Positions 1 through 64,000 of a DNA stretch of 64,000 bases are shown piece by piece. This stretch comes from Escherichia phage vB_EcoM_005. Numbering within the stretch: position 1 is the stretch's first letter; each line of letters starts with the position of its first letter. The stretch lies in the sequence record MK295203; one strand, written 5' to 3'. The notes under the pieces were generated by a model, which was not told the DNA's origin, did no database searches, and saw only the letters and a program-made list of their open reading frames with translations. Position numbers and translations under genes: made by a program.

Positions 1-21
1 AATATTTATAAGGAGGCGACT

Positions 22-471
22 ATGGCTTACTCAGGGAAATTTAAACCTACAAACTTACAAAAATATAAAGGTGACTGGAAGAAAATCCAATATCGTTCCT
101 CTTGGGAAGCATGGTTTATGCGTTGGCTTGACAACCATCCTAATGTAGTCCAGTGGAATTCAGAAGAGGTAGTCATTCCTTACTTTTGCAATGCCGAAGG
201 AAAGAAAAGACGATATTTTATGGACTTCTGGGTTAAATTTGATACAGGTCAACAATTCTTTTTTGAAGTCAAACCTTTTAAAGAAACCCATGCTCCTGCT
301 GTTCCTGCTAAAATGACTACGGCTGCTAAAAAGAGATATATCAACGAACACTATACTTGGTCTGTTAATACCGATAAGTGGAAAGCAGCTAAATCTACAG
401 CAGATAAAATGGGTATCACGTTTAGATTGATTACCGAACATTCACTGAAAAAATTAGGATGGAAAGGATGA
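22..471 (+). CDS. head completion protein gp4-like (assigned by size and synteny)
   Basis: 149-aa ORF, SD aaggagg 8 nt upstream; sits upstream of gp2/gp3/gene 1 as in T4; sequence itself not recognised. Confidence 0.5.
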
Positions 472-1295
472 GTATATTTTCCTACATCAATGAGGCTACT
501 GAAACCACAAAGGGTTCCAAGCCTACTCGTTCAGAACAACAATGGATAGCATTAGGTGTCCAGTATGCCGAAGCTAAAGCAAAGGGCGTCTCGGCTAAGA
601 AATTCGCTGAAGATAAAGGCATTAAGTATTCTAGCTTTACATCTGCGATGTCTCGATACTCGAGTCGAATTAAAACTGCTGTACAGGTTGAAAAACTTCA
701 GAAGAAACCTGGCAATAAATTAACCAAAGCCGAACGTCAATTAATTTTGGTGAATAGTTTTAGAAAGAGTATTCGTGATAAGATTGCTAACGAAGGTGCT
801 GCTGTAAACAATAAATCAGCTAAATGGTTTACAGAAACATTAAAGAAAGGAATTCGCGGACACCAGGTATCTAAACCATCTCCTGGTAAGCTTTATGCTT
901 ATATCTATGATGCCAAACACAAGGATACCCTACCATACTGGGACAAATATCCTTTAATCATTTATCTTGGGTTAGGTAAGCATAATTTAATGTACGGGCT
1001 GAACTTACACTATATCCCACCTAAAGCACGACAGCAATTTCTGGAAGAATTGCTGAAGCAATACGCGAGTACGCCTACCATTACGAACTCGACTAAATTA
1101 AAAATCGATTGGAGCAAGGTAAAAGGATTCGCCGGAGCCGATGTGATGATTAAGGCTTATATCCCTGGAAATATCAAGGGACCTTTAGTAGAGATAAAAC
1201 CGTCTGATTGGGCTAATGTAATAGGATTACCACTTCAGCAATTTGTATCTAAAGGTAAGCGTTACTCAGCTCAGAAAGTATGGAAGAATTCATAA
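459..1295 (+). CDS. DNA end protector gp2-like (size and synteny)
   Basis: 278-aa ORF overlapping previous gene; T4 gp2 is about 274 aa and lies between 4 and 3. Confidence 0.5.
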
Positions 1296-1377
1296 TCTAT
1301 TATCCCGGCCAGTTATTGAATGGAACAGACCTAGGACCATTATACACTGTCTGGGACTTAAGCAATATAGGAACCCT

Positions 1378-1968
1378 ATGAACGGTTTATTTAACCAAAC
1401 TAACACTACTAACTTTATCTTAGAGGTTAGTGACGCAGGAATGACGCAGGCATTCAAATTGAACGTACAAGATGTAACACTACCGGGTATCCATATTCCG
1501 GTCTCAGACGTCCCAGGATCGACCCAGGGCATACATCGTGCTAAGCTGCCAGGTTCTACGGTAGAATTCGATCCATTGATTGTGAACTTTCTTGTAGACC
1601 GTGAATTGAAATCATGGCTTGACGTTTATAAGTGGATGTTGTCATTAAACAACTACGTAACACATGATTCAGAAGCCTGGCATCCTAAAGGTCAACCTGA
1701 AGCTATCACCCTCCACATCCTTGATAACAACAAACAAAAAATCGTAATGAGCATTCATTACTACGGTGGTTGGCCATCTGACCTCTCGGAAATCCAGTAC
1801 TCTTATAAAGAGGATTCTGACCCAGCGATAATCGCTACAGCAACATTCAACTTCAAATCGTTTGCTGTAGAAATAGATGGTACAATAGTTACAGGTCGTC
1901 CACAAATTGATTCGTATGCCGAACAACGTGTGGCTCGTATGTCTATGCATCCATCTATGAGAAAATAA
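1378..1968 (+). CDS. tail completion / sheath stabiliser gp3-like (synteny)
   Basis: ORF starting MNGLFNQ after agga SD; stop overlaps the ATG of gene 1. Confidence 0.45.
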   Translation: MNGLFNQTNTTNFILEVSDAGMTQAFKLNVQDVTLPGIHIPVSDVPGSTQGIHRAKLPGSTVEFDPLIVNFLVDRELKSWLDVYKWMLSLNNYVTHDSEAWHPKGQPEAITLHILDNNKQKIVMSIHYYGGWPSDLSEIQYSYKEDSDPAIIATATFNFKSFAVEIDGTIVTGRPQIDSYAEQRVARMSMHPSMRK

Positions 1969-2721
1969 TGAAACTAATATCAATTGTAGGAATCAAACGT
2001 AGCGGTAAGGATACCGTTGCTAACTATGTAATCGAAAATATGGATTCGGTAAAATTTCAGCTCGCAGGTCCTATTAAAAAGTATCTGGCCGAAGCCTATG
2101 AATACATCTCTGATGACCCTGTATTCGACCGTAGTTATATGCCTAAACTCGATTTTAACTGTTTTGAAGGTATCGGTTACGACCGTGAAGAAATCCTTCC
2201 TTTAAAACCATATGATGTTATTGATATCTTTGAAAATGCTATTGTCAAATTGAATAATATCCTTCCTATTCCAGGAATGGACGTTCGTACCGCATATCAT
2301 TATGGTCTTACCCCAGTCCAGTATCTGTCTGAAGAAACAAAAGACCGACTGTTTGAAGTAATAAATAAAAATAACAATTGGTCAGTACGTCGTCTCATGC
2401 AGACCCTTGGGACTGATATTATTGTTAACCAATTTGATAAGATGTATTGGGTTAAGTTGTTCGCTTTAGACTATTTTGATAAAATATACTCTGATGCGAA
2501 ATACTATGTCGTACCTGATGTTCGTCAAACACACGAAATTGATTCGCTCAGAGCGATGGGTGCTACGATTATTCATGTAGTTCGCGCTGAAACCGGTCAA
2601 GTACAAGACTCGCACATCACTGAAGCGGGTCTACCAATTTTACCTGGTGACGTTGTTGTTGAAAATAACGGCACTCTTTCTGAACTATACACCACTATTG
2701 ATAAATTATTAGGAAATAAAA

Positions 2722-2729
<8 letters not shown>
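1968..2729 (+). CDS. 1: deoxynucleoside monophosphate kinase (gene 1)
   Basis: P-loop GIKRSGKDT; strong match to recalled T4 gp1 (WSVRRLMQ.LGTD, MYWVKLFALDY, HITEAGLP). Confidence 0.9.
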
Positions 2730-3422
<693 letters not shown>

Positions 3423-3427
3423 AAAGT

Positions 3428-3456
3428 TGTTTACAAGGTCTATAGGCATGATACTA
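3428..3456 (+). promoter_or_regulatory. T4-type early promoter (GTTTAC -35, 17-bp spacer, TACTAT -10) with inverted repeat ggtctatag/ctatagacc
   Basis: aaaagttGTTTACaaggtctataggcatgaTACTATagacctatcaa; A-rich upstream. Confidence 0.7.
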
Positions 3457-3494
3457 TAGACCTATCAAAACAAACTAACCAAACGGAAATCAAA

Positions 3495-3719
3495 ATGAAA
3501 ACTTATCAAGAATTTATTACCGAAGCTAAAAGACATGAAGATGAACTGCCAATTGTTACAAAAACCTTTGATGGCACACTGGCTGATTTTAAAAAAGTCC
3601 CTAGTGATAAGCTTGCTAAATTGACTGGCTCTATCAATGAAAAAGGTGGCAAGGTCACGTTTTCTGCTGGCGGCATAGCCAATCTTAAAAAACTTTTGAA
3701 AGCCGCTGGCGCTGAATAA
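3495..3719 (+). CDS. internal protein (IP)-like with capsid targeting sequence
   Basis: N-terminus MKTYQEFITEA matches the T4 IPI/IPII/IPIII capsid-targeting signal cleaved by the prohead protease; small basic protein. Confidence 0.7.
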   Translation: MKTYQEFITEAKRHEDELPIVTKTFDGTLADFKKVPSDKLAKLTGSINEKGGKVTFSAGGIANLKKLLKAAGAE

Positions 3720-3720
3720 A

Positions 3721-3993
3721 ATGAAATCATACCAAGAATTTATCACTGAATCTATTCTTAATGAAGAAGTAAAAATTAACAAATCTGTTAAGACCGTGAT
3801 TGATAATATAAATCATCTCTATAACATTGATTTGACTAATCACGTGACTTTAGGCAATAAGCGAAACTTTTTTGTTTTTGATACTTCAGAACTTGACCAG
3901 AATCAAATTAACAATATTGAACGTTTTGCTAATGAAAAAGGACTGCGTCACGAAACGGCTGGTTATAAAAAGTATGCAATTTATCTAAAATAA
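3721..3993 (+). CDS. internal protein (IP)-like with variant capsid targeting sequence
   Basis: N-terminus MKSYQEFITES; immediately follows previous IP-like gene. Confidence 0.6.
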   Translation: MKSYQEFITESILNEEVKINKSVKTVIDNINHLYNIDLTNHVTLGNKRNFFVFDTSELDQNQINNIERFANEKGLRHETAGYKKYAIYLK

Positions 3994-3995
3994 TT

Positions 3996-4025
3996 GTTTA
4001 CAACGGGCTCTAGTGGTGATACTAT
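3996..4025 (+). promoter_or_regulatory. T4-type early promoter
   Basis: GTTTACaacgggctctagtggtgaTACTATagccctatcaa; spacer and downstream repeats partly palindromic. Confidence 0.65.
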
Positions 4026-4061
4026 AGCCCTATCAAAACAAATGAGTGATTGGAGAATAAA

Positions 4062-4247
4062 ATGAAACGTTGCGAATTAATTAGAAATGTTACTGCACTG
4101 GCCGCCGTTACTGCTTTTGGCTTTAGTATGTTTGCAGGATTCATGCTCGATATGCTTTCAACTTCCGAGAATATAATCTCTTTAGTAGTGGCATTTTTAA
4201 TTGGTTCAATCTCTTTTGTTATGGATAAAATCTCTAAAGGTGAGTAA
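4062..4247 (+). CDS. small membrane protein, hypothetical
   Basis: SD ggaga then ATG; two hydrophobic segments. Confidence 0.5.
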   Translation: MKRCELIRNVTALAAVTAFGFSMFAGFMLDMLSTSENIISLVVAFLIGSISFVMDKISKGE

Positions 4248-4248
4248 A

Positions 4249-4629
4249 ATGTATAAAGTGTATGCGGACTACCAAGCTAATCCATCCGAAAAACCAGATT
4301 GTCAAATTGGATGGGCGCATGACACCCTGCTTGAAGCGGTAGATGAAGCTCAAAAATTAGGGTATAGTTATGTAGATATTGTTCAACCAAATGGAACAGT
4401 TATTACTCTTGAAGAATTCAAGAATATCAAAACAAACTTTTTGCTCTTTGCTGGTGATAACTATTATCCTCGTGGCGGTTATGCTGACTTAATTGCAAAA
4501 GCGGCGTCTGAAGATGAACTACGCGATATCATTAAAGAAAACGAGAATAAGCCTCAATATGGGTCTAATCGTTTTGACTGGTGGCAAATTGTTAATGCCA
4601 ATACCCACACAATTGTAGACGAGGGTTAA
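4249..4629 (+). CDS. hypothetical protein
   Basis: 126-aa ORF MYKVYADY..., SD gtgag upstream, tightly packed with neighbours. Confidence 0.5.
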   Translation: MYKVYADYQANPSEKPDCQIGWAHDTLLEAVDEAQKLGYSYVDIVQPNGTVITLEEFKNIKTNFLLFAGDNYYPRGGYADLIAKAASEDELRDIIKENENKPQYGSNRFDWWQIVNANTHTIVDEG

Positions 4630-4914
4630 ATGCTATACGTTAAGGTTACTAATCCAGAGAATGGCTATAACTCCGATCAGGTTGCAGCTGAGTTGTTGAT
4701 TCGCAATTATGGCAAAGATGCTGTTCTTGATGTTCAACAGGTTAATATAGGACGTAGTTCAAGCGATGTTAAGCTCAAAGTTAACAGCCATCGTTATAAT
4801 TCTGTTAACTTTACTTTTTATACCGCAACTGAAAACGGATTGGTCGAATACGACATCTTTAAAAATCCTTTGAAGATTGCTTCTATTAAACTTGATTACA
4901 TTAATATGCTTTAA
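4630..4914 (+). CDS. hypothetical protein
   Basis: 94-aa ORF, start overlaps previous stop (TAAATG). Confidence 0.5.
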   Translation: MLYVKVTNPENGYNSDQVAAELLIRNYGKDAVLDVQQVNIGRSSSDVKLKVNSHRYNSVNFTFYTATENGLVEYDIFKNPLKIASIKLDYINML

Positions 4915-5043
4915 GAATTATGTGATATTATTACTCTATCATTAATACCCTCTATTACCAAAGGTTCTTCCCTCAAAGAACCTTTCATAATAGACAAGGT
5001 CTATTAATCAAACTTACTTTACTTAATTTTATTTGAGGTGTTT

Positions 5044-5310
5044 ATGTTAGTATTAAAATTAGCTTTTTATGACCCAGAAACCAAGACAACAACTACCAAA
5101 CGTTGTTCTATTTCATATGACTGCCAATTTGGCGAAGTTGAGACTGACGGCGAGCCCTTTATGGCAATTGCCGATAGCACATTCGCTAAACCAAAAATAA
5201 TTCCACTAGTTAACGCTGCGGCTTATCTGGTTGCTCCTGAAGAAATGACTTATCATACAATTCAGCACATGGCTAAAGACGATAATGCTCCTGCTGGATT
5301 TGTAATTTAA
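5044..5310 (+). CDS. hypothetical protein
   Basis: ORF after gaggtg SD; ends 5 nt before first tRNA. Confidence 0.45.
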   Translation: MLVLKLAFYDPETKTTTTKRCSISYDCQFGEVETDGEPFMAIADSTFAKPKIIPLVNAAAYLVAPEEMTYHTIQHMAKDDNAPAGFVI

Positions 5311-5315
5311 ATTAA

Positions 5316-5389
5316 GGCCCTGTAGCTCAATGGTTAGCAGCAGTCCCCTCATAAGGGAAAGGTTACCGGTTCAAATCCGGTCTGGGTCA
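5316..5389 (+). tRNA. tRNA with CAU anticodon (Met or lysidine-modified Ile)
   Basis: ggccctgtagctcaatggtt...ccggttcaaatccgg: acceptor stem, D-loop AATGG, T-loop TTCAAATCC, anticodon loop cuCAUaa; no encoded CCA. Confidence 0.7.
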
Positions 5390-5397
5390 TTAACTAC

Positions 5398-5472
5398 GTC
5401 CCGCTGGTGTAATGGATAGCATACGATCCTTCTAAGTTTGCGGTCCTGGTTCGATCCCAGGGCGGGATACCA
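5398..5472 (+). tRNA. tRNA-Arg (UCU)
   Basis: gtcccgctggtgtaatggatagc...ggttcgatcccagggcgggatacca: acceptor stem pairs, T-loop GGTTCGATCC, anticodon loop cuUCUaa, encoded CCA. Confidence 0.75.
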
Positions 5473-5707
5473 AATGAAGACTATTATATAGTCAAGCCGT
5501 CGTATGAAGGACTGATTACCAGCATTCACCGGCGCAACAAACAAGAAACCGGGTCGCTACCGGTAAGTCGTCGGACTGAAGTTCCCTGAATAAGGACTGG
5601 CATTAACAAATCTTTACGATCTGTTAACGTCCCCTTATCTCACAGCTGAAACGGCGCACCGAACACTTGCCTAGCAGGTGGAACCCCGACAAGGTTACCC
5701 TAGGTTA
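5473..5707 (+). ncRNA. candidate small stable RNA(s) downstream of the tRNA genes
   Basis: 235 nt, GC-richer than surroundings, no ORF over 30 codons, ends at a strong terminator; T4 encodes stable RNAs C and D at the equivalent position. Confidence 0.3.
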
Positions 5708-5708
5708 A

Positions 5709-5737
5709 AGGCCCTTCCGAAAGGTTGGGCCTTTTTT
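5709..5737 (+). terminator. rho-independent terminator
   Basis: aggcccttccgaaaggttgggcc + TTTTTT; identical 30-nt copy at 6853-6882. Confidence 0.75.
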
Positions 5738-5774
5738 GTATAAATAGATAAGTTAATTAACACAGGAAACAATA

Positions 5775-6248
5775 ATGAAAACTTACAATGAATTTTTGAA
5801 CGAAAGCGTTCTGACTGAAGCCTCCGCTTCAGATGTTCGCGCTGCAGCAACTGCTGCTATTAAAGCCGGTAAATATTCTTATAAAGATGCTTCTGATGAA
5901 TCTCGGTACAAGTTCTACGACGATATGAGAGCTGAAGGCTTTGTGGGTAACTATGTTACCACCGCCTGGAAAAGCATGGTTGCTTCTGGTGCAGCTTTCG
6001 AAAAAGCTTCTGGTAAACCCGCTCCTAAGGCCGACCCTAAAGCAGCACAAGAAAAAAATATTGCTAAAGGAATTATCTCTAAGTATGAAGCAATTCTTAA
6101 AGAGCTTTTAGTAATCAAAACAGAAGGCCAGAAACTGGCACGAGCACATAGCTTCAAAGATAATCCACATGCTCACGACTTAGAGTATGTTGAAGATATT
6201 CAGAAAATCATCAAAGACCGTATCTGGTCTGCTAAACAAATCAAATAA
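5775..6248 (+). CDS. internal protein (IP)-like with capsid targeting sequence
   Basis: N-terminus MKTYNEFLNESVLTEA; 157 aa, lysine/alanine rich. Confidence 0.6.
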   Translation: MKTYNEFLNESVLTEASASDVRAAATAAIKAGKYSYKDASDESRYKFYDDMRAEGFVGNYVTTAWKSMVASGAAFEKASGKPAPKADPKAAQEKNIAKGIISKYEAILKELLVIKTEGQKLARAHSFKDNPHAHDLEYVEDIQKIIKDRIWSAKQIK

Positions 6249-6250
6249 CG

Positions 6251-6273
6251 AAAGCCCCGTCTGGGGCTTTTTT
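6251..6273 (+). terminator. rho-independent terminator
   Basis: aaagccccgtctggggc + TTTTTT. Confidence 0.75.
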
Positions 6274-6292
6274 GGTTAACTTAGAGAAATAT

Positions 6293-6847
6293 ATGAAACT
6301 TTTAAAATATTTGAGTTGGGTTCTGTTGGTTCCACTGGATTTCATCTCTATGGTTCTGGCCGTTATCCTTGCGCCTTTTGTAGTTCCTTTCCATAATAAA
6401 AAGACCGGTAAATTGCCTTATGGCTTTGATTGGATGATGACATACGATAATCCAATTGACGGTGACAAAGGTCATATTAAACGTTGGGCTAAAATCAGGA
6501 AAATGCCGGGCGGTGTTTATCTCCAGAGGGTAGCTTGGCTATGGCGAAATAAAGCTTATAACTTTGCTTACCATAAACTTGGACGCGATTGTAGCTCAGA
6601 ATTCCATTATCGTGGTAATCCTGACGTTGAATCTGGTTCTCCTGATAAAGCTCATCATGGGTGGCTATGGATGTGGAATGATGAAGCATGGGGAGTCTTT
6701 GCTTCGGTTCCTTATCTTAAGGTTGGAGGTATTACCTTTTATCTTCGCGTGTACTGTGGTTGGAAACTTAAGAGTCTTTTGTCTCGTAAAATCCCTAAGG
6801 CTATGTTAGCCTTCCACATAAACCCGTTCCGGTTCTACAAGAACTGA
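6293..6847 (+). CDS. membrane protein, hypothetical
   Basis: N-terminal TM helix (LSWVLLVPLDFISMVLAVILAPFVVPF), Trp-rich soluble part. Confidence 0.5.
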   Translation: MKLLKYLSWVLLVPLDFISMVLAVILAPFVVPFHNKKTGKLPYGFDWMMTYDNPIDGDKGHIKRWAKIRKMPGGVYLQRVAWLWRNKAYNFAYHKLGRDCSSEFHYRGNPDVESGSPDKAHHGWLWMWNDEAWGVFASVPYLKVGGITFYLRVYCGWKLKSLLSRKIPKAMLAFHINPFRFYKN

Positions 6848-6852
6848 TTCTA

Positions 6853-6880
6853 GGCCCTTCCGAAAGGTTGGGCCTTTTTT
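6853..6880 (+). terminator. rho-independent terminator (repeat of 5709-5737)
   Basis: ggcccttccgaaaggttgggcc + TTTTTT. Confidence 0.75.
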
Positions 6881-6903
6881 GTTTCTAAAAGTTTAAAAAA
6901 GAT

Positions 6904-6932
6904 GTTTACACCTCCTTTAAACATGATACTAT
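6904..6932 (+). promoter_or_regulatory. T4-type early promoter
   Basis: GTTTACacctcctttaaacatgaTACTATagacctatcaa. Confidence 0.7.
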
Positions 6933-6967
6933 AGACCTATCAAAACAACAGAGTGAAGGAGAGTAAA

Positions 6968-7231
6968 ATGGATAATTATGGTGAATTGTTTAATTTCTTT
7001 ATGAAATGCGTTCCGGAAGAATTTGGTGCTACCGTTAACGATATTAAGGTTATCGGTCCTGAACATCCGGTATATGAAACGTATGCTGTAATGGGTAATG
7101 AAGACGGACAATGGTATACAATTAAGGTTGTGGTTAATATGTTCTCAGCTGAAGGTTATGCTAAATCGTCTACCAAAGTTTATCATGATAACGATTTTGA
7201 TGCGGAAGATTATTTCAATAATATGAAATAA
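6968..7231 (+). CDS. hypothetical protein
   Basis: SD aggag then ATG; 87 aa. Confidence 0.5.
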   Translation: MDNYGELFNFFMKCVPEEFGATVNDIKVIGPEHPVYETYAVMGNEDGQWYTIKVVVNMFSAEGYAKSSTKVYHDNDFDAEDYFNNMK

Positions 7232-7235
7232 AAAT

Positions 7236-7265
7236 GTTTACAACCCTCAGAGGACAGGGTATAAT
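7236..7265 (+). promoter_or_regulatory. T4-type early promoter with hairpin spanning the -10
   Basis: GTTTACaaccctcagaggacagggTATAATgtcctc; inverted repeat gaggaca/tgtcctc flanks TATAAT. Confidence 0.65.
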
Positions 7266-7307
7266 GTCCTCATGGATTATAAATCTTAACCAACTGAAGG
7301 AAATACT

Positions 7308-7901
7308 ATGAACACTTTAAAGAAAATCGTTGAATTCATCCGTTCTAAACTGGGTACTGCAATGGCTCAGAACCTGTCAATCGAAGACCAATACACCAAA
7401 GCTGCTTCTACCCTGATTGATAAAATCACTGAACTCCAGACTGCTCATGTTAAGTCTGTGAATGAAGAAAAACGTATTCGTGCGTTGGCTAATGAAAAAG
7501 ACCAGCTCGCTGCTTCTAAAGAACGTGAAATTCGTAAACTGATTGCCGAAGGCGCTGATGTCCAGGTACATGCTAAACTTGGCCTCCTTTATCGTCGTAC
7601 AGCTACTCAGCTTCGTAAGAAAGCTGATGATTATATCGAAATGCGTAATGAAATTAAACTGAAGGTTAAGGAACTTGATGACTCTCGTCAGGAACTGGCT
7701 GTTAAGCTCGAGTACATCCGTGAAACTCGTAATATGGCTGCCCTTGGTATTGCTACTGCTGATGATGTTGTTGAAATTGCTGCACTGACCAAGATTGATA
7801 TCGAAGACACCCTGATGCGTGTAGAAACGTTTAAAGGCCCACAAGTTGGAATGGATACGACTTCTGCTGATATCGAAGACTACATTAATTCACTTAAGTA
7901 A
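7308..7901 (+). CDS. coiled-coil protein, possibly PspA/IM30-like
   Basis: 197 aa, heptad-rich, charged; weak resemblance to phage-shock protein A architecture. Confidence 0.45.
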
Positions 7902-7906
7902 TGTTA

Positions 7907-7927
7907 CCGGGAGACTTCGGTCTCCCT
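7907..7927 (+). terminator. hairpin, weak terminator
   Basis: gggagacttcggtctccc followed by tattt. Confidence 0.45.
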
Positions 7928-7949
7928 ATTTGGAGGAGAGGAGAATATT

Positions 7950-8486
7950 ATGAGTTTATACGACGACCTGATATCAAATATTGATTGGTTTAAACATAGT
8001 GGTCTTTCACATGAAACTAATGCAGTTCTTTATAGAATTCGCCAAGACCTAGGTTATTCAAACGATTTCTTAAGCAGAACATCTAGCCGTGGGCATACTA
8101 CCAAATTACCCTTTATCTTTGCTTTAGCTGAGGACCTTTCTTTTGCAGATGCTTTAGAAATTATTGACCTTGAATTAGGTATACAACGTGTGGAGTTCGC
8201 TGGGCTACGCTATTCAGTATACTCTTTAAATGAACCAAGCGATTATAAACAGCTTGTTGATGCCGACGATGATTACCATTTAGTATGCTATTTGATGTTA
8301 GAAAATGGTGACCACTTTGGTATGGTCGACCGTCGCCCGAGTTATTCGGATATTAAAAATTACGATAAAGATGAGCTTATTATTTTGGCTAATGAGTATA
8401 CATCAGAGATTCGAAAACAACAACGGAAGCTTAATCGTTTTATTGCTGAATGCCGCGAATACGCTAAAGAGGTTCGTAATGTATAA
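7950..8486 (+). CDS. hypothetical protein (C-terminal FIAEC motif)
   Basis: 178-aa ORF, SD ggagga; ends ...NRFIAECREYAKEVRNV. Confidence 0.5.
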   Translation: MSLYDDLISNIDWFKHSGLSHETNAVLYRIRQDLGYSNDFLSRTSSRGHTTKLPFIFALAEDLSFADALEIIDLELGIQRVEFAGLRYSVYSLNEPSDYKQLVDADDDYHLVCYLMLENGDHFGMVDRRPSYSDIKNYDKDELIILANEYTSEIRKQQRKLNRFIAECREYAKEVRNV

Positions 8487-8832
8487 GCCTAGTAAAACCG
8501 ACCCTGGTTACGCATTAGCAGATTATGATATAGCTATTTCATTATTCCTCGGCATTGCTACTAGTATGGTTGCAGGGATAATTGGATTTCTTGTCGGCGG
8601 GATTATTAATGGTATGCCTCGCCATCCGTTTGAAGATATGAGCCTCGCGTGGATTTGGGTTCCAGCTTTAATAGGATACTTTATCCCAGTGGTCTTTGAT
8701 ATTACCCAAACCAATAAAATAAACAAGCCACGTAAAAAGAGATATGCTTTAGAGATGGCTAATTATAATGAGTATGTAAAACAAACCAAACGTAATGACC
8801 TTGAAACCTTTATTAAGGAATGTAAATCATGA
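8479..8832 (+). CDS. small membrane protein (C-terminal FIKEC motif)
   Basis: ATG overlaps upstream stop; two TM helices; ends ...ETFIKECKS. Confidence 0.5.
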   Translation: MYKPSKTDPGYALADYDIAISLFLGIATSMVAGIIGFLVGGIINGMPRHPFEDMSLAWIWVPALIGYFIPVVFDITQTNKINKPRKKRYALEMANYNEYVKQTKRNDLETFIKECKS

Positions 8833-9119
8833 ATAAAATTGAAATTGAAATCCCTGAATACAACAGCGCGCTGTCTGCAGAAAAGGCTATCTATGACCTG
8901 CTGGGTAAAGTAGACACCATCGAATCCAAATGTGAAGAAATCGCAGATGAATATGGTATTGAATTCAGCACAGGTGATTATGGTTCAGGCCGTACATATT
9001 ATCCTGTCGGTTATGAATGCTCCCAGTGGTTTAAAGATGAAATTGAAAACAACGGTGGTGAAGTTGAAAACGGCGTCGTTACAGTTGGTGCTTGGGTCTC
9101 CTCTTCAGCAATGTGCTAA
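8829..9119 (+). CDS. member 1 of tandem small-protein family (C-terminal GAWVSSSAMC)
   Basis: 96-aa acidic ORF; stop followed by taaGGAA and next start. Confidence 0.55.
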   Translation: MNKIEIEIPEYNSALSAEKAIYDLLGKVDTIESKCEEIADEYGIEFSTGDYGSGRTYYPVGYECSQWFKDEIENNGGEVENGVVTVGAWVSSSAMC

Positions 9120-9128
9120 GGAAACGCT

Positions 9129-9410
9129 ATGATGAATGATTACCGTAAAAATAAAGAACTGGCTGAAGCAGTAAATGATATCCATAAAGCTATTCGTCGT
9201 GCTGAGGAAATTGCAAACAAATATGAGACTCATTTTAATATATACCCTGCTCGCGGTATGGGCGGTGACTATTATTCTCCTGGCGCCTTGAAAGCCGACC
9301 TTGCCCACTGGGAAGAATACGGTGAAGCTCAGTATGCTATTGTAAACCAACATGATTACACTACCAGCCTAGAAAATGGTGGATGGGTGTCCTCTTCTTC
9401 TGAATGTTAA
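9129..9410 (+). CDS. member 2 of tandem small-protein family (C-terminal GGWVSSSSEC)
   Basis: 93 aa; same stop-SD junction tgttaaggaa. Confidence 0.55.
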   Translation: MMNDYRKNKELAEAVNDIHKAIRRAEEIANKYETHFNIYPARGMGGDYYSPGALKADLAHWEEYGEAQYAIVNQHDYTTSLENGGWVSSSSEC

Positions 9411-9419
9411 GGAATTATT

Positions 9420-9617
9420 ATGTCTCGTGAACTAGATTGTGCAATCCGTACTGCAGCCGCAGCTATTGAAAACGTTATCCAGATTTGTAAAGAAGAACGC
9501 GAAGAAGCTGATATCTATATCGATGGCGCTCGTGACCTAGAACGACATATCACGCTTTATAACGGTTGTATTACTATTAGTGGTACTTCCTGGGTATCAT
9601 CCTCTTACGAATGCTAA
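9420..9617 (+). CDS. member 3 of tandem small-protein family (C-terminal TSWVSSSYEC)
   Basis: 65 aa; junction tgctaaggaa. Confidence 0.55.
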   Translation: MSRELDCAIRTAAAAIENVIQICKEEREEADIYIDGARDLERHITLYNGCITISGTSWVSSSYEC

Positions 9618-9626
9618 GGAAATAAA

Positions 9627-9836
9627 ATGACTATTGATGAAATTGAAAAACAAATCCGCGAATTAGTACGTAAAGGCCAGTCCGTGGCTGACGAAACAGG
9701 TCAGCACTTCCACGCTGGAGGCGAAGAATATATTCCAGCTTCTAGTCCGGAATATGATGATTACGAATGGGCCCGTGATGATTACGGTATCCCAGATGGT
9801 GAAGGTTTCTGGTTTACATCCTCTATGTCTTGCTAA
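9627..9836 (+). CDS. member 4 of tandem small-protein family (C-terminal GFWFTSSMSC)
   Basis: 69 aa; junction tgctaaggtg. Confidence 0.55.
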   Translation: MTIDEIEKQIRELVRKGQSVADETGQHFHAGGEEYIPASSPEYDDYEWARDDYGIPDGEGFWFTSSMSC

Positions 9837-9846
9837 GGTGATAAAA

Positions 9847-10071
9847 ATGTCTGATATTAATGAATTAGAAAAAGCGGCACTTGAACTGGCTGCACTGTAT
9901 AAGAAAGTAAAAGATATGGCTTCTGCTCAGGATTTCCGTGTTGAGCTCGATGATTATGACGGTGAAGTTCGTCTCGAAGATTGGCTGAATAGCTCTTGTT
10001 ATGGTGAAGAAGCTGGTCGCACCTTCGTTGCTCAGGCCGATGGTAAAATCTGGTATCCTAGCTCATGCTAA
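9847..10071 (+). CDS. member 5 of tandem small-protein family (C-terminal KIWYPSSC)
   Basis: 74 aa from ATG at 9847; degenerate version of the tail motif. Confidence 0.5.
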   Translation: MSDINELEKAALELAALYKKVKDMASAQDFRVELDDYDGEVRLEDWLNSSCYGEEAGRTFVAQADGKIWYPSSC

Positions 10072-10292
10072 AATTAAAGAAAAGATACATTCGTAAAATA
10101 AATGGTCTTCGCGATTATGCTAAAGGTTGGCCATTAAGTATTATTATGGCTGATAGACACCCGCGTTATAATACTGAGATGACTTATTACAAAAAGTACG
10201 ATTCATATTGTCGGTCTAAAGCAGGTCGTTTAGATGGTTCTTATGAAGACTATTTCGGTAAAAAACCTACCCGTATTTCGTTAGGAAAATAA
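10065..10292 (+). CDS. hypothetical basic protein
   Basis: 75-aa ORF overlapping previous stop (ATGCTAA). Confidence 0.4.
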   Translation: MLKLKKRYIRKINGLRDYAKGWPLSIIMADRHPRYNTEMTYYKKYDSYCRSKAGRLDGSYEDYFGKKPTRISLGK

Positions 10293-10322
10293 TTTAATCA
10301 CACGGATGTGGTAGGAGGACTT

Positions 10323-10652
10323 ATGCATAAAGATTCAGTATTCAAATATCTTTTGAAAACAGATAAAGAATTCTATATGAATGGACAAGCTTTCTTGTTC
10401 GTTCGTGGTAAACGTGAGATGTTTTACAAATGCGACCTCTCAATGCACCATCATATGTATCACACCCATGGTGAGCCTATACTGGGGTTCTCTGGTGACG
10501 AAACCAGACATATAGCTATGTACTACGACCATTTTAAGCTCAATGATTGTGGTGACAACGCTCTGGTCTGGAATCCATCTTGGCGTCGTTGGGATACGGT
10601 AGACAACGATAAATTATTTTTAGAATATTGCAGAAGCGATGTACAACTCTAA
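10323..10652 (+). CDS. hypothetical protein (His/Cys-rich)
   Basis: SD aggagga then ATG; motif CDLSMHHHMYHTHGE suggests metal binding. Confidence 0.5.
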   Translation: MHKDSVFKYLLKTDKEFYMNGQAFLFVRGKREMFYKCDLSMHHHMYHTHGEPILGFSGDETRHIAMYYDHFKLNDCGDNALVWNPSWRRWDTVDNDKLFLEYCRSDVQL

Positions 10653-10695
10653 AAATACGTGTTACTATTACCCTACACAAACATGAGGAGAACAT

Positions 10696-10935
10696 ATGTG
10701 GTATTACGCTCCGATGTCCGATAAGTCTAATGAACCGCTACGCATTACTCGTGCCAGGTTTAAAAAGATTTATGGCTTTGCTTATAAGAAGTCTGATTAC
10801 GGTGTTCGTTTTGAAGATGCCCACTGTATCAATGACCCTTATGCAGAAGAAATTTCTAATGAGATAATTCCTATCATTAAGAATAATTCTGATGATATGT
10901 GGGAATTGCATAACGATTACGTCGCTGAAATTTAA
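10696..10935 (+). CDS. hypothetical protein
   Basis: SD gaggag; 79 aa. Confidence 0.5.
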   Translation: MWYYAPMSDKSNEPLRITRARFKKIYGFAYKKSDYGVRFEDAHCINDPYAEEISNEIIPIIKNNSDDMWELHNDYVAEI

Positions 10936-10954
10936 GTTTACTGAGGAAAATATT

Positions 10955-11818
10955 ATGATGTTAGTTATTGGTTCTCGTGCACTGCACCACGCTGGTCTGA
11001 TTGAAAGTAAGCATATCGAAAATTCTGATTGGGATTTCATTGCCGACCAAGGTTCATGGAACCATTTTAAAGCTCGGATGTTTGGTGCCCATGTTTCTGT
11101 GGATAATCCTGATGTCCAGGCTTTTAAATGCATGTACAACGGTAAAGAAACCTATTTTGAAGCATATATCGTTCGTGCTCTGACTAACGTACGAGAAATT
11201 ACCGGCGAGCTTCAAGACGAAGATTTCACCTCAAGTTATCGTCTCCTGAAATATGCCGAAAATCATATTAAAAAGGACCGTCTTACAGGTTTCTATTGGG
11301 CTACGCCTGATATCTGTCTGGCTATCAAAACCTCTCATCGTTTCCTGAAGAATAATCCTTTCTTCTTGAAAACTATGTCCCACATCAAATACCTTCGTAA
11401 TAAAGGTACCACCTTGAATGAAGAACTCCAGGAAATTATGCTGCAACGTCAAAAAGAAACGTTGAGCTATTCCCATCCTAAATTGGATGTAAACAAATCA
11501 TCGTTCTTTAATGATACCATGGAGAAGTTCGAGGCTTTGCCTGAAGCTATTAAATTGGCTGGTGTGTATGAAGAAACCTGTGTCCTGGCACTAGAACGTT
11601 CACAGGTTCCTAATGACTTCAATATTTCACCATCATTAAGTTTCTATATGGCTCTTGAGAAAGTGTGTACCTCAATCACTTCAGGTTGGTTCCGCACTTA
11701 TGCATGGGAAAACTACCAAGCTGTGGTTAATATGTACAAGACTTTAGGTGAAAGTGACTACATTGAACGATTTAAACGTAATCAACATCTTATTAAACCT
11801 TTCAAAAAGGCTGAGTAA
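10955..11818 (+). CDS. hypothetical protein
   Basis: 287 aa from ATG after actgagg SD; no confident family assignment. Confidence 0.5.
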   Translation: MMLVIGSRALHHAGLIESKHIENSDWDFIADQGSWNHFKARMFGAHVSVDNPDVQAFKCMYNGKETYFEAYIVRALTNVREITGELQDEDFTSSYRLLKYAENHIKKDRLTGFYWATPDICLAIKTSHRFLKNNPFFLKTMSHIKYLRNKGTTLNEELQEIMLQRQKETLSYSHPKLDVNKSSFFNDTMEKFEALPEAIKLAGVYEETCVLALERSQVPNDFNISPSLSFYMALEKVCTSITSGWFRTYAWENYQAVVNMYKTLGESDYIERFKRNQHLIKPFKKAE

Positions 11819-12468
11819 TGGGACGGCCTCTAAAAGATTTAACCGGACAGGTTATAAATGGTATTAAATTTTTATCGGTGGCCTATAAAGCCACCGGATC
11901 GCCAACCAAGTGGCTTTTATTGTGCCATTGCGGTGAAGAATTCGTTACCACCGCCTCTAGAATAAAAACAGGAAAAACAAAATCATGCGGCTGTGAAAGA
12001 TACCATTATTCCTTTATAAAGAATAGGTATACATATTCCTCATATTCTGCTATGATTGCTAGATGTACAGACCCTAAACATAAAGCCTATCCCGCCTACG
12101 GTGGTAATGGTATAGTTGTTTGTGACGAGTGGCTTCCTAAAGGAAAGAAAGGGTATTTAAAATTTGTCGAGGATATGGGCGAGAGACCTAAAGGGACTTC
12201 AATAAATCGAATAGGTTCTGTTAAAAGGTATAGCAAAGAAACTTGTGAGTGGGCTCCATTTACAATGCAATCATTTGACCAAAGAACGCGTCATGATTCA
12301 CCGGGTCCTATTTCAGGAGTTGTATATAGAAAAGATAGAAATAAATGGGTAGCTTCTATAACAGTAGAAGGCGAAGCCATAGGGCTATATTATGGTGATA
12401 CTGAAAGCGAAGCGATAGAGGCTAGAAAACAAGCTGAACTTAAATATTTTGGAAGATTTAAGTCATAA
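11818..12468 (+). CDS. HNH homing endonuclease with C-terminal AP2 DNA-binding domain
   Basis: Cys cluster CHCGEEF...CGC and C-terminal AP2-like GVVYRKDRNKWVASITVEGEAIGLYYGDTESEAIEARKQAELKYFG. Confidence 0.65.
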   Translation: MGRPLKDLTGQVINGIKFLSVAYKATGSPTKWLLLCHCGEEFVTTASRIKTGKTKSCGCERYHYSFIKNRYTYSSYSAMIARCTDPKHKAYPAYGGNGIVVCDEWLPKGKKGYLKFVEDMGERPKGTSINRIGSVKRYSKETCEWAPFTMQSFDQRTRHDSPGPISGVVYRKDRNKWVASITVEGEAIGLYYGDTESEAIEARKQAELKYFGRFKS

Positions 12469-12473
12469 AAGTT

Positions 12474-12502
12474 GTTTACAAGGTCTATAGGTGTGATACT
12501 AT
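12474..12502 (+). promoter_or_regulatory. T4-type early promoter
   Basis: near-identical to the 3428 promoter: aaaagttGTTTACaaggtctataggtgtgaTACTATagacctatcaa. Confidence 0.7.
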
Positions 12503-12539
12503 AGACCTATCAAAACAACAGAGTGAAATGGAGAATAAA

Positions 12540-12752
12540 ATGAAACTTTCTAACCAAGCAATCAACATGTTAAACGAAGTTCGTGCAGCTGGTGCTAAAT
12601 GCCTGATGGTTGACACTCGTGATGGAGACCTTCGTCAAGCATTTGGTGAATTGAAATCTGCTGACCTGGTTAAATGTTCAGTTGGTATTGGTAACGCACT
12701 TCGTGTATCCTTATCTCCTAAAGGTAAAATGTACTTTTTCAACAAAAAGTAA
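12540..12752 (+). CDS. hypothetical protein
   Basis: SD ggaga then ATG; 70 aa. Confidence 0.5.
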   Translation: MKLSNQAINMLNEVRAAGAKCLMVDTRDGDLRQAFGELKSADLVKCSVGIGNALRVSLSPKGKMYFFNKK

Positions 12753-12766
12753 GTGAGGAAAATATT

Positions 12767-13357
12767 ATGAACGGTCCAAAAACTTTTAATTCTCAAGCTC
12801 GTGCAGTCGGTGGTTTTGCTCAAGATATCAGTAATGATATGATTAAAAATGAGCCTATGTTCTTTAATTGCGATGCTTATTTTGCTCATAAACACGGCGG
12901 TCCTATTACTCGTAGCTTTATTGAAAACCTGCCTGAAGATTGGCAATGTGGCCCTGATATTGTATTTGATTCCCGTGTACACATGTTAATGCCTGGCTGG
13001 TACCCTGCAATTCCAGGCTTCCACCATGATGATGTACCACGTCCGGATATTCCGGTCGGCCAACACTTTATTACCGCAGGGCAGCCTGATTATGATAATC
13101 CTCGTTACCATTCTGAACATATTCTTGGTCTTGTTAACGCTGGAATTGAGTCCAATGAATTAACCAAGTGGGATGCTCCTGACCGCACGTTGCTCCAGTT
13201 TGATTGGCAGACGTGGCATACCGGTTCTCGTGCAGTAAGTAATGGTTGGCGCTGGTTTGGTCGTGTCTCTCGTAATACTGACCGTGTTAAAAAGATTACT
13301 AATGAAATCCGTGTTAATGCTCAAGTTTATCTGGAATTCCCTATGGAGGGCTGGTAA
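12767..13357 (+). CDS. hypothetical protein, possible Fe(II)/2-oxoglutarate oxygenase-like
   Basis: 196 aa; HHD and downstream WHTGSRAVS could be an HxD...H...RxS facial triad; weak. Confidence 0.45.
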   Translation: MNGPKTFNSQARAVGGFAQDISNDMIKNEPMFFNCDAYFAHKHGGPITRSFIENLPEDWQCGPDIVFDSRVHMLMPGWYPAIPGFHHDDVPRPDIPVGQHFITAGQPDYDNPRYHSEHILGLVNAGIESNELTKWDAPDRTLLQFDWQTWHTGSRAVSNGWRWFGRVSRNTDRVKKITNEIRVNAQVYLEFPMEGW

Positions 13358-13944
13358 TGGCCCTTTATGAACCTGGGTGTATGGGCATTGATGCAAACTT
13401 CATCCGTCGGTCGGAAAATGCTGGAATTATTATCCCAAGTGGTGAGAATATGATTATTAAAAAGTCCTGGCGAAATATCGATGACTGTGATGAAGGAATT
13501 TCAGCCAGTACAATAGATTGGTCAGGTTGTACTGCCGAAATGAAACAGCTTTTAATTGAGGAATATAAAATGGGCTATATTGTAAACGGCTGGCAAGCGG
13601 AACCACATAAAGAACAGACTCCAGACCCATTGATTTGTTATAGCAAAAAATACGGCTTCCGTGCCTGGAGTGATGAATACGACAAATTGGTGAGTTCTAG
13701 ATTCTATGTTTGGATGGGTATATTATTTTTCCCACTCCTAGGGTTTTTCCTGACAACAGATAATGACCTGCCTATTTGTGTATTCGCTTCAGCGATGTCT
13801 GCTGCTATCTTAGGTCTTATCGCATCATTTTTATGGACCTCTGTTATCGAAGTACCTTTTCGTATTTCTAAAGTTAAAAAGGTATATGACGATATCACTA
13901 AGAAAAATACATTAAACTCTTTTATTAAGGAATGCCGTAAATGA
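13357..13944 (+). CDS. membrane-anchored protein (C-terminal FIKEC motif)
   Basis: 195 aa; soluble N-domain then two TM helices; ends ...NSFIKECRK. Confidence 0.5.
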   Translation: MALYEPGCMGIDANFIRRSENAGIIIPSGENMIIKKSWRNIDDCDEGISASTIDWSGCTAEMKQLLIEEYKMGYIVNGWQAEPHKEQTPDPLICYSKKYGFRAWSDEYDKLVSSRFYVWMGILFFPLLGFFLTTDNDLPICVFASAMSAAILGLIASFLWTSVIEVPFRISKVKKVYDDITKKNTLNSFIKECRK

Positions 13945-14177
13945 GCATTGCAATTTATATTAAATCTGAGTCATGTGATTCTTATCTGTATTCCTATGAT
14001 ACCGGAACATCAGAAGAGAAAATTAAAGAAGACTTAGAAAGCGATATGGATATGTTCTGTCCTATTGGTGACTATATGCTTCAAGTGTCTGATAGTGAAA
14101 GTCCATCATCAGAAAATAGACTTCAAATTATTATGCAAGATATTTTTAAACAATCATGGGAACGAGACGATGAGTAA
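13941..14177 (+). CDS. small acidic protein, hypothetical
   Basis: 78 aa ORF overlapping neighbours by ATGA. Confidence 0.45.
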   Translation: MSIAIYIKSESCDSYLYSYDTGTSEEKIKEDLESDMDMFCPIGDYMLQVSDSESPSSENRLQIIMQDIFKQSWERDDE

Positions 14178-14619
14178 GAAAGCTAAGGAATTATCGGCAG
14201 GTATTTTGTTCATGACCGTTGATAAAGAACTAGTTATGGGTCGTGTAACAGGCTCTCGTAATCCAGAGAATATGCGTCATAAATGGGACATTCCTAAGGG
14301 TCATGTCGAACCAGGCGAAGAGCCTATTCAAGCGGCAATGCGCGAAACCGAAGAAGAGATTGGATTCACAGCATACGATCCTGCGTTCCTGAAAGACCTA
14401 GGTGAGTTCAAATATTCAAGCAATAAGAATCTACATCTGTTCTTATATACAGTGCCTGTGGAACACGAGCAGTTCAAGGATTGCAAATGTACGGCTTACC
14501 ATACGTTCCCTGATGGTCGTACTATTCCTGAATTCGATGCGTTCGCTTTGATTAAACGTCCGCAATGGGAATATGTCATGGGCCCGTCGATGTTTAAGGT
14601 TTTAGATTCGCTCTTTTGA
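14170..14619 (+). CDS. nudE: Nudix hydrolase NudE
   Basis: Nudix box GHVEPGEEPIQAAMRETEEEIGF; 149 aa; adjacent to lysozyme e as in T4. Confidence 0.85.
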   Translation: MSKKAKELSAGILFMTVDKELVMGRVTGSRNPENMRHKWDIPKGHVEPGEEPIQAAMRETEEEIGFTAYDPAFLKDLGEFKYSSNKNLHLFLYTVPVEHEQFKDCKCTAYHTFPDGRTIPEFDAFALIKRPQWEYVMGPSMFKVLDSLF

Positions 14620-14649
14620 TATAAATACCTCCTATACTCAGGAGGTATT

Positions 14650-15081
14650 ATGGATATTTTTGATATGTTACGTCAAGACGAAGGTCTTGATTTAAATCTT
14701 TATAAAGACACTGAAGGTTATTGGACTATTGGTATTGGCCAATTGATTACTAAGAACCCTTCTAAAGATGTTGCTCGTGCTGAACTTGATAAGCTTATGG
14801 GTCGAGTTTGTAATGGTCGTATTACTATGGCTGAAGCTGAACAACTCTTTAACCGATCGGTTGAAAATGCTCGTAGAGCTATTCTGCGTAATCCTAAATT
14901 GAAACCTGTTTATGATGTACTGGACGAAGTTCGTCGTTGTGCTTTAATTAACATGGTCTTCCAAATGGGTGAAGCAGGCGTAGCAGGGTTCACTAACTCT
15001 TTACGTATGCTCCAACAGAAACGTTGGAACGATGCGGCAGTTAACCTGGTTTATCGCAGAGAATGTAATTCCTGCATCTAA
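14650..15081 (+). CDS. e: lysozyme (T4 e-type endolysin) with divergent short C-terminus
   Basis: [26 protein letters not shown]...[30 protein letters not shown] matches T4 lysozyme incl. catalytic E11/D20/T26 equivalents; last ~10 aa ([10 protein letters not shown]) do not match T4 and protein is ~20 aa short. Confidence 0.85.
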
Positions 15082-15094
15082 AGAACTTTTGGCG

Positions 15095-15430
15095 ATGTTT
15101 GAATCTGAAGAGTTCACTGAAGAACTGAATGAGAACCTGACCCAGGCCACTCCTCAGGTTATTCGCGTTCGTAACGCTCTGCAGACAGGCATGCAGGCCC
15201 GCGTATCTAAGACTATGAAGCTGGCATTCACCACTTCTAAAAATGAAGACTATGGCGACGGTATTGCAATGAACACTGGACAGTATTATGTCGAGTGGAA
15301 TGGTGAAACCGGTACGGCTAAGATTCGTCAGACACGTGCAGCGGGTGGTAAAATGTTAGACCTTAAACTGAACGTTAAAGAGAAAGACGTCGCGGCTTTG
15401 TTCAAGAATTGGATGAAAACCTACAAATAA
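15095..15430 (+). CDS. hypothetical protein
   Basis: 111 aa from ATG at 15095 (longer track ORF from 15032 overlaps the lysozyme 3' end). Confidence 0.4.
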   Translation: MFESEEFTEELNENLTQATPQVIRVRNALQTGMQARVSKTMKLAFTTSKNEDYGDGIAMNTGQYYVEWNGETGTAKIRQTRAAGGKMLDLKLNVKEKDVAALFKNWMKTYK

Positions 15431-15459
15431 GTTTACATCTCCTAGAATTATGATAGTAT
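15431..15459 (+). promoter_or_regulatory. T4-type early promoter
   Basis: GTTTACatctcctagaattatgaTAGTATatc. Confidence 0.6.
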
Positions 15460-15512
15460 ATCTACAGTTACTTGAACAGACCAATTAAAATATTTACCTT
15501 TAAGGAACCAGT

Positions 15513-16109
15513 ATGAAAACGTATAAAGAATTTATCACCGAAGCTTCTGTAGGAAAGGTCCAAGGCATTAATAAAGATGAGTGGACTTACCGAGGAAACG
15601 GCGTTGACAAAATAGGAAACGGCTTTGACGCTAAAACAGCTCCTATTGAACGGTATTTAGCTACAAAGGCTTCCGATTTTAAAGCTTTCGCTTGGGAAGG
15701 ACTTCGCTGGCGTAACGACCTAAATATTGAAGCTGATGGGCTTAAATTTGGCCATATCCAAGATGTTGTTGCTAGTAACTTGGATGCAGCTTTTATTAAA
15801 GCCGACGGTGACCTTCGTCGCTGGAATTTAAAACTGTTCTCTAAACAGAAAGGTCCGGTATTTGTACCTAAAGCAGGTAAATGGACTATTGATAATAAAT
15901 TGGCTAAAGCGGTTAACTTCGCTGGTCTTGAATTTGCCAAGCACAAATCAGCATGGAAAGGTCTTGATACAATGGCTTTCCGTAAAGAATTTGCTGATGT
16001 TATGACTAAAGCCGGCTTTAAGGCAGAACTAGATACCTCTAAAGGTACGTTTAAAGACGCTAATATTCAGTACGCTTACGCCGTTGCTAATGCAGCCCGT
16101 GGTAATTAA
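15513..16109 (+). CDS. ipIII: internal protein III-like
   Basis: N-terminus MKTYKEFITEAS; 198 aa (T4 IPIII about 194 aa); located between e and denV as in T4. Confidence 0.7.
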   Translation: MKTYKEFITEASVGKVQGINKDEWTYRGNGVDKIGNGFDAKTAPIERYLATKASDFKAFAWEGLRWRNDLNIEADGLKFGHIQDVVASNLDAAFIKADGDLRRWNLKLFSKQKGPVFVPKAGKWTIDNKLAKAVNFAGLEFAKHKSAWKGLDTMAFRKEFADVMTKAGFKAELDTSKGTFKDANIQYAYAVANAARGN

Positions 16110-16137
16110 TAAAGCGATTTACCTTTAAAGGAAACAT

Positions 16138-16440
16138 ATGAAAACCTATCAAGAATTTATCACTGAAGCCCGCGTAACCGCAGGTAAATTAGAAGCCGCT
16201 GTAAATAAAAAGGCCCATTCATTTCATGATTTGTCAGATAAAGACCGTAAGAAACTTGTAAGCCTTTATATTGACAAAGAGCGTATTCTCGCTCTCCCGG
16301 GCGCTAATGAAGGTAAACAGGCCAAGCCTTTGAATTCTGTCGAAAAGAAAATTGATAACTTTGCTTCTAAGTTTGGTATGTCTATGGATGACCTTCAGCA
16401 AGCGGCTACCGAAGCAGCTAAAGCAATTAAAGGTAAATAA
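16138..16440 (+). CDS. ipII: internal protein II-like
   Basis: N-terminus MKTYQEFITEARV; 100 aa; leader shared with ipIII (tttacctttaaaggaa). Confidence 0.7.
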   Translation: MKTYQEFITEARVTAGKLEAAVNKKAHSFHDLSDKDRKKLVSLYIDKERILALPGANEGKQAKPLNSVEKKIDNFASKFGMSMDDLQQAATEAAKAIKGK

Positions 16441-16442
16441 CA

Positions 16443-16471
16443 GTTTACTTTTACAATAGCTGTGATATAGT
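16443..16471 (+). promoter_or_regulatory. T4-type early promoter
   Basis: GTTTACttttacaatagctgtgaTATAGT. Confidence 0.55.
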
Positions 16472-16500
16472 GTTCTCACACAAACATGGAGAACACTAAA

Positions 16501-16917
16501 ATGACTCGTATCAACCTTACCTTAGTATCTGAATTGGCTGACCAACACTTAATGGCTGAATATCGCGAATTACCACGTGTTTTCGGTGCAGTTCGTAAGC
16601 ATGTTGCTAATGGTAAACGTGTTCGTGATTTTAAAATTAGCTCTACTTTTATCCTTGGTACAGGCCATGTTACATTCTTTTACGATAAGCTTGAGTTCTT
16701 ACGTAAACGCCAAATCGAGCTTATAGCCGAATGTTTAAAACGTGGTTTTAATATCAAGGACACTACGGTCCAGGACATTAGTGATATTCCTCAGGAATTC
16801 CGTGGTGACTATACTCCACACGAAGCTTCTATTGCTATATCTCAGGCCCGTTTGGACGAAAAAATTGCACAACGCCCTACCTGGTACAAACATTATGGTA
16901 AGGCTATTTACGCTTAA
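16501..16917 (+). CDS. denV: endonuclease V, pyrimidine-dimer DNA glycosylase
   Basis: [41 protein letters not shown]... essentially identical to recalled T4 endo V over 138 aa. Confidence 0.95.
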
Positions 16918-16959
16918 TTAAATCCGTGATAGAATACTTCTATCAACTTAAGGAATAAT

Positions 16960-17259
16960 ATGAAAACTTATCAAGAATTTATTACAGAAGCCAAAGCTCC
17001 TAAAGCATTTCAAATTGGGGTTCAAGGCAATTTAGACCAAGAATATGTTGATGCTATTGTAGCAAGCCTCGGTAAACAGGGTGTACAAGTGGATTTGGTT
17101 GATTTTACCAAAGGTAATACTTTTAATATTGTTACGTCTAAAGGCTCTTTAGCTAAAGTTAAAAAGGCTTTTGGTGTAGCACAAGCCTACGAAATCGACC
17201 ACTCTGAATTAGAAAATAAAGGTCGCCAGAACACAATTAAAGGTTCTGGTTCTTTCTAA
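16960..17259 (+). CDS. internal protein (IP)-like with capsid targeting sequence
   Basis: N-terminus MKTYQEFITEAKAP; 99 aa; an extra IP relative to T4 at this locus. Confidence 0.6.
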   Translation: MKTYQEFITEAKAPKAFQIGVQGNLDQEYVDAIVASLGKQGVQVDLVDFTKGNTFNIVTSKGSLAKVKKAFGVAQAYEIDHSELENKGRQNTIKGSGSF

Positions 17260-17423
17260 TAAAGGCAAGCCGACCCTCTCCTCATGAACGTCGCGTCCTC
17301 TGAGTGATGGACCTTTCCCTACCTGTAATAAGGTCGAGCCCAAGTGCGGTAAAGGGTTTACATACGGATACATGGACGAATTATGTGCCAAGGAATGGCC
17401 CCACAACTTAAAAAGAGACAATT

Positions 17424-17969
17424 ATGAAAACGTTTTTAACCGGTAGTTATCTATCCCTGATGAATGCTTTTGCAAACCATTCTGATGCTAGAGTAGAACA
17501 CATTTGTAATAGTGGGTTTTATGTACCTGATTCACAAACCCTGTTTAAAGAATGCTGCACCTTAAAACTTGATGGTGGGCGCCAATCCGGTAAAACTAAA
17601 GCAGTATCCATTTTTGCCACAGAATGGTTAGCTAATGGCGGCTCTATTGTTATTTTATCTAATAACACAGCATATGCCAATGTTTCGGCTACTGCAATCC
17701 GAAAGGAATATTTTAATAACCATACAGAAAGTATTAAGTACCGTTTGTACACTGATTCTGTTCGTAGTTTTATTGGTAATACTGCATGCAAATTCCGTGG
17801 ATTATCGCTTTCACGTGTTCTGTATATAATTGATGAGCCTGTTAAAACACCTAATATGGATAAGATTTATGATGCCCATATAAAGGTGGTGCAACATTGC
17901 TGTCATGCATCATGTGTCGAAACCAATCAAACTGCGCGTCCTCTGTTCTTTGTGATAGGAATGCAATGA
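17424..17969 (+). CDS. P-loop NTPase-like protein, hypothetical
   Basis: Walker A-like GGRQSGKT; 181 aa; Cys-rich C-terminus. Confidence 0.45.
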   Translation: MKTFLTGSYLSLMNAFANHSDARVEHICNSGFYVPDSQTLFKECCTLKLDGGRQSGKTKAVSIFATEWLANGGSIVILSNNTAYANVSATAIRKEYFNNHTESIKYRLYTDSVRSFIGNTACKFRGLSLSRVLYIIDEPVKTPNMDKIYDAHIKVVQHCCHASCVETNQTARPLFFVIGMQ

Positions 17970-18262
17970 TGACTGATGAAGAACTTTTTGAGTTCTGTTA
18001 TTTCTCACGTAAGGTTCGAAGAGAGGACCTTACTAAAAATTTCGAGTATGCTTATTTCTATCCATTAGAATATGTATTCATGACAGGGCCCTTTAAGGGC
18101 TCTCGTTTTAGATGTCATGCTCCAAGCATCCGATTAATGAAACAGGTTCCTTACTTCACCCTCGAGTTCATCTCAGGGCCTTGTAAGGGTATTATTACTC
18201 GCAGTCTCTTAACTTATGACCAAGAGATTCATATGATTTCTGGCTGGAAGAAATATGTCTAA
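17966..18262 (+). CDS. hypothetical protein
   Basis: 98 aa from ATG overlapping previous stop (ATGA). Confidence 0.45.
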   Translation: MMTDEELFEFCYFSRKVRREDLTKNFEYAYFYPLEYVFMTGPFKGSRFRCHAPSIRLMKQVPYFTLEFISGPCKGIITRSLLTYDQEIHMISGWKKYV

Positions 18263-18473
18263 ATTGACAATTGAAGGCTCTGATGAAGCTCTGAAGATGT
18301 TTGTTGACTGGTTCCACGAACAGGGCGAACAAGGCTTTTTGGAATGTTGGGATGGCGGACAATGGAATGGTAAAGAAATTGTTTACCCGACTACGTATAT
18401 CTCTGTTCGTGGTGGATATGACGGCCTTCATTTGGTTGAATACGATATTGCATCTGATGAGGAAGTGAAATGA
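18255..18473 (+). CDS. hypothetical protein
   Basis: 72 aa, Trp-rich acidic. Confidence 0.45.
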   Translation: MSKLTIEGSDEALKMFVDWFHEQGEQGFLECWDGGQWNGKEIVYPTTYISVRGGYDGLHLVEYDIASDEEVK

Positions 18474-18748
18474 TTGAAGATATTAAGGGTTATAAGCCGC
18501 ATACCGACGATAAAATCAGTAAAGTGAACGCTATCAAAGATGCCGAAGTTCGATTAGGGCTAATCTTTAAAGCCTTGGAAGAAGAATATGTTGAAGCCTT
18601 TACATGCTCGGGTGTTGATAAAATGAGTGATGAAGAATTCAACCTCACCCATGAACGCCTAGCCCAGATTCGTACGGCAATAGAACGCTTGAAAGAAGCA
18701 AGCATGTGGGCGTGTCGTTCCGTTTTCCAACCCGAGGAAAAATACTAA
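18470..18748 (+). CDS. hypothetical protein
   Basis: 92 aa, ATGA overlap with upstream gene. Confidence 0.45.
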   Translation: MIEDIKGYKPHTDDKISKVNAIKDAEVRLGLIFKALEEEYVEAFTCSGVDKMSDEEFNLTHERLAQIRTAIERLKEASMWACRSVFQPEEKY

Positions 18749-18753
18749 AAGCA

Positions 18754-18782
18754 GTTTACATCTCCTGTAGACGTGATACTAT
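18754..18782 (+). promoter_or_regulatory. T4-type early promoter with inverted repeat (18761-18770 / 18794-18803)
   Basis: GTTTACatctcctgtagacgtgaTACTATaaacctatcaactacaggaga. Confidence 0.7.
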
Positions 18783-18810
18783 AAACCTATCAACTACAGG
18801 AGATTACAAA

Positions 18811-19269
18811 ATGTCAGAAATTAATTCAGAAGTATTCATCCGCCGCAACAAATTACGTCGTCAGTTCGAAACCGAATTCCGTGAACTGAATGCGTCCATC
18901 AAAAAAGCCGCCATTAAGAGCGGAGTCCCAGCCTTCTTTATTAAGTACTCTAATCACTTGTTGGACCGTGCTATCCAACGTGAAATCGACGAAAAATACG
19001 TTTTTGCTTTATTCAAGCAACTCCATAACCATGTTAAAGAAATCCACGAATTCTTAATCCAGGAACCTCTGCCTGATGTAGAATCCGAAATTGTCCCTGG
19101 TAAAGTGTATCGTCCATTGCGTCTCGAAATTACCGATAAAACCTTATGGCTAGGTATGACAGTAGACCGTAAACATCCTGATAAAGGATATTCCCTTAAA
19201 TGCCGTATGGCATTTGTTAACTCTAAACGTTTAGAAGGTAAAACCAGCACGAAAGTAATCTATCTTTAA
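18811..19269 (+). CDS. regB: endoribonuclease RegB
   Basis: SEVFIRRNKLRRQFETEFRE...HLLDRAIQREIDE.YVF...YRP.RLEITD..LWLG...LKCRMA matches recalled T4 RegB. Confidence 0.9.
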   Translation: MSEINSEVFIRRNKLRRQFETEFRELNASIKKAAIKSGVPAFFIKYSNHLLDRAIQREIDEKYVFALFKQLHNHVKEIHEFLIQEPLPDVESEIVPGKVYRPLRLEITDKTLWLGMTVDRKHPDKGYSLKCRMAFVNSKRLEGKTSTKVIYL

Positions 19270-19281
19270 TAATGAGGTCTC

Positions 19282-19821
19282 ATGAAAAAAGTATTAGCCA
19301 CTTTACTATTGACAGTTAGTATGTCTGCCCATAGCGTAGAGCCTACTTTCAGTAATGAACAACTCGATAATTTACATTATGCGTATGCTTTCGGTGAACA
19401 ATACCAAAAGTCGGGAAAGTTCAAAGAAAACCCTAATCAAAAAGGATTAGGATATATCATGGCCGGATTACTATGGCAGGAATCATCCGCCGGAATTAAT
19501 CAAGGTTTAAATAAAGATAAGCACCATGCTTATGGCATGTTCCAAAATTACTTGCCTACGTTAAGAAGTCGTGTTCAACAGGTAGGTTGGAAGATGTCAG
19601 ACAAAGAAATAATTCGTATGGTCCAAAAACGACAGAACAGTGCCTCTTGGGCCTACATTGAACTGTCTTATTGGATTGATGTTCACAAAGGTGACCTGAG
19701 AAAAGCGATTGCTTCTTATAATGCGGGCTGGAATGTCAAAGCAGGCAGTAAATATGCTTCTGAAGTTCTAGAAAAGGCCAATTACCTAAAATCTAAAAAG
19801 ATGTTTGAGGCGGTATATTAA
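19282..19821 (+). CDS. secreted lytic-transglycosylase-like protein
   Basis: signal peptide MKKVLATLLLTVSMSAHS; catalytic-type motif LLWQESSAG typical of SLT domains. Confidence 0.5.
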   Translation: MKKVLATLLLTVSMSAHSVEPTFSNEQLDNLHYAYAFGEQYQKSGKFKENPNQKGLGYIMAGLLWQESSAGINQGLNKDKHHAYGMFQNYLPTLRSRVQQVGWKMSDKEIIRMVQKRQNSASWAYIELSYWIDVHKGDLRKAIASYNAGWNVKAGSKYASEVLEKANYLKSKKMFEAVY

Positions 19822-20079
19822 ATGATTAAGCAGATGACTATAGCGCTTATGTTGATCGCTCCGGGAGTATTAGCGTCACAAGTTGATGATAGCAATAATT
19901 CAATTGTCGAGTATGCTACCCGTACAGTCCGAATGAAAGAGAAAACTCTTTCTAAAAGATACGAGCAACGTCTAAACGTTACTGAATGTATTCCATCTGA
20001 TAAAAAGTACAAAGAAATGTGCGCGTCTATGGTAGACAGACTCGTTGATTCTTACAATCGAGGATTAAACTCTAAATGA
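19822..20079 (+). CDS. secreted small protein, hypothetical
   Basis: signal peptide MIKQMTIALMLIAPGVLASQ. Confidence 0.45.
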   Translation: MIKQMTIALMLIAPGVLASQVDDSNNSIVEYATRTVRMKEKTLSKRYEQRLNVTECIPSDKKYKEMCASMVDRLVDSYNRGLNSK

Positions 20080-20543
20080 TTATCGATTATATTAAGGGCG
20101 ATATCGTCGCCCTGTTTCTTCAAGGTAATAATGTTGCACACGGGTGCAACTGTTTCCACACAATGGGTTCAGGTGTAGCCGGACAATTGGCTAAGGCTTA
20201 TCCACCTATTCTCTCTATCGATAAAACCACTTATTTAGGCAATTTGGAAAAACTTGGCACGTTTACTCAAGCCACAGGTAATAATGGCCAAATTTGCTAT
20301 AATTTATACACCCAATACGAACCAGGTCCTAATCTTGATTACGGTGCTTTAGTAAACTGTATGATAGAATTAAACCGTACCGCAAAGGGTCTTTTGTTTA
20401 AACCAAGAATTTATATTCCTCGCATCGGTTGTGGTATTGCTGGCGGTGATTGGGACAAGGTTTATCAATTGATTAATTTGTTTACTCCTGATATTAATTT
20501 AGTGGTGGTAGATTATGAAAGCCCATTACCCGCATCCGTTTGA
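20076..20543 (+). CDS. Macro-domain protein (ADP-ribose binding / hydrolase-like)
   Basis: 155 aa; N-terminal I.GDIV + NNVAHGCN, MGSGVAG and RIGCGIAGGDW resemble Macro-domain Gly-rich loops. Confidence 0.55.
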   Translation: MIIDYIKGDIVALFLQGNNVAHGCNCFHTMGSGVAGQLAKAYPPILSIDKTTYLGNLEKLGTFTQATGNNGQICYNLYTQYEPGPNLDYGALVNCMIELNRTAKGLLFKPRIYIPRIGCGIAGGDWDKVYQLINLFTPDINLVVVDYESPLPASV

Positions 20544-20727
20544 CCCTAAAAACAAAGCGGAAATTATTCGACGCTGGACCGAAACCCGAGTAACTAAATG
20601 CCCTATAAAAAGTCAACACAACACCGATAAATGGTATATCGGTGAATACGTTGAATATACTTTTATAGATAAAAATAAACGTAAACAGCATGTAGAAGAA
20701 TATTGCTTAAAGGTGCAATGGTTATGA
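20515..20727 (+). CDS. hypothetical protein
   Basis: 70-aa ORF overlapping neighbours. Confidence 0.4.
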   Translation: MKAHYPHPFDPKNKAEIIRRWTETRVTKCPIKSQHNTDKWYIGEYVEYTFIDKNKRKQHVEEYCLKVQWL

Positions 20728-20909
20728 GTCTGAGTAAAGAACAGAAAGATAAATTGTTTGAGCTTATCCACGAGCTTTTGGATGAGCATGCAGAAGCAAA
20801 CGCTTTTTACGATGAATATGGCCCTATAGATGCCGAACACCAGGAAGAATTCGCCAGTCGGTTTGATGAGAAAGAAAACGAATTAATTGCTTATGTAAAT
20901 AGTCTTTAA
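20703..20909 (+). CDS. hypothetical acidic protein
   Basis: 68-aa ORF (internal ATG at 20724 also possible). Confidence 0.45.
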   Translation: MLKGAMVMSLSKEQKDKLFELIHELLDEHAEANAFYDEYGPIDAEHQEEFASRFDEKENELIAYVNSL

Positions 20910-20918
20910 GAAGGTAAT

Positions 20919-21491
20919 ATGGCCCAACTTTATTTTCACTACGCAGCAATGAATTCCGGGAAGACCGCTTCATTGCTAACAGCCGCTCATAACTACAAAG
21001 AACGTGGTATGGGCGTACTCCTTTTAAAGCCTGCGATAGACAATAGAGAATCAAGCCATAGCATTTCGTCTCGTATAGGGATTAGCCAAGAAGCTAATGC
21101 AGTGACTCCGGATATGGACCTATACGAGTTCTATCGTTGGGCTGAATCTCAAAAAGATATCCACTGTGTGTTTGTGGATGAAGCGCAGTTCTTAGAACCT
21201 GTACAGATAAAACAACTGGCAAAGATAGTAGACAATTATAATGTTCCAGTTATGTGCTATGGACTAAGAACTGATTTTCAGGGTAAACTGTTTCCTGGCT
21301 CTGCTGAATTACTCGCTACAGCAGATAAACTCGTTGAGTACAAAGGTGTGTGCCATTGCGGCCGTAAAGCTACTATGACGGCTCGTATCCAAGATGGTAT
21401 CGCAATTAAGGACGGAGCCCAAGTTTCTATAGGTGGCAACGATTCTTACGTGTCATTGTGCAGGAAGCACTGGATAGAAATAACGAGTTGA
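20919..21491 (+). CDS. tk: thymidine kinase
   Basis: P-loop MNSGKT, VDEAQF, C-terminal zinc ribbon CHCG...C..H; 190 aa. Confidence 0.9.
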   Translation: MAQLYFHYAAMNSGKTASLLTAAHNYKERGMGVLLLKPAIDNRESSHSISSRIGISQEANAVTPDMDLYEFYRWAESQKDIHCVFVDEAQFLEPVQIKQLAKIVDNYNVPVMCYGLRTDFQGKLFPGSAELLATADKLVEYKGVCHCGRKATMTARIQDGIAIKDGAQVSIGGNDSYVSLCRKHWIEITS

Positions 21492-21553
21492 GGGTACTAT
21501 GGACCTAAATTCAAAGATTTTAATTCTAGCGTTCGCTGTGGCTATTTCTTATA

Positions 21554-21760
21554 TTGTTCTTTTGCCTATCATGGATGGTGTGGCTTACTAAAAGAGAGAT
21601 AGAGGTTGTAGCAGCGACGTATAATGCTAATAATAAAGAGTGTCCTAATAAAAATGGGATGGATTTAATTAAAGCGCATTATATGCTTTCCATTACCTCG
21701 CCTATACAGAGGAATTGGGTTGAATATAATTTTAACGACGTGTTCTATTCTTATTTGTAG
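21554..21760 (+). CDS. hypothetical small protein
   Basis: 68-aa ORF, hydrophobic N-terminus. Confidence 0.35.
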   Translation: MFFCLSWMVWLTKREIEVVAATYNANNKECPNKNGMDLIKAHYMLSITSPIQRNWVEYNFNDVFYSYL

Positions 21761-21871
21761 TAAGCTTAAAAAGCTATAAATAATAATACTAACCGTAGAG
21801 CTTTAGCTTTTGGTAATCGCTATCGGTTAAGGCCGAAAGGCAAATAGTATAAAACAACAAAGGACTTTTGT

Positions 21872-22186
21872 ATGGATATTTTCCGTACAGCGGCTTGTAT
21901 CCTTATGGCGGGATGTTTAAGCCCTACAGTTTCACTAGCAAATGATACCAATGATAAATTGATGGATGCGTTTGCTAGTAGTGCGATGCCTGTTTATGCG
22001 CAAATGAGTAGACCTAGCGTAAAGGCCTCCGAAGACTATTGGGCCTATGTTACGGCTTCCTGGAAGATTTCAAGTTGTCGGACTATAGAAGCGTGCTCAA
22101 TTGAAGGTCGTGCCATCGGAGAGCGTTATGCAAAACTATTCAGCCCATTTAGAAACCAAAAGCTATGCAAGACACAAAGCGTATGA
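21872..22186 (+). CDS. lipoprotein, hypothetical (possibly 5' part of a frameshifted gene)
   Basis: lipobox ILMAGC; overlaps the next ORF (22101-22436) in another frame. Confidence 0.45.
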   Translation: MDIFRTAACILMAGCLSPTVSLANDTNDKLMDAFASSAMPVYAQMSRPSVKASEDYWAYVTASWKISSCRTIEACSIEGRAIGERYAKLFSPFRNQKLCKTQSV

Positions 22187-22436
22187 CTTCTATTATGTAG
22201 AAGTTCAAGGACCTCTGGACCAATTTAGTGAGCAATATCTTGGATTCAGTGGCAAAGAATATAAAGCATCATTACCGTCTGCTTCAGACTTGCCTAAGGA
22301 CCCGGTAGATTTTCTTGACGAGCTTCTTAAAGCATCTGATAAAATCTATGGCACCCTTCCTAAGGCCATCCAGTCGACTTTGGACGATATCACTGGCGTC
22401 TTTTACCAGACTAAGTATTTGCTGACGTTAGAATAA
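22101..22436 (+). CDS. hypothetical protein (possibly 3' part of the same gene)
   Basis: ORF in +1 frame relative to 21872-22186; ends at terminator. Confidence 0.4.
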   Translation: MKVVPSESVMQNYSAHLETKSYARHKAYDFYYVEVQGPLDQFSEQYLGFSGKEYKASLPSASDLPKDPVDFLDELLKASDKIYGTLPKAIQSTLDDITGVFYQTKYLLTLE

Positions 22437-22438
22437 TC

Positions 22439-22467
22439 AAAGGTCCCACTTCGGTGGGACCTTTTTC
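22439..22467 (+). terminator. rho-independent terminator
   Basis: aaaggtcccacttcggtgggacc + TTTTT. Confidence 0.8.
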
Positions 22468-22475
22468 GTTTAGGT

Positions 22476-22504
22476 GTTTACATCCTCTAGGAACATGATA
22501 CTAT
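22476..22504 (+). promoter_or_regulatory. T4-type early promoter
   Basis: GTTTACatcctctaggaacatgaTACTATagacctatcaa. Confidence 0.7.
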
Positions 22505-22532
22505 AGACCTATCAACTAATGAGGAGAACAGT

Positions 22533-22769
22533 ATGAAACTTACAAGTACTACGGTTTCATTAGAATATGAAATCAACGGTCGTATCCTTGAGATTAAGAT
22601 ATTCGACGACCGAAGTATCTTCGCTGATTATCGAGGATACAGAATTCGTCTAGAAAAGGACGAGCTCAAGGAACCGTGGCTCCTTAAAGACACATTAAAG
22701 GGTTGTGGGTGTAAACTGAACACCACCCAGGCCCAAGAATTAATTTCTACCATCAACAAATACTGGTGA
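22533..22769 (+). CDS. hypothetical protein
   Basis: SD gaggag; 78 aa. Confidence 0.5.
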   Translation: MKLTSTTVSLEYEINGRILEIKIFDDRSIFADYRGYRIRLEKDELKEPWLLKDTLKGCGCKLNTTQAQELISTINKYW

Positions 22770-22773
22770 TATT

Positions 22774-22956
22774 ATGTTAACTACTGAACAGATTGAACAA
22801 ATCCTTAAACTCGCTACTGCTGTTGAACGCGATTCGTATGATATTGCAGTAGAACAATGTGAAGGCTATTCATATTCCGGAATAGAGCAGTGTAAACGAG
22901 ATTTGGCTAACTCTAAAGCAGCATTGGTTGGGTATCTTAATGAGTTGAAAGCATAA
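22774..22956 (+). CDS. hypothetical protein
   Basis: 60 aa. Confidence 0.4.
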   Translation: MLTTEQIEQILKLATAVERDSYDIAVEQCEGYSYSGIEQCKRDLANSKAALVGYLNELKA

Positions 22957-23000
22957 TGGCTGATGGCACAGGAGCATGAGATGATTTACTATCTTGAACC

Positions 23001-23186
23001 TTGGGCTTGGCTAACTTTGTTCTAGAACCTGAGACATTAGCCGGTTCTGGTGATGATATGACTGTTGAAGTGGTAGAATGGAATCTCATTAAAGGTGGGA
23101 TTGTTCTGGAACAAGATGACGAGGTCATTTATCTGGATGCAAGCCAAGTTGAAGAGCTTTATAGTATTTTAAAACACAACCGGTGA
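23001..23186 (+). CDS. hypothetical acidic protein
   Basis: 61 aa. Confidence 0.4.
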   Translation: MGLANFVLEPETLAGSGDDMTVEVVEWNLIKGGIVLEQDDEVIYLDASQVEELYSILKHNR

Positions 23187-23189
23187 TTT

Positions 23190-23372
23190 ATGAAAACCGA
23201 AGAAAAGCATTTAAAACTTGAAGAGCTTATCGAGATATATTCTGGAGCAGTGGCCAGATTTGAAACTGCGTTTTGCAATGATTACCCAGCTAGTGAATGC
23301 AGCAGGCTTTCTAAAGAAGAAGATGAAGCTCTTAAAGAGTTGTTAAATTTTATTAAACAAAATGTGAAATGA
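23190..23372 (+). CDS. hypothetical protein
   Basis: 60 aa. Confidence 0.4.
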   Translation: MKTEEKHLKLEELIEIYSGAVARFETAFCNDYPASECSRLSKEEDEALKELLNFIKQNVK

Positions 23373-23382
23373 GGAACGGAAA

Positions 23383-23844
23383 ATGATTATTGAAACATCT
23401 GGGCTGTTTGGTGACCTGACTGCTGAAGTAGTTGATAATGCAATTGTGCTTTCACAAGAAGACGATAAAATCGTACTGACTATCCAAGATATCAAACCAC
23501 TTTACGATTTAAAGGTTTTGGACAAACACGAATATCTTAAGGGTAGTTTTAGAGGTGTATTTGATATTAACGATGATATGTGGGCCCAGATTTATAACCA
23601 TGACAACGGGTTTAATTTGGAAACGGATGCAGAATGTCTAAGCATTAGTGATTCCGCTAATTTCTTTAAATGTATTTTTAAACTGTTCCAGGAAGAATGC
23701 AAGCCGGAAGTTGAATGGAAAGTCCCTGGCCAAGATGCGGTAATTCGTTCTATCGACGGTGAAAATGAAGTGGTATTTACTAAGGACGAGCTTAAAGTTT
23801 TAGTCTCTTATCTGAACTCTGTTATCCCAACTATGAACGCTTAA
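23383..23844 (+). CDS. hypothetical acidic protein
   Basis: 153 aa, SD ggaacgga. Confidence 0.5.
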   Translation: MIIETSGLFGDLTAEVVDNAIVLSQEDDKIVLTIQDIKPLYDLKVLDKHEYLKGSFRGVFDINDDMWAQIYNHDNGFNLETDAECLSISDSANFFKCIFKLFQEECKPEVEWKVPGQDAVIRSIDGENEVVFTKDELKVLVSYLNSVIPTMNA

Positions 23845-23853
23845 GGAAATATT

Positions 23854-24207
23854 ATGGTTATCAATACAAGGTGTTCTGTGCTTGCAGGTAGTACTATTTT
23901 CGGCTTAACTGTTGCAGGTGCCGGTATATTGGAGCAGTTCTTTGTATTGAGTACTCCTGTTGGTTTAAGTTTAGGTTTTATTTTAGGACTGGTTACACTG
24001 GCTCTTATTCTGGCGGTAGCTGTTGGTATTGTGTATTGTATAATGAGTTTCTGGGCCTGGTATGATTTACGTAAAGAAGAAAAAGAATGGGAACTAATTA
24101 AAGCTAAACGTGAAGGAAAGGAAATTAAAGAAAATATCGTTATTCAATATATCAAAGCTCGTAAATCTAAGGTCTGTCCGGTAATCCACTTCGAGGACAA
24201 AGAATGA
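23854..24207 (+). CDS. membrane protein, hypothetical
   Basis: three hydrophobic helices then basic tail. Confidence 0.5.
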   Translation: MVINTRCSVLAGSTIFGLTVAGAGILEQFFVLSTPVGLSLGFILGLVTLALILAVAVGIVYCIMSFWAWYDLRKEEKEWELIKAKREGKEIKENIVIQYIKARKSKVCPVIHFEDKE

Positions 24208-25115
24208 GAACAGTTATGAAAGGCTACTTCGGTAGCCACCTTTATGGAACAAGTACTCCGGAATCTGATGTCGATTTTAAAGAAATCTTTGTTCCACATC
24301 CGCGTGATATTCTGTTAGGTACGGCTATGAACCATACCAACCTGAATACGAATAACACAGCTTCTAAAAACACTAAAGATGATGTTGACCACGAGCTTTA
24401 CAGCCTGAAATATTTCTTTAAACTAGCGGCTGAAGGCGAAACCGTTGCTCTGGATATGCTCCACACTCCACCTGAATTGGTGGTTAAATCTGATTTACCT
24501 GATGTATGGAAATTTATCCAGGATAACCGTTCTCGGTTCTATACAACCAACATGAAAGCCTATTTAGGGTATGTCCGTAAGCAAGCTTCTAAGTATGGTG
24601 TTAAAGGTTCTCGGGTAGAAGATATCAAACACAGACTCCCTGAAAACGAGTTCTGTGAATGGGTATTCCATAACCACGAGAAAACAGGTCCTCAAACGTT
24701 CTATACTGTTCTTGGACGTAAGTACCAAACCACCTTGTCTTTAATCGAGCTCAAGCAATCTCTGAATAAGCTCGATGCGGAATATGGTGAACGTGCTCGT
24801 AAGGCTGAAGCCAATGAAGGTATTGACTGGAAAGCTCTGAGCCATGCTTATCGGGCTGGATACCAGTTGAAGGAAATCTATCAAACTGGTGACCTCCAAT
24901 ATCCTTTACGTACAGCACCGTTTATCCTTGAAATCAAACAAGGGCTTCATGCTTTTAAAGATGTACAGGCCGAACTTGAAGCTATCGTTGATGAAGTCGA
25001 AACTAATGCTATCTGGGCCGCTAAGAATGGTATGCCTGAGAAGGTAGACATGAAGTTCTGGGACAAGTTCGTCGAAGAGGTTTACCTAGAAAACCATAAC
25101 TCGTATTATAAATGA
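24204..25115 (+). CDS. Pol-beta superfamily nucleotidyltransferase (MNT/KNTase-like)
   Basis: N-terminal GSHLYGTSTPESDVDF = G-S-x3-G-x5-SDVD nucleotidyltransferase signature; 303 aa. Confidence 0.6.
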   Translation: MRTVMKGYFGSHLYGTSTPESDVDFKEIFVPHPRDILLGTAMNHTNLNTNNTASKNTKDDVDHELYSLKYFFKLAAEGETVALDMLHTPPELVVKSDLPDVWKFIQDNRSRFYTTNMKAYLGYVRKQASKYGVKGSRVEDIKHRLPENEFCEWVFHNHEKTGPQTFYTVLGRKYQTTLSLIELKQSLNKLDAEYGERARKAEANEGIDWKALSHAYRAGYQLKEIYQTGDLQYPLRTAPFILEIKQGLHAFKDVQAELEAIVDEVETNAIWAAKNGMPEKVDMKFWDKFVEEVYLENHNSYYK

Positions 25116-25116
25116 T

Positions 25117-25139
25117 AAAAGGCCTTCGGGCCTTTTTTG
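25117..25139 (+). terminator. rho-independent terminator
   Basis: aaaggccttcgggcc + TTTTTT. Confidence 0.8.
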
Positions 25140-25157
25140 GGTTTAGTGCAAAAAAGA

Positions 25158-25186
25158 GTTTACACCCTCGTAGAGCATGTTATTAT
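25158..25186 (+). promoter_or_regulatory. T4-type early promoter
   Basis: GTTTACaccctcgtagagcatgtTATTAT. Confidence 0.6.
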
Positions 25187-25223
25187 GGACCTATCAAATC
25201 TACTGAGTGAAATGGAGAATATA

Positions 25224-26204
25224 ATGTTAACTATCAAAATCAACAAAGGTATCTATCGCGGTAATGAAATCTCTGGTACGTTCATGAGTTCAGGTAAAAC
25301 CTGGTTCCCTAATAAAATTCATGAATCCGAAGCTCACCTCGGTGACGGCAAGGTATTCGTACAGATTGATGGTGTTGAACGTGGTGTATGGGTGTTCAAA
25401 TGTGACGTTGAAACGGAAGGTGCTGAAGCTCCTGTAGTGGTTACTGAATCCGCTGAAGAAATGAAGCATCGCATCAACAAACGTTTTAAAGTAATGAACA
25501 TGATGACTAACGGAATCATCGATGGTAAAATTCGTTCCCTTATCATCTCTGGTGCCGCAGGTATTGGTAAAACGTATTCTTTGGATAAAGCATTACAAAA
25601 TGCCCACGAAAATGAAACTATCGAATATAAATCAATCAACGGAAAGATTAGTGGAATCGGTCTTTACGAGCAGCTTTGGAATAACCGCGGCCCTAATAGT
25701 GTTCTTCTTATCGATGATGTTGATGTATTCTCTGATATGGATATCCTGAACCTGTTAAAAGCAGCATTGGATACCGGTGAAAAACGTAAGGTGTGCTGGA
25801 GCACTTCAAGTTCTTACCTCGATGATAAAAATATCGATAAAGAATTCGAATACGAAGGCACCATCGTGTTCATCACCAACGTTGATATTGACCGTGAATT
25901 AGAGCGTGGAACTAAACTTGCTCCACACCTCCAGGCTTTAGTATCTCGTTCAGTTTACTTAGACCTCGGAGTTCACTCGAACGAAGAGATTATGGTTCGT
26001 GTTGAAGACGTTATCCTGTCCACTGATATGATGCAAAATCGAGGTCTGACTGATGCTGAGACTTATCAAGCTTTAGCATGGATGAAGGCTAATGTATCTC
26101 GTCTTCGTAACGTATCATTACGTACAGCTCTTTATCTGGCAGACTTCATTGCCACCGATAAAAATGACTGGAACGAAATCGCTGAAGTTACACTTCTGAA
26201 ATAA
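25224..26204 (+). CDS. P-loop ATPase (AAA-like)
   Basis: Walker A GAAGIGKT, Walker B VLLIDDVD; 326 aa. Confidence 0.6.
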   Translation: MLTIKINKGIYRGNEISGTFMSSGKTWFPNKIHESEAHLGDGKVFVQIDGVERGVWVFKCDVETEGAEAPVVVTESAEEMKHRINKRFKVMNMMTNGIIDGKIRSLIISGAAGIGKTYSLDKALQNAHENETIEYKSINGKISGIGLYEQLWNNRGPNSVLLIDDVDVFSDMDILNLLKAALDTGEKRKVCWSTSSSYLDDKNIDKEFEYEGTIVFITNVDIDRELERGTKLAPHLQALVSRSVYLDLGVHSNEEIMVRVEDVILSTDMMQNRGLTDAETYQALAWMKANVSRLRNVSLRTALYLADFIATDKNDWNEIAEVTLLK

Positions 26205-26214
26205 AGGTGAAATT

Positions 26215-26556
26215 ATGTTCGAACAATTTAGTTACGACCTTATAAAAGCAGAGTTGAAGTACTCTAATGCCATGAAACAGTCCGTCGAGGACTATGATAA
26301 TGAATTTAAATACAAATTCGCCGAGAAGGTTTATAAAACTGATTGTGAAGAAGGAGACTATAAGAGACTGGCCTTGGCAGCTAAGACTCAGGCCTTAATA
26401 AATCTAGACCGCAAACAGGTAAAGTTGGCAGGCGACTTCCGAGGTGAACTCTGCGCCATCAGGAATGAATACCTTATTCGTATTAAACACCAACGGAAAG
26501 AGAACACCCAATCTGCGTGGTTTAGTGGACAATCAGGTGAAAAAAGTTTCTATTAG
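26215..26556 (+). CDS. hypothetical protein
   Basis: 113 aa. Confidence 0.5.
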   Translation: MFEQFSYDLIKAELKYSNAMKQSVEDYDNEFKYKFAEKVYKTDCEEGDYKRLALAAKTQALINLDRKQVKLAGDFRGELCAIRNEYLIRIKHQRKENTQSAWFSGQSGEKSFY

Positions 26557-26558
26557 TT

Positions 26559-26587
26559 GTTTACATCTCCAGTAGAAATGATACTAT
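26559..26587 (+). promoter_or_regulatory. T4-type early promoter with inverted repeat (ctccagtag / ctactggag)
   Basis: GTTTACatctccagtagaaatgaTACTATagacctatcaactactggagg. Confidence 0.7.
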
Positions 26588-26613
26588 AGACCTATCAACT
26601 ACTGGAGGTTATC

Positions 26614-27039
26614 ATGAACGCTAAAGATATTTTTTCACTGATTAATTTCAACAACGGTAATTTCAAATCTGAAAAACAAAGCAAGTTCTTTAACGACGTT
26701 GCTTGTGGTAATGAGATTACCGTATCTGGAGGAGAGATTTACAAAAGCCGTTGGAACTGGATTGTTATCATCGATTCAGTTGGTATTGTAGAGCTCTATA
26801 AAAATACTAACAAAAAACGTACTCTTCACTGGAGTCGTGAAACCAATCAATCTTATCAAGCTGAACGTAACAAACGTTTAATGCCTACTGAATCTGACCT
26901 GGCAAATGTTAAATCTGATATCGCTTATTTCGATAATCTGATTGCCGAGGAACAAGCGGTTATTGATAAGTTTGACGAAATCAAAGCTTGTAAAGAGATT
27001 CCTGAATTCATGGAGCGTTTAAAGACGGTTCTCGCATAA
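26614..27039 (+). CDS. hypothetical protein
   Basis: 141 aa. Confidence 0.5.
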   Translation: MNAKDIFSLINFNNGNFKSEKQSKFFNDVACGNEITVSGGEIYKSRWNWIVIIDSVGIVELYKNTNKKRTLHWSRETNQSYQAERNKRLMPTESDLANVKSDIAYFDNLIAEEQAVIDKFDEIKACKEIPEFMERLKTVLA

Positions 27040-27102
27040 ACGCTTTATACCAAGGATGGTATAATGGTTCTAGGTTCTTAATTACTTACTGAGGAAATTA
27101 TT

Positions 27103-27948
27103 ATGTCACAGGCAATTAATCAAATTCGTTCTGAAGTTAAAAAAGTTATTAAATTTGGTCGTATTCCACTGAATAAAGAAGTGGTTGAAAAGGTTTTGGC
27201 CATGATGTGGGAAAAGTTTGAAGTTTGTATTTCTGTAGATGAATTCACTAAAATCTTTGACAAGACTAAAGGTTTGTTTACGTTAGAAGACCGAGTCATG
27301 AAATCTCTTCACAGGGCCGGTATGTTGACTCGTGCTAACGCCAGAATTATTCTTAGAAATTATAACAAAGGCTATGACCTCTACGGTCGTTTAATCCCGG
27401 CGATGTCATTTGATGAAGTTGTTAAAGACCTTAATGCCAACCAACGACGTCTACTGGCTCTTGGCGCTCGCCTTGCAAAAGGTCTTGATAAACAAATGAC
27501 CTTTAAGACCAATGGTTCAGGCGATTGGATTATCTTTAGTATTGTTAACCACCCCAGAAATGAAAATGAGTATACTATTTCCCATTACAGTGGATGTCAA
27601 TACGACAACTGGAAGTTCCATCTGCGCTTAGCCCTGTCTGAATTAGAACAGCATGGTGTTCTTAGTTTTGGTGATGCCGAAACTGGAGTGGGTCAGCGTA
27701 TTAAACTTTATAAAATTAAAGACCTGGCTGAAGAGCCTTCAGAACAAGCTCCTAAACCGGAACCTGTGCCAGTGCGCAGCAATGAGAAGCATCAATCCCA
27801 GATTGAGTATTTTAGCAATTTGCTTACTTGCTTGAATGTTACAATCCAACAACAAGATGATGAGATTTTCCGACTCTCTGGTCTGAATGCTAAAGCTAAG
27901 GCTGAACGTCAAAAATATATCGATATCCTAAATCTTCTTAAGGATTAA
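27103..27948 (+). CDS. hypothetical protein
   Basis: 281 aa; leader actgaggaaattattatgtcacaggc shared with gene at 34276. Confidence 0.5.
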   Translation: MSQAINQIRSEVKKVIKFGRIPLNKEVVEKVLAMMWEKFEVCISVDEFTKIFDKTKGLFTLEDRVMKSLHRAGMLTRANARIILRNYNKGYDLYGRLIPAMSFDEVVKDLNANQRRLLALGARLAKGLDKQMTFKTNGSGDWIIFSIVNHPRNENEYTISHYSGCQYDNWKFHLRLALSELEQHGVLSFGDAETGVGQRIKLYKIKDLAEEPSEQAPKPEPVPVRSNEKHQSQIEYFSNLLTCLNVTIQQQDDEIFRLSGLNAKAKAERQKYIDILNLLKD

Positions 27949-27949
27949 T

Positions 27950-28165
27950 ATGGCTACTTTAATTATTGGTTCTATTTTTGGATACCTTGTGATAGGATTC
28001 ATTACTACCGTATTAATCCATAAATTCGATGGCCATTTTGAAAGAGGTGACAAGTATGATGCAGTATTCACTACCCTTGCATGGCCTATATTCTGGATTG
28101 TATGTATTGTTTTGGTAGTAGTGTGGCCTATGGCTAAATTCTATGAAAAATTATTTGGACTTTAA
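27950..28165 (+). CDS. small membrane protein
   Basis: two TM helices, 71 aa. Confidence 0.5.
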   Translation: MATLIIGSIFGYLVIGFITTVLIHKFDGHFERGDKYDAVFTTLAWPIFWIVCIVLVVVWPMAKFYEKLFGL

Positions 28166-28166
28166 T

Positions 28167-28949
28167 ATGAACATTAAAACACGTAAAGAATATTCTCGAT
28201 ATGATTTTGATACCACACGTCGTATCGCTATTGACCGTCTGGCAGACTTTGGCCATATTTGTAATGGTAATTATACTTATGGTGTAGGTCGTAAAGGAAC
28301 TTATATTGGTTCTTTGAACGATTATTGCCGTTGCCCGGCCCACCTGTTTGGTGCAACATTGCGAGCTAATATCAAAGACCTCTTGGCTACAGCAGGGCGT
28401 ATTTCTACGGTTCCTGTTAATATCAAAAATATTAATTTTACAGCTCGTAACCTGGTCATTAATATTTTGGCAGACGGTATTCAAGTTCGTTTCCGTCCTA
28501 CCTCAAAAGGTAATAAAGCCCTTCGTGAAGCATTTGAAACCGTTAATGTTAAACTAACTCGCGAATATCTTTTGTCTTACGCCCCTTATCAATCCCAACA
28601 AAAGGAACCACAAATGGAACGTCGTATCTCTATCTCTACATCTGCGGTATCATGTGACAGCGTAGGCCAGTATGCAGCCTATGACAAATTCAAAACCACC
28701 GCTGTGCCGAGTCCATTCAATTCCAAACCGTATCATTGGAAAATTGCACCTGATAATTCTATGGTGGTTACTAACCCTACGATGAAACCTATCGAGAAGT
28801 ATCATGAGGACTACATCCAGGAATCAATCCACCGTTTAAACGGTCAAATCGAAGATGAGAAAAAGAGTATCCAAGACGTATTGATTCGTATCAAGAACAT
28901 GGAACTCCAGCGTGACAAGCTCCGCGCGGCAGTATTAGCTCTAAAATAA
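28167..28949 (+). CDS. hypothetical protein
   Basis: 260 aa from ATG at 28167. Confidence 0.5.
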   Translation: MNIKTRKEYSRYDFDTTRRIAIDRLADFGHICNGNYTYGVGRKGTYIGSLNDYCRCPAHLFGATLRANIKDLLATAGRISTVPVNIKNINFTARNLVINILADGIQVRFRPTSKGNKALREAFETVNVKLTREYLLSYAPYQSQQKEPQMERRISISTSAVSCDSVGQYAAYDKFKTTAVPSPFNSKPYHWKIAPDNSMVVTNPTMKPIEKYHEDYIQESIHRLNGQIEDEKKSIQDVLIRIKNMELQRDKLRAAVLALK

Positions 28950-28950
28950 T

Positions 28951-28980
28951 GTTTACATCCAAGGATGGATGGAGTATAAT
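28951..28980 (+). promoter_or_regulatory. T4-type early promoter
   Basis: GTTTACatccaaggatggatggagTATAAT. Confidence 0.6.
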
Positions 28981-29008
28981 CCTTTTATCAACTACTGAGG
29001 AGAATATC

Positions 29009-29920
29009 ATGACTCGTACTGAATACATCAATGCCTTTACTACGTATATCACTGCTGCCACCCCTCCATTAACCCCATACGAGGTAATAGTTTCTAATAT
29101 CAATAAATGGGTAGACCAAATTGATGAAGCACTATCTGGTTGTTTCAAAGATGAAATCGAAAAGATTGCGAGTCGTTTGTTTATTTCTGATATCACGGAA
29201 ACTTTTAAAGGTTCTCGTTTGCTTTCACGCCTGGTCAATAAGGACATCCTTTCAGAGTTTGGCAAAGAGAAACATCCAGGTTCCAGCCATGTTGTTAGCT
29301 ATCAATGGTTTGGTGACGTTTTAAAAAGCTATGTCAAAATTAAAGGTGCCGATCCTAGTGGCCTATTTCCACAACGTTGGGCTGGTGAATTTAAGGCTAA
29401 CTCCGCATTAATTCTAAAAGCAGCAACCAAAACCTTTGTAAAGGGTGATTGTCGTACTATCCACCCTATGGCTAATTGCATGATTAAAACAAACAGCTAT
29501 AAAGGGAAGGTACTTATTTCTATTATTTGGTCGCCTAGTCGGAAACCTAAAGAAGTTGAAGTTTCGAAATACCACGATATTTCCTACAATACCCTGAATA
29601 TGGTAGAACAGGCTTTAGCTTTGATGGATACAGTAGAGAAATATGAGATTCAAGAAATCAAACACCACTTAGGCTGGAAAGGATATGAAGTTTTAGTAAC
29701 AGTTCGCGAAATCAAATGCCCTGTTCCAAAAACCGACGCTGAAATTTATCAAGAAAAATGTGAGGAAATTGTGAACACTGATAAAGAGCCTGCAACCTTA
29801 GAAGACCTGATTGATGAGCTGAATAGCCCGAGGCTATTGGCCTGTGCACAAATTACTAAATCCAAGTTACCAGAAGTCGTTGCGGACCGTCTTGAACAGG
29901 CTCTGGAGCTGCTGAAATGA
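29009..29920 (+). CDS. hypothetical protein
   Basis: 303 aa from ATG after actgaggag SD. Confidence 0.5.
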   Translation: MTRTEYINAFTTYITAATPPLTPYEVIVSNINKWVDQIDEALSGCFKDEIEKIASRLFISDITETFKGSRLLSRLVNKDILSEFGKEKHPGSSHVVSYQWFGDVLKSYVKIKGADPSGLFPQRWAGEFKANSALILKAATKTFVKGDCRTIHPMANCMIKTNSYKGKVLISIIWSPSRKPKEVEVSKYHDISYNTLNMVEQALALMDTVEKYEIQEIKHHLGWKGYEVLVTVREIKCPVPKTDAEIYQEKCEEIVNTDKEPATLEDLIDELNSPRLLACAQITKSKLPEVVADRLEQALELLK

Positions 29921-30249
29921 AACAACGTTTAGCTGAAGATATTGCTTCAACAACCAATACAGGTTTATTGGAATTTATTAAAGCCGAGGATGTTGAAGCT
30001 GAATTGGTTGGTAAGATTCATGGTGATGAGTATAGTGATGTCGTTAATTGGGACGCTGTGATGGCCATGGTTGAACGTCGTGAAAAAGCTTCTAAGAACG
30101 TTCCGAACTGTCCTATGTGTGGAACTGAACAGGTCCAGTTGGTTCAATGGCGGCATAATCCACTTCAGTATAAATGTCGCATGTGTAAACACAAATTTGA
30201 GCGAGACGAAAATGGCAAAGCGCAAAGAATATGTAGAGGCGGCCGATAA
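29917..30249 (+). CDS. zinc-ribbon protein, hypothetical
   Basis: CPMCG...CRMCKHKF four-Cys motif. Confidence 0.5.
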
Positions 30250-30448
30250 GGCGGTCCGCGAACTTACTCTAGCTTATTATAAAGAGCACGGTAAATTTCC
30301 TGACAGTTATTCAGTTTTAAAATCTGCTTTAACTCGCTCGTATAATAATATACTATCTGATGTGTATGATTTAAAATATGAGCACATGGAAAAATATGGA
30401 ACAGAACTTGACCGTTCTGAAGCATTCAAACAAATATTAGGAATTTAA
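30212..30448 (+). CDS. hypothetical protein
   Basis: 78 aa from ATG at 30212; overlaps upstream ORF by 38 nt. Confidence 0.4.
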
Positions 30449-30449
30449 A

Positions 30450-30614
30450 ATGGATGTGATGCCGGAAAAAGGTGTATTTGATGATGAGAAGATTGCTGAA
30501 CTCCTGGCTTCTCTTGGACGTGAATCTCAGGTAGGTTTGACTATGCCTCAGGTATTTGCTCCGGACGGAACTTCTATTGGTGGCTTTGACCAATTGCGAG
30601 CATATTTCAAATGA
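30450..30614 (+). pseudogene. nrdC: nrdC (phage glutaredoxin/thioredoxin) 3' remnant lacking the CxxC active site
   Basis: 54-aa ORF MPEKGVFDDEKIAELL...GLTMPQVFAPDG..IGGFDQL..YFK matches the C-terminal part of recalled T4 NrdC; upstream portion replaced by unrelated ORF. Confidence 0.6.
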
Positions 30615-30901
30615 TTGAATTAAATGAACAGACTATTTTTCTAGGTGATGGTACCGAAGATGACCTGGAATATAAACTATACGAATATATGGTTTGGCTG
30701 GCTAAAGCAGAAGGTATTGACTTTGCTGTAGCTCACCCGTATGGCGAGAACACCGTTGTAATCGGTGGCACTGCTTATGAAGTCCAATGGCAATACGTTG
30801 GGCTTGAATCCGAAGAATTTGAAGAAGATGAACACGGTGATTGGCACCCAGTCGGCCCTTGGTACTGGGAAGATGGTGAACCCGATTTTGAAGTAGCATA
30901 A
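30611..30901 (+). CDS. hypothetical acidic protein
   Basis: 96 aa, Trp/Glu rich. Confidence 0.45.
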   Translation: MIELNEQTIFLGDGTEDDLEYKLYEYMVWLAKAEGIDFAVAHPYGENTVVIGGTAYEVQWQYVGLESEEFEEDEHGDWHPVGPWYWEDGEPDFEVA

Positions 30902-31257
30902 AGGCCGTCTGATTGAACATTCGCTTTATGAACTTTCGGATTCAGGTTCTTTACCTGACCTAGAATCCGATTTGATTAAAGCTGCTGCTGACTATATCCA
31001 TTGGCTTGAAGCTCAACTTCGCTTTGCTGATAAGGCGTTCTGATGAAAACTAAATTAGTCTATACCGAAAAGTTGGATGGCAGTAAGGTCTGGAAACTTC
31101 TTATCAAAGGAAGTCCTACCGACCAGTTTATGGCCACCTGTGTAGGATTGTATACTCGCCCTACCAAAAAGATGATTCGTCAATTTAAACGGTTGCATCG
31201 TTCGTTCTATAATGTTTAATAAATACCTATATCTAATTATTATTAAAGGTATAGGTC

Positions 31258-32232
31258 ATGCAAGATTTCGGACATTGGGCGGTATTTGAAGAAACCGATA
31301 TTAAAAACCATATTGGATTTGTATACGTAATCACTTTTGAAGATGGCAAAAAATATGTAGGTGCTAAAAAGATTTGGAAACGAATTAAAGCTGCACCTTG
31401 CACATTTAAACGCGGCCCTAAAAAAGGATTTGAAGAATCTGATTGGAAAACCTATACCTCATCATCTAATGAACTAAACGCAATGATAGAAAAGGGTATA
31501 AGTCCTAAAGAGTACCTTATTGTAGGATGGTATCCTACTTGGGGTAAAACTCTTATGGCAGAAATGGAAATGCAATTAGCCAATGATGTTTTACGAGACC
31601 CTATGTGGCTTAACAAGCAAATTGGCGGACATTTCAACCCTAACTGCTTTGACGATTTAACCGCTGACGAAGTTGGCAAGTATATTAAATCTGGGTGGCA
31701 ATTTGGTCGTTCTAAAACAGAAAAACATTCTGTTACCTATAATTGCTCTAAATTTACTATATGGGACTATCAAGAAAATAAAGCAGTGGAAGTTCTAAAT
31801 CAAAATGAGTTTGCTCGTAATAATGATTTAAGTAGCAACCATCTAACTAGACTACTTCAAGGAACTCTCGACCTTATTAAAGATCGCTGGGGACTTCCAC
31901 CAGATATTGCTCGTCAGCGTTATAAATTTCAGGACGTTTCTTCAGGAACAAAATTTTTATCTAATTCTGAGTTAGAAGAATTTTACGGTATGACTCGCGG
32001 TCAGGCTAACAAAGCCGTTAAAGATGGAAGAGCCGTTAAATTGGTAGTCGAAAGCAAAGAAGACCACATTAAAAAACTTGGCTCTATCGAATTGGTAAAA
32101 ACCGAAAAGACAAAAGTTACGTCTCAAGTAATGCTTAACAGTTTTAAAGATATAGTTAATCCTATGACCACTGCCGAAAAATCAGAAATGATTGAATGGT
32201 TGGAAAGTTATATAACTTATTTGAAATCTTAA
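31258..32232 (+). CDS. GIY-YIG homing endonuclease-like protein
   Basis: N-terminal GFVYVITFEDGKKYVGAKK (GIY...YIG pattern) with downstream conserved R/E/N; 324 aa. Confidence 0.6.
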   Translation: MQDFGHWAVFEETDIKNHIGFVYVITFEDGKKYVGAKKIWKRIKAAPCTFKRGPKKGFEESDWKTYTSSSNELNAMIEKGISPKEYLIVGWYPTWGKTLMAEMEMQLANDVLRDPMWLNKQIGGHFNPNCFDDLTADEVGKYIKSGWQFGRSKTEKHSVTYNCSKFTIWDYQENKAVEVLNQNEFARNNDLSSNHLTRLLQGTLDLIKDRWGLPPDIARQRYKFQDVSSGTKFLSNSELEEFYGMTRGQANKAVKDGRAVKLVVESKEDHIKKLGSIELVKTEKTKVTSQVMLNSFKDIVNPMTTAEKSEMIEWLESYITYLKS

Positions 32233-32373
32233 TGAGGAAATCGCTTAAATGATTAATTTTTATGGCTATACATTTTATGCTTTAGCCGAATCTCTGAACG
32301 ATGCGGTTCGTATTATGGGTGTTGAGTATCCTGCTCAATGGATATTTGTTGTAACTAATACATGGACTATCGT

Positions 32374-32589
32374 ATGAACAAATTTCGTAATGCCGTTTCC
32401 GATATCCTGGCTAATATCACATTAGTTCTGTTTATCGTATGCCTTTTAATCCTGGCTATTCCGTTTGGATTGCTGTTCATGATTATTGGTGCTCTGAGTA
32501 CTGAAAAAGGTCTTGAAGGGTCCGAGTTCGACAAACGAATCCAGGCTGTTCATAGTGTTATTTCTAAAATGATGAAGGTGAAAGAATGA
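32374..32589 (+). CDS. small membrane protein
   Basis: single long hydrophobic stretch. Confidence 0.45.
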   Translation: MNKFRNAVSDILANITLVLFIVCLLILAIPFGLLFMIIGALSTEKGLEGSEFDKRIQAVHSVISKMMKVKE

Positions 32590-32885
32590 AACGTTTTGAA
32601 GAATATGTAGCTACTAATTGGACCGCATGGGACAAGTTTGGTGATGATTGGTACTTCCATGACTGTGACCTGAACCCGGAATTCTTTGTCGATAAGGAAG
32701 AAGACCTTAAAGACATCTATGCTCTGTCAGAGATTCATGGTATTAAACCAACCGTTTATTTCTCTTTCGATGACACAGGTTTTCTTGTACAGGTTTACGT
32801 CCCATACAACACTAATGATGACGAAGAAGTTATCAAAACTTGGGACTACCAAGGAGTTATTTCCTATGGACCAAAAGTTAACTAA
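32586..32885 (+). CDS. hypothetical protein
   Basis: 99 aa. Confidence 0.45.
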   Translation: MKRFEEYVATNWTAWDKFGDDWYFHDCDLNPEFFVDKEEDLKDIYALSEIHGIKPTVYFSFDDTGFLVQVYVPYNTNDDEEVIKTWDYQGVISYGPKVN

Positions 32886-33084
32886 AATCGAAATCTACGG
32901 TATCCCTGAGACAGTCATGGATGACAAGCCTCTTATAGTATCATTGGCCAAACGTGCCGGCTTCAAGAGCTTAGCGATACGCTATCCTGTCATATTTGTC
33001 GATAATAAGAAAATAGAAAATATTCCTGCCTTTAAGTCACTTTTGATTGAACTTGGTTATGACCGAGATTTAATTGAAGATTAG
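32866..33084 (+). CDS. hypothetical protein
   Basis: 72 aa from ATG after ggag SD. Confidence 0.4.
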   Translation: MDQKLTKIEIYGIPETVMDDKPLIVSLAKRAGFKSLAIRYPVIFVDNKKIENIPAFKSLLIELGYDRDLIED

Positions 33085-33085
33085 T

Positions 33086-33114
33086 GTTTACTTCCTCTCC
33101 TCACGTGTTATAGT
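33086..33114 (+). promoter_or_regulatory. T4-type early promoter with 13-nt inverted repeat (tctcctcacgtgt / acacatgaggaga)
   Basis: GTTTACttcctctcctcacgtgtTATAGTctatcctatcaacacatgaggaga. Confidence 0.65.
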
Positions 33115-33143
33115 CTATCCTATCAACACATGAGGAGAACATT

Positions 33144-33320
33144 ATGACTATCCAAGATAAAGAAATTAAAGTCAACCAGTATTATTCAATCAACGGCAAA
33201 GCTGTTCTAGTAACTGAAATATCTAGCCTGGATGTGTGGTATACCATAATTGACCTTAATATTAAAATGATTTGTGACCGTGGTGTATTTTGTTCGATAG
33301 CTAAGGAAATCAAATTATGA
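33144..33320 (+). CDS. hypothetical small protein
   Basis: 58-aa ORF after SD gaggag (below track threshold). Confidence 0.35.
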   Translation: MTIQDKEIKVNQYYSINGKAVLVTEISSLDVWYTIIDLNIKMICDRGVFCSIAKEIKL

Positions 33321-33571
33321 GCCTGAAATTACATTCAATGAAAAATGTCGTCACCCTTAATCTTGATGATGAACGTTTGATTTTTATCACCACCACAGAT
33401 AAAAATATTGAAATCGCTAACGGCCCGAAAACTTATTGCTGTCCTGTTAAGAATTGGAAACGCGTAACATTTCTTACTCTGGCCGAACGCCTGAAAGATA
33501 TTAAGTTAGATTTGGATGTCAAAGATGTCCAATATATTAAAAATCTTATTGGATACAAACTGCTGAGGTAA
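33317..33571 (+). CDS. hypothetical protein
   Basis: 84 aa. Confidence 0.45.
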   Translation: MSLKLHSMKNVVTLNLDDERLIFITTTDKNIEIANGPKTYCCPVKNWKRVTFLTLAERLKDIKLDLDVKDVQYIKNLIGYKLLR

Positions 33572-33573
33572 CT

Positions 33574-33867
33574 ATGGGTAAAACTATTCGTCGTAAAGAA
33601 TTGTCTGTAAAAGATTTTTATTATTCTGGACGCCGTAAAGCACCGGACGGCGTAAGTCAGGATTTGGTTGAAGAAAATATCTTCCGTTCTGACAAGTGGA
33701 AACGTATGAGAGGCGTTGATTCCGAAGTTAAGAATGAAATGAACCGCCAACTTCGTAAAGAAGTGAGAAAGCTGAAAAAAGATGTTTACAACGACGATGA
33801 ACCTGATTACAATACTTCTCATCGAGTTGCAAAACGTAAATCAAACGAGTGTTATCGTTACAGCTGA
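33574..33867 (+). CDS. hypothetical basic protein
   Basis: 97 aa, Lys/Arg-rich. Confidence 0.45.
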   Translation: MGKTIRRKELSVKDFYYSGRRKAPDGVSQDLVEENIFRSDKWKRMRGVDSEVKNEMNRQLRKEVRKLKKDVYNDDEPDYNTSHRVAKRKSNECYRYS

Positions 33868-34006
33868 GGAAAATATGAATATTAAACGAATGCTTTTTAA
33901 GCAAGGGTTATATACTTTAAATTCTGCTCCAAAAGGCGATACAACCAAGGGGTCAGTAAATGACTGGGTTAAATTCATTGATGAAAATGGCAATTGGAAA
34001 ATTTAA

Positions 34007-34207
34007 ATGAATCCTGAATCTAAATTATCACAGCGAATTGCTGAAGCTCGTCGTCAGTTCTTTGAAAATATGATGGCTCAAGGTATTGATGACGAAGTTT
34101 TTCTGAACTGGTTTTGGAATCACAAATATTCAGCTTGTTCAGGCGCTTTGTTAATTTCCGCAGCAATGATGTATGAAGGCTGGAAAGGTGCTAAAGCACA
34201 AAAATAG
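34007..34207 (+). CDS. hypothetical protein
   Basis: 66 aa. Confidence 0.4.
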   Translation: MNPESKLSQRIAEARRQFFENMMAQGIDDEVFLNWFWNHKYSACSGALLISAAMMYEGWKGAKAQK

Positions 34208-34236
34208 TTTACAAACTCTTGGGACCAGAGTATAAT
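34207..34236 (+). promoter_or_regulatory. T4-type early promoter with hairpin around -10
   Basis: GTTTACaaactcttgggaccagagTATAATggtcc; ggacca/tggtcc inverted repeat. Confidence 0.6.
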
Positions 34237-34275
34237 GGTCCTACGGATTATAACTTTAAAACTGAGGAAATTATT

Positions 34276-34605
34276 ATGTCACAAGCTATTAAAAACGTAC
34301 TGAACTCTTTCGCTTTCGATAAAGTAAACGAACTGATGAAAACTGGTTTTGTAACTCCTCAGGTTCTTGACCAATGGGTTGCTGAACTGTTACCAATCAT
34401 GCACTCTAAAGACCAGAAAATTGGTAAGAATGGTATTCGTGAAATCCTGGTTCAATATATCCTTGATGAATTCGATGTCGCAGCCTTTGGTGTCGAATCT
34501 AAAGCTTGGGCCCCTGGTGAAATCTCTGATAAAACTATCCGTCGTATGAAGAACCAGCGTAAGAAAAAATTCGTTGACCTTAAAATTGTTAAGGCGGCGA
34601 AATGA
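34276..34605 (+). CDS. hypothetical protein
   Basis: 109 aa; leader shared with 27103 gene. Confidence 0.5.
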   Translation: MSQAIKNVLNSFAFDKVNELMKTGFVTPQVLDQWVAELLPIMHSKDQKIGKNGIREILVQYILDEFDVAAFGVESKAWAPGEISDKTIRRMKNQRKKKFVDLKIVKAAK

Positions 34606-34868
34606 TTAAAATAAAACTCTCTAATTACGATAAAAACTTGGAAATGATTGCTATGAAAGAAGAACTCCTGAATGATGTCCGCTTTACAGGTTATGCAGTT
34701 CAATTTAATGGTGATGGGGTTCTTCAAATTGAAGGCGACCACTTTATTATTGAATACGAATTTAAACAGTATTGGCTTTACGCGAAGGACGAAGTTGGCG
34801 GTGTTGATTACGTCGACGAGTTCGATAACCTAGATGATGCCTTGGAAGGAGCTCGATTCCTACAATGA
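34602..34868 (+). CDS. hypothetical protein
   Basis: 88 aa. Confidence 0.45.
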   Translation: MIKIKLSNYDKNLEMIAMKEELLNDVRFTGYAVQFNGDGVLQIEGDHFIIEYEFKQYWLYAKDEVGGVDYVDEFDNLDDALEGARFLQ

Positions 34869-35128
34869 AACCCATATCCACCACCCTCGCCTACGAAGGT
34901 CTCGGATTTTTCTTAATAGATAACTGTATGGATGTTGAGTTTGTTTGTGGTGAGACTTCTTTAGTATGGAAGTCTCATATTTCCAAATACAACCATCGTG
35001 AATATCCAGGTCTTTTTAAAGAATTTTGTGGATATATGTCTGAACACGGGTGTACTGATACAATTTCTTATTCCGAGTTCATACAAATCCTTGAAACAGT
35101 ATTTCAGGCTTATTGCTTACTCCGTTGA
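34865..35128 (+). CDS. hypothetical protein
   Basis: 87 aa. Confidence 0.45.
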   Translation: MKPISTTLAYEGLGFFLIDNCMDVEFVCGETSLVWKSHISKYNHREYPGLFKEFCGYMSEHGCTDTISYSEFIQILETVFQAYCLLR

Positions 35129-35194
35129 TGCTTTAAAAGGGTCTTCAAATACTATGATATAATAGACCTATGATTTGAGTTATCTGAGGTAACA

Positions 35195-35752
35195 ATGACC
35201 AAAATTAAACTGACTAAAAATAATTATGTAAATAACAAGGAGCTTCTTAAAGCTATTACAAGTTGGAAGCAGGAATTATATGCTAATACCGACCCTAATA
35301 AAATCATTAGACAAAATGATACTATAGGATTGGCTATTATGCTTATAGCAGAAGGCCTCAGCAAGCGTTTCAACTTCTCAGGATATACCCAATCTTGGCG
35401 GCAGGAAATGATAGCTGATGGAATCGAAGCTTCGATTAAAGGTCTTCACAACTTCGACGAAACAAAATATGACAACCCACATGCATATATCACTATGGCT
35501 TGTTTTAATGCCTTCGTTCAGCGTATCAAAAAAGAACGTAAAGAAATGGCAAAGAAATATAGCTACTTCGTCCATAATGTCTATGACAGCAATGATGACG
35601 ACATGGTAGGTATTGCAGATGAAACCTTTATCCAAGATATCTACGACAAAATGACTCAGTATGAAACCTCTTTAACTAAAGCACCAGGGTCTGATAAGAG
35701 TGCCGAACCTAAAGTTGGTGAACTGGATTTTTTATATGGAACATCAGATTAA
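35195..35752 (+). CDS. 55: late-transcription sigma factor gp55
   Basis: [79 protein letters not shown] strongly matches recalled T4 gp55. Confidence 0.9.
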
Positions 35753-35966
35753 TATCACTCCACTTTTAGATGGAATGGAAGACTTCGAAGCACTCCCTTA
35801 TTTTATTAAATTGATATTACGGGATGTTAAAGGCCTTCCTATTGATATTGACCCACTTAACGTCAGGAATATTGAATTCACTTCTCCTGACAATAACGTA
35901 GATTATCGTTATCATGTTGAGAACGCTAATTTCTACTTCACTATTGAATTGACTCCAAAGGATTAA
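35736..35966 (+). CDS. hypothetical protein
   Basis: 76 aa from ATG overlapping the gp55 3' end. Confidence 0.4.
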
Positions 35967-35967
35967 T

Positions 35968-36279
35968 ATGCAAAGCCATGACATTTCTCAATTGACTGAT
36001 GAGCAAATTGAAGAAGCCCAGCAACGTTTAGAAGAGCACAATATTAAAGAAGCTAATTCTCAAGCGGCTAAGATTCTTAAGAAGAATGCTCGTGAAATCC
36101 GTCGTTTAAATCTCCATGCCCAAGGCGCTGTACTTGAAAACAACTTTGAAGCATATAAGTACGCTTTAATTAAATTACGTGGTATTTACCGTCAACCTGT
36201 TACTGATGAACTTGTTCAATTGATGTGGGAATCTACCCGCAAACAAATTTGGGAAATCGTCAATGGCTCTAGTAAATAA
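35968..36279 (+). CDS. hypothetical protein
   Basis: 103 aa. Confidence 0.45.
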   Translation: MQSHDISQLTDEQIEEAQQRLEEHNIKEANSQAAKILKKNAREIRRLNLHAQGAVLENNFEAYKYALIKLRGIYRQPVTDELVQLMWESTRKQIWEIVNGSSK

Positions 36280-36463
36280 ACCCTTTAAACGGCTTCTTAT
36301 TGGAGCCGCCTTTAGACTTCGCTCATACGGTAATATCTGTATTAAGCAGTCCGAAACCGAATACAAAATGATGGGCCAATATTCTGATGGTATTTTTAAG
36401 ATTGAGCCTGTAGCCAAGGTTTGGGTAGATTCGCACCAACTTAAGAAATGGTGGCAACGATGA
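36263..36463 (+). CDS. hypothetical protein
   Basis: 66 aa. Confidence 0.4.
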   Translation: MALVNKPFKRLLIGAAFRLRSYGNICIKQSETEYKMMGQYSDGIFKIEPVAKVWVDSHQLKKWWQR

Positions 36464-36684
36464 TAACATGGACAGGTGGCTAATGAAAGACGAATACGAA
36501 AAAGTTTAAGAGGTTGTATGAATGACGAATTCGATGGATTTTGATAAGATTAAATCTGACAAAAACGAGATGATTCTTCAATTTGAAGCCGCTCGTATTA
36601 AAGCAGAAAACGAAGGTACTATTACATATAAGCCTATCAAGTTCAGGTCTTCTCATGAACCTCTGTATGGTGTATTAGTTGGTA

Positions 36685-36707
36685 AAGGAGCTTAGGCTCC
36701 TTTTTTG
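36685..36707 (+). terminator. rho-independent terminator
   Basis: aaaggagcttaggctcc + TTTTTT. Confidence 0.75.
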
Positions 36708-36735
36708 CTTTCTGAATGGATGATAAAATAAATCT

Positions 36736-37491
36736 ATGAAATACATCACATACCTGACAATATATTCCGGGACTAAGCTTCCACCGTTTTATATAGGGTC
36801 TACCACTTTGGAGAAGCATTTAAAAGGATACCACGGGAGTGTCCTTTCTAAAGCATATAAAGAAATCTATAAAAATGAGCTTTTAGAGCACCCAGAATTA
36901 TTTGACTCATGTATTGTAAGTGAACACCCTACAAGAGAAGAGGCTTTAGAAGCTGAAAGAATGTACCAGTTAAGAACCGATGCGGCCCAAAATCCTCTAT
37001 TCTTTAATAGGGCTGTCGCAGCTCCTAAAGGATTCTTTGGGCTTTCGCTACCTAAAGAGCAACACCCTCTTTACGGCTCTCATAATGCTAAAGGGTATAT
37101 TCATTCCTATAATCCTGTTACATTGGAACAAACCTTTGCACCTACAGTCCCCGAAGGATATGTAGAAGGTCGTTCACCTAATTATAAAGCATCTAGTCAT
37201 AATAAGGGCAGGAAGTGGTATAACAATGGTGTTGACAAAGGATTATTTGTAGAAGGAAAACAACCCGAATCTTGGGTTCTTGGTGGTTTTCTAACCGATG
37301 AGCATAAGAAAAACTTGAAAAGAACTGATGGGATATATGACGGCAATTATCACAATTTAGTTTATAAAATTTTTAAGCCTACCGTTACAATTGTTAGACC
37401 TAAGAAAATCTGGGTTAATGACGGCATAAAAAGCTTTATGATTTCTGAGATAGAATTTAATAGTGAAATACATTATAAAGGTAGATTATGA
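36736..37491 (+). CDS. GIY-YIG (Seg-like) homing endonuclease
   Basis: N-terminal YITYLTIYSGTKLPPFYIGST (GIY...YIG), downstream conserved Glu/Asn; 251 aa; lies between 55 and 47 where T4 carries a-gt. Confidence 0.6.
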   Translation: MKYITYLTIYSGTKLPPFYIGSTTLEKHLKGYHGSVLSKAYKEIYKNELLEHPELFDSCIVSEHPTREEALEAERMYQLRTDAAQNPLFFNRAVAAPKGFFGLSLPKEQHPLYGSHNAKGYIHSYNPVTLEQTFAPTVPEGYVEGRSPNYKASSHNKGRKWYNNGVDKGLFVEGKQPESWVLGGFLTDEHKKNLKRTDGIYDGNYHNLVYKIFKPTVTIVRPKKIWVNDGIKSFMISEIEFNSEIHYKGRL

Positions 37492-38510
37492 AAATTTTGA
37501 ATATAGGCGATTTGCATATCGGAGTAAAAGCCGACGACCCCTGGATTCAAGAAATCCAGCTTAACGGTATTAAACAGGCGGTAGAATATTCTAAAGCAAA
37601 CAATATTGATACGTGGATTCAATATGGTGATTGGTTCGATGTACGCAAGGCTATCACCCATAAATGTATGGAATTTAATCGTGGTCTAGTGGAAATTATC
37701 AGTGATGCAGGTATTAAAGTCCACGTTATAATTGGCAACCACGATGCAACGTTTAAAAATAGCATAACTCCTAATGCGGTTTCTGAACTTCTTACTCAGT
37801 ATGAAAATTTTACTATTTACGAGAAACCTACTACGGTTAACTTTGATGGCACTGAAATTGATTTGATTCCATGGATGTGTGAAGAAAACACGACTGATAT
37901 CATGGACCATATCAAAAATACTACTGCAGATTTCTGTATAGGTCACTGGGAATTAAATGGTTTCTATTTCTATAAAGGAATGAAATCTCACGGTTTAGAA
38001 CCTGATTTCCTTAAGAAGTATAAGCAAGTATGGTCTGGCCACTTCCACACCATTTCCGATGCAGCAAACGTTAAGTATATTGGTACGCCATGGACCCTGA
38101 CTGCAGGTGATGAAAATGACCCTCGCGGCTTCTGGATTTTCGATACAGAAACTCATAAGATGGATTTTGTCATCAATGAAACCTGTTGGCACCGTAAGAT
38201 TCATTATCCTAACGCGACTATCGATTACAAAGATTTTACAAATATCGCAGTTCGTGTTATAGTCGATAAAATCGATGACGGGCTTACTAAGTTCGAATCT
38301 GAACTTGAAAAGGTTGTCCACTCTTTACGTATTGTGTCTAAGGTAGATAACAGTGTTGATATCGATGATTCTGAAGAGGAAGATGAAGTCAAGTCCCTCT
38401 TGGACATGATGTATGATTATATCGATGCCCTTCCTGACGGCCACACTGAAGACGATGTTAAAGCCCTTAAGACTATGGCTGCACAACTTTATAATGAGGT
38501 TACACGATGA
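37488..38510 (+). CDS. 47: recombination endonuclease subunit gp47 (Mre11-like)
   Basis: calcineurin-like phosphoesterase motifs GDLH, GDWFD, GNHD, GHWE/GH.H; 340 aa; followed by gp46. Confidence 0.9.
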   Translation: MKILNIGDLHIGVKADDPWIQEIQLNGIKQAVEYSKANNIDTWIQYGDWFDVRKAITHKCMEFNRGLVEIISDAGIKVHVIIGNHDATFKNSITPNAVSELLTQYENFTIYEKPTTVNFDGTEIDLIPWMCEENTTDIMDHIKNTTADFCIGHWELNGFYFYKGMKSHGLEPDFLKKYKQVWSGHFHTISDAANVKYIGTPWTLTAGDENDPRGFWIFDTETHKMDFVINETCWHRKIHYPNATIDYKDFTNIAVRVIVDKIDDGLTKFESELEKVVHSLRIVSKVDNSVDIDDSEEEDEVKSLLDMMYDYIDALPDGHTEDDVKALKTMAAQLYNEVTR

Positions 38511-38770
38511 CTTTAGACGAATTCAAAAAATCAGGCCTCGAACTAGAACACGACTGTATCGTTATTGATGACGATGGACAGCCTAGTACAATCAAGTTCT
38601 GGTTCGAGGCCGTGAGCACCCGTGATACCAACGAGCTTATTAAAGTCTATGTTGCCACCGATTGGGCTGTGGAATTTAGCTTTAATGTAATGGTAGATGA
38701 TACTCCAGAAACATTAATCCATATGGCTGAATCATGCATCAAGGATGCTTATAACGATGAAGACTTTTAA
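38507..38770 (+). CDS. hypothetical protein
   Basis: 87 aa between 47 and 46. Confidence 0.45.
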   Translation: MTLDEFKKSGLELEHDCIVIDDDGQPSTIKFWFEAVSTRDTNELIKVYVATDWAVEFSFNVMVDDTPETLIHMAESCIKDAYNDEDF

Positions 38771-40241
38771 GTTAAAGAAAGTAACGTATAAAAATATTAT
38801 GTCGGTAGGCCAGCAACCTATTACAATCCAACTTGATAAGGTCCAAAAGACCTTAGTCACCGGTAAAAATGGCGCTGGGAAATCTACGTTCCTTGAAGCC
38901 GTTACATTTGCTCTGTTCGGTAAGCCTTTTCGTGATGTTAAGAAAGGGCAATTAATTAACTCAAGTAATAAGAAAGACCTTTTGGTCGAACTGTGGATGG
39001 AATATGATGGCAAAGAATACTACATCAAACGTGGGCAAAAACCCAACGTTTTTGAAATCTCTTGTGACGGTGAACGTCTTGATGAATCTGCCAGCAGTAA
39101 AGACTTCCAAGCGGAATTTGAACAGCTTATCGGAATGTCCTACACAAGCTTCAAACAGATTGTCGTACTTGGTACAGCAGGGTATACCCCTTTCATGGGT
39201 TTGTCGACCCCTGCGCGAAGAAAGCTCGTCGAAGACCTCTTAGAGGTTTCTGTATTAGCGGATATGGATAAGCTGAACAAATCTTTGATTCGTGAGACTA
39301 ATAGCCAAATCCAAGTAATCGACGTTAAACAGGATTCTATTACCCAGCAAATTAAAATTTATAATGACAACGAAGAACGTCAGCGTAAATTATCCGGGGT
39401 CATCGTCGATGATGACCCTAGCGACTCTATGAGTGACCTGAGTAATAAAGGATTTGCAATCAAGAATGATATGGCAACCTTTACTAAGGTCGTGAAATTA
39501 TACGAAACCGGCGGTAGTTGTCCTACATGTATGCAAGGATTGGAAGAGCACGGAAATATCCTTACTAAAATTAAGGATAAGAATTTTGAGCTTCAAAAAT
39601 CTTTGGATAAGATTAATGAGCAGTACCAAGAACTCAAGCTCATTAAGGACCAAGTAACCGAACAACGTAATAAAGCGTTGGCTATTAAATCTCAGATAGC
39701 TACTCATAAGCAACAAGCCATTACTGCCGTAGAGAAAGCTAAAAAAGTTAAAGTATTAATCGACCAAGCAGCTGCTGAGTTCGTAAGTAATGCCGAAGAG
39801 ATTGCCGCGCTTCAAGCAGAGCTTGATAAAATCGTCTCTACCAAATCGTCCTTAGTAATGGAAAAATATCATCGTATTATGGAAGCCGACTACGTCTTTA
39901 CACTGGACGAAGAGTTCAATGAGACGATTAAATCACGTGGACGTGAAGACTTTAGTTATGCTTCATTTTCACAGGGTGAGAAAGCACGTATTGATATCGC
40001 ACTACTTTTTACATGGCGTGATATTGCTTCTAAGGTATCAGGTGTTAATATCAGCACGTTAATTCTTGATGAGGTATTTGACAGTGCTACTGACGCTGAA
40101 GGCGTTAAGACCATTGCAACCATCTTGAATAGCCTTGAGGATACGAACGTGTTCATTATTTCTCACCGAGACCATGACCCACAAGCTTATGGCCAGCATC
40201 TTCAAATGAAGAAAGTTGGACGATTCACGGTGATGGAATGA
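38757..40241 (+). CDS. 46: recombination endonuclease subunit gp46 (Rad50/SbcC-like ATPase)
   Basis: Walker A GKNGAGKST, coiled-coil middle, signature/Walker B FSQGEKARIDIALLF...LILDEVFD; matches recalled T4 gp46 ends. Confidence 0.9.
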   Translation: MKTFKLKKVTYKNIMSVGQQPITIQLDKVQKTLVTGKNGAGKSTFLEAVTFALFGKPFRDVKKGQLINSSNKKDLLVELWMEYDGKEYYIKRGQKPNVFEISCDGERLDESASSKDFQAEFEQLIGMSYTSFKQIVVLGTAGYTPFMGLSTPARRKLVEDLLEVSVLADMDKLNKSLIRETNSQIQVIDVKQDSITQQIKIYNDNEERQRKLSGVIVDDDPSDSMSDLSNKGFAIKNDMATFTKVVKLYETGGSCPTCMQGLEEHGNILTKIKDKNFELQKSLDKINEQYQELKLIKDQVTEQRNKALAIKSQIATHKQQAITAVEKAKKVKVLIDQAAAEFVSNAEEIAALQAELDKIVSTKSSLVMEKYHRIMEADYVFTLDEEFNETIKSRGREDFSYASFSQGEKARIDIALLFTWRDIASKVSGVNISTLILDEVFDSATDAEGVKTIATILNSLEDTNVFIISHRDHDPQAYGQHLQMKKVGRFTVME

Positions 40242-40429
40242 GTGATTTTATAACAGGCCAGCATCTGTTGGCCGTTCCTGAACTAAAGCGGTATGTTTTA
40301 GTTAATAACTTCTCTGGAGACGAACATCTTGTTACTGAAGATTATCTCCGAAATGCTTTTAAGTCAGAGTATGATAGAATCATGTCGAACAGGAACCCTG
40401 CCTGGTTCGTTTATGAATACTTTGATTAA
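40238..40429 (+). CDS. hypothetical protein
   Basis: 63 aa. Confidence 0.4.
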   Translation: MSDFITGQHLLAVPELKRYVLVNNFSGDEHLVTEDYLRNAFKSEYDRIMSNRNPAWFVYEYFD

Positions 40430-40491
40430 ACGTTAAGTGCTTTAAAATATTGATTTATAATACATCTACCAACCAAATGAGAGAAAATATT

Positions 40492-40905
40492 ATGTTTGCC
40501 AACGCTATTACTGTTAAAGATATCCAAGTTAAAACCATTCGTACTGATTCCAACCCACATAATCAAAACCGTATCCGTAAATCATGGGTACTGAATATTG
40601 ATACCAACTCTGCACGTCGCCTGCAATCTCTTCCACAAGAAACTAAGTTCATGCTCTACGGTATCATTGATAACGACGTATCCGATAAGTGGGTAGAAAT
40701 TATGCGTCGCCACTATAATGATTCACTGGCCGCAGGTGCTAAACTGGTTATCGACCGTGATGGTTCTGAACGTCTCGAAGATGATTATTGCGTAGATTTT
40801 GACGAACAACTGCTTGAAGCTGGTGCTATTGTTGCTTCCCAGATTCCAGAGTATATTGAATCTCTGCCTGAATCCATTCGTAAACAAATGATCGTTATTG
40901 CTTAA
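40492..40905 (+). CDS. rpbA: RNA polymerase-binding protein RpbA-like
   Basis: 137 aa directly upstream of gene 45 as in T4. Confidence 0.6.
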   Translation: MFANAITVKDIQVKTIRTDSNPHNQNRIRKSWVLNIDTNSARRLQSLPQETKFMLYGIIDNDVSDKWVEIMRRHYNDSLAAGAKLVIDRDGSERLEDDYCVDFDEQLLEAGAIVASQIPEYIESLPESIRKQMIVIA

Positions 40906-40933
40906 TTAATTTTTGACTTGATAAGGAAACATT

Positions 40934-41632
40934 ATGAAATTCTCTAAAGAAACTCTGAACATTCTGAAAAACTTCTCCGGTATTAACCCAGGTATCATGC
41001 TTAAACCTGGTAACACTATTCTAACTCGTTCAGTAACGGGTGCAAGTTATGGTGAAGCTACTGTAAATGACACCTTTGATATCGAAGCCGCAATTTATGA
41101 TTTGAACGGCTTCTTAAGTATTCTGTCATTGGTATCTGATAGTGCTGAAGTTTCGGTAAGTGAAGACCAAACCACTTTAATTATTAAAGACCAACGTTCA
41201 ACTATTAAGTGGCCTATTGCCGACCCAAGCACAATTGCATTCCCAAGCAAAGCTATTCCGTTCCCAGTGGCTGAAGTTATTTTTGACCTTAAAGCTGAAG
41301 ATTATCAACAGTTGATGCGGGTGTCCTCTGGACTGAGTATTGATACATTTGCTATTACTGTAGACAATGGTAAAATTGTAATCAATGGTTACAAACAAGT
41401 TGATGATAAGGACCTGGCACGCCCATTGTATTCCTTAGTGGTTGCAGACCATGATGGCCCTGAATTCAAATTCATTATTAACAAAACTAATATGAAAATG
41501 ATGCCGGCCGATTACCATGTTCTGTTATGGGCACGCGGTGAAGGTCAGGACGCTCGTTTCGCTGCTAAGTTTGAAGGTTCACAAGCTTCTTACGTATTAG
41601 CTATGGAAGCAGGCTCAAGCCACTCGTTCTAA
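40934..41632 (+). CDS. 45: sliding clamp gp45
   Basis: NFSGINPGIMLKPG..ILTRSV.G..YGEA...D..D.EAAIYDLNGFLSILSLV matches recalled T4 gp45; 232 aa. Confidence 0.95.
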   Translation: MKFSKETLNILKNFSGINPGIMLKPGNTILTRSVTGASYGEATVNDTFDIEAAIYDLNGFLSILSLVSDSAEVSVSEDQTTLIIKDQRSTIKWPIADPSTIAFPSKAIPFPVAEVIFDLKAEDYQQLMRVSSGLSIDTFAITVDNGKIVINGYKQVDDKDLARPLYSLVVADHDGPEFKFIINKTNMKMMPADYHVLLWARGEGQDARFAAKFEGSQASYVLAMEAGSSHSF

Positions 41633-42096
41633 TGTATATATGTTATCATAATACGATAACCAACACTAAAACCAAGTGTGTCTATCATTATTTTGGTAGA
41701 CACCGTGTTACTGCTGAAGAATACTACGGTACAGGTAAGTTTGTTAAGAAATGCAAACGAGAAAATGCTATTACTCCAGGTCTTTGGGAGTTTTGTGTTG
41801 AAGTTATCCATACAGTGGATACGTTTAAAGAAGCCAAGATTATTGAAGAAGAGCTTGTTAAAGAAGGCATATCAAAATATGGTATCCTTTGTGTTAATAA
41901 GAATCCTGGTGGTGATGGCGGTGTGGATTACCACACCGAAGAATCTAAACGTAAAATGTCAGAAACTAGAACAGGAAAATCAAGAATATTTTCCGAAAGT
42001 CATAAAGAAAATTTAAGTAAACGAGCCAGAAAATACTCTGATGTTTGGTCCGAACCTGTATATTCAAATCTTAAAACCATTTGGCTGGAAACAGGT
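41632..42096 (+). mobile_element. GIY-YIG endonuclease-like module, in-frame with downstream gene 44 (no stop codon)
   Basis: CVYHYFGRH...YYGTGKF (GIY/YIG), FCVEVIH..EAKIIEEELV, NKNPGG, then NUMOD3-like HTEESKRKMSETRTGKSR...SESHKENLSKRARKY; ATG overlaps gene 45 stop. Confidence 0.55.
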
Positions 42097-43068
42097 ATGT
42101 TATTAAATGGTTTAACTATTAATGAAAACGACTTCATGTGGGAACAGAAATATCGTCCAGGTACTTTATCTGAGTGTATTCTGCCTGCGCATGATAAAGA
42201 AACCCTCCAAGCCATTGTTAATAAGGGCCTAATCCCTAACATTATCCTAGTCTCTGCTTCACCAGGCACAGGTAAAACTACCGTAGCTAAAGCATTGTGT
42301 GCTGATACAAATTCAGATATGCTGTTTGTTAACGGTTCTGACTGCCGTATTGATTTCGTTCGTAACGAACTTACTCGTTTTGCATCTTCTAAATCTATCG
42401 AAGGTAAGCGTAAGGTAATTGTTATCGACGAATTCGACCGCGCTGGTGTTGCTGAAGCTCAACGTCACCTTCGTTCGTTCTTAGAAGCCTATTCCTCAAA
42501 CTGTTCTGTAATTATTACAGCAAACAATATTGATGGTATTATCGGTCCACTTCAATCCCGTTGTCGTGTTATTAAATTTGGTGAAGCCACTCCAGCCGAC
42601 CAAACATCCATGATGAAAGAAATGATTCATCGTGCTGTAGCAATCTGTAAAAACGAAAATATCGAAGTCGAAGACCTTAAAGTTATTGCCGCTTTAGTTA
42701 AACAAAACTTTCCTGACTTCCGTAAAACAGTTAACCAACTGGACCGTTACTCATCCAGTGGTAAAATCGATACAGGCATTTTGAGTATTGTAATGAATAC
42801 CAATTCGCCTATCGATGAAGTAGTGGCTGCACTTAAAGATAAAAACTTTAAAGAACTCCGTGCATTAGCTCCACGCCATGTCAATGACTATTCCAACTTT
42901 ATTATGTCACTGGCTAACGAACTCTATGGTAAATTGCCTGGACCAAGCATTGTTAGAATGTATGAAATTGTCGGTGAAAATAACCAATACCACGGTATTG
43001 CGGCTAACCCAGAAATTCACATGACTTATCTGTTCATCCAACTTGCTCTGGAGCTCCAATGGCTATAA
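42097..43068 (+). CDS. 44: clamp loader large subunit gp44 (coordinates from internal ATG)
   Basis: EQKYRPGTLSECILPAHDKET, Walker A SPGTGKTT, VIDEFDR, SRC motif QSRC; near-collinear with recalled T4 gp44. Confidence 0.9.
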   Translation: MLLNGLTINENDFMWEQKYRPGTLSECILPAHDKETLQAIVNKGLIPNIILVSASPGTGKTTVAKALCADTNSDMLFVNGSDCRIDFVRNELTRFASSKSIEGKRKVIVIDEFDRAGVAEAQRHLRSFLEAYSSNCSVIITANNIDGIIGPLQSRCRVIKFGEATPADQTSMMKEMIHRAVAICKNENIEVEDLKVIAALVKQNFPDFRKTVNQLDRYSSSGKIDTGILSIVMNTNSPIDEVVAALKDKNFKELRALAPRHVNDYSNFIMSLANELYGKLPGPSIVRMYEIVGENNQYHGIAANPEIHMTYLFIQLALELQWL

Positions 43069-43631
43069 GTCTTTTTGATGATGACGTTGAACTGAACGAA
43101 CATGAAGTTGCTTGGAAACAACGTAACGATGCTGCTATTCAAGCCTTGGCCGATTCATTTAAAGAAAAGGCTGAAAACGAATTGTTTGCCATTATGAACG
43201 ATATCACATATGGTAAGAACCAACGTAACTTGGCTCAGTCGGAAAACTACAATCAATTTTGGCTCGATAATAGTTTGAGCCAACATGTGGATTGCATTAT
43301 GCAGGCTGCAATGGTTAACTGTTTGAAACTTGATGACCAAAGTCATTTCAACTATCTTTTACATGCCGTTCCTAAGGGTAAGAGATTTGGTAAATGGGCT
43401 AAGGCCCATGATGATGAAGTTAGTGTAGTTTTTATTACTCGTTTATTGATGAAATACCATTCAATTAATAATGATGACGCTTATCGTTATCTCGAGACTT
43501 ATAAAATTAAAGGCCATCTTCCGGCAGTGCTTAAGAAGATGAAAGGGTTGGTTACTGACGAATTCCTGAAATCCGTAACCAAAAATGTTAAAGAACAAAA
43601 AGACTTGAAAAAGAAAGCATTGGAATGGTAA
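43059..43631 (+). CDS. 62: clamp loader small subunit gp62
   Basis: 190 aa, overlaps gene 44 stop, position between 44 and regA. Confidence 0.85.
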   Translation: MAISLFDDDVELNEHEVAWKQRNDAAIQALADSFKEKAENELFAIMNDITYGKNQRNLAQSENYNQFWLDNSLSQHVDCIMQAAMVNCLKLDDQSHFNYLLHAVPKGKRFGKWAKAHDDEVSVVFITRLLMKYHSINNDDAYRYLETYKIKGHLPAVLKKMKGLVTDEFLKSVTKNVKEQKDLKKKALEW

Positions 43632-43637
43632 ATTAAA

Positions 43638-44000
43638 ATGATTGAAATTACTCTGAAACAACCTGAAGACTTCTTGAAAGTGAAAGAGACCCTAACTCGT
43701 ATGGGTATCGCTAATAATAAAGAAAAGAAACTATATCAATCCTGCCACATTCTGCAAAAGCAAGGGCTATATTATATCGTCCACTTTAAAGAGATGTTGC
43801 GTATGGACGGCCGTCAAGTTGATATCGATGGTGAAGACTACCAACGTCGTGATTCAATTGCCCAGCTTCTTAAGGAGTGGGGACTGATTGATATTGTAGA
43901 TGAATCTGAACTGTTCGAAATCACCAATAACTTCCGTGTCATTTCCTTTAAGCAGAAAAATGACTGGGAACTACTGTCTAAGTACACCATTGGTAATTAA
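43638..44000 (+). CDS. regA: translational repressor RegA
   Basis: 120 aa; MIEITLKQPEDFLKVKETLTRMGIANNKEKKLYQSCHILQKQGLYYIVHFKEMLRMDGRQVDID matches recalled T4 RegA. Confidence 0.9.
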   Translation: MIEITLKQPEDFLKVKETLTRMGIANNKEKKLYQSCHILQKQGLYYIVHFKEMLRMDGRQVDIDGEDYQRRDSIAQLLKEWGLIDIVDESELFEITNNFRVISFKQKNDWELLSKYTIGN

Positions 44001-44120
44001 TATGATTCTTGAAATTTATAAGTTACTACATCCGGGACAGCAAGTCTTCCAGGCTATGATTAGAACTAAAGACGAATATGGCAATCCGTCTATTAAACGT
44101 TTTACAATAGAAATTTAAGC

Positions 44121-44142
44121 AAAGGGACTTCGGTCCCTTTTG
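44121..44142 (+). promoter_or_regulatory. hairpin upstream of gene 43: terminator and/or gene 43 translational operator
   Basis: aaagggacttcggtcccttt then tgg; lies ~55 nt upstream of the gene 43 SD. Confidence 0.5.
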
Positions 44143-44199
44143 GAGTATAATGATTCATCAACAAACAAAAGACAATCACTCGTCTATAAAGGAAATGAA

Positions 44200-46812
44200 A
44201 TGCAAGAATTCTATTTGACAGTCGAACAAATCGGTGATAATATTCTCGAACGTTACATCGATAAAAATGGTAACGAACGTAGTCGTGAAGTTCCTTACAA
44301 GCCTACAATGTTTATGCATGCTAATCCAGAGCAAGCCGTAAAATACATTGATATCTATGGTAAGGGTTGTGTTAAGAAAGAATTCGACTCTATGCGTGAT
44401 GCATCCCAATGGATGAAACGTATGGACGATATGGGTCTCGAAGCCCTGGGTATGGACGACTATAAATTAGCCTATTTGTCTGATACCTATCGTAAAGAAA
44501 TCAAATACGATTCTTCTAAGATTCGTATTGCTAACTTCGACATCGAGGTAACATCTCCTGATGGATTCCCTGAACCAGCTCAGGCTAAACATCCTATCGA
44601 TGCCATTACCCACTACGACTCGATTGACGATAAATTCTATGTATTCGACCTTTTAGTTTCACCTTATGGTACCGTTGAAGAGTGGTCTATTAAAATCGCT
44701 GAGAAACTCCAAGAAGAAGGTGGTGACGAAGTTCCACAAGAAATCATTGACAAAATCGTTTATCTTCCGTTTAATTCCGAAGAAGAAATGATGCTTGAGT
44801 ATCTGAATTTCTGGCAGCAGAAAACTCCTGTTATTTTGACTGGTTGGAACGTTGAGTCGTTTGACGTACCATACGTTTATAACCGTCTGAAAAATCTGTT
44901 TGGTGAGAACACTGCTAAGCGATTAAGCCCACACCGTAAGACTCGTGTTAAAGTTATCGAGAACATGTATGGTGCTCGTGAAATTATTACACTGTTCGGT
45001 ATCTCTGTTCTGGATTATATCGACCTTTATAAAAAATTCAGCTTTACCAACCAGCCTTCTTATTCTTTGGATTATGTTTCTGAATATGAATTGAAAGTAG
45101 GTAAGTTGAAATATGATGGTCCAATCTCCAAGTTACGTGAGACGAACCACCAACGATATATTTCCTATAACATTATCGACGTATATCGTGTAGTGCAGAT
45201 TGATATGAAACGCCAGTTCATTCTTCTGAGTTTGGACATGGGTTATTATGCTAAGATGCAGATTCAGTCGGTGTTCAGTCCAATTAAGACTTGGGACGCT
45301 ATTATCTTTAATAGCCTTAAAGAACAAGGCAAGGTCATTCCACAAGCTCGTTCACACGTGGTCCAACCTTATCCTGGTGCTTTCGTTAAGGAACCTATTC
45401 CTAACGCATACAAATATGTAATGAGTTTTGACCTTACATCTCTGTACCCGAGTATTATTCGACAAGTGAATATAAGCCCAGAGACCATCGCAGGCACATT
45501 CGCTAATGCACCGATACATGAATATATTGCCGGAACAGCTCCGCGTCCTAGCGACGTCTACAGTTGCTCTCCTAACGGCATGATGTACTATAAAGACCGT
45601 GATGGTGTGATTCCTACAGAAATCACTAAGGTGTTCTTACAACGTAAAGAACATAAAGGTTATATGCTTGCAGCTCAACGTAATGGCGAGTTAATTAAAG
45701 AAGCATTAGAAAATCCTAATCTGTCAGTTGATAGTCCACTGGATATCGATTATCGTTTTGACTTCTCTGACGAAATCAAAGCCAAGATTAAAACGCTGTC
45801 AGCACCTTCTTTAAAAGAAATGTTGTTCAGAGCCGAACGTACTGAAGTCGCAGGTATGACTGCTCAGATTAACCGTAAGTTGCTTATCAACTCCCTTTAT
45901 GGTGCACTTGGTAACGTATGGTTCCGTTACTATGACCTCAGGAACGCAACTGCAATCACACTGTTTGGTCAAATGGCCCTCCAATGGATTGAACGTAAGG
46001 TTAACGAATATCTGAACAGCGTGTGTAAGACTGAAAATCAGAAGTTCGTGCTCTATGGTGATACTGACTCCATTTATGTTAAGGCAGATGCAATCATCAA
46101 TAAAGTAGGCGAAGATAAATTCCGTGACACTAACCACTGGGTCGACTTCTTAGATAAATTTGCACGTGAACGTATGGAACCGGCTATTGATGCAGGCTTC
46201 CGTGAGATGTGCGAGTACATGAACAACAAACAACACTTGATGTTCATGGACCGAGAAGCTATCGCAGGTCCTCCACTTGGTTCTAAAGGTCTTGGTGGAT
46301 TCTGGACAGGCAAGAAACGTTATGCACTTAACGTTTGGGACATGGAAGGCACTCGTTATGCCGAACCACACTTGAAAATCATGGGTCTCGAAACTCAGAA
46401 ATCAAGTACACCTAAAGCGGTTCAGAAAGCTCTGAAAGAATGTATCCGTCGTATGCTTCAGGAAGGCGAGGCATCTTTGCAAGAATATTTCAAACAGTTT
46501 AATAAGGAATTTAACGAACTGGACTATGTAAGCATTGCAGCAGTATCCAGTGCTAACAACATCGAGAAATATAATGAAGGCGGATTGGTATATGTACTGC
46601 CACTTAAAGAAGGCAACCCATTCGGTGAAGCCTGTATGGCATGGCCGTCAGGTATTGAACTTCCGATTCAGATTCGTGACCAAGTCCTCCGTTGGATGGA
46701 CTACAACGTACTGTTCCAAAAGACCTTTATCAAGCCTCTGACTGGTTTTACCGAGTCTGCTAAAATCGACTACGAGAAAAAAGCAACATTATTTGACATG
46801 TTTGACTTTTAA
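44200..46812 (+). CDS. 43: DNA polymerase gp43 (family B)
   Basis: exo motifs FDIEV, YNIID; pol motifs DLTSLYPSII, KKRY (GKKRYALNVWDMEG), YGDTDS; very close to recalled RB69/T4 gp43. Confidence 0.95.
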   Translation: MQEFYLTVEQIGDNILERYIDKNGNERSREVPYKPTMFMHANPEQAVKYIDIYGKGCVKKEFDSMRDASQWMKRMDDMGLEALGMDDYKLAYLSDTYRKEIKYDSSKIRIANFDIEVTSPDGFPEPAQAKHPIDAITHYDSIDDKFYVFDLLVSPYGTVEEWSIKIAEKLQEEGGDEVPQEIIDKIVYLPFNSEEEMMLEYLNFWQQKTPVILTGWNVESFDVPYVYNRLKNLFGENTAKRLSPHRKTRVKVIENMYGAREIITLFGISVLDYIDLYKKFSFTNQPSYSLDYVSEYELKVGKLKYDGPISKLRETNHQRYISYNIIDVYRVVQIDMKRQFILLSLDMGYYAKMQIQSVFSPIKTWDAIIFNSLKEQGKVIPQARSHVVQPYPGAFVKEPIPNAYKYVMSFDLTSLYPSIIRQVNISPETIAGTFANAPIHEYIAGTAPRPSDVYSCSPNGMMYYKDRDGVIPTEITKVFLQRKEHKGYMLAAQRNGELIKEALENPNLSVDSPLDIDYRFDFSDEIKAKIKTLSAPSLKEMLFRAERTEVAGMTAQINRKLLINSLYGALGNVWFRYYDLRNATAITLFGQMALQWIERKVNEYLNSVCKTENQKFVLYGDTDSIYVKADAIINKVGEDKFRDTNHWVDFLDKFARERMEPAIDAGFREMCEYMNNKQHLMFMDREAIAGPPLGSKGLGGFWTGKKRYALNVWDMEGTRYAEPHLKIMGLETQKSSTPKAVQKALKECIRRMLQEGEASLQEYFKQFNKEFNELDYVSIAAVSSANNIEKYNEGGLVYVLPLKEGNPFGEACMAWPSGIELPIQIRDQVLRWMDYNVLFQKTFIKPLTGFTESAKIDYEKKATLFDMFDF

Positions 46813-46814
46813 GT

Positions 46815-46843
46815 GTTTACATACCACATGGAACGTGGTAGTA
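46815..46843 (+). promoter_or_regulatory. T4-type early promoter
   Basis: GTTTACataccacatggaacgtggTAGTATccttcctatcaa. Confidence 0.6.
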
Positions 46844-46875
46844 TCCTTCCTATCAACTACTTAGAGGAAATTACA

Positions 46876-47112
46876 ATGGAAGCTTTAATCGTTAGTGCTG
46901 GTGTTTTAGGATTCGGTTCTCTGGCTATTATGTTCATTGGTTACTTTTTACCATGGATTTTAGCTCTTCTGCGAGGCACTCGTAGTAATGTAGGAATTTT
47001 CTTCCTTAATCTCCTGTTAGGTTGGACGATGATTGGTTGGGTAGTGGCTTTAATCTGGGCTATCGCTGCTGAACGTAAATCAAATGCACAAATCATTATT
47101 GTTAAACAGTAA
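46876..47112 (+). CDS. imm: Imm-like small membrane protein (superinfection immunity family)
   Basis: 78 aa, two TM helices (LIVSAGVLGFGSLAIMFIGYFLPWILALL / GIFFLNLLLGWTMIGWVVALIWAI); directly after gene 43 as T4 imm. Confidence 0.55.
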   Translation: MEALIVSAGVLGFGSLAIMFIGYFLPWILALLRGTRSNVGIFFLNLLLGWTMIGWVVALIWAIAAERKSNAQIIIVKQ

Positions 47113-47121
47113 GGGAATCCA

Positions 47122-47622
47122 ATGAAAAAGTTAATTATCGCAATGAGTATGCTCCTATCAGGTTGCGCAGTCCAATATGGTGATGCAGTTTCGGCCGATG
47201 AAGTTGGTAAAGCTCGTATCGCAGCTGAACAGAAACAATTCGATGGCGAAATGAAATTCCGTGCAGGTTCAGGACTTGTGTATACCCGAGCTAATAATCA
47301 ATGTGGTAATAACTGTGCAAAATATGCTCAACATGAAATCGAATTCCAACGTGAACAAGAGTCCAAGCGTGAAGCGGTACTAGCCAAACACCAGGCAGAA
47401 ATGAAGCGCCAAGATGATTTGTATAAAAAGCAGAAATTGTATGCGATGTGCGTAAACCATATCAATCTACAGATTTCTATCCATGAGGCCCGTTATTACG
47501 AAATGCTCGAAACCGAGAGCTTTGATAAGGCCCGTGATTATAAGAAACAAATCAATAAGCTCAAGACCAAAGTGCCGGCAGCAATAGAACAGTGTATCGA
47601 AATCGGTAAAGATAAGATTTAA
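47122..47622 (+). CDS. lipoprotein, hypothetical
   Basis: signal peptide with lipobox LLSGC; coiled-coil rich mature part. Confidence 0.5.
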   Translation: MKKLIIAMSMLLSGCAVQYGDAVSADEVGKARIAAEQKQFDGEMKFRAGSGLVYTRANNQCGNNCAKYAQHEIEFQREQESKREAVLAKHQAEMKRQDDLYKKQKLYAMCVNHINLQISIHEARYYEMLETESFDKARDYKKQINKLKTKVPAAIEQCIEIGKDKI

Positions 47623-47682
47623 GCAGTATCAATTTATTAAAAATAGTGTATAATGTACCTACATTCACTTGAGGAACAGATA

Positions 47683-49356
47683 ATGAAAAAGGTTGTTATT
47701 TTAGGCGCAGGTCTTGGCTCACGGTTGTATCCAATTACTAACGAAATCCCGAAGGTATTGGTTAACTACAAACAACATACAGTACTAAAACATTTATATG
47801 ATTTGTATAGTAACCAATCAGATGAAATTATTCTGGTTATTCACAGCAAATTTAACGACCTCGTTAAAGGCTATATTAAATCCATTAACATGATTAATAG
47901 TGATAAGCCTAAATTCACTATTCGTAACGTAGATGTGGCCAATGGTTCAGCTCATGCTATCGATTGCATTGCTGAAGATATCATTGGCCATAACGTCCTG
48001 TTTAACTGGTGTGACATCATTCCTGAGGGTCATAAAGTTGAGTGGGATAACGACTACTGTTATACCTACGGGACTGACTGTCGTTTTACATTTGAAGAAC
48101 CGTACTTGCGTGAAATTGGTACTGGCGGTGGCGTGGTTGGTTTGTATCAGGTGGCTAATTGGACAGGTTTCGACCGTTCTAATTATGGTGAAGACCTTGC
48201 CGATAACCTAGATTCAATGGTCTATTTGACTGAACGTAAGCTAGACTTTGTAGTTGATGTCGGTGACAAATTGAAACTGGCTAAGGCCCATGAAGAATCC
48301 GAAATTAACCGTGAATTTAATAAATTAGAGTTCACTGAGAATCTGGCTATTAAAGTACCAACTAACGAATTAGGTAAAGAAATCCAATCTAAAGAAATCA
48401 ATTGGTATAATTCTATTGATTCTGAATTTGTTCCGAGCATTGTAGACTTTGCTCCAGGCGAATTCATTAAAATGGAACGTATCTTTGGTCGCACCATGGC
48501 AGATGCCTACCGGTTTATGTCTAAAGAAACTAAAGTCCTCATGGTTTATAAGGTCATTAGTGCATTACGTTCATTCGGTGGAACTATCGATAACCCATCT
48601 GATGAGCAATGGTATTCCGATGTTAAGAAAGAAGTATTGGACAAGGTCCTGATTCGTAATGCTTCTATTGCCGGATTGATTGAAGGCTTTGCTCCACAGG
48701 GTATTACCCATGTCAATGACTTTAAGGTAGGCGACCCTGAAAAACTTCTTCGTCATGCACTAGAAATTCTGTCTGAACATAAAGAACCGTACCAACTTAT
48801 TCATGGCGACCCGCACTACAGTAATATTATGTTGTCTGACGAAGGTGATATTAAAATCATCGACCCACGTGGTTATTTTGGTAATAGTTCTAAAGGCCCT
48901 GCGATTTATGATGAAGCTAAGGTGCTTTATTCTATCGATGGTTATGACAAATTTAACTCTGACCCTCTATGGGGTGGCTTAACCCGTAACGGAACTCGTG
49001 TATTCGTTGATATTGAAAAGGTCATGCCTTTAGACGATATTCCGATGTGTACATTTAAGCACAAGCTCTGGATTGCTGTTATCTGGATGGCATTGGCAGG
49101 TTACTTTAAAAATAACCCTCTGAAAGCTCTGGGTGCTTATTACAATGGGCTATATCAACTGAGCGTGCTGCTGAAGCGGCATCCTCGTAAGCGTAAGCTT
49201 ATCACAGGTGAATTTGTCGATGAAGTTCGTGACCCTATTACGGCTCAAATTATCACTCGTTGTCCTGATAAGTGGGTTTTGCTTGACCAAGAAACTGGTG
49301 TAAAATATAAACCTACAGGTTCTACTGAACTCCACAAACAATGGAAGAAAATTTAA
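47683..49356 (+). CDS. bifunctional sugar/alcohol-1-phosphate nucleotidyltransferase + kinase (LicC/LicA- or MurU/AmgK-like fusion)
   Basis: N-terminal VILGAGLGSRLYPITNEIPKVLV (nucleotidyltransferase G-x-G-x-R-L loop); C-terminal HGDPHYSNIML and IKIIDPRGYFG (protein-kinase-like HGD...N and IDxE/D motifs of choline/aminoglycoside-type kinases). Confidence 0.7.
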   Translation: MKKVVILGAGLGSRLYPITNEIPKVLVNYKQHTVLKHLYDLYSNQSDEIILVIHSKFNDLVKGYIKSINMINSDKPKFTIRNVDVANGSAHAIDCIAEDIIGHNVLFNWCDIIPEGHKVEWDNDYCYTYGTDCRFTFEEPYLREIGTGGGVVGLYQVANWTGFDRSNYGEDLADNLDSMVYLTERKLDFVVDVGDKLKLAKAHEESEINREFNKLEFTENLAIKVPTNELGKEIQSKEINWYNSIDSEFVPSIVDFAPGEFIKMERIFGRTMADAYRFMSKETKVLMVYKVISALRSFGGTIDNPSDEQWYSDVKKEVLDKVLIRNASIAGLIEGFAPQGITHVNDFKVGDPEKLLRHALEILSEHKEPYQLIHGDPHYSNIMLSDEGDIKIIDPRGYFGNSSKGPAIYDEAKVLYSIDGYDKFNSDPLWGGLTRNGTRVFVDIEKVMPLDDIPMCTFKHKLWIAVIWMALAGYFKNNPLKALGAYYNGLYQLSVLLKRHPRKRKLITGEFVDEVRDPITAQIITRCPDKWVLLDQETGVKYKPTGSTELHKQWKKI

Positions 49357-49739
49357 TGTCGCATCGAGTAGAAAATAAGCCCCATTTATGTTTTGACATC
49401 GATAATACAATCACGGTTTGGAACCATGACCGTGATTACGAAAACTTTAAACCGGACACCGAAATGGTGTCCATGATTAATAAGCTTTATGATGAAGGGT
49501 ACGAGATTACATTGTTCACTGCTCGTGGTATGACTTCATGTGGCCCTGGTCGAATCTTGGTTGAAGTAGTTCCTGCATTGGTTAAGAACCTTGAAAAGAT
49601 TGGATTGAAATATCATAATCTGCTTACACATAAGCCGAGTTATACTTTTATCATCGATGACCGAGCAATCCGTCCTGACCACTTTAAAGAAATGGTTCGT
49701 GAAGGAACTCTTGAAACCTATAAGGCATATCATCCATGA
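49356..49739 (+). CDS. HAD-superfamily phosphatase
   Basis: motif I FDIDNTIT (DxDxT), motif II TLFTARG; 127 aa; TAATG overlap with upstream gene. Confidence 0.6.
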   Translation: MSHRVENKPHLCFDIDNTITVWNHDRDYENFKPDTEMVSMINKLYDEGYEITLFTARGMTSCGPGRILVEVVPALVKNLEKIGLKYHNLLTHKPSYTFIIDDRAIRPDHFKEMVREGTLETYKAYHP

Positions 49740-50272
49740 AACCAAAAATCATTGTTATCGACGGCCCGGATAATTCCGGGAAGTCCACTTTAATTGAATC
49801 ACTTTTATCTGATAAGAAATATCGTCTTATTGATTTTCCTAAAAAGATTAACGGTAAATGCATTTCATTAGGGACCGATAATGACAAGGCTTTAGTCGAG
49901 ACGTTGTATAAGTTTTTAGACCCTAATTTTGTCTACATCTTAGACCGTGGGTATCCTAGTAATATTGTTTACTCGGGATTCCTTCGTGGTGAAATGGACC
50001 CTTATGTAGAACTGGAAGATTGGAAAGGGTTTAAATCTGAATTCAATATTATTGAGGTTATTTTAACCCGTAACCCATTAGATGAAGACTTCGAAGATGA
50101 CCTTATTAAATTAACCAAAGATGAGTTCAACCTAACTATCCGGCAGTATGAAACATGTTTTGAAAACGTGTTTAAAATCTTAAATCACGACGGCCATAAT
50201 AATTTGCTTAATGTTGATATGGTAGAATTAAAACGTCTGAATGAATATATTGAAAATAAGGTGAATAAATGA
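49736..50272 (+). CDS. P-loop kinase (thymidylate/deoxynucleoside kinase-like)
   Basis: Walker A IVIDGPDNSGKST, downstream DRGYPS; 178 aa. Confidence 0.55.
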   Translation: MKPKIIVIDGPDNSGKSTLIESLLSDKKYRLIDFPKKINGKCISLGTDNDKALVETLYKFLDPNFVYILDRGYPSNIVYSGFLRGEMDPYVELEDWKGFKSEFNIIEVILTRNPLDEDFEDDLIKLTKDEFNLTIRQYETCFENVFKILNHDGHNNLLNVDMVELKRLNEYIENKVNK

Positions 50273-50967
50273 AACACATTACCGCTGTTAGTTTTGAAAA
50301 CGCGTTTAAGCAAATGAACGAAGAAATCCTGGAAGCTCCACAGTTTGCAGTTGATTCTCGTATCGGCCGTTGTTATGAAATTGGTTCTGCTTCGGTAGAA
50401 GTACTGGATGCAAGCACCTATAAATTCACCGACCCTCGTATTAATCGTATCAACTATGATTATGCCGAATCTTTCTGGAAATTTATGATTTCTGGTGGTA
50501 CTGATGCCGCCGAAGCATTTAAGGAATACCCTAATGTTGCTAAGTTCATTGATAAGCCGAAAAGTGACGTATTGCCTGCAAACTTCAACACTTTCTATGG
50601 ACCTCGAATTGTGGCCCAACTCCCAGCCCTACTTAAAGAGCTTAAAGAAAAGCCTAACTCGAGACGAGTTGTGTTCCAAATTCTCCAAGAACAAGACCAA
50701 GCTCTCCTTGATTCTGACGAATCCTTAGAATATCCGTGTACCGATTCGGTAACATATTATATTCGTGATGGACGTCTGTATGCACACACTCATATGCGTT
50801 CACAGAACTGTGCTATCGTTATGCAGCTGGATTTCTATCTGCAGGGTAAACTGATGGCCTTTATTGCTGAACAGTGTGGTGTTGGTCTGGGTACGTATTC
50901 CCATACTATGGTTAGTGCACACGTGTTTGAACGTGATTTTGACTACGTTCGAGGATTCCTGAAATGA
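50269..50967 (+). CDS. 42: dCMP hydroxymethylase (gene 42; thymidylate-synthase fold)
   Basis: active-site region EYPCTDSVTYYIRDGRLYAHTHMRSQN aligns with recalled T4 gp42 MCTNTVQYLIRDKKINAVVNMRSND; Cys followed by Thr rather than TS-type PCH. Confidence 0.75.
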   Translation: MKHITAVSFENAFKQMNEEILEAPQFAVDSRIGRCYEIGSASVEVLDASTYKFTDPRINRINYDYAESFWKFMISGGTDAAEAFKEYPNVAKFIDKPKSDVLPANFNTFYGPRIVAQLPALLKELKEKPNSRRVVFQILQEQDQALLDSDESLEYPCTDSVTYYIRDGRLYAHTHMRSQNCAIVMQLDFYLQGKLMAFIAEQCGVGLGTYSHTMVSAHVFERDFDYVRGFLK

Positions 50968-51758
50968 GTCTGTTTATCGTTCCTATTTTCAGTATGCGTA
51001 GTTACGAAACAGGTGAATATGCCGTCCTTAAGGACGGTAATTTTCAACTCCATTTAAACCGTGCTCGCCCAGGTGATTATCTGGCTTATCCTAGAAATTC
51101 GAGCGATATCAAAGAATGTATTGAATTGTTTCCTGAACTGAATTTTGTGCCACTTTGGTATAAAGAAAATGCTTATGAAACTCGTAAACATTTTTGGTCT
51201 GAAAATGAGTTCGTCGTTGATTCATTAATTGAATACTATGACTGTTCAGGCTTAGTAACCGATATCACAGGTTATGATGGCACTCAGACTGTACAATTCA
51301 ACTTTAACATTACAATGGACCCTGAAGTTCCTCGTTATTATATCGATGAGTTTATTGATATCGACGTGTCTTCAGTTGAACGTTCGATTTATACTACAGT
51401 CCTGAATCAATGCCAGAAAGACGTCCTGGTGTCACGAGGTGCGTCCTCTGATAAGATTTTTGTAGACCAAAAGGTAATTAATCCCGCAGTAATTGAGCGT
51501 TACTCTGAAGGTCTAGCGCCTATTAAAATTGATGGTATTTTCCATCCATTCCGTATCTCAGATAAATGCTACCAATTCGAAAGAGTTGTAGACCAAGCTG
51601 CGGCCGTATATTATCAGATTCTGAAATCAAGACCTCATATCATTTATCATGAGAATCCTGGTTTAGTATTCCATCCTGGTCTGGCTGAATTCATTTATTT
51701 CGGTGCCCACATCCATTCTGAGCACGAAATGCCAAGTTATGAGGACGTAGTATGCTAG
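50964..51758 (+). CDS. hypothetical protein in the position of T4 beta-glucosyltransferase; candidate DNA sugar transferase
   Basis: 264 aa between gene 42 and uvsX; no similarity to recalled T4 b-gt; acidic DID motif. Confidence 0.4.
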   Translation: MSLFIVPIFSMRSYETGEYAVLKDGNFQLHLNRARPGDYLAYPRNSSDIKECIELFPELNFVPLWYKENAYETRKHFWSENEFVVDSLIEYYDCSGLVTDITGYDGTQTVQFNFNITMDPEVPRYYIDEFIDIDVSSVERSIYTTVLNQCQKDVLVSRGASSDKIFVDQKVINPAVIERYSEGLAPIKIDGIFHPFRISDKCYQFERVVDQAAAVYYQILKSRPHIIYHENPGLVFHPGLAEFIYFGAHIHSEHEMPSYEDVVC

Positions 51759-51883
51759 GTCCTTTATTGCTTTTTATAATTTTGTTATTATTCTCTTTCG
51801 GAGCCTTGTTATTATTATGCTGGCTCGAGAAACGAGAAGTCCGGAAGATAGTCGATAAGGCTATCAACCGAGGAATAAAATAA
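51752..51883 (+). CDS. small membrane protein, hypothetical
   Basis: 43-aa ORF MLGPLLLFIILLLFSFGALLLLCW... below track threshold. Confidence 0.3.
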   Translation: MLGPLLLFIILLLFSFGALLLLCWLEKREVRKIVDKAINRGIK

Positions 51884-51960
51884 CGCTGTAAATGTGAAGT
51901 GATATAATTACCCTATCTTAAAACGTGAGTAAAATATAATGGTGCCTATGGAAAAATATA

Positions 51961-53133
51961 ATGTCCGATTTAAAATCCCGTTTGATTAAAGCTTCTACTT
52001 CTAAAATGACTGCCGACCTGACCAAATCTAAATTGTTTAATGGTCGTGACGAAGTTCCTACTCGTATCCCTATGCTGAATATTGCATTAGGTGGTGCGTT
52101 GAATGCAGGCTTACAATCAGGTTTGACAATCTTTGCTGCTCCATCTAAACACTTTAAAACGTTGTTTGGACTTACCATGGTTGCGGCATATATGAAGAAA
52201 TATCCAGACGCAATTTGTTTGTTCTATGACTCTGAGTTCGGTGCTTCAGAATCTTATTTCCGTTCGATGGGTGTTGATTTGGAACGTGTGGTTCATACAC
52301 CAATCCAGTCGGTCGAACAGCTTAAAGTTGATATGACTAACCAGTTAGAAGAAATTACTCGTGGCGAAAAGGTTATTATCTTTATCGACTCCATTGGTAA
52401 TACTGCTTCTAAGAAAGAAACCGAAGATGCTTTGAACGAGAAAGTTGTAGGTGATATGACTCGTGCTAAGTCACTGAAATCTCTGTTCCGTATCGTAACA
52501 CCTTATCTGACCATCAAGGATATCCCTTGTGTAGCAATTAACCACACTGCTATGGAAATTGGTGGAATGTATCCTAAAGAGATTATGGGTGGCGGTACTG
52601 GTATTCTGTACTCTGCTTCTACCGTGTTCTTTATCTCTAAACGTCAGGTTAAAGATGGTACTGAGCTCACTGGTTATGACTTCACACTGAAGGCTGAGAA
52701 ATCTCGTACGGTTAAAGAGAAGTCAACGTTCCCTATCACCGTTAACTTCGAAGGTGGCATTGACCCGTTTAGTGGATTGCTTGAAATGGCTACTGATATC
52801 GGCTTTGTCGTGAAACCTAAAGCAGGTTGGTATAATCGTGCATTCCTTGACGAAACCACGGGTGAAATGGTTCAAGAAGAAAAAGCATGGCGTGCTAAAG
52901 CTACCGATTGTGTTGAGTTCTGGGGACCGCTGTTTAAACATGCTCCGTTCCGTGAAGCAATCGAGAATAAGTATAAGCTTGGTGCAATTAATTCTATTAA
53001 AGAAGTTGACGATGCAGTGAACGACCTTATTAACTCTCGTGTCTCTAAGAACGTTGCTGTTAAATTAGGTGGAAATACCCAAAGCGCCGCTGATATCGAA
53101 AACGATTTAGAAGAGATGGATTTAGATGACTGA
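51961..53133 (+). CDS. uvsX: recombinase UvsX (RecA-like)
   Basis: MSDLKSRLIKASTSKMTADLTKSKLFN...IPMLNIALGG; Walker A-like GLTIFAAPSKHFKT; 390 aa. Confidence 0.95.
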   Translation: MSDLKSRLIKASTSKMTADLTKSKLFNGRDEVPTRIPMLNIALGGALNAGLQSGLTIFAAPSKHFKTLFGLTMVAAYMKKYPDAICLFYDSEFGASESYFRSMGVDLERVVHTPIQSVEQLKVDMTNQLEEITRGEKVIIFIDSIGNTASKKETEDALNEKVVGDMTRAKSLKSLFRIVTPYLTIKDIPCVAINHTAMEIGGMYPKEIMGGGTGILYSASTVFFISKRQVKDGTELTGYDFTLKAEKSRTVKEKSTFPITVNFEGGIDPFSGLLEMATDIGFVVKPKAGWYNRAFLDETTGEMVQEEKAWRAKATDCVEFWGPLFKHAPFREAIENKYKLGAINSIKEVDDAVNDLINSRVSKNVAVKLGGNTQSAADIENDLEEMDLDD

Positions 53134-53455
53134 TTTATCTGATTTAGATAATTTCGTTAAAGATACCGAAGAGGGTCCTAGTGACCCTCGGTATTATGAG
53201 AAATCATTAGATATAATCCGTAAGTCAATGGGTTCTGTTAAGCAGGAAATTATGCTTACTTTACCCGATGGCACTGCTCACATCGTTTATGTGATGAATA
53301 TTGTTATTGAGAAAGATGGAAAAGTGTCGGTTGATTTCGGAACACCTTCCGAAGACCGAAAAGAAGAGCTAGCGCTTCATGTAGAAAAATGTGTTACAAT
53401 GCAAATACAAGAAGAACTGGATAAAATTAAATCTAAGAGGTGGTGGAAATGGTAG
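53126..53455 (+). CDS. 40: gp40-like head vertex assembly protein (synteny)
   Basis: 109-aa ORF between uvsX and 41. Confidence 0.5.
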   Translation: MTDLSDLDNFVKDTEEGPSDPRYYEKSLDIIRKSMGSVKQEIMLTLPDGTAHIVYVMNIVIEKDGKVSVDFGTPSEDRKEELALHVEKCVTMQIQEELDKIKSKRWWKW

Positions 53456-54881
53456 AAACTATTTTGGCTCAACTGCTAGGCAATAGTGATTATTTCACTA
53501 AGGTCTGGCCTTATATGAATGATTCTTATTTTGACCAGGGTCCTGCAAAGACCCTTTTCAAAGAAATTAAAAAACACGTCAATGAATATAATGCAGTGCC
53601 TTCTAAGAACGCATTGAGCATTGCATTAGATAACAGTACGCTTTCAGAAGTTGAACATCAGGGCGCTAAAGAGCTTTTAAGTTCACTGAATGCCGGACCT
53701 GAAGACCAAGAATGGTTGGTTAAAGAGACGGAGAAATACGTTCAGAAAGCAGCGATGTATAATGCAACTTCAAAAATCATTGAAATCCAAACTAATGCCG
53801 ACCTTCCGGTTGAGCAACAAAATAGAAAACTTCCAGGTATTGGTGCTATTCCTGGATATCATGCGTGATGCATTATCGATTTGTTTCGATTCTGAATTAG
53901 GTCATGACTGGATGGATGACTATGAAGAACGATTCAAAAGTTATTCCGATAAAGCACGTAAGGTTCCGTTCCGTCTTAATATTCTGAATAAGATTACCAA
54001 GGGTGGTGCCGAGTTTGGTTACTGAAAACGTATTGTTGGCAGGAACAAACGTAGGTAAGTCTCTTGGCCTGTGTTCATTGGCTGCTGATTACCTTCAATC
54101 AGGTTACGATGTTCTTTATATCTCCATGGAGATGGCAGAGGAAGTATGTGCTAAGCGTATAGATGCCAACCTTCTGGATGTATCGCTGGATGATATCGAT
54201 GATGGTCATGTCTCTTGGCCTGAATATAAAGCTAAGATGGATAAATGGCGTTCAACTGCTACCTTAGGTCGTTTAAAGATTAAACAGTATCCTACTGGTG
54301 GTGCTAATGCCGATACCTTCCGTGCATTATTAAACGAATACAAGCTCAAACAAAACTTTGTGCCGCAGGTCGTTATCGTCGACTACTTGGCCATTTGTGC
54401 ATCGTCTCGTACTAAAGTTTTCTCTGAAAACAGTTACGGATTGATTAAGATGGTAGCCGAAGAACTACGTGGACTGGCAGTAGAGAAGAAATTATTGTTG
54501 TGGACAGCAGCCCAGACTACTCGTGGTGCGAACGTTGCGGCCGAAATCGATATGGCTGATATTGCTGAATCATTTGGTATTGCACATACTGCAGACTTCA
54601 TGTTAGGTGTGGTCGAGACAGAAGAGTTTGCTCAGATGGGTATGCAAATGGTTAAGCAGCTTAAATCTCGTTACGGCGATAAGAGCTACTACAACAAATT
54701 TAAGATTGGCGTTAAGAAAGGAAACCAACGTTGGTATGAAGTTGAAGACGATTCCAACCCAGGCCCGGTGAACACTGTTCGTGAGGCTACAGGTGAGATG
54801 AATCGTCAAGCCGAGGTCAATCGTCAGACGCGTGTTAATAGAAGTGATTTAGACGATTTAGCAGCATCTATCAAATTTTAA
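53440..54881 (+). pseudogene. 41: replicative helicase gp41 (DnaB-like), split across three frames by two +1 shifts
   Basis: segments 53440-53868, 53870-54025 and 54003-54881 each align with consecutive parts of recalled T4 gp41 (..GAIP|DIMR.. and ..GGAE|TG.. junctions); Walker A GTNVGKS in third segment. Confidence 0.85.
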
Positions 54882-54902
54882 GGAGCTTCGGCTCCTTTTT
54901 TG
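54881..54902 (+). terminator. rho-independent terminator
   Basis: aggagcttcggctcct + TTTTT. Confidence 0.8.
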
Positions 54903-54910
54903 TTTTAAGG

Positions 54911-54939
54911 GTTTACATCTCCTATAGGCATGATACTAT
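54911..54939 (+). promoter_or_regulatory. T4-type early promoter
   Basis: GTTTACatctcctataggcatgaTACTATagacctatcaa. Confidence 0.7.
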
Positions 54940-54963
54940 AGACCTATCAACTTGGAGAACAAA

Positions 54964-55281
54964 ATGAAAACCATCGATTGCAAAGCAGAACATAAAGTGT
55001 ATTACCATGGAAGTTGTAGTGTTGCTAATATCGGTAATATGCTTTGTCCTCCTGAGGAAACAGGAGTTCTGTCTGAAACCGGTCGTAAGAAAAACCTAAA
55101 TCGTGTGTTCTTTACTGAAGATATCGGTTTGGCTAAGATTTATGCAGGACGCGCAGCTCGTTCAGTGGGAGGAGAACCTCGTCTTTATCGTGTAATTGCT
55201 CCGGTAGATGTGGTTTGTTTAAATGATACTAAAGGCGCCACAGTTTATCATGCTGAATGGGCCTTCTGTGAGGAAATCTAA
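54964..55281 (+). CDS. hypothetical protein
   Basis: 105 aa, SD ggaga. Confidence 0.5.
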   Translation: MKTIDCKAEHKVYYHGSCSVANIGNMLCPPEETGVLSETGRKKNLNRVFFTEDIGLAKIYAGRAARSVGGEPRLYRVIAPVDVVCLNDTKGATVYHAEWAFCEEI

Positions 55282-55476
55282 ATGCCCGAATCAATTAAAG
55301 TAAAATTTGTCGGCCATTTCGCCAACGGTGATACTGCTACCAAAGAAGTTTCAGTACGTGAAAATGATATTGTGTGGGTGGCCACTCAATTCGCTGAAGT
55401 CAATGGCATTCTAGTCAAGGCCTACGTCGACGACGTAGAAGTTTATGAACACGATGCTCGCATTGAGGAAATCTAA
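55282..55476 (+). CDS. dmd: Dmd-like antitoxin (inhibitor of RnlA/LsoA)
   Basis: 64 aa; VWVATQFAEVNGILVKAYVDDVEV resembles recalled T4 Dmd core; position right after gene 41. Confidence 0.55.
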   Translation: MPESIKVKFVGHFANGDTATKEVSVRENDIVWVATQFAEVNGILVKAYVDDVEVYEHDARIEEI

Positions 55477-55617
55477 ATGGAAGAATTTGAATGTGTAGTA
55501 TGTGGCTGTTCAGTCTATGAAGACCAAGCGGTATTTGATGCTTGGGATAACGCAACCTGTTTAGACTGTGACGGCGAATTCGAAGAAATTGCCCATAAAC
55601 ATGAAGGTGAGGAATAA
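55477..55617 (+). CDS. small zinc-ribbon protein
   Basis: 46-aa ORF with CVVCGC...CLDCDG. Confidence 0.35.
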   Translation: MEEFECVVCGCSVYEDQAVFDAWDNATCLDCDGEFEEIAHKHEGEE

Positions 55618-55857
55618 ATGAATATTACCTTAATGAAACCAACTCCCAGTTCTTTTTGGAACAAATCTTTTGGTAAGCATAATATGTTTATCCAACGTAC
55701 TGTAAGCAACTGGGAACTGGTTCTTTCAGTCGGTCACAACGATTATGAACAAGAATACGTAGAGTTCTTCGAATTTCCTGTGAAGCCTACTAAGCGTCAG
55801 ATTCGTCAGACAAAACGTAAATTCCGTAAAATTTATTTGGAAGATTCGTTAAAATAA
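55618..55857 (+). CDS. hypothetical protein (KPTKRQIRQ tail; paralog of 56645-56866)
   Basis: 79 aa. Confidence 0.45.
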   Translation: MNITLMKPTPSSFWNKSFGKHNMFIQRTVSNWELVLSVGHNDYEQEYVEFFEFPVKPTKRQIRQTKRKFRKIYLEDSLK

Positions 55858-55858
55858 A

Positions 55859-55888
55859 GTTTACAACGGTCTATGGTAGTGATACTAT
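55859..55888 (+). promoter_or_regulatory. T4-type early promoter
   Basis: GTTTACaacggtctatggtagtgaTACTATagacctatcaa. Confidence 0.7.
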
Positions 55889-55916
55889 AGACCTATCAAC
55901 TAACGAGGAGTTAAAA

Positions 55917-56210
55917 ATGAAAAAGTTATTAATCGCAGCAATCCTTACAGTAGCATCATGTGGCACGGCTCCAGTAACTGCCGGATTGGATAAAGACCTT
56001 TGTGAATGGTCTATGACTGCAGACCAAGAATCGGTTGAACATCAGATTTATGCCGATATCATGAACATCACTAAACGCGACCGCCCTGATATGGCTAAAG
56101 AAGTGTCAGACCAATTAGCTTCAGGTGGTGTTATGCAATATAACTATGTTTTGTATTGCGATGCCAATTTCGATAACAAAAATATCGTTAAAGAGGTGAC
56201 AGATGAATAA
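55917..56210 (+). CDS. sp: Spackle (Sp) periplasmic protein, superinfection exclusion
   Basis: 97 aa, signal peptide ending ASCG; DKDLCEWSMTADQ...IMNI.KRDRP.M...SGGVMQYNYVLYCD.NF.NKNI matches recalled T4 Sp. Confidence 0.75.
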   Translation: MKKLLIAAILTVASCGTAPVTAGLDKDLCEWSMTADQESVEHQIYADIMNITKRDRPDMAKEVSDQLASGGVMQYNYVLYCDANFDNKNIVKEVTDE

Positions 56211-56643
56211 GATTAACAGAAATTTAGTTATCAAAAAACTTTGTTGTAAAAATCCAAATGCACAAGCATACAGGATGTTTTGGAGCGACGACCACCAATA
56301 CCTGGGTTATTTTCTTGTTGATAGTGATGATAGAATTACAATGGCCCATAAACTTCTTAACAGAGAATTAAACCATTGGCAAGAACTTATTGCGGTGAGG
56401 TCTAAATTATTTTCATGTAATGCAATGCATCAATTGGTTTATTTTTTCGCTGAAGGTATTCCTGACAAGGTTGAGTTTGATGGATTCGAATTTAAAGATA
56501 TCTTCCCGGACAACGAATTGAACGACTGCGTTAATATGGATATCCCTAGCAAGTACATCAAAAATAGTCTGTTGAAAATTCTGGAAGCCCCGGTTTATTC
56601 AATTGATGACCAAATTTTTAATGCTTTTATGAATCGAGGTTAA
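56203..56643 (+). CDS. hypothetical protein
   Basis: 146 aa. Confidence 0.5.
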   Translation: MNKINRNLVIKKLCCKNPNAQAYRMFWSDDHQYLGYFLVDSDDRITMAHKLLNRELNHWQELIAVRSKLFSCNAMHQLVYFFAEGIPDKVEFDGFEFKDIFPDNELNDCVNMDIPSKYIKNSLLKILEAPVYSIDDQIFNAFMNRG

Positions 56644-56644
56644 T

Positions 56645-56866
56645 ATGTTTGTCTTAACTCAATTCTCTAAAGCAGTGTATAGTTACTCTTGTCAATGGGA
56701 AGTCTTTATCGATTCTCCTTCACCTAAGTACGGTGTTTTTGGACGAGTAACTACTCAAGCTTATGTTGCACGGCCTACTAAGCGTCAGATTCGTAAACTT
56801 AAAAAGGCTCATCGCCAACTGATTAAAAGAAGGGAACAATATGAGTGCAATGTGTACGGGCTCTAA
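56645..56866 (+). CDS. hypothetical protein (RPTKRQIRK tail)
   Basis: 73 aa. Confidence 0.45.
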   Translation: MFVLTQFSKAVYSYSCQWEVFIDSPSPKYGVFGRVTTQAYVARPTKRQIRKLKKAHRQLIKRREQYECNVYGL

Positions 56867-57032
56867 GATTTCTGTATTCGAGTTATTCGAAGAATATGAA
56901 ATCGTATCAAAAGACCAAGAAGCTATCCATATTATTGCTGGTGATGGTGTGACTTGGATTATTCCACTGTACCACGAAGATACCTATGAAGTCACTGATG
57001 CAAATGGTGATAAAGCTATTTTCGTAATATAA
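56841..57032 (+). CDS. hypothetical protein
   Basis: 63 aa. Confidence 0.4.
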   Translation: MSAMCTGSKISVFELFEEYEIVSKDQEAIHIIAGDGVTWIIPLYHEDTYEVTDANGDKAIFVI

Positions 57033-57048
57033 ATAAGGCCAGGAGCCT

Positions 57049-57210
57049 ATGAAATCTTTTAAAGAAGTTATGAACGAAGATATGGTCGCAGGCGATGCAG
57101 GTGGTAATCCTACTGCTATTGCCTCCGGAACTACCTCAGGCGCAGTCGTCAACAAAGGGCCTGAACAAATCCCATCTAAAAAGCGTAAAGAAAAATCCGA
57201 AAACGAATGA
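57049..57210 (+). CDS. hypothetical small protein
   Basis: 53-aa ORF after SD aggag; in same frame as the downstream endonuclease fragment, separated by a single TGA. Confidence 0.35.
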   Translation: MKSFKEVMNEDMVAGDAGGNPTAIASGTTSGAVVNKGPEQIPSKKRKEKSENE

Positions 57211-57246
57211 TATAATGGCTCTATTAATTTAGAGTATGATAAGTAC

Positions 57247-57777
57247 ATGGGTTCAGGAGGGCCTTTAAGTAGGGCAAAGGAAAAATACGGGCTGGAAAAT
57301 TTCGAAAGAGAAATTCTAGAGTTTTTCCCTAATGAAGACCTAATGAACGAAGCTGAGGCAGCTATAGTAACTAAAGAATTTATTAAAAGACCCGATGTTT
57401 ATAATGCTGTGCCGGGCGGCAGAAGTTTTAGAGTAGGCCCGACGGAAAATTATGATTCTAAACGGCATTCAGAAGTCCAGATAAAAAGCTGGGATAATCC
57501 TGAAAAAAGGGCCAAGCAAGCCAAAACTATAAAAGCTATCGCATGGAAAGAATGGGATAATTTAGAGGAAGTAAAAATCCGACATAAAGAATCCTGCAGT
57601 AAAGCACAAAGAAAACATAAAGCCTGGAAAGATTATAATGTATTAAAAGAGATTTGGGTTAAATTAGGAAAACCTGGATACGGTAGGTTTAATAATGAAT
57701 TAATTAAGCTTGGTTACGAAAAAAGAAATTACCAAAGAATGGTAGATGCTTTTAATAAAGAGGAAGAACTAGTATGA
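57247..57777 (+). pseudogene. GIY-YIG homing endonuclease, N-terminally truncated
   Basis: begins at the YIG half (KYMGSGG...GLENFEREILEFF) with no GIY strand upstream; C-terminal module shared with the two HNH endonucleases. Confidence 0.5.
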
Positions 57778-58041
57778 GTTTTGTAGACAGAGAATTTGCT
57801 TTAAGAGCTTTTCAAACACTGCCAAAATTTAGACAAGTTACCGGAAGCGATTTTAAGCTTAACGCAAGGTGCCCTATTTGTGGTGACTCACAGAAAGACG
57901 AACATAAAGCTCGTTTTTGGGCTTATCCTGTGAATGATGGTGGCATTATGTTGCACTGCTTCAATTGCGATGCTAGTTTAGGAATTAAGAAGTATCTATA
58001 CGAATACGAGCCTGATTTATATCGTTAAGATGCCTGTCATC

Positions 58042-58245
58042 GAAAAGCTTAATTTCTGTGAACGATTAGATAGAATGCCAAACGACCATCCTATTATCAA
58101 ATATGTGACACTACGTTGCATTCCTGAAAACAAATGGAATCGTGAAAAGCTTAATTTCTGTGAACGATTAGATAGAATGCCAAAGGACCATCCTATTATC
58201 AAATATGTAACACTACGTTGCATTCCTGAAAACAAATGGAATCGC
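58042..58245 (+). repeat. tandem duplication, 2 x 102 bp (in-frame, 34 codons)
   Basis: 58042-58143 and 58144-58245 differ at ~3 positions. Confidence 0.9.
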
Positions 58246-58248
58246 TTA

Positions 58249-58597
58249 TGGTTTACTAAAGAATGGCCGGCATTGGTGAACTCTGTCAATCCAGGGACCT
58301 ATTCTAAATTGAAATGCCTGAGCCTCGTTTGGTTATTCCAATTTTCAATAAGAATAAACAAATTGAAAGTTTTCAGGGTCGAGCCTTACGTAAAGATGCT
58401 CCACAAAAATATATTACAATACGTTGTGGTTTACTAAAGAATGGCCGGCATTAGTTAACTCTGTGAATCCAGGGACCTATTCTAAAGAAATGCCTGAACC
58501 TCGTTTGGTTATTCCAATTTTCAATAAGAATAAACAAATTGAAAGTTTTCAGGGTCGAGCCTTACGTAAAGATGCTCCACAAAAATATATTACAATA
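58249..58597 (+). repeat. tandem duplication, 2 x ~172 bp, copies differ by a 2-nt indel
   Basis: 58249-58421 and 58427-58597; first copy has ctaaattgaaatg vs ctaaagaaatg. Confidence 0.9.
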
Positions 58598-58693
58598 AGT
58601 TGGTGTGGGTAATGGAAGGCCCTATTGACTCTTTGTTTGTTCCGAATGCAATAGCAATTACTGGCGGGTCGTTGGACTTGGCTATGGTTCCAT

Positions 58694-58788
58694 GTAAAGA
58701 AACTCGTGCCTGGGTAATGGACAATGAACCCCGCCATCCGTTGTAAAGAAACACGTGCCTGGGTAATGGACAATGAACCCCGCCATCC
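58694..58788 (+). repeat. tandem duplication, 2 x 46 bp with 49-bp period (frameshifting)
   Basis: gtaaagaaac(t/a)cgtgcctgggtaatggacaatgaaccccgccatcc at 58694 and 58743. Confidence 0.9.
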
Positions 58789-58817
58789 TGACACAATTAA
58801 GCGTATGCAACGATTAG

Positions 58818-59471
58818 TTGATGCTGGCGAAAGGGTTCTATTCTGGGACAAGAGGAAAATTAAGAGGTTCTAAGCGGTCTTTATCATATTATACGGAAGA
58901 ACACCATGTTATACCTAGATGTATGAATGGTTCTGATGATAAAAACAATTTAGTTGCTTTATTGCCAAGAGAACACTTTGTAGCTCATAGGCTTTTAACA
59001 AAAATATATCCCGAAGTAAAAGGTCTACATTATGCTGTTAATTTAATGAGATATAATAAAGGAGTTAAATTAACTAGTAGAACTATAGCCACGTTAAGAG
59101 AAAATAACGCTAAAGCATTTTCAGGAAAAAATAACCCGATGTTTGGTAAACCTTCCTGGATTAGAGGGATGAAAACTCCTGAAGAAACTAAAGCCAAAAT
59201 GCGCCTGGCTCATAAAGATAAAATTATATCTGATGAAGCCAAGGCCAATATGAGTAAAGCTAGAAAAGGAAGATTTAGTGGTAAAGATTCCCCTAGATAT
59301 GGTTTGCCAAATCCTAGGCGTGGAGAAATATGGAATAGTTACGATATGCTTTATGAATTATGGGTTTACAATAATAAACCTAAACGCACCAAATTTAATA
59401 AAATAGCTGTTGATAATGGATATCCTGATATTTGTTATCGACGAATGATAGAAAACTTTAATAGGAAATAA
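58818..59471 (+). CDS. HNH homing endonuclease (Mob-like); 5' end uncertain
   Basis: HNH motif EEHHVIPRCMNGSDDKNNLVALLPREHFVAH; NUMOD-like repeats; track ORF start overlaps primase-derived sequence. Confidence 0.65.
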   Translation: MMLAKGFYSGTRGKLRGSKRSLSYYTEEHHVIPRCMNGSDDKNNLVALLPREHFVAHRLLTKIYPEVKGLHYAVNLMRYNKGVKLTSRTIATLRENNAKAFSGKNNPMFGKPSWIRGMKTPEETKAKMRLAHKDKIISDEAKANMSKARKGRFSGKDSPRYGLPNPRRGEIWNSYDMLYELWVYNNKPKRTKFNKIAVDNGYPDICYRRMIENFNRK

Positions 59472-59475
59472 TATA

Positions 59476-59613
59476 ATGGCATTTTTTAACGAATGTAGTG
59501 GTTTGATTTCTGGTGTTGATAAAGCTGAGGAAGCTTATTTTAATGCTCTGATTCACGAAGATAATTTATTTATTCGCTTTAATCTAACAGTTTATAATTA
59601 TCTAACTTATTAA
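59476..59613 (+). pseudogene. dCTPase (gene 56) N-terminal fragment
   Basis: MAFFNECSGLISGVDKAEEAYFNALIHED then unrelated tail; 54 nt identical to the start of the next copy. Confidence 0.6.
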
Positions 59614-59636
59614 TGAATTGAAAAAGGAAAAATATA

Positions 59637-60056
59637 ATGGCACACTTTAACGAATGCGCAAACCTGATTGCTGGTGTTGATAAAGCTGAGGAAGCTTATT
59701 TTAATGCTCTGATTCACGAAGATAAGGACCCTCTGCAGGTTATGTTGCGTGAACAGAAAGATTGTATTGACGATGAATTCCGTGAACTTCTGACTTCCCT
59801 CGGTGAAATGTCTAAAGGTGAGAAAGATGCATCTGCTGTATGGAAAAAATGGAAAGCCCGTTACCCGGAAGCACAAGCCAAACCTATTTCAGAAATGTCT
59901 CCTGAAGACCAGCTTGAAATTAAATTTGAACTCATTGATATTATGCACTTCGTATTCAATATGGCTATTGGCTTGAATATGTCGGCTGAAGAAATGTTTA
60001 AACTTTATTACCTGAAAAATAAACACAACTTTGAACGCCAGGACAATGGATATTAA
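59637..60056 (+). CDS. 56: dCTP pyrophosphatase gp56 copy A (MazG-like), apparently lacking a middle segment
   Basis: MAHFNECA..I.GVDKA...DPLQVML then REQKDCIDDEFRELLTSLGEMS.GEK.ASAVWKKWKARY...EMSPEDQLEIKFEL.D..HFV.NM..GL.M.AEE.FKLYYLKNK.NF.RQD.GY, matching recalled T4 gp56 ends. Confidence 0.75.
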   Translation: MAHFNECANLIAGVDKAEEAYFNALIHEDKDPLQVMLREQKDCIDDEFRELLTSLGEMSKGEKDASAVWKKWKARYPEAQAKPISEMSPEDQLEIKFELIDIMHFVFNMAIGLNMSAEEMFKLYYLKNKHNFERQDNGY

Positions 60057-60106
60057 TTTCAAATCCGTTCTTAAAGAAAAGTTCCCGCAATGGGAACTTT
60101 TAGAAG
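60008..60106 (+). repeat. 99-bp direct repeat, copy 1 (3' end of dCTPase copy A plus junction)
   Basis: identical to 60430-60528. Confidence 0.9.
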
Positions 60107-60480
60107 ATAAACCTGAATATAACCGTCATCCTGATGACTTGGCTACTGCAGGTGAAGTTGTTGATTGGTTGCGCAATCAGAAAGATTATATTGATGATGA
60201 ATTCCGCGAACTTCTGACTTCTCTTGGTGGCATGAGCAATGGCGAAAAAGATGCGAGCGCTGTATGGAAGCCTTGGAAAGCTCAACATGCTGAACGTCGT
60301 GAAACCCTGATTAACGATTTGTCTCCTGAAGACCAGCTCGAAATTAAATTCGAAATGATTGATATTCTGCACTTTGTTCTGAATATGTTCCAAGGTCTTG
60401 GACTGACTGCTGAAGAAATCTTTAAACTGTATTACCTGAAAAATAAACACAACTTTGAACGCCAGGACAATGGATATTAA
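60046..60480 (+). CDS. dCTP pyrophosphatase gp56 copy B (diverged paralog/allele), lacking the N-terminal segment
   Basis: YNRHPDDLATAGEVVDWLRNQKDYIDDEFRELLTSLG... ; ~75 percent nt identity to copy A body, identical 99-bp 3' end. Confidence 0.7.
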   Translation: MDINFKSVLKEKFPQWELLEDKPEYNRHPDDLATAGEVVDWLRNQKDYIDDEFRELLTSLGGMSNGEKDASAVWKPWKAQHAERRETLINDLSPEDQLEIKFEMIDILHFVLNMFQGLGLTAEEIFKLYYLKNKHNFERQDNGY

Positions 60481-60528
60481 TTTCAAATCCGTTCTTAAAG
60501 AAAAGTTCCCGCAATGGGAACTTTTAGA
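60430..60528 (+). repeat. 99-bp direct repeat, copy 2
   Basis: identical to 60008-60106; runs into the start of the HNH ORF. Confidence 0.9.
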
Positions 60529-61311
60529 GGTCATGATTACTTAAAAATTATAGATAAGTATAAACTAAACGTCCATACCAAATCTAAAACTGAAGCTCAT
60601 CATATACTTCCGAAGTGTGCATTTCCAGAATACAGCGATTTTAAAATCTCTCCTTGGAATAGGGTGTATCTTCCTATATACCAACACATATATGTTCATT
60701 ATCTTTTGTGCTCAACTAAGGTGTCGGGTTTGCTTAATGCATTCCAGAGAATGACACTAACAAATAGTGCCCAGTTTAAGAAGCTTTCTGATTTAGAGAA
60801 AGACCTTACTATTAAGTTATGGGCCGATAAACGTGGGGAGTGGATAGAGCAAGACATTCTCCGTAAAAGAAAATCCTTTATGTATTCTAATTTTGATTTC
60901 TGGTATAATGACTGGATTTCGCGGGATATGCCTCGCTATCGAAGATATTGGGGAGTTTTGGTTGAAGAAAATAATCCGGAAGTTTTAGGTACCCACAAAA
61001 ATAGTTTATTGACAGTGGTAAAAGATTTTTGTTTGAGATACGCAGAAGAACATAATTTATCTGAAGAAGAAGTTTTGAGTCTTCAAAAATTAAAACAGTC
61101 TTCAGAAAAAGCTTTAAAAGATAAAGGAAAAACTTTAAGTAAAACTGCTAGAGGCAATCAACTCAAATGGAATTATGAAACTGAGCTTAGGAATTTATGG
61201 ATTGCTAATAACAAACCAAAATATGTGAATTTCAGAAAGCTAGTGGTTAGCTTAGGCTACCCGGATGAAAATTATATAAACATGATAAAGAGGTTTGAAA
61301 ATGGGTTCTGA
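60514..61311 (+). CDS. HNH homing endonuclease (Mob-like)
   Basis: HNH motif EAHHILPKC...NRVYLPIYQHIYVHY; C-terminal module similar to the 58818 endonuclease; ATG lies inside the 99-bp repeat. Confidence 0.65.
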   Translation: MGTFRGHDYLKIIDKYKLNVHTKSKTEAHHILPKCAFPEYSDFKISPWNRVYLPIYQHIYVHYLLCSTKVSGLLNAFQRMTLTNSAQFKKLSDLEKDLTIKLWADKRGEWIEQDILRKRKSFMYSNFDFWYNDWISRDMPRYRRYWGVLVEENNPEVLGTHKNSLLTVVKDFCLRYAEEHNLSEEEVLSLQKLKQSSEKALKDKGKTLSKTARGNQLKWNYETELRNLWIANNKPKYVNFRKLVVSLGYPDENYINMIKRFENGF

Positions 61312-61456
61312 GATGTTGCTTTGGGCCATAGTCTTCCTTTTATTCTTAATTGGGTTGGGGATTTATAGAATTACTGGCCTATTAGAACGACAGTTTAAAG
61401 ATGGCCAGTAATTAAGTTATAAATACACCTGTAATTAAACAACAAAGGAGTTAATT

Positions 61457-61690
61457 ATGGGTGGTTTCGTTAATATCAAAACCTTTACGCATCCGGCCGG
61501 TGAAGGTAAAGAAGTTAAAGGTACCGAGGTTTCTGTCCCGTTTGAGATTTATTCAAACGAGCACCGTATTGCAGACTCTCATTATCAGACTTTCCCTTCA
61601 GCCGTTGCAGCCTACTCAACCGTAGTGACTGATGCTGCTGACTGGAAGACCAAAAACGCGGCGATGTTTACGCCAACTGATATTGTTTAA
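61457..61690 (+). CDS. soc: small outer capsid protein Soc
   Basis: GFVNIKTF....G.KEVKGTEVSVPFEIYSNEHRIADSHYQTFPSAVAAYSTV matches recalled T4 Soc (YVNIKTF...AHYQTFPSEKAAYSTV). Confidence 0.8.
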   Translation: MGGFVNIKTFTHPAGEGKEVKGTEVSVPFEIYSNEHRIADSHYQTFPSAVAAYSTVVTDAADWKTKNAAMFTPTDIV

Positions 61691-61693
61691 TTA

Positions 61694-61720
61694 TAAGGAA
61701 CCTTCGGGTTCCTTTTTTTG
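61694..61720 (+). terminator. rho-independent terminator
   Basis: aaggaaccttcgggttcctt + TTTTTTT. Confidence 0.8.
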
Positions 61721-61729
61721 GTTTTAAGG

Positions 61730-61759
61730 GTTTACTTTTTAGGAAGGTTGTGTTAAGAT
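61730..61759 (+). promoter_or_regulatory. T4-type early promoter (weaker -10 TAAGAT)
   Basis: GTTTACtttttaggaaggttgtgtTAAGAT. Confidence 0.45.
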
Positions 61760-61785
61760 GGTATTATCTTATAGAGGAGAACACT

Positions 61786-61995
61786 ATGTTAAATCGTTGG
61801 ATTAAACCAAATAAAACTTTGGATGAAATTATCGCTAATCATGTATTGAAAAAGTACTTTTATACTCCTTGGTATACCGAAGTTATTGTCCATTCATTTA
61901 TGATGCATGAAGACGGTTCTATCGAATTTAATGCCGAAATCCGTCACGAGACTGATGATATTGATAAGGTTGAATTTAAACGAGGTTTCTTATGA
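61786..61995 (+). CDS. hypothetical protein
   Basis: 69 aa from ATG after gaggaga SD. Confidence 0.45.
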   Translation: MLNRWIKPNKTLDEIIANHVLKKYFYTPWYTEVIVHSFMMHEDGSIEFNAEIRHETDDIDKVEFKRGFL

Positions 61996-62321
61996 TTCGT
62001 TGGCTTAAGAATTTTTTCAAGATTACCCCTGGCGAAGGGCCGGTTCCTATTAGTCCATCAGACGTTAAGTTAAGGGAATATGTTTATGTGGGCGATGGTA
62101 TGATGGAAGAAGTTATCCGTCAACCTGAAAAAGCCGGTAATGTAGGCCCGGGTGCCCTTCCTTTGAATTCTAAAAAGTTTAAAGAGCATCTAGAAGCTCG
62201 TCGCACAAGCCATATTGATACTACTCCTATTATGGTTGCGGCTGCTGTCAGTTCTTGGACCGGTGATTCGTCTTATTCTGACTCAGGAAGCTGTGGCTCA
62301 TCGTCCGGCTCGTGTGATTAA
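61992..62321 (+). CDS. hypothetical protein
   Basis: 109 aa, Ser/Gly/Cys-rich C-terminus. Confidence 0.45.
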   Translation: MIRWLKNFFKITPGEGPVPISPSDVKLREYVYVGDGMMEEVIRQPEKAGNVGPGALPLNSKKFKEHLEARRTSHIDTTPIMVAAAVSSWTGDSSYSDSGSCGSSSGSCD

Positions 62322-62521
62322 TGAAACCTTTATCATGGCTTAAAGATTGGCTAGACCGTCCTGGCGATTATCTTGATGACGGGTGGTTAGACCAAGCCAA
62401 TGCAGAAATGAAACGTGACTCCGAAGAATGGATTCTTAAAGGTATCCGTGAAGAACGTGAAAAGAAATTAGAACGCGAAGCCCTTAGGATTATGCGTGAT
62501 ATCTATGGGGATAAATCATGA
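62321..62521 (+). CDS. hypothetical protein
   Basis: 66 aa. Confidence 0.4.
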
Positions 62522-62671
62522 CTATTAAAGAGGCTGAAGAACGTGCTAAAGAGGCATTGGATTTGCTTCTTAAAATCGGTAGTAAAATGATGGAAGAAAA
62601 CGAGAAATACATCCAAGAAAATAAAATTCCGGATGGCCCTTTAGTAGGTAAACTAAGAAGAGGAAAACATA

Positions 62672-63064
62672 ATGAAAGTCTATGAACTAGAATTCTTTGT
62701 TCGTGATTCTGCCAGACAAACACGTCCTTATGATGCTACGCCGTGTCTTATCCTTGTCGATAATGGTACGAATTCTATAACCCAGTTAGAAACACGATTA
62801 AAAGATATTTGTTATCGTTATCCGGCAGACCCATATACCGAAGGAACAATGGACCTTTTCTATAAAGATACCGATAGAATGTCCAATGAACGTCTTAAAG
62901 GCCGTACTTATCTGATTTCCGCTACCGAAGACCTTACTGAAGTCGAACGTCAGATTTGGAAACACTTTGATATTGGATTGCGCTTTACCATGACTGAAGA
63001 CGCTATTTTTGATGCTAAGGTACGAGCTCGTATGTACGAATACGGTCCTATCGGTGGTTACTAA
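62672..63064 (+). CDS. hypothetical protein
   Basis: 130 aa, SD gaagagga. Confidence 0.5.
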
Positions 63065-63252
63065 TGGACTTATTTGATATGTTTGTCATTCCGGACCCTG
63101 AGCCTGAAACAACTCAGGAGCCGCCTGTTGACCTTGTCAACGAACTTGATATTATTATACAGAAGCATGGTTTTAAGTTGCCTAAAGATGCTCTTAGCGA
63201 CCTAGCTTCTTATTACTTAGACCCTCCACCCTGGGCCCCTTGGGTAAAATAA
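63064..63252 (+). CDS. hypothetical acidic protein
   Basis: 62 aa. Confidence 0.4.
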   Translation: MDLFDMFVIPDPEPETTQEPPVDLVNELDIIIQKHGFKLPKDALSDLASYYLDPPPWAPWVK

Positions 63253-63254
63253 AG

Positions 63255-63283
63255 TTTTACACCTCCTCCCTTCATGTTATAAT
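63255..63283 (+). promoter_or_regulatory. T4-type early promoter with inverted repeat (acctcc / ggaggt)
   Basis: TTTTACacctcctcccttcatgtTATAATgacctctaaatcactggaggt. Confidence 0.6.
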
Positions 63284-63307
63284 GACCTCTAAATCACTGG
63301 AGGTCAT

Positions 63308-63877
63308 ATGAACATCGAACAAAAATGTCTTTATCAAGACCGAATCAATTCCAAATTCTCAAAACACGAACAGAATCTTTTAGAAAAATGTCTGGATGCT
63401 AAAAAGGACCCTAACTTCCATTACGACCTTGATAAGCTAGTTCGTAAGCATGTTACTTCAGCGGTTCCGGTAGAGCTTTATCGTGGGATTACCCCTATGG
63501 AACTTGAGCAACTTGAAGTTCTTTCTGTTGGGTGTCAGTGGTCTCCTGGCCGGGTTACTTCTTTTAGTACACAATACTCTCAGGCTCGTCAGTTCGCAGG
63601 GGCATGGGAATATGGAACCAGAACCATTTTAAGTCTCAGGAATGCTCCATTCATTTTTGACTACTATAACCATGCTATCGACCTTGTTCTTGCAGGGAAT
63701 GTGGATGAGCTTGAAATAGATGAAACCCGTATCGACCTCTACGATATGGTAGAAACTGAATGTGAGTTCATGGTCTCTAGCCTATCACGATTTGAGATTG
63801 TTGAAATCGAAACCATCAAAAGAGACCCGTACGAAATCGAGTACAAAACAATTCATTTAAAAATGTTGAATTTTTAG
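63308..63877 (+). CDS. ADP-ribosyltransferase, ModA/ModB-like (R-S-E class)
   Basis: candidate catalytic triad elements LYRG (Arg), SFSTQ (Ser-x-Ser) and ETECEF (E-x-E); 189 aa; located after soc as mod genes in T4. Confidence 0.55.
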   Translation: MNIEQKCLYQDRINSKFSKHEQNLLEKCLDAKKDPNFHYDLDKLVRKHVTSAVPVELYRGITPMELEQLEVLSVGCQWSPGRVTSFSTQYSQARQFAGAWEYGTRTILSLRNAPFIFDYYNHAIDLVLAGNVDELEIDETRIDLYDMVETECEFMVSSLSRFEIVEIETIKRDPYEIEYKTIHLKMLNF

Positions 63878-63906
63878 TTTACAGGCAAGGAAGCTTGTGG
63901 TACTAT
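63877..63906 (+). promoter_or_regulatory. T4-type early promoter
   Basis: GTTTACaggcaaggaagcttgtggTACTATctttctatcaa. Confidence 0.6.
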
Positions 63907-63931
63907 CTTTCTATCAACTGAGGAGAATAAT

Positions 63932-64000
63932 ATGTTATATCCAAGCCATAAATTAGCAGAATTTATCAACAACGCCAAATGCGACGATTTCCGTGAGAAT
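63932..64000 (+). CDS. start of next gene (partial, runs off window)
   Basis: SD gaggag then ATG; 23 codons visible. Confidence 0.4.
   Translation, partial: MLYPSHKLAEFINNAKCDDFREN

Follow-up and report, generated by a model that had tools for sequence, protein, structure and literature searches.

The DNA that we analyzed (the window) is a stretch of 64,000 nt from Escherichia phage vB_EcoM_005 (sequence record MK295203). By megablast, the region belongs to a Dhakavirus (the JS98, IME08, Bp7, and C6 group of T4-type coliphages), with about 95% identity. The local gene order is 41, dmd, sp, 61.1, an insert, 61 (primase), a mobE-like HNH gene, 56 (dCTPase), a second HNH gene, and soc, which agrees with the order in annotated relatives (for coordinates, see Table 1). 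The insert holds a 176-codon ORF on the + strand, at 57247 to 57777, that carries the conserved GLENFEREILEFF, just as originally predicted. Three adjacent intergenic sites, namely, 61.1/61, 61/56, and 56/soc, each contain a free-standing endonuclease gene; the last of these sites is the reported position of segF in T4. C6 has none of the three and IME08 has mobE only, so the earlier description of 57 to 61 kb as a homing hotspot is a fair one. The second HNH gene encodes a protein with 87 to 94% identity to the products of HNH genes from other T4-type genera (phages DK-13, KM16, and Kha5h).

Table 1. Features of the window that are discussed in the text
Feature	Coordinates	Strand	Basis
Gene 61.1, 53 codons, conserved small T4-type gene; TGA stop at 57208-57210	57049..57210	+	PHROG 1823
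Conserved 61.1-61 spacer TATAATGGCTCTATTAATTTAGAG, in phages with and without seg	57211..57234	+	Identical in C6, IME08, L007, and L008
Gap junction: one base (T) replaces 100 nt; net loss of 99 nt	57235..57235		L007/L008 comparison
3' 84% of Seg-type endonuclease gene	57236..57777	+	ORF 57247-57777 corresponds to P0001 residues 37-212
Retained C-terminal half of GIY-YIG catalytic domain (helix 1, strand 3, helix 2)	57247..57420	+	I-TevI 1MK0/1LN0 profile alignment, P0001 AlphaFold model, Foldseek
C-terminal module of about 50 residues, W..Y..L..IW...KP...F......GY...Y..M	57610..57762	+	BLASTP, alignment A6, P0001 model
Primase gene 61, 5' end; divergent tract from 57774 to about 57980	57774..58028	+	ATGA overlap with seg
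mobE-like HNH endonuclease gene, between 61 and 56	58818..59471	+	IME08 mobE; Pfam NUMOD3 and HNH; PHROG 655
Gene 56 copies: 5' fragment; copy with internal loss of about 100 nt; copy without 5' end	59476-59613; 59637-60056; 60031-60480		
Second HNH endonuclease gene, between 56 and soc	60514..61311	+	PHROG 655, E = 8e-28
Other net 99-nt gaps, first part	about 13143, 19928, 22139, 23753, 23870, 24613, 27012, 28544, 29881		IME08 comparison
Other net 99-nt gaps, second part	about 30453, 32920, 39398, 39875, 44017, 46586, 51602, 62810		IME08 comparison, and Bp7 within 30-54 kb

Family identity and domain content of the ORF

The 176-residue product matches the profile of PHROG 314 ("homing endonuclease") with an E value of 1.6e-19. 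In tblastn searches, T4 segA (E = 4e-9 to 5e-8) and other annotated Seg/GIY-YIG genes are matched over 95% of the ORF length, and annotated homing endonucleases of Aeromonas and Serratia phages match at E values of about 1e-20. The best match in a collection of 5.8 billion proteins is P0001, a metagenomic protein of 212 residues; the whole ORF aligns to its residues 37 to 212 with 98% identity (E = 1.8e-110). An exact-identity look-up found no identical 176-residue protein on record. A Pfam search with the ORF by itself gives no match at E≤1, and the family assignment is therefore taken from its homologues: intact P0001, P0002, and P0003 score 25.6, 24.1, and 22.8 bits, respectively, and pass the 22.6-bit gathering threshold of Pfam GIY-YIG (PF01541). 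Extended by 12 upstream codons, the ORF matches Pfam SegE_GIY-YIG at E = 0.006 and 17.2 bits, which is below the cutoff of 25.

The AlphaFold model of intact P0001 has an N-terminal strand-strand-helix-strand-helix domain in the expected order, and the three-strand, helix-flanked I-TevI-like fold is found in this model of the intact relative, to which the structural comparison was confined. When the model is used as a Foldseek query, the I-TevI catalytic domain structures 1MK0 and 1LN0 are the top PDB matches. A family sequence profile aligns with the GIY, YIG, Glu75, and Asn90 positions of I-TevI, with an E value of only 0.012. Based on PHROG 314, the Seg homologues, P0001, and the I-TevI profile and Foldseek matches, we conclude that the ORF is, judged by homology, a real Seg-type GIY-YIG homing endonuclease gene without its N-terminal catalytic motifs; the Seg-type relationship that had been proposed for it is borne out by PHROG 314, T4 segA, and the 98% identity with P0001. 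The idea that the region is unrelated to GIY-YIG enzymes, for which the Pfam silence on the ORF alone and the subthreshold SegE_GIY-YIG match could be cited, has a negligible probability and can be regarded as ruled out, because P0001 passes the Pfam GIY-YIG threshold, PHROG 314 matches the ORF, T4 SegA and annotated Seg genes align to it, and both the family profile and the P0001 model rank the I-TevI catalytic domain first.

Alignment with intact relatives places both the GIY and the YIG motifs upstream of the ORF start. In intact P0001, the GIY motif is Y-L-Y (residues 10 to 12) and the YIG motif is Y23-I-G25 (residues 23 to 25), and in intact relatives both motifs precede a conserved D-x-Y-M-G-S-G. 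The ORF starts at the Met of this D-x-Y-M-G-S-G motif, which is P0001 residue 37, and all 36 N-terminal residues are absent. The original prediction had the ORF begin at the YIG half of the domain and lack only the GIY half. Its starting point was misidentified, as YMGSG is a separate downstream motif and not YIG; the loss of GIY is correct, but it is not confined to GIY, since YIG is gone too. The GIY motif (strand 1, with the catalytic Tyr; I-TevI Y6) is encoded within the 100 nt that are missing from the record, and the YIG motif (strand 2; I-TevI Y17-V-G) is likewise absent from the ORF. A "YNG" at 57211 to 57219, suggested by alignment A1 as a remnant of YIG, was rejected because its bases are the conserved spacer of phages that have no seg gene.

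What remains of the catalytic domain includes E37 and N53 of the ORF, which are invariant in alignment A4. E37 lines up with position 75 of I-TevI, which is Ala in 1MK0 because this structure is of the E75A mutant, and N53 (in "YN") lines up with I-TevI N90. I-TevI R27 falls in an insertion between YIG and GSG in the profile alignment and has no unambiguous equivalent. The ORF as given would be without strands 1 and 2 and both Tyr motifs; of the domain, only the half with the Glu and Asn remains, and the product would have no catalytic activity.

The C-terminal module of about 50 residues is common to the ORF and both HNH neighbors, as had been noticed earlier; BLASTP E values are 5e-9 with the mobE-like HNH ORF and 3e-6 with the second HNH ORF. 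In alignments, T4 SegA has the module as well. It is modelled in P0001 as three helices, with pLDDT values of 78 to 90. A profile search of the PDB with this module found nothing significant, that is, no solved homologue by sequence. It is presumed to bind DNA.

The insertion site between 61.1 and the primase gene

Upstream of the ORF lies gene 61.1, which aligns with residues 1 to 53 of 54 of PHROG 1823 (E = 2.5e-31), is annotated as 61.1 in IME08, and is 99 to 100% identical in its region to C6, IME08, and L007, one of two independent contigs (L007 and L008) that carry P0001. The original prediction saw here an unrelated 53-codon ORF in the same frame, separated from the endonuclease by a single TGA. 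The shared frame and the TGA end are correct, but the TGA is not the only separator, as 36 nt intervene. Nor is the TGA a significant break: it is the native stop of conserved 61.1 and is the same in C6 and IME08. For the same reason (PHROG 1823 and the relatives), we rule out read-through or polymorphism of this codon. The reading frame that 61.1 and the endonuclease ORF share is a coincidence, and 61.1 is not part of the endonuclease.

The first 24 of the 36 intervening nucleotides are the conserved spacer, which is identical in relatives without seg. In C6 and IME08, which lack seg, only 14 nt (CCCAAGGAAAAATA) lead from the spacer end ...TTTAGAG to the primase ATG, and comparison with these two phages shows that 539 nt at 57235 to 57773 stand in place of those 14 nt. 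The insert has no close DNA match among 50,697 phage records. Neither C6 nor IME08 nor any Dhakavirus found in GenBank has it, which is the presence/absence pattern of a stand-alone element. On L007 and L008, P0001 is encoded directly upstream of the primase gene, and in other T4-type contigs the genes for P0002 and P0003 (81% and 70% identity, respectively) are flanked by a 61.1-like gene and gene 61. Since P0001 to P0003 have the same position, they therefore define a free-standing seg family that is specific to the 61.1/61 junction. The family is rare, with five proteins among 5.8 billion. No close relatives were found in GenBank phages or IMG/VR; the relatives of P0001 in IMG/VR are distant, with 35 to 49% identity. 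The element is thus an unremarkable stand-alone seg gene that belongs to the known Seg class and occupies a previously unlisted insertion site.

Primase gene 61 starts at an ATG that shares bases with the seg stop (ATGA), and the corresponding Shine-Dalgarno sequence falls within the seg 3' end. The first ~205 nt of gene 61 (57774 to 57980, including the zinc-finger codons) have 74 to 77% identity to the same tract of C6 and IME08, compared with 96% identity to L007 and L008, which have seg; the flanks of the tract are 94 to 99% identical. This is the pattern expected if Seg targets this stretch in phages without seg and the carrier is both immune and co-converted. We regard the tract as a candidate Seg target-immunity or co-conversion tract.

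The missing 5' end and other gaps in the record

Comparison with L007 and L008 locates the loss precisely. Positions 57155 to 57234 match L007 1 to 80, and positions 57236 to 58025 match L007 181 to 970. The sequence is the same as that of both contigs through 57234; one unmatched base follows at 57235, and the match resumes 101 nt farther on. The missing 100 nt encode the seg start codon and codons 1 to 32, GIY and YIG included, and swapping base 57235 for L007 nt 81 to 180 yields an intact in-frame ORF of 212 codons. The gap begins at most 2 nt from the point at which haplotypes with and without seg diverge, and L007 and L008 begin and stop near both ends of the variable cassette. Such a branch point is where the boundary of a contig or unitig would be anticipated when the population is mixed. 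Microhomology-mediated deletion was considered because AATGA flanks the gap in L007, and it was rejected because the observed junction (GAG-T-ATGATAAG) differs from the predicted product. In exact searches of IMG/VR and JGI metagenomes, neither the truncated junction TTTAGAG-T-ATGATAAG nor an internal 31-mer was found; these searches yielded neither an independent instance of the truncated form nor this phage with an intact gene. No contig identical to the window but with an intact seg gene was found, the nearest being P0001 at the protein level (98%) and L007 at the DNA level (96%).

Net 99-nt gaps occur at about 17 further positions of the window relative to IME08, and those within 30 to 54 kb are also seen relative to Bp7, which provides a second, independent reference. 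With the seg gap included, the window has about 18. The typical signature is a window step of 2 against a reference step of 101. At about half of the junctions there is one base, mostly G or T, that matches neither side, which is easier to reconcile with a swap of 100 nt for one base than with a clean deletion. The gap positions have no periodicity, and there is no fixed filler base. The gaps fall in gene 43, gene 46 (twice, at 39398 and 39875), nrdC (just after the start codon), nrdH, and others. The gap at 46586 in gene 43 (DNA polymerase) is absent from all 47 of the 47 Dhakavirus records that cover the query: the 300-nt query spans 399 nt in each.

The record has other defects. Gene 41, for the gp41 replicative helicase (53440 to 54881), is in three frames relative to IME08 as a result of two +1 insertions, at 53853 and about 54019. 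At 41632 to 43068, a single 478-codon ORF combines a 192-codon hypothetical gene of Bp7 with clamp-loader gene 44; compared with Bp7, about 112 nt are lacking at 42101, so the seeming fusion is probably one more gap artefact.

Genes 61 and 56 form a patchwork between 58026 and 60528, in which stretches of 83, 55, 438, and 101 nt are missing and imperfect tandem copies occur at offsets of 102, 178, 49, 162, and 424 nt, with 82 to 98% identity. The pieces match different alleles: some are IME08-like (98 to 99%), some C6-like, some L007-like (96%), and some like another contig, L009 (85%). The joins lie at 58025, 58143, 58422, 58598, 58740, 58852, and 59565. No such tandem repeats were found elsewhere in the window. 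The primase gene is scrambled at 58026 to 58852: it lacks stretches of 83 and 55 nt and its 3' 141 nt, along with the spacer that comes next; its tandem copies comprise 101 nt present twice at 98%, a 178-nt-offset copy at 95%, and 47 nt present twice at 98%. From nt 39 on, the mobE-like gene has 99.4% identity to IME08 mobE; its first 38 nt are absent, and nt 39 is joined straight to a primase fragment, so that the "fusion" is one out-of-register join. The dCTPase gene (59457 to 60528) is present as three partial, diverged copies; the two at an offset of 424 nt are 82% identical, one being Dhakavirus-like and the other L009-like. We read the region of genes 61, mobE, and 56 as a chimeric assembly of several co-occurring haplotypes among which endonuclease presence is variable. 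The "fused" and broken 61, mobE, and 56 come from out-of-register joins of pieces from different alleles, and this is a property of the record and not erosion.

A probable intact seg gene and its counterparts in known systems

The missing seg 5' end is one of about 18 gaps of the same size, which is why we take it to be an artefact and not evolutionary decay; several of these gaps fall in essential genes, and a biological seg deletion is not expected to match their size. The truncation is most likely an artefact, a judgment that comes from the gap pattern and not from reads. With a probability of roughly 0.85, the phage itself would have, between 61.1 and 61, a complete free-standing GIY-YIG gene of the Seg type, about 212 codons long, and 100 nt from the left end of this insertion would have dropped out of the record, taking with them the start codon, GIY, and YIG and leaving a single base in their place. 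The 176-codon ORF would then be a leftover that merely happens to open at the Met in the conserved YMGSG motif. With other T4 Seg genes as a guide, the Seg enzyme may, during co-infection, cut the allele without seg near the 61.1/61 junction, and double-strand-break repair would then copy seg and its flanking DNA from the genome that has it. In genomes with seg, the diverged start of gene 61 (~205 nt) would protect the carrier from its own enzyme and would show where co-conversion took place. The original prediction had placed the elements at different stages of decay; this does not hold, as the same type of gap recurs about 17 more times, including in essential genes. The recurring 99-nt gaps, the gene 41 frameshifts, and the scrambled 61 and 56 argue against a truncation that belongs to the phage genome itself.

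Real decay does exist in this seg family, and this counts against an artefact. Degeneration of homing endonuclease genes is a known process. P0004 (131 residues), encoded at the same 61.1/61 site, has an in-frame internal deletion of 79 codons from a P0002-type seg, and it is real erosion of the family. P0004 was seen in two Logan samples (L018 3001-3396 and L019 3001-3396), and a third sample from that series (L010) has an intact gene. It would thus be conceivable that the window contains a genuine 5'-truncated seg pseudogene, produced by a biological deletion of the promoter-proximal 100 nt and with its 3' end kept for the ribosome binding site and start of primase. The sequence as given is without GIY, YIG, and the native start codon, the known degeneration of such genes and the internally deleted P0004 from other samples provide precedents, and the junction was not found elsewhere, so nothing directly contradicts a pseudogene. 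Nevertheless, we consider it unlikely, because the replacement of 100 nt by 1 nt, a net loss of 99, is the same as at about 17 other gaps, a match in size that is very unlikely to arise by chance, and because the deletion begins at the haplotype branch point.

A still bolder alternative takes both the truncation and the neighboring imperfect tandem duplications as real. Repeated endonuclease breaks in the three-element hotspot, followed by template-switch repair from diverged co-infecting genomes, would have left a nuclease-dead Seg fragment that binds its gene 61 target, together with local segmental duplications. We hold this to be very unlikely. If it were true, the segmental duplications would echo the SegB-driven segmental amplification outlined in a 2026 report (PMC13096335).

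Another proposal takes the truncated ORF as real and supposes that its product is a protein without nuclease activity, which would retain the linker and the C-terminal module and might bind the Seg target near the gene 61 start and so give protection from homing or regulate primase. It would draw on the in-frame ATG, the intact and conserved C-terminal module, and an analogy with I-TevI, which has been reported to be a transcriptional autorepressor besides being a nuclease (PMC2988022). Every argument for an artefact applies to it; moreover, the ATG at 57247 is not preceded by a convincing Shine-Dalgarno sequence, no promoter-like site was found, the region around the ORF did not exceed the shuffled expectation when scanned for promoters and terminators, and the truncated form was not found in any other genome searched. 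We consider such a protein extremely improbable.

Under the preferred reading, with an intact gene in the phage and a defect in the record, the biological content is one more Seg-type endonuclease, notable only for its rare site upstream of primase and the clear diverged tract in gene 61. The consequence for data quality is broader. Given about 18 net 99-nt gaps, the gene 41 frameshifts, and the chimeric joins, "truncated," "fused," or "decaying" genes from this window are suspect until the reads are checked, and this includes the observations on mobE, primase, and dCTPase.

The catalytic domain of I-TevI (1MK0 and 1LN0) resembles the predicted fold of P0001 residues 8 to 76, with a Foldseek probability of 1.00, a TM score of 0.56 normalized to the target, an rmsd of 2.6 to 2.8 Å, and 30% identity. 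In contrast, I-TevI is intron encoded, with a zinc-finger linker and a DNA-binding domain of its own, and the window ORF keeps only the Glu and Asn half of the catalytic domain. P0004 also differs from the window copy: its loss is internal and GIY and YIG are kept, whereas the window loss is a net 99 nt at the 5' end. A further parallel may be the intronless homing with marker exclusion of SegF (56/soc) and SegG (gene 32), for which, as here, the carrier allele has a diverged tract in a neighboring essential gene. Target-site immunity and co-conversion have been described for other Seg enzymes (PMC2988022); for the 61.1/61 element, the sequence alone suggests this link. The T4 Seg proteins (SegA to SegG) differ in several respects: the 61.1/61 site has no annotated seg in the T4, C6, and IME08 records examined, the SegA linker has NUMOD3 whereas none was detected in the linker of this family, and the window copy is without the 36 N-terminal residues, which is probably an artefact. 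The likenesses are an N-terminal GIY-YIG domain with the H-S-T...D-x-Y-M-G-S-G...K-Y-G..N-F..E-I-L pattern and, for SegA, the C-terminal W..IW..KP..F...GYP..Y..M module and 27 to 28% identity over 95% of the ORF. Like the T4 Seg genes, this gene stands free between conserved genes and is missing from close relatives.
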